From contig JANMKN010000045.1 in NCBI GenBank assembly GCA_031372065.1, positions 1 through 15,706 on the forward strand: DNA of 15,706 bases, read 5' to 3'. Source of the DNA: Abditibacteriaceae bacterium (GTDB taxonomy: Bacteria > Armatimonadota > Abditibacteriia > Abditibacteriales > Abditibacteriaceae). How positions within the stretch are numbered: position 1 is the first letter of the stretch; the number at the start of each line of letters is the position of its first letter. Below are positions 1 through 15,706 of the stretch, one piece after another. Made by a program: the position numbers and the translations under genes. A model generated the notes under the pieces. It made no database searches. It was not told the DNA's origin and saw nothing but the letters and a program-made list of their open reading frames with translations.

Positions 1-22
1 AACTTTCGACGCTCGTTTGGTG

Positions 23-82
23 CTGATTGGCGCAAATCAGGTGCTTTTTGTTGCTCGAAAGTTGTTGATTGGCGCCAATCAA
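23..82. promoter_or_regulatory. Two copies of an 18-bp palindrome, 42 bp apart (possible operator pair or end of a tandem repeat)
   Basis: CTGATTGGCGCAAATCAG at 23-40 (one mismatch) and perfect TTGATTGGCGCCAATCAA at 65-82, each followed by a similar TGC(T/C)TTTTG tail. Lies about 100 bp upstream of the CDS at 180. Confidence 0.4.
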
Positions 83-179
83 TGCCTTTTGCTCGCTTTT
101 GCATAGTCGAATTTGCGGCAGAAATTGGCGGCGCGGTTTAAACTTGTGGCCTCAATTCTTGTTGTGATATTGCGCCTCC

Positions 180-2609
180 ATGAAACAAAAATCGCAGGCC
201 GGTTCGGTTGTATCTTCAAAGCCGTTGGCGGATGACGTGGCATCGGGCGACGCCGACTTCAAAGACGCTGCGGGCAACCTCTCTGACACGCGCGGCGTGA
301 CGCGGCGCGTGGTGCTGTTTTCGTTGGCGTTGGCCGCGCTACTCGGCTATTGCATTCCCGTCGTTGACTACAAATTCAGCAACACCTTTTTGGGCGCGGC
401 GCATTTGCCGGCGGCGGCTGTGGTGGTTCTGCTGGCCTGCTTGCTGGTTCTCAATCCGCTGCTGCATTCGGTGGCCGGACGCGCCGAGCGTGCTAATTTT
501 CTGCTCTTCGGCTCGCTCGGCTGCGCGGCTTTAGCGGGATTGCTTTATCTCGTCAATGAAAAACTCAGCGACTTTTTGGCGCCGCATTATGGCCTGATTG
601 TCTGGATTCTGCTGGCGTGCGCGGCGGCTTCGACGGCGGCTTATATCACACAAAAACGGCGTTTGTTTTTGCTGCTGACGCCGCTTTTTCTGTTCAAAGC
701 CTTCGTGACGCATTTTCTTGTGGCGCCGCCGCAATGGAGTTCGACTATCGTTTTGGTGTGCTACATTTTAGGCGCCGCCGCCGCGTTGCTGCTCACCGGA
801 TTCTTGCTGCGAGAGCCTTTGGCGCGCAACGAAATTCTCACCGTTTACATCACTTGTTTGTTTTCGGCGTTAGTGCCCGGACGCGGCGGCGAAAACTTTT
901 TCATTCCCAACATTTTAGCGCCGTTTTACTTCGCCACGCCGGAAAATAAGTGGCTGGGTTTCTTGGAAAAATACATCCCGACGTGGATGACGCCCGCGCT
1001 GGGCGGCAGCGGGCGCTATGCCGATCATAAAAGCATCGTCGAGCCGTGGTATACCGGCCTGAGCGCCGGGCAAAGCATTCCGTGGGGCGCGTGGATAGTG
1101 CCACTCATCGCGTGGTGTTCGCTGATTTTGGCGGTTTATTGTATGCTCGGCTGCCTTGGCGTCATGCTGCGCGCACAATGGGCCGAACGCGAAGCCTTGG
1201 CGTTTCCGCTTTTGCGCTTGCCGCTGGAAATGACCGAAGGCGTGGACGAAAATCAGCAAACGAGTTTGGCGGCGTTTTTCCGCAATCCTTTGATGTGGGT
1301 TGGCTTTGGCATCGCGGTTTTCATCGAAACCATGAACGGTTTGCACTTGTATTTTCCCGATGTGCCGCTGGTGCCTTTGGAAATGCCCGCCGGGCCGCTG
1401 CTTTCGGAGCCGCCGTGGAATCAAATCGGCGGCGTCAGCTTGAAAGTGTTTCCGGCCATTGTCGGCATCACTTATCTGCTGACCAGCGAAGTTTCGTTTT
1501 CGCTGTGGTTCATCTATCTTTTCACCAAAGTTCAACTGATTATCGCTTATATGCTCGGCTTTCCGCCGAATTCGATGCCCGCGCCCTTTTGGACGCGCGG
1601 CTGGGCGCAGGGCTTTATCGGCTATCAGCAAGTGGGCGCTTATTTCGCTTATGTCGGCTTGCTTTTGTGGCTGGCGCGGCATCATTTCGCGCATATTTTC
1701 CGGCGCGTGCGCGGCTTGGAACTGCCCACAGCCGCCGAAGCCGAAGAAGCGCTGTCTTACCCGGCGGCATTTTGGGGTTTTGTCGCGGCCTTTGCCTTTG
1801 TGGTGCTGTGGACAACGTTTTCGGGCGTCGGAATCATCGTTTCGCTGATGTTGTGGCTGACTTATCTGGTGGTGGCGATGGGTTTGACGCGCATCGTGGC
1901 CGAAGGCGGCCTGATGTTTGTGCATACCGGCTGGATGACGCTGGGGCCGCTCTCGCACCTTTTCAAAGGCGGGCCGGGCCATTTAATCAACGATGTCAAC
2001 GCCGCGCCCGCTTCGATGGTCAGCGGCAGCATTATGTTTGAAATGCGCGGCTTTTTGCTGCCCAGTTTCGTGCAAAGTTTGAAATTGGCGCATGATCGCA
2101 AAATCGCCGCGCGGCCTTTGATGTCACTCATCGCGGGCGTGACGGTCACTTCGTTTTTAATCAGCGTGTGGACAATTGTGCGCATGGGCTACACGGCGGG
2201 CGGCTTGCAAATGCAAAGCTGGTGGGCGCGCAACACTTATCAAGCCGCGCACACGTTGAGCATTTCCAAAGGCGTGGACGAAACGGCGACAACCGCATGG
2301 GGCTGGACAGCCATCGGCGCCTTAATGACGTGGGGCATGATGGCCGCGCGCAGTCGCTTTTTATGGTTTCCGCTGCATCCGATTGGCATTTTGATGTGCG
2401 TGCCGTTCGCCATGTTTAGTATGTGGGTTTCGATTATGATCGGCTGGCTTTTCAAGGTGCTTATCAGTCGTTTCGGCGGCTCCGAATCGTATCGTAAATT
2501 GGTGCCCGCCTTTTTGGGGCTGGCATTGGGCGATATGGTGATGATCGCCTTGTGGGTCGCCATTGACGGCTGGCAAGGTCGCCAAAATCACGCGCTGTTG
2601 CCGTTTTAA
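180..2609 (+). CDS. Large polytopic membrane protein, DUF6785/DUF6784-like (putative OPT-related transporter)
   Basis: 809-aa ORF with many hydrophobic helices. Recalled family motifs: 'FATPENKW', 'IPWGAWIVPL', 'QWAEREALAFPL..LP', 'TRIVAEGG', C-terminal 'WFPLHPIG' and 'RFGG..YRKLVPAFLGL..GD'. Family assignment is from memory, not a search. Confidence 0.75.
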   Translation: MKQKSQAGSVVSSKPLADDVASGDADFKDAAGNLSDTRGVTRRVVLFSLALAALLGYCIPVVDYKFSNTFLGAAHLPAAAVVVLLACLLVLNPLLHSVAGRAERANFLLFGSLGCAALAGLLYLVNEKLSDFLAPHYGLIVWILLACAAASTAAYITQKRRLFLLLTPLFLFKAFVTHFLVAPPQWSSTIVLVCYILGAAAALLLTGFLLREPLARNEILTVYITCLFSALVPGRGGENFFIPNILAPFYFATPENKWLGFLEKYIPTWMTPALGGSGRYADHKSIVEPWYTGLSAGQSIPWGAWIVPLIAWCSLILAVYCMLGCLGVMLRAQWAEREALAFPLLRLPLEMTEGVDENQQTSLAAFFRNPLMWVGFGIAVFIETMNGLHLYFPDVPLVPLEMPAGPLLSEPPWNQIGGVSLKVFPAIVGITYLLTSEVSFSLWFIYLFTKVQLIIAYMLGFPPNSMPAPFWTRGWAQGFIGYQQVGAYFAYVGLLLWLARHHFAHIFRRVRGLELPTAAEAEEALSYPAAFWGFVAAFAFVVLWTTFSGVGIIVSLMLWLTYLVVAMGLTRIVAEGGLMFVHTGWMTLGPLSHLFKGGPGHLINDVNAAPASMVSGSIMFEMRGFLLPSFVQSLKLAHDRKIAARPLMSLIAGVTVTSFLISVWTIVRMGYTAGGLQMQSWWARNTYQAAHTLSISKGVDETATTAWGWTAIGALMTWGMMAARSRFLWFPLHPIGILMCVPFAMFSMWVSIMIGWLFKVLISRFGGSESYRKLVPAFLGLALGDMVMIALWVAIDGWQGRQNHALLPF

Positions 2610-2620
2610 AATCGCCAGAC

Positions 2621-2654
2621 AAACGAAAAGAAGGAGCGCTACATCAGCACTCCT
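2621..2654 (-). terminator. Probable intrinsic terminator between convergent genes
   Basis: Minus strand reads AGGAGTGCT-GATGT-AGCGCTCCT (9-bp stem, one G-U pair) followed by TCTTTTCGTTT. Confidence 0.55.
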
Positions 2655-2737
2655 CCCGTTCTTACTGCGGTGATACTGCACCAACTAATATTTCACCGCA
2701 CTGGCCTGATGTTGCATTTTCCGTGCCGTAAACGCTA

Positions 2738-3679
2738 TCATTGCGGCGCGCGCACCGATAAAACGCGCGGTTCCAGCCAAAAACTAACCGGCGTGGTGCC
2801 GCGCACGTCGCCATCTACCAAAACCGGCAGCGGCGGCTCGCTTTTGAGCGTGACTTCGCGCCCGCGCAGCATTTTCACTTTCGGATGCGAGGTATGCGTG
2901 CCTTTGAAAACTCGCGGAAAGGCGCGCAAAAATTCGCTGCGCGTGGCTTCTTCAATCAGGCAAATATCAAATTCGCCATCGTCAAGTTCTGCTTGCGGCG
3001 CGACAAGCATTCCGCCGCCGTAACTTGTGGCGTTGGCAATGGCGCATAGCAAAGCGCGTTGCTGAAGAGTTTCGCCATCATATTCGATAGTCAAATCCGC
3101 TGCGCGCAAGCTCACTAACTCCTGCAAAAGAGCGCATAAATAAGCGGGCATTCCATGCACATGGCGCCAGAAATGATGAAAGCGAAAATCATTGACGCGC
3201 TGCGCGGCACAAGCATCAAAACCACTGCCCGCAACGTTGATAAAAAGATGCTCGGCGCCGGTTTCATCGAAGCGAATATGCCCGACATCCACGAGGCGAG
3301 GCGCGCCCTCAAAGAGAATTTCAATCGCCTTTTGCCAATCGGTGCCGATGCCCAGACAACGCGAAAAATCGTTGCCAGTGCCGCACGGTAAAATGCCCAA
3401 TTGCCCTTTAAAACCACTTTGCGCAAGTCCATTGACAACTTCGCCAAGCGTGCCATCGCCGCCTGCGGCGACGATTAAATCGGCGCCGTTTTGCATGGCT
3501 TGCATGGCTAATTGCGTGGCATCGCCCGCTTTTTGCGTTTCGAGAATTTGCCACTTCGCGCCACAGGCTTGCGCTTTTGCCGCCAAAGTTTTTTCCAACA
3601 GTGGGCGGCGCGCGGCGGCTTGCCCACGCCCAGCGGCGGGATTTACAATGACGCAAATTTTCAATGGCGCTTCGTGCAT
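2738..3679 (-). CDS. Diacylglycerol/lipid kinase family protein (YegS/Rv2252/BmrU-like)
   Basis: Motifs 'IVNPAAG', '[14 protein letters not shown]', '[10 protein letters not shown]', 'YGGGM..AP.A..DDG.FD', 'VDGD'. Start set at ATG 3679 (MHEAPLK); the listed upstream extension overlaps mscL. Confidence 0.92.
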
Positions 3680-3766
3680 TTTGTAAGTTATATCCGCACT
3701 TGCTTTACTGGTCACCGACGCGAAAAAAACTTGGAGACAAAACTCGGACACACAGGAGAAACACAA

Positions 3767-4180
3767 ATGCTGAAAGAATTTAAAGATTTCGCAATGAAAG
3801 GCAACGTGGTAGATTTGGCGATTGGCGTCATCATCGGCGCCGCCTTCGGCAAAATCGTCACATCGCTGGTCGAAGACGTTCTCATGCCGCCACTTGGTTT
3901 TGTGCTGGGCAAAGTGGACTTTTCGAGCCTTTTTCTTCAATTATCAGGCACAACAGTTTCTTCGCTGGCCGAGGCCAAAAAAGCGGGAATTCCAGTCATA
4001 GCTTACGGTAATTTTCTGAATCAGGTGGTGAATTTTATTTTTGTGGCGTTCGCGATTTTTATTTTGATTAAGCAGATCAATCGCTTTCGCCGCGAAGAAC
4101 CAGCGCCGCCCACGCCCGAACTTTCGACGCAAGAAAAATTGCTCACCGAAATTCGCGATTTGATGCAGCAAAAGGTCTGA
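3767..4180 (+). CDS. mscL: Large-conductance mechanosensitive channel
   Basis: [35 protein letters not shown] and C-terminal [17 protein letters not shown] at 3754-3759 precedes ATG 3767. Confidence 0.97.
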
Positions 4181-4191
4181 ATCAAACAATG

Positions 4192-4223
4192 AAAAGTCCA
4201 CGCGAAAATTCGCGTGGACTTTT
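4192..4223. terminator. Bidirectional intrinsic terminator
   Basis: Perfect inverted repeat AAAAGTCCACGCGAA-AA-TTCGCGTGGACTTTT between convergent mscL and the diguanylate cyclase, giving U-tracts on both strands. Confidence 0.85.
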
Positions 4224-4237
4224 GTTTTCAATTGGTT

Positions 4238-5179
4238 TTACAACGCTTCGATAGTCAGCACTTCGCGCACGATGGCACGATTGCGCCCCGCATTTTTGGC
4301 TTCATAAAGGCACTCATCGGCAGCGTGCAAGAAGCGGTTGGCGAGTTCGGTCATGCCGGGCGCTGTTTTTTCGCTTTCTTGGTCAGAGGGCGGCAACGGC
4401 ACCGTGACTGCGCCGATGGAAACGGTAACGGGAATTCGTTGCTCGACGCTAAAAATTTCCAAGGCTTCGGTGGTGGCACGCACTTTTTCCGCGAAGATTT
4501 TCGCACCTTCGATATCGGTTTCCGAAAGCACTGCCGCGAACTCCTCGCCGCCCAAACGCCCGACTTTGTCGGTGCGGCGCGAAGAATGTTCCAACACCCG
4601 CGAGAAGGCTTTCAAAACCACATCGCCGTTGGCATGACCCCAAGTATCGTTAACCCGCTTGAAATGATCGAGGTCGAAAAGCAAAACCGAAACGGGATGC
4701 CCAAAGCGACGTGCCCGCCAGAGTTCTTCTTCGAAGTGCGCCATGAAGCCGCGCCGGTTGGTCAGACCGGTTAATTCGTCGGTGATAGCTAATTTTTCGA
4801 GTTGTTCCTGCAATTTACGCACGCGCACTGCCGAACGCACGCGCGCCAGCAATTCGGGCACGGCAAAGGGCTTACAAATGTAATCCACGGCCATTTCGAG
4901 GCCGTGAACGCGGTCTTCCATCTCATGTTGGGCCGTCACGAAAATCACCGGCACATTCGCAAAATTTGGGCGCGACTGCATTTCATGCGCCACTTCGTAG
5001 CCACTCATGCCGGGCATCATCACGTCCAACATCACCAAGTCAGGCGCTTGCTCTAAAATGATTTGCAACGCCTCGTGCCCGGTGTGCGCCGATATGACAG
5101 TGTAGCCATCCATGCGCAATGTCAGCGACGTGAGAGTATTGATTTCGGGGTCGTCTTCGGCCACTAAAATTGTAGTCAT
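4238..5179 (-). CDS. Response-regulator diguanylate cyclase (REC + GGDEF)
   Basis: N-terminal receiver domain (ILVAEDD, LDVMMPGMSG, KPF). GGDEF domain has DLDHFKRVND..GH..GD, an RRTD I-site five residues before GGEEF, and 'LYEAKNAGRNR'. Confidence 0.95.
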   Translation of the reverse strand: MTTILVAEDDPEINTLTSLTLRMDGYTVISAHTGHEALQIILEQAPDLVMLDVMMPGMSGYEVAHEMQSRPNFANVPVIFVTAQHEMEDRVHGLEMAVDYICKPFAVPELLARVRSAVRVRKLQEQLEKLAITDELTGLTNRRGFMAHFEEELWRARRFGHPVSVLLFDLDHFKRVNDTWGHANGDVVLKAFSRVLEHSSRRTDKVGRLGGEEFAAVLSETDIEGAKIFAEKVRATTEALEIFSVEQRIPVTVSIGAVTVPLPPSDQESEKTAPGMTELANRFLHAADECLYEAKNAGRNRAIVREVLTIEAL

Positions 5180-5209
5180 GACATAAAAAACGCAGATGCC
5201 GTTTTTGCA

Positions 5210-5725
5210 TCATTTGGCGTTCAACAATTTGAGGTAGTTGGTTTTGAGTTGGGCCATTGCTTTTACATCAAAACCATCATGCACTTCCTGCACAATTCCT
5301 TTGTGGTCTACCACGATTGTCAAGGGAATTCCCTCAATGAACCGACCAAACTTGTTCTGCGTGTCTATAGCAATGGGATAATGTGTTTTGTTGCGCGCTT
5401 GAAAATCCTTCAAAGTGCTGATCTTATCGCCTTGCAGGGCAATTCCCAAAACCATGCCACCTTTGCTTTTGACCGCCTGCTGCACCTTTTGCAAATGCGG
5501 AGCCTCCGCATTACAAGTGCCTCAGCCAGACGAGAAAAACGTGATCCAATAAGCCTTGTTTTTCAATTTGGCGGGCGAAATTGCCTTGCCTTCAATGGTT
5601 TTCAGCGTGAAAGGCGGAAACTTCTGCCCTTTTTTGAAAGTTGCAGCGTGAGCGATGTCATTTGTGGCGGTGCAGGAAAGCAAAAGCGCTAACACGAAAA
5701 AAAAGCGAAAACAATGAAAAGTCAT
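5210..5725 (-). CDS. Exported TlpA/redoxin-family thioredoxin-fold protein, probable selenoprotein (Sec at codon 68, UxxC motif)
   Basis: ATG 5725 has an AGGA RBS and a signal peptide (..LLLSC..AHA). Then 'GQKFPPFTLKTIEGK', 'YWITFFSSG'-TGA(5522-5524)-'GTCNAEAPHLQKV', continuing in frame to 'GIPLTIVVDHKGIV' and a stop at 5210. 171 codons with read-through. Confidence 0.85.
5482..5520 (-). promoter_or_regulatory. Putative bacterial SECIS stem-loop
   Basis: Directly 3' of the UGA: GCACTTGT-AATGCGGA-GGC-TCCGCATT-TGCAAAAGGTGC. An 8-bp perfect upper stem with a G-led apical loop begins after 17 nt from the UGA, and the lower stem can extend. Confidence 0.7.
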
Positions 5726-5787
5726 CTGGAATCCTTTTGTAAGTCTCTTCCTTACCAAAATTCGCGCCAAAGCATGACGCGAACGAT

Positions 5788-6528
5788 TTAGCGTAGCCGC
5801 TCGGCGCCATCAACGGGCAAAATCGCGCCGGTGATAAAGCCCGGCCCAAACAGTAAGAACCGCGCGGTTTCGGCGATTTCTTCAGGCGTGCCGATTCTTT
5901 GCAGCGGAATACGCGCGATTAACGAGTCTTCGTCATCGCCTTCGCCCTGCGTTTGTGACGGCAACAAAATTGTGCCCGGACAAATGCAATTGACGCGAAC
6001 GTGCGGCGCCAGCGCTTTCGCTAAAGCCTCCGTGAGCATCACTACGCCCGCTTTGGAAACGCAATAGGGAATGTAATTTTTCAAAGGCCGCAAACCGTGA
6101 ATATCAGCAAAATTTAAAATGCTGCCGCGCTTTTGCCCCACAAACAGGTCGCCAAAGGTTTTGCTCATCAAATACGGCGCTTTGAGATTGGCCGCGATAT
6201 GATCGTCGAAGTCGCTTTCGTTCATCACATCAAACGGCGTGCGCCGAAAAATCGCCGCGTTATTGACCAAAGCCGTGACCGAATCGAATTTTTGTAAAAC
6301 GCCATCCGCTAATTTTTCGACATCATCCGCGCGGCTCACATCGACCTGAAACGCCGCAAATTTCCCCTGCGGCGCCATTTTGCGCAGTTCTTTGACCAAT
6401 TGCTGTGCTTCATCTTGTGAGTTGCGATAGGTAATCGCCACATTTGCGCCCGCCTGCGCACAATTGAGCGCAATCGCGCGCCCAATACGTTTGGCACCGC
6501 CGGAGATGAGAACGGTTTCGTTTTGCAT
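5788..6528 (-). CDS. Short-chain dehydrogenase/reductase, pteridine reductase (FolM/PTR1-like)
   Basis: 'ISGGAKRIG', 'VNNAAIF', catalytic 'YCVSK', 'VNCICPG', 'FITG..LPVDG'. Start probably ATG 6528 (MQNETVL); GTG 6582 is an alternative but lies in a REP-like element. Confidence 0.85.
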   Translation of the reverse strand: MQNETVLISGGAKRIGRAIALNCAQAGANVAITYRNSQDEAQQLVKELRKMAPQGKFAAFQVDVSRADDVEKLADGVLQKFDSVTALVNNAAIFRRTPFDVMNESDFDDHIAANLKAPYLMSKTFGDLFVGQKRGSILNFADIHGLRPLKNYIPYCVSKAGVVMLTEALAKALAPHVRVNCICPGTILLPSQTQGEGDDEDSLIARIPLQRIGTPEEIAETARFLLFGPGFITGAILPVDGAERLR

Positions 6529-6531
6529 TTC

Positions 6532-6598
6532 GTAGAGCCACGTCGGGAACCCTTTGGGTGTTGCGTATTCTGTTTTGGACACGTCTGTGTGTCCCTAC
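6532..6598. repeat. GTAG-type REP-like inverted pair
   Basis: Minus strand GTAG-GGACAC-ACAGAC-GTGTCC (6598-6577) includes the upstream gene's TAG stop. An inverted degenerate partner GTAGAGCCAC starts at 6532 on the plus strand. Confidence 0.45.
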
Positions 6599-7399
6599 AC
6601 TTCCAAACTCAATCCGTCATACGCCAACTCGATGCCGGGCGGCAGGTTGGAATTGACGAAATTGTAATCCACATTATGCGTGGTGTGCGTGAAAAACGCA
6701 CGGCCCGGCTTGAGTTTTTCCGTCGCGGCGCAGGCTTGTTCGATATTGAAATGCGTGGGATGCGGCTTTTTCGTGAAGCGCGTCCAAAACCAGCACATCG
6801 GCATTGCTCATCGGCGCCCACGATTCATCGGGAATATTCGAGCAGTCTGTCGCGTAAACCAAAGTGCGCCCGTTGCAATCGAAGCGATACGCAAAGATTT
6901 CGCGCTGCCCATGCCAGATGGGAATCGGCGTGATTTTCACGTCGCCAATTTCAAAAGACTGATAATCTTGCGCAATGTGAGCGGTCAGGCGTGGAAAGCC
7001 GCCGCGTTCACGGTCTTGCACAAAAGCGTAATCGAAAATCGCTTCCAAGCGCCCCGTTGTTTGCTCGTTGCCCCAACCGTGAATATAACCCAAACGGTCA
7101 GAAAGCGGGCGCAAATCGTCAAGACCAATGATGTGATCGTTGTGGTCATGCGTCCACAGAATGCCCGAAATATAATGAACGTGCGCCCGCAAAAACTGTT
7201 GGCGCAAATCGGGCGTGGTGTCCACCAAAATGAGGGTGCGTTCGGCGTGTTCTTCGCTTTCGTGGCAACAATCGCCTGCCACCAAAATGGAACACCGCAA
7301 ACGCTTATTGCGCGGGTCGCTGGAGCGACAGACTTCGCAATCGCAGCCGACGAACGGCACGCCATAACTGGTGCCGGTGCCGAGAAACGTTAAACGCAT
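6595..7399 (-). pseudogene. PhnP-like metallo-beta-lactamase-fold phosphodiesterase with a single-base frameshift (pseudogene or sequencing error)
   Basis: MRLTFLGTGTSYGVP..CDCEVC and THDHNDH (HxHxDH) in one frame; the conserved tail 'KPHPTHF..FTH..H..AYDGL' is in another. Removing one base from the T5 run at 6767-6771 gives LDALHEKPHPTHF. Confidence 0.8.
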
Positions 7400-7472
7400 A
7401 ATGAGTAATGAGTGACAAGTAACAAGTGAGGAGTGAAGTTTACTCATTACTCATCACTATTTGCTGATCACT
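7400..7472. repeat. Inverted heptamer tandem-repeat element A
   Basis: aatgagt aatgagt gacaagt aacaagt gaggagt, then the reverse-sense units actcatt actcatc actattt gctgatc act. Confidence 0.8.
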
Positions 7473-7988
7473 TTATTTTGGCGCTTCAACATCGAAAACG
7501 AAGTCTTCGACGAGCAATGCGATTTGCCGCCCGCGCCACGCCAAACGCGCTTTGCCTCGCAAGGAAAACGGCACACGCACTTCTTGATTATTCAGCGTTT
7601 GCACGCAAAAGAACCGAACGCAAAGCGGAATGCGCGGCCCGAAAGCGCGCAAGCGATAAACCGCGTCGCCTTTGCGAAATTCGATGCGCTTTGCGCGTTG
7701 CTGCCAGCGCAAATCCGCCAACTGCTTGGGAAAACCCCAATTTTCGATGCCGCCGCGCCGCGCTTTTTCGCTGGTGACAAGCATTTCCACGACGCGCGGC
7801 CCGCGCTTTGTTAAAACGCAGCGCGCGAATTCTTCGTAGGCGCCCACGGGCGAGGTTTGATAACGCACCAACGCCGCGCCGCCGCTGTTTGAAAGCAGCA
7901 GCGCGGCGTTTCCAGTCAGGCGCCAAGGCGCCTGCGGCAGTTTTGAGTTAGGAGTTGTGAGTTCAAAGTTATCGGGAGGCAAATTCAA
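7473..7988 (-). CDS. Acetoacetate-decarboxylase-like family protein (short form)
   Basis: 'PQAPWRLTG', 'Y.TSPVGAYEE', 'GIENWGFPK'. No in-frame ATG outside tkt; best start is TTG at 7988 with AGGAG 7 nt upstream. Confidence 0.65.
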   Translation of the reverse strand: MNLPPDNFELTTPNSKLPQAPWRLTGNAALLLSNSGGAALVRYQTSPVGAYEEFARCVLTKRGPRVVEMLVTSEKARRGGIENWGFPKQLADLRWQQRAKRIEFRKGDAVYRLRAFGPRIPLCVRFFCVQTLNNQEVRVPFSLRGKARLAWRGRQIALLVEDFVFDVEAPK

Positions 7989-8021
7989 CTCAAAACTCCT
8001 GACTCTCAATTCATAACTCAA
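7942..8021. repeat. Inverted heptamer tandem-repeat element B
   Basis: tttgagt taggagt tgtgagt tcaaagt, a spacer, then aactcaa aactcct gactctc aattcat aactcaa. Contains the tkt stop codon. Confidence 0.8.
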
Positions 8022-9847
8022 CGCACCGCGTTGGCAATGTGCTTGGCGGAAATGCCGTAGGCGTCCAGCAGTTCGGCAGGTTTGCCGGAGGCGGGCATTT
8101 TCCTGATGCACAAATGGGTGATTTTGGGCAGCGTTTCGAGGCCGCTTTCGACTAATGCCGACAAAACGGTTTCGCCCAAACCGCCTTGTGCCCAATGGTC
8201 TTCGGCGATGATAAGATGACCAGTTTCTTCGGCAGCTTTGCGCAGTGTGTTCAGGGTGGTTTTGTTGAGCGGCTTGAGCGAATAAAGGTCAATGACGCGG
8301 ATTTTGGTGCCGCTTTCGGCCAATTCGTCGGCGGCTTTGATGGCTTCGTGCAGCGTGATGCCCGCGCCGATAACAGTGGCTGCGTCGCCTTTGCGCACAG
8401 TTTTGCAGCCGCCAATCGGGAATTTCTCGGTTGATTTATAAAGCACCGGCGTTTTTTCGCGCGTTGAACGCAAGAAAACGATGCCTTTCAAATCTTTCAT
8501 CGTTTCGACTAAAACCGCTGTGGAGGTGGCATCGGACGGATACAAAACTGTCGAGCCATGCACCGAACGGAACATCGCGAGGTCTTCCAAAGCCATCTGC
8601 GAGGGGCCATCTTCGCCAATCGAAACGCCAGCGTGTGAGCCGCACAATTTGATGTCGGCTTGCGAAATGGCACCCATGCGAATTTGGTCAAAGGCGCGAG
8701 AGAAAAACGCGGCGAAGGTGGAGCAATACGGCTTTTTGTTGCGGTTTTGCAAGCCGACAGCGGCGCTGATGAGTTGCTGCTCGGCAATGTAGATTTCAAA
8801 AAAGCGCTCCGGCACTGCGCGCTTGATGTATTCCGCATACGTTGAGTTGGAAACTTCGGCATCCAGCACGACAACATCCGCGTTGCGCGCGCCGACGGAT
8901 TCGAGCGCGTCGCCATAAGCCTGACGCGTGGCGACCACATCGCCGACTTTGTATTCGGGCAGCGGCACCTCTTTGGTGCGCGGCGTTTTGGGCTTGTTGA
9001 GTTTCGGTTTGGCGACTTTTATAACCATGTGGCTTTCGCCGCCCAGTTCTGCAATCGCGGTGGCGGCTTGTTCTTCGTTCATCGCTTTGCCATGCCAGCC
9101 GTCTTTGTCGGCGGTCAGCGAAGCGCCGTGACCTTTTTCGGTTTTGGCGATGATGCACACCGGCTTGTCGCTGCCTTCGACTTGTGCGAACGCGGCGTCA
9201 ATTTCTTCGATGTTGTGGCCGTCCACTACGATGGCGTTCCAGCCAAAGGCTTCGGCGCGCGCTTTATAAATTTCCGTATGCCAGCCCAGCATGGTTTCGC
9301 CGCGCTGACCCAAACGGTTGACATCAATAATCGCCACGAGGTTGTTCAATTCGTAGTGCGAAGCGATTTCAAAGCCTTCCCACACGCTGCCTTCAGCCAT
9401 TTCGGAGTCGCCCAAAATAACCCAAACTTTGAAAGGCAACTTGTCCAGATATTTGCCGGAAATGGCATCGCCAACGCCAACGCTAAGGCCTTGACCAAGC
9501 GAACCTGTGGCGGCTTCGACCCATTTGATGTCGGGCGTGGGATGACCCTCGAAAATCGAGCCGAATTGACGCAGTGAGAGCAGTTGTTCATCGCTGATTG
9601 CGCCAGCGGCTTTGTAGGCCGAATATAAAAGTGGGCAGGCGTGGCCTTTGGAAAAAATCAGGCTGTCGTTGTTGGGGTTTTCGGGCGCATCGAAATCGTA
9701 GCGCAGATATTTCGCCATCAAGACGGCCATTAAATCGGCGCCCGACATCGAAGAAGTCGGATGCCCTGATCCGGCTTTGGTGGTGCAGCGAATGCTGTCC
9801 ACGCGCAATTGGTTCGCAAGTTGTTTCAAGTCCAGTGATTTAGCCAT
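8018..9847 (-). CDS. tkt: Transketolase (animal-TKT-like sequence type)
   Basis: 'GSGHPTS', 'FSKGHA', 'ATGSLGQG', ThDP motif 'GDSEMAEG...N', 'IAEQ', 'SIGEDGPSQM'. ATG 9847 is preceded by AGGAG. Confidence 0.93.
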   Translation of the reverse strand: MAKSLDLKQLANQLRVDSIRCTTKAGSGHPTSSMSGADLMAVLMAKYLRYDFDAPENPNNDSLIFSKGHACPLLYSAYKAAGAISDEQLLSLRQFGSIFEGHPTPDIKWVEAATGSLGQGLSVGVGDAISGKYLDKLPFKVWVILGDSEMAEGSVWEGFEIASHYELNNLVAIIDVNRLGQRGETMLGWHTEIYKARAEAFGWNAIVVDGHNIEEIDAAFAQVEGSDKPVCIIAKTEKGHGASLTADKDGWHGKAMNEEQAATAIAELGGESHMVIKVAKPKLNKPKTPRTKEVPLPEYKVGDVVATRQAYGDALESVGARNADVVVLDAEVSNSTYAEYIKRAVPERFFEIYIAEQQLISAAVGLQNRNKKPYCSTFAAFFSRAFDQIRMGAISQADIKLCGSHAGVSIGEDGPSQMALEDLAMFRSVHGSTVLYPSDATSTAVLVETMKDLKGIVFLRSTREKTPVLYKSTEKFPIGGCKTVRKGDAATVIGAGITLHEAIKAADELAESGTKIRVIDLYSLKPLNKTTLNTLRKAAEETGHLIIAEDHWAQGGLGETVLSALVESGLETLPKITHLCIRKMPASGKPAELLDAYGISAKHIANAVR

Positions 9848-9955
9848 AAAAGCAAGCTCCTGTGAGGTTTCAGACAATGCCAAAGTCGGCTAACAATATA
9901 CTAACAATTGCGTTGGTTGTTTACGCCTTGTGCAAATAGCAGTTGAATTTATTGC

Positions 9956-9984
9956 TTGATTCACTGTAACAGGCGCGTGATACT
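9956..9984 (+). promoter_or_regulatory. Possible sigma70-type promoter for rbsK
   Basis: TTGATT-N17-GATACT in the AT-rich divergent intergenic region. Weak match. Confidence 0.25.
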
Positions 9985-10037
9985 GAGCCGCGCGATGGAT
10001 TTTCAAACTGTCCAAAAATTGACGAGGAATTGAACTC

Positions 10038-10964
10038 ATGTCCCAACTGTGTGATGTCGTTGTCATCGGGTCGTCGAATATAGATATGACCGTGCGTTGC
10101 CGCGAATTACCGCTTCCGGGCCAAACGATTTTGGGCGAAGATTTCGCCACTACTCCCGGCGGCAAAGGGGCGAATCAGGCGGTAGCAGCGGCCAAATGCG
10201 GCGCCAAAACGCAGCTTGTGGCGCGTCTTGGCAACGATTTGTTTGCGGAAGCCTCTTGTGCTTCCTATAAAGCCGCCGGACTGGGCACCGATTACGTTGT
10301 CAACGATGAAAGCACGGCATCGGGCGTGGCATTGATTTTTGTAGATCAGCGCGGCGAAAACGAAATCGTCGTTGCACCGGGCGCCAATATGAAACTGCGC
10401 CCGCAAGATGTCGAAGCCGCGCGCCCGGTTATCGAAAGCGCCAAAGTGATGATTTTGCAACTGGAAATTCCGATGGAAACCGTATTGCGCGCGGTGGAAC
10501 TCGCGGTGGAAAACCAGACCAAAGTCATCCTCAATCCCGCGCCCGCGCGCATTTTGCCCGCCGCTTTATTAAGTAAAGTGGACATCTTAGTCGCTAATGA
10601 AACCGAGATTTTAGTTCTCACCGGCGCCGACGATGTCAATGTTTCCAACGCCGCCGCCGCTTGCAAACCACTTCTTGATGCGGGCGTAGAATCAATTATC
10701 ACCACGCTGGGCAAAGACGGCGCGCTTATTACCGCCGGAGTCGGCGCCACACGCGTGCCCGGTTTTCGCGTGCAAGCCGTGGATACCACAGCAGCGGGCG
10801 ACACTTTCACAGGCGCGCTCGGCGCGGCTTTAGCCGAAGGCAAACCACTCGAAGAAGCTGTGCATTTCGCCAACGCCGCCGCCGCCTTAGCCTGCACCGT
10901 TCACGGCGCGCAAGTTTCCATCCCGACAAGAGCGCAAGTGGACGCGAAATTATTGGACGGATAA
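10038..10964 (+). CDS. rbsK: Ribokinase (PfkB family)
   Basis: 'GSSNID', 'PGGKGANQAVAAA', 'QLEIP', 'LNPAPA', 'NETE', 'VDTTAAGDTF.G'. GAGG RBS upstream. Confidence 0.93.
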   Translation: MSQLCDVVVIGSSNIDMTVRCRELPLPGQTILGEDFATTPGGKGANQAVAAAKCGAKTQLVARLGNDLFAEASCASYKAAGLGTDYVVNDESTASGVALIFVDQRGENEIVVAPGANMKLRPQDVEAARPVIESAKVMILQLEIPMETVLRAVELAVENQTKVILNPAPARILPAALLSKVDILVANETEILVLTGADDVNVSNAAAACKPLLDAGVESIITTLGKDGALITAGVGATRVPGFRVQAVDTTAAGDTFTGALGAALAEGKPLEEAVHFANAAAALACTVHGAQVSIPTRAQVDAKLLDG

Positions 10965-10968
10965 TTCG

Positions 10969-11017
10969 AATGTGAAATGCGGAGTGTGAAATGAGTCCGC
11001 ATTCCGCATTCCGCATT
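10969..11017. repeat. Inverted heptamer tandem-repeat element C
   Basis: aatgtga aatgcgg agtgtga aatgagt, then ccgcatt x3 (reverse complement of aatgcgg). Confidence 0.8.
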
Positions 11018-11019
11018 AA

Positions 11020-11310
11020 ATGAACCTCACGCCACTCGAAGATTTGCTCGCGCGTCACGACTTAAAAACCGCGCCGGAATGGAGCTTGCTCGATATGCAA
11101 GCGCAACTCGGCGAACTGACGCGCGCCTTATTAAAGCAAACCCAATTTGGCCGTGAAGAAATTCAACTGCCGCCCGAAATCGCTCGCGAAAAAATCGGCG
11201 ACCTCTTGTTTGCCCTCGCCTACTTCGCGCATTTGCACAACGTTGATCTCGAAACCGCGCTGCACAATTCCATTGCGCGCTTTGAGAAGAAGTTAGAAGG
11301 AATCAAATGA
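11020..11310 (+). CDS. Small MazG-like nucleotide pyrophosphohydrolase-domain protein (degenerate motif)
   Basis: 'LGELTRALLK' and 'IGDLLFALAYFA..NVDLETAL' match the all-alpha MazG-like pattern. Stop overlaps the next start (ATGA). Confidence 0.65.
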   Translation: MNLTPLEDLLARHDLKTAPEWSLLDMQAQLGELTRALLKQTQFGREEIQLPPEIAREKIGDLLFALAYFAHLHNVDLETALHNSIARFEKKLEGIK

Positions 11311-11531
11311 CAACCACATCCGAGCGCATCGCTATTGATCCTTTGATTTTGCATGGGCAAGCCCACGTCAAAGGCACACGTTTGCCAGTTCATCAACTCG
11401 TCGCCATGTTAGCCAACGGCGACAGCATCGAAGATTTGCTGGAAGAATACCCTTCGCTAACGCGCGACGATATTTTGGCGTGCTTGGCGTATGTCGCAGA
11501 ATTGGCGCAAGAAACGTATGCTGCGATTTGA
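11307..11531 (+). CDS. DUF433-family antitoxin (VapB45-like)
   Basis: 'RIAIDP.ILHG.AHVKGTRLPV..LV.MLANG.SIEDLLEEYPSLTRDDILACLAY'. Confidence 0.92.
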   Translation: MTTTSERIAIDPLILHGQAHVKGTRLPVHQLVAMLANGDSIEDLLEEYPSLTRDDILACLAYVAELAQETYAAI

Positions 11532-11607
11532 TTTCGATGTAGTAATGGTTAATCCACCTTATATGATTTCATATTTGATTTCTACTGCGACACGGGTGCT
11601 TTTCTAA
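11518..11607 (+). pseudogene. Possible relic of an amino-DNA methyltransferase gene
   Basis: Short frame MLRFDFDVVMVNPPYMISYLISTATRVLF* contains FDVVMVNPPY (11533-11562), resembling motif IV FDxVxGNPPY, in an AT-rich spacer. Confidence 0.4.
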
Positions 11608-11774
11608 AAATCAGATTTTTGTGCCATTTAATGCCGTTTTGGGCCTGAATTTCCTACTAATCCGCTGTTTTCTGCTTGCAAATCAAGATTTTATATCTTT
11701 ACGAGTAAGCGAAAGCAGACGTAACAAAGTATTTTCTCTCTTCATTAGCTTTTTGTTTTGCGATACTCGGCAAT

Positions 11775-12131
11775 ATGCGAATTTTGGTTGATGAAAATAT
11801 TCCGAAAATCACGGTTCAGGCGATCATAGATTTAAATCATGATGTTTTGGATGTGCGCGGCACGCCAGAGGAAGGCATTAATGACCAGCAACTTTGGCAA
11901 CTCGCTCAAAGTGAAACGCGCTTACTCATCAGCACGGATAAAGGTTTTGCTCATCGGCGATTCGAGTCGCATTACGGCATACTGCTTATCGTTTTGCATC
12001 AGCCAAATCGTCAGAAAATTCACGAGCGCGTTTTAAAAGCTCTGACTCAATTTGGAGAAAGCGATTGGCCGAATCAGTTGGTCATTATGCGCGACGCAGT
12101 GCAAAGTCTGTTTCCTCCACGAGAATTATGA
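11775..12131 (+). CDS. DUF5615-family PIN-like toxin (VapC45-like)
   Basis: '[10 protein letters not shown]', 'HDVLDV', '[16 protein letters not shown]', 'GILL'. Follows a DUF433 gene. Confidence 0.88.
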
Positions 12132-12670
12132 TTCCTACATTTCATGCCACGACAATTTGCGCGGTGCGGCGCGATGGCCAAACCGCCATTGCGGGCGATG
12201 GACAGGTCAGCGTCGAGCATCATATCGTCAAAAACAGCGCGCGCAAGGTGCGGCGTTTGGCGGGCGATAAAGTCATCGCCGGTTTCGCGGGCGGCGCCGC
12301 CGATGCCATTACGCTGTTTGAAAAATTCGAGGCCAAACTCGAAGCTTATCGGGGCAACTTGCGCCGCGCGGCCATTGAACTCGCTAAAGATTGGCGCACT
12401 GACCGCGTTTTGCGACGCCTTGAAGCCTTGATGATCGTCGCCGATGCCAACGATATGTTTCTCATTTCGGGCAATGGCGACATTATCGAACCGGACGAAG
12501 GCATCGCCGCCATCGGCAGCGGCGGCACCTTTGCGCAAGCAGCAGCCACAGCGCTACTTCGTCATACCGAAATGAGCGCCGAAGAAATCGCAAAGCAGGC
12601 TTTGCACATCGCGGCGGGCATTTGCATCTACACTAACGACAATATCACCGTCGAAACGGTGAAAAGCTAA
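12128..12670 (+). CDS. hslV: ATP-dependent protease peptidase subunit HslV
   Basis: [13 protein letters not shown] (catalytic N-terminal Thr after a short propeptide), 'AGDGQV', 'GFAG..ADA.TLFEKFE', '[16 protein letters not shown]', 'AIGSGG', 'ICIYTN'. Confidence 0.97.
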
Positions 12671-12687
12671 CGAGGAAAGAACTGATT

Positions 12688-13686
12688 ATGAAACCTGTTT
12701 TTGCTCTTTGCCCTTTGCTTTTGGCCCATGTCGCTTTAGCTGCCGAAAAGCCGAAAACACCAACCCCGCCGCCCGTCAAAGGCGCCGTGCAAATGGCTGG
12801 CGACAACGGACAAATCGGCACTACCTACACTATTGGCGCCACAGGGCCGCTTAATTTCACACTGAACAGTGCCGAATTTACAGCGACGCGCGCCCTATTC
12901 GGCGAAGCGACCATCGCGCCCAAAAGCGACGAAAAACTGCTGCTGCTCAAAGGCACGATTCACAATCCCAATAAAGACCTGACCGGCTTCGACTGGGGCA
13001 CGCTGCGTTTTACCGCCATTGACCCCAACGATGCCAATCACGAATATGAAAACGCCGTAGCCAAAATGGGCAGCAATGAAGTAATCAATGTCGAACTCAA
13101 ACCGGCGCAGAAAATGGATGTGTTTTACGTGATCCGCGTGCCGATTAAAGGCCCGATTCCCAAATTGATGGTGGCACATCAGAGCGGCGGCAAAGTTTTG
13201 CGCTACGATCTGCGCAAAGTCGCCAAAGCCTTGCCCGCGCCGTTTGCCGATAGCGCGGACGCTTCCGGCGCGACGGGACTGTCAGAAATCAAAAGCGAAG
13301 TCGGCACGTTTTATCCGCTGCAAAATTTCGATGTCAAACTGGTTGGCACCACGTTTCAAGACGGCAAATTGGGCGAATTTGAACCCGAAGAAGGCAAGCG
13401 CTTTTTGGTGGCAACGGTTGTCATCAAAAACGCCGGTGCCACCGCAGCCTATTACGACGCCAGCACTTTTGCAGCGGCTTTAACCGACGGTGAAGGCGAA
13501 AAATCCGACAGCATGGGGTTTCTCAAAACCACGCGTCCCGAAGGCGCCAGCGGCGATTTAAAACCCGGCGCGGAATACACGGGCCGCTTTTTCTTCGCCC
13601 TGCCCAAAGACGGCAAAGCGAAAACCCTGAGCCTCTCCGAAGGCGAATCGCGCACTTTTCATTTCGATGTCAGCAACACGAAGTAG
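12688..13686 (+). CDS. Exported protein with two DUF4352-like beta-sandwich domains
   Basis: GAGG RBS, signal peptide ending VALA, Pro-rich linker. Two similar halves: 'PKSDEKLLLLKGTIHN'/'PEEGKRFLVATVVIKN' and 'ELKPAQ..VFYVIRVP'/'DLKPGA..GRFFFALP'. Confidence 0.65.
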   Translation: MKPVFALCPLLLAHVALAAEKPKTPTPPPVKGAVQMAGDNGQIGTTYTIGATGPLNFTLNSAEFTATRALFGEATIAPKSDEKLLLLKGTIHNPNKDLTGFDWGTLRFTAIDPNDANHEYENAVAKMGSNEVINVELKPAQKMDVFYVIRVPIKGPIPKLMVAHQSGGKVLRYDLRKVAKALPAPFADSADASGATGLSEIKSEVGTFYPLQNFDVKLVGTTFQDGKLGEFEPEEGKRFLVATVVIKNAGATAAYYDASTFAAALTDGEGEKSDSMGFLKTTRPEGASGDLKPGAEYTGRFFFALPKDGKAKTLSLSEGESRTFHFDVSNTK

Positions 13687-13753
13687 TGGTCAGTGATCAG
13701 CAGTCGGTGTGCAGTAAATTTCTGACCACTGCCTGCTGACTACCGCCCACTGA
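13684..13753. repeat. Inverted heptamer tandem-repeat element D
   Basis: tagtggt cagtgat cagcagt cggtgtg cagtaaa, then tctgacc actgcct gctgact accgccc actga. Begins at the upstream stop codon. Confidence 0.78.
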
Positions 13754-13757
13754 AATA

Positions 13758-14246
13758 ATGTCCGAGCAGCCCCCTATTGACGACAGTTGGTATCAGCGCC
13801 CGCCGCGTGTGCGCACGCGGCGTTCGGCGGGCGGCGTTGTGGTGCGGCGCGACGGGGCACAAAATGGCGGCAAAATCGTGGTCGCTTTGGCGCGCGAGGG
13901 CAAATGGCCGCTGTTTGTCTTGCCCAAAGGCGGCATCGAACGCGGCGAGCATCCCGAAGCCGCCGCGCGCCGCGAAATCGCCGAAGAAATTGGCATCGGT
14001 AAACTGAAATTCTTGGCCGATCTTGGTAAGCACGGGCGCTGCGGATGGAACAAAAAAGTGTGGATTGTCACGCATTTTTTCTTGTATTCCACCACGCAAA
14101 CCGAAGGCACGCCGCTCGATGACAAGCGCCATTTCGGTGTCTGGTGGCACCCAATTGACGCCCTGCCCGAAATGCTGTGGCCCGATCAGCAAAAACTCAT
14201 CGAAACCAACCGAGAACGCATCGAAAAACTTTTATCGCCCAAATAA
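13758..14246 (+). CDS. Nudix hydrolase
   Basis: 'SAGGVV' and an intact Nudix box LPKGGIERGEHPEAAARREIAEEIG. Confidence 0.9.
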   Translation: MSEQPPIDDSWYQRPPRVRTRRSAGGVVVRRDGAQNGGKIVVALAREGKWPLFVLPKGGIERGEHPEAAARREIAEEIGIGKLKFLADLGKHGRCGWNKKVWIVTHFFLYSTTQTEGTPLDDKRHFGVWWHPIDALPEMLWPDQQKLIETNRERIEKLLSPK

Positions 14247-14377
14247 ACCGCCATGCCTTCGGCAACGCCAAAACCAAGCAAAACGACGCGATTTCTTGAT
14301 AATTGCGTTGTCGGGTGGCCTTTGGGCAGGGCGAGATGAAATTTGCGTGGGCGAAGTCTTAGCGGCAAATTAAAAAC

Positions 14378-15706
14378 ATGACTCAACCAAAACTCGAATC
14401 ACTCACTCCGCGCCAGATTGTGGCGGAGTTAGACAAATTTATCGTCGGCCAGCACAACGCCAAAAAAGCCGTCGCGGTTGCCTTGCGCAATCGTTTTCGG
14501 CGCGGGCAACTGTCGGAAGAATTGCGCGCCGATATTATTCCCAAAAACATTTTGATGATCGGGCCAACCGGCGTCGGCAAAACCGAAATCGCGCGGCGTC
14601 TGGCGACTTTGGCAGGCGCGCCGCTCCTAAAAGTGGAAGCGACGAAATTCACCGAAGTCGGCTATGTCGGGCGCGATGTGGATTCGATGGTGCGCGATAT
14701 TACCGACATCGCTGTGGCGATGGTCGAAAAAGAAATGCTTTCCGGCGTGCAAGAGAAAGCAAAAGAACGCGCCGAAGAGCGCCTTTTAGATTTGTTGGTC
14801 GAACGCCCGCAGCCGCGCGCCAAAGCGCAAAATGCGATGGGTTTTTGGGGCGGCGCGACGGAAGACAACAGCGAAGACGAAGCCTATAAAACGCAACTCG
14901 AACAAGCCGAACGCTTGCGCGGGCGCATGAAAGAAAAATTAGAAAACGGCGAACTGGAAAATGCCGAGGTGGAATTGGATGTCGAAGAAAAACAAAGCGG
15001 CAGCGCCCGCGTTTTCACCCCGGCGGGCATGGAAGAAATGGGCTTCGACATGCAGTCCATGTTCTCGAACATGTTTCCCAAAGAGCACAAGCGGCGCAAA
15101 ATGAAAGTCGCCGAAGCGCGCAAAACGCTGCAAGCCGAAGAAGCGCACAAGCTGCTCGACCGCGACGAAGTGATCAGCGAAGCGCTGGTGCGCGTGCAGG
15201 AAACGGGAATCCTGTTCATTGACGAGCTGGACAAAGTCGCCGGACGCGAAGCCGGCGGCAGTTCCAATCCGCAAGTCTCGCGCGAAGGCGTGCAGCGCGA
15301 TTTGCTGCCGATTGTCGAGGGCAGCACCGTGATGACCAAACACGGCCCGGTGTCAACCAATCACATGCTGTTCATCGCGGCGGGCGCGTTTCACGTCTCG
15401 AAGCCGAGCGACCTCATTCCCGAATTGCAGGGCCGCTTCCCGATTCGCGTCGAATTGGAGCCGCTGACCGAAGCCGATTTCCGCCGCATTTTAGTCGAGC
15501 CGCAAAACGCGCTGCTGAAGCAATATCAAGCACTTTTAGGCGCCGATGGCGTGGAAATCGAATTCGAGGACGACGGCATTGACGAAATCGCGCGCCTCGC
15601 CTGCCTGGTCAACGAGCAAACCGAAAACATCGGCGCGCGGCGTTTGCACACCGTCGTCGAACGTCTGCTCGAAGAAATCTCCTTCGAGGCACCCGACAAC
15701 GTCGAA
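14378..15706 (+). CDS. hslU: ATP-dependent protease ATPase subunit HslU (3' end outside window)
   Basis: Translated by hand from ATG 14378: [25 protein letters not shown], '[22 protein letters not shown]', '[15 protein letters not shown]', 'FIDELDK', '[12 protein letters not shown]', '[13 protein letters not shown]', 'NIGARRL'. No stop in the window, so it is absent from the ORF track. Confidence 0.97.

Follow-up and report, generated by a model that had tools for sequence, protein, structure and literature searches.

The window, a 15,706-nt stretch of DNA from an Abditibacteriaceae genome assembly (G000; 6.14 Mb, 93.9% complete), carries on its minus strand a short gene running from 5725 to 5210. 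ORFs 5522-5770(-) and 5210-5494(-) lie in a common frame and are separated by one TGA, as a preliminary description of this DNA had reported, and the codons quoted there match the sequence exactly; that description did not name the strand. Reading through from the ATG at 5725 gives 171 codons with a single internal TGA as codon 68 (5524-5522), and yields both the 171-aa length and the later GIP motif that had been described. The gene, its parts and its conserved surroundings are as follows.

5210..5725, minus strand: predicted selenoprotein coding sequence, a TlpA/ResA-like redoxin of 171 aa, with its true TGA stop at 5212-5210
5645..5725, minus strand: predicted cleavable signal peptide, aa 1-27, ending in AHA, a pattern drawn from the alignment, hydropathy and low pLDDT over aa 1-25
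5522..5524, minus strand: TGA within the frame (codon 68), where CxxC has its first Cys; likely selenocysteine (Sec, U), based on the sequence, ortholog alignments and a bridging contig
5513..5515, minus strand: Cys71, second residue of UxxC and predicted resolving Cys, invariant in alignments A3 and A4
5490..5515, minus strand: bSECIS-type hairpin, with an upper stem-loop at 5511-5495 (7 bp), loop GGC at 5504-5502 and a short lower stem
5324..5326, minus strand: Pro134 of GIP, at the thioredoxin-fold cis-Pro position, invariant in A3 and A4 and assigned by sequence position, not geometry
5732..5735, minus strand: AGGA, ribosome-binding-site-like, upstream of ATG 5725
5755..5769, minus strand: upstream element TGGC-N7-TTG(G/A), shared with G001, G002 and also G003, which lacks the gene
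5788..6582, minus strand: upstream SDR gene, pteridine-reductase-like, a conserved neighbour marking the syntenic site
4238..5179, minus strand: response regulator-GGDEF gene, 30 nt past the stop, a conserved neighbour that also persists in genomes lacking the redoxin

The read-through protein contains the local sequence WITFFSSG-U-GTC-NAEAPHL, with a UxxC motif (U68-G-T-C71) followed by E74, P76 and, further on, GIP with P134. Its residues 31-154 match Pfam Redoxin (64.3 bits against a cut-off of 26.6) and AhpC-TSA (59.1 bits against 26), and both matches cross the TGA. A contig from a second sediment sample, X2, bridges the codon (5474-5624; depth 2.2) with zero differences from the window, which speaks against the base-call error that the preliminary description had allowed for. 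The window may derive from X1 (depth about 8), which is not independent.

To the extent that homologs can be aligned, the TGA is a conserved feature of this gene. Across 60 relatives, each of the 7 top-scoring matches other than the gene itself holds one in-frame TGA, mapped to codon 68 in 7/7, with conservation on both sides, which is the pattern predicted for a true Sec codon in the preliminary description. All five syntenic orthologs (G001, G002, G005, G010 and the metagenome locus L106; identity 35-82%) carry TGA at this position, and not the TGC or TGT in all close relatives that would have spoken for a Cys gene. Their shared gene order is tkt, ADC-like, MBL hydrolase, SDR, redoxin and then the response regulator-GGDEF gene where the contig reaches it, the G001 contig stopping short of tkt and the G010 contig short of the GGDEF gene. 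L106, which has the TGA and the same neighbours as the other orthologs, was one of two loci from a metagenome pattern scan; the other, L105, is the protein of G005 and was left out of the counts. One of the two patterns used in that scan spelled Cys and so was unable to match TGA. A pattern scan of GTDB returned nothing beyond the G002 gene again (L055) and one weak partial match.

Public protein sequences present this gene in shortened form, as had been anticipated for standard annotation. All 7 matches from a single-query search and the 25 best matches from a profile search (one being the fragment encoded in the window itself) begin no earlier than residue 71, past the TGA and without the active site, and the annotation is here corrected. 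The corresponding genes presumably carry the TGA as well. No close full-length Cys version was found within the best 25 profile matches; the first full-length Cys protein ranks 26th, at ~34% identity. Source labels on two close database matches read Abditibacteriaceae/Abditibacteriota.

We evaluated the hairpin past the TGA against the bSECIS consensus in section 5 of PMC13188914, which asks for a loop of 3-9 nt with G in its first two positions, a stem of 4-16 bp, a distance of 16-37 nt to the UGA and MFE <= -7.5. The hairpin lies 17 nt past the TGA, overlapping the codons of E74-A75-P76, and agrees with the consensus on every point: its loop is 3 nt with G first, its stem 7 bp, and its upper stem-loop alone folds at -8.3 kcal/mol (-12.0 with the lower stem). 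Compared with shuffles its stability alone is unremarkable (z -0.35 to -1.06), and the support for the hairpin is its position and covariation, not its stability. In a gap-free alignment of 23 homologous TGA sites, scored in a register derived from this gene, 84.6% of cells were paired with 32 two-sided changes (0/500 shuffles), and controls slid along the same sites gave 32-55% paired, below the true register. Weaker results came from counting pairs that show a two-sided change (27/500) and additional types of pair (228/500). When the same structure was imposed on 16 homologous Cys sites, pairing was at shuffle level; at least 6/7 pairs of the upper stem form at 19/23 TGA sites versus 0/16 Cys sites. 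The codon at +6, the Glu of Glu-x-Pro, is GAG in 22/23 Sec sites versus 3/16 Cys sites. A SECIS built into the Glu-x-Pro codons is new here.

These 23 TGA and 16 Cys sites are from phylum relatives, among the matches listed, the survey being of homologs within the phylum, with distant members elsewhere outside its coverage. Rows dropped before counting were L050 antisense and L049 off-frame, both spurious, and L042, which has GCA at the site; L032, L036, L045, L051, L052, L054, L066 and L067 had no mapped site. The exact geometry recurs at 5 of the 179,998 TGA triplets of G000, two of them at Cys-aligned redox sites, a descriptive count given that the register comes from this gene. A loose genome-wide SECIS scan passed 2030/38728 TGA sites and was too noisy; a subsequent coding-potential filter gave leads but missed SelD, so that the list of G000 selenoproteins is incomplete.

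The presence of such a gene had been taken to imply that the host uses Sec. Consistent with this, selA, selB, selC and selD are all present in G000, each above its curated cut-off. The tRNA-Sec (75.9 bits) is the sole one of 12 candidates over the RF01852 cut-off, and has an 8-bp acceptor stem, a UCA anticodon, a long variable arm and a G discriminator. The selD gene itself carries one in-frame TGA (motif CAG-U-ASK). Together these data indicate that the TGA of the redoxin gene is very likely read as Sec in a 171-aa UxxC protein.

On contig C287 (19659-28329) selA, selD and selC adjoin each other between the only detected dsbD, a single DsbD_TM match that is a full-length DsbD adjoining selC, and, on the other side of selA, a divergent ccmE-ccmF-ccmH cluster (ccmF and ccmH by Pfam, a ccmE-like ORF by eye). 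The selA gene adjoins ccmF in G003 and G005 too. Two long-arm, poorly paired ARAGORN calls at G000:C201:3020-3116 and 8582-8674 (Ser-CGA, Ile-AAT) are probably false tRNAs. A search of G000 for a Sec-formate dehydrogenase gave four molybdopterin oxidoreductase matches, none (0/4) with a stop inside the matched stretch.

Within the family, the distribution of the gene follows that of selA. A profile of the five orthologs found the gene in 4/26 family relatives, all four of which hold selA sequence, intact in three and as pieces below cut-off in G002; selA was also found in G003 and weakly in G007, with no hit in 20. No redoxin ortholog was found in any of the 21 family relatives without a convincing selA hit (0/21). 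These co-occurrence counts come from relatives that share kinship, and several of the genomes are incomplete. G002 holds the TGA gene though its selA is fragmentary; other genes of G002 at this locus are also frameshifted, and its broken selA is likely an assembly fault. At the syntenic site of G003, G006, G011 and G012 (4/5 checked) the GGDEF gene comes directly after the SDR gene and no Cys version intervenes, and the fifth site, that of G007, has a different neighbour. As G003 has selA but lacks the redoxin, the gene is dispensable. In this family, the gene is thus found only alongside selA sequence, though selA does not require the gene. Abditibacteriaceae can be added to the map of Sec users, in a patchy pattern where loss of the gene tracks loss of selA.

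To evaluate the likely function of the protein we examined its predicted fold and N-terminus. An AlphaFold2 model (9-row alignment, U modelled as C) has a pLDDT of 86.2 and a disordered N-terminus, with low pLDDT over aa 1-25. Foldseek and a PDB sequence search both place ResA at the top, followed by proteins of the DsbE/Etrx/StoA type and, lower, Bcp; the best Foldseek match has E 1.3e-13 and TM 0.70 by query. The predicted fold is therefore ResA/TlpA-like, and the ExP and cis-Pro position of TlpA-type proteins are invariant in the alignment. The original proposal of a UxxC selenoprotein in the TlpA/ResA fold is thus upheld by the Pfam scores, the ResA match and the covarying hairpin. The NCBIfam equivalog models score below their cut-offs (ResA 63.2/170, DsbE 28.1/123.15 and TlpA 24.8/230 bits).

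All aligned orthologs have an N-terminal hydrophobic segment that ends at an AxA-like site, and the protein is likely exported with its signal peptide cleaved; secretion, also proposed in the preliminary description, is accordingly rendered here as probable export. A lipoprotein was considered, and is probably not what this gene encodes since Cys18 is not kept in the orthologs. The mature domain is basic (pI about 9.8).

Periplasmic TlpA-fold proteins take electrons from DsbD or CcdA, and DsbD and a TlpA-fold protein form a textbook pair. These considerations allow us to propose a working cycle. SelB and Sec-tRNA would bind the hairpin, leading to insertion of Sec68, and the signal peptide would then be cleaved. 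The selenolate of Sec68 would attack a substrate disulfide, Cys71 would resolve the intermediate to a selenenyl-sulfide, and DsbD, the only one detected in G000 and encoded beside selC, would re-reduce it. The substrates would most likely be oxidised envelope proteins. The DsbD link draws on knowledge of the family and on gene neighbourhood on another contig, and G000 also has several Cys-type TlpA-like paralogs, which could be the partners of DsbD instead; we lean, by a little, towards a DsbD-fed periplasmic disulfide reductase. Overall, the best explanation of the locus is a SECIS-decoded, 171-aa UxxC selenoprotein acting as an exported periplasmic disulfide reductase, to which we assign a probability of roughly 0.6.

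The strongest alternative accepts the selenoprotein and makes it mainly a selenol peroxidase acting directly on periplasmic peroxides. Table 1 of PMC13188914 lists the PF00578 UxxC family as 'Prx-like', several sources call the database fragments 'peroxiredoxin', Bcp peroxiredoxins appear among the lower Foldseek matches, and the other candidate selenoproteins of G000 are mostly of peroxide type (Prx TxxU, AhpD-like). However, the PxxxTxxU motif is absent (ITFFSSGU), the NCBIfam Bcp model gives 33.8 against a cut-off of 140, ResA and DsbE structures rank first, and the TlpA-type features noted above are invariant, making a primary peroxidase role unlikely, if still one to be reckoned with.

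A dedicated reductase of cytochrome c maturation, of the CcmG/ResA type, appears less plausible again. The closest structures are ResA, the ccmE/F/H cluster beside the sel genes has no CcmG among the ORFs examined, and selA keeps its place next to ccmF in two relatives. Against this, the ResA and DsbE scores lie far below cut-off (63 vs 170 and 28 vs 123 bits), the redoxin gene sits on another contig, unlinked to ccm, and the N-terminus looks cleaved and not anchored. Because G003, G006, G011 and G012 have ccmF without the redoxin, by both syntenic site and profile search, and because several Cys-type paralogs exist in G000, it is improbable that the protein serves as a dedicated CcmG.

It is also very improbable that the UGA is recoded as cysteine through the same SECIS by a SelC*/tRNA-ReC, giving an ordinary CxxC protein. 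Such tRNA-ReC-like genes were reported in 5/5 Armatimonadota genomes with UxxU hydrogenases, according to PMC13582414, and a tRNA could be missing from an assembly that is 93.9% complete. Nevertheless, the single tRNA over the RF01852 cut-off has the Sec-type features given above, G000 has one tRNA-Cys (default threshold) and one cysS, and selA and selD are intact. A search of G000, at that completeness and, for tRNAs, among candidates above the default thresholds, found neither a second SelC-like tRNA with Cys identity nor an extra CysRS.

More remote still is a role in which the redoxin passes its redox state to the downstream response regulator-GGDEF protein for c-di-GMP control. In G000, G001, G002, G005 and L106 the genes are neighbours on one strand, with 30 nt between them in G000, but the GGDEF gene stays without the redoxin in G003, G006, G011 and G012, and the redoxin is probably exported whereas its would-be partner has only receiver and GGDEF domains. 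Finally, a nonsense mutation or base-call error, leaving a pseudogene or an ordinary Cys gene, is scarcely credible: although the only cysS of the assembly holds an unexplained TGA and depth in X1 is low (about 8), the redoxin TGA recurs in five other syntenic copies down to 35% identity with conserved flanks and a covarying hairpin, it is present in the second sample's contig, and the top 25 database matches hold no close full-length Cys version.

That cysS, the only one found in G000 (C200:13946, minus strand; L079, L100), has its in-frame TGA at a position that codes for Ile or Leu in four relatives, and no clear SECIS accompanies it. Among the matches listed, no near-identical contig piece covers the codon. 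The cysS TGA is possibly an assembly error, and given this case stray TGAs may occur in the G000 assembly.

We compared the protein with its homologs in a tree of 39 domains (midpoint root, without representatives from outside). A branch with support 92/75 (not starred) has the Sec rows to one side of it, and a single change suffices. The five orthologs placed in the tree group together with 100/100 support, and a long stem leads to this group. A lineage-specific clade exists, but the marks that the preliminary description proposed for a distinct subfamily, Gly before U and the UGTC motif, were rejected. The ortholog motifs are SGUGTC, SGUGAC, SGUGSC, STUGTC, STUGAC and STUGGC, with the residue after UG varying; Gly precedes U in the three members of the genus and recurs on a separate branch, while the other three orthologs have Thr. 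Across the 23 Sec rows the residue before U is G in 9, W in 6, T in 4 and Y in 4, compared with W in 16/16 Cys rows; non-Trp residues thus occur in 17/23 Sec forms vs 0/16 Cys forms, and the wider pattern is Trp loss in Sec forms. The low pKa of Sec may relax the need for Trp. Several phylum members carry many Sec redoxins (L026, L050, L058-L064, L068), with at least 7 sites in G049; some of these proteins are fused behind long N-terminal domains, and most keep the same SECIS register.

The protein shares the xxC-xx-E-x-P and cis-Pro position with ResA (Bacillus), DsbE/CcmG and TlpA, its top matches. It differs from them in having Sec for the first Cys, in lacking the Trp of WCxxC, in scoring below the NCBIfam cut-offs, in a signal that is apparently cleaved with no membrane anchor, and in lying outside a ccm cluster. 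Two other Sec models, NF041054 (ResA-like WAxxUGC) and NF053656 (TUGYCR), also describe Sec with Gly directly after it in a TlpA-like or thioredoxin fold, but the query is below both (31.2 vs 300 and 17 vs 100) and its motif is UGxC, not UGC. The catalogue PMC13188914 also has a UGC-containing TlpA family. The protein probably works like ResA/TlpA and is a member of the UxxC redoxin selenoproteins, while lying outside the ResA, DsbE, TlpA, WAxxUGC and TUGYCR models by cut-off.

We take Abditibacteriaceae to belong to Armatimonadota, and on this placement Sec use in the same phylum has already been published. Chthonomonas calidirosea is scored Sec-positive with 3 selenoproteins (PMC5029168), and Sec hydrogenases and tRNA-ReC-like genes occur in Armatimonadota (PMC13582414). 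The kind of protein is likewise already catalogued, as UxxC selenoproteins of PF00578/PF08534/TlpA type. Table 1 of PMC13188914 holds 119 selenoprotein families, including PF00578 UxxC/UxxU, PF08534 UxxC and cd02966 UxxC, 'predicted with high confidence', and the tables of PMC1794560 list Prx-like thiol:disulfide oxidoreductase selenoproteins in several anaerobes. The catalogued families PF00578, PF08534 and cd02966 have in common with our protein the Pfam domains, Sec as the first residue of UxxC and a coding-region SECIS. In contrast to those families, compared here by their catalogue descriptions, the present gene belongs to a lineage clade without Trp before U and encodes a basic mature domain. 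In the largely open-access literature searched, we found no report of Sec use in Abditibacteriaceae; the clade may already be listed in supplements of the deep-Sep and groundwater-MAG studies cited in PMC13188914. What is new here is Sec use in Abditibacteriaceae together with the lineage-specific clade.

By itself the gene reveals no new mechanism. The 23 Sec and 16 Cys homologs nonetheless provide a test bed for asking how conserved codons come to accommodate a coding-region SECIS, and whether the Trp of WCxxC becomes unnecessary once Sec is present. In PMC13188914 no member of the PF00578, PF08534 or cd02966 UxxC families is marked as experimentally verified, and this small single-domain protein is an easy assay target among these predicted UxxC TlpA/redoxin families. 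A broader model can be put forward only tentatively. In it, a lineage-specific exported selenoenzyme would be the terminal reductase of a periplasmic DsbD-to-Sec relay in a family not reported to use Sec; the selenoproteome, without a Sec-formate dehydrogenase, would be made up of envelope, peroxide, metal-binding and signalling proteins, a Sec-GAF histidine kinase among them; and the redoxins of the phylum would stem from one Cys-to-Sec switch that co-opted Glu-x-Pro codons as SECIS, with the active-site Trp then relaxed.

The kinase named in this model is a GAF-HisKA-HATPase protein at G000:C371:3386-4618 (minus strand; TGA at 4369, NTY-U; loci L085, L086, L087 and L121). Its TGA falls at a conserved GAF Cys in G000, G002, G003 and G100, where a hairpin follows at the same (SECIS) spacing, while Cys is present in G006, G018, G021 and G023, where selA was not found; 9/301 genomes were matched, and the copy in G001 ends before the TGA site. 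We found no GAF or kinase entry in the 119-family table of PMC13188914, and no paper in the literature search. This kinase probably represents a selenoprotein family not described before, and its novelty seems greater than that of the redoxin.

Further candidate Sec genes were observed in G000. An AhpD-like/peroxidase-related enzyme at C129:12505 (minus strand) is over the TIGR01926 cut-off, has CFY-U (CxxU) and carries a perfect hairpin of 7 bp whose register is that of the redoxin hairpin. Two genes belong to the AhpC/TSA family (C351:59316, minus strand, and C355:33290, plus strand), one encoding a peroxiredoxin-like protein of two domains (FTGG-U; hydrophobic segment at the N-terminus), the other having RGEF-U-PTT; the AhpC/TSA candidate motifs are TxxU in a Prx and UxxT in an AhpC/TSA protein. 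At C193:787 (minus strand) a MerP/CopZ-like HMA protein with an N-terminal hydrophobic segment has GMH-U-PVGC in place of the metal-binding motif. A frame at C260:601 (plus strand), which we take to be glycosyltransferase-like, is flanked by coding-like sequence and has YG-U-NTGV ahead of a stable hairpin, with no Pfam or NCBIfam hit. A redoxin paralog at C210:27676-28062 (minus strand; TCPWC) is broken by one TAA and is probably a pseudogene or error.

Several smaller observations concern the surroundings of the redoxin gene. The upstream element TGGC-N7-TTG(G/A) has a near-identical second copy on G000:C207, and resembles the sigma-54 -24/-12 consensus with a non-canonical -12, as a putative site of that type. 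A sigma-70 promoter scan returned 0 sites, and terminator-like sites were at chance level (8 vs 9.3). A perfect 14-bp inverted repeat at window positions 4192-4223, between the convergent mscL and response regulator-GGDEF genes, is likely a bidirectional terminator. The MBL-fold hydrolase gene (6595-7447, minus strand) shifts from one frame to another close to the C-terminus (ORFs 6674-7447 and 6595-6804); the hydrolase is a single ORF of 264-267 aa in G002, G005 and G010, and the frame change is likely an indel in this assembly.
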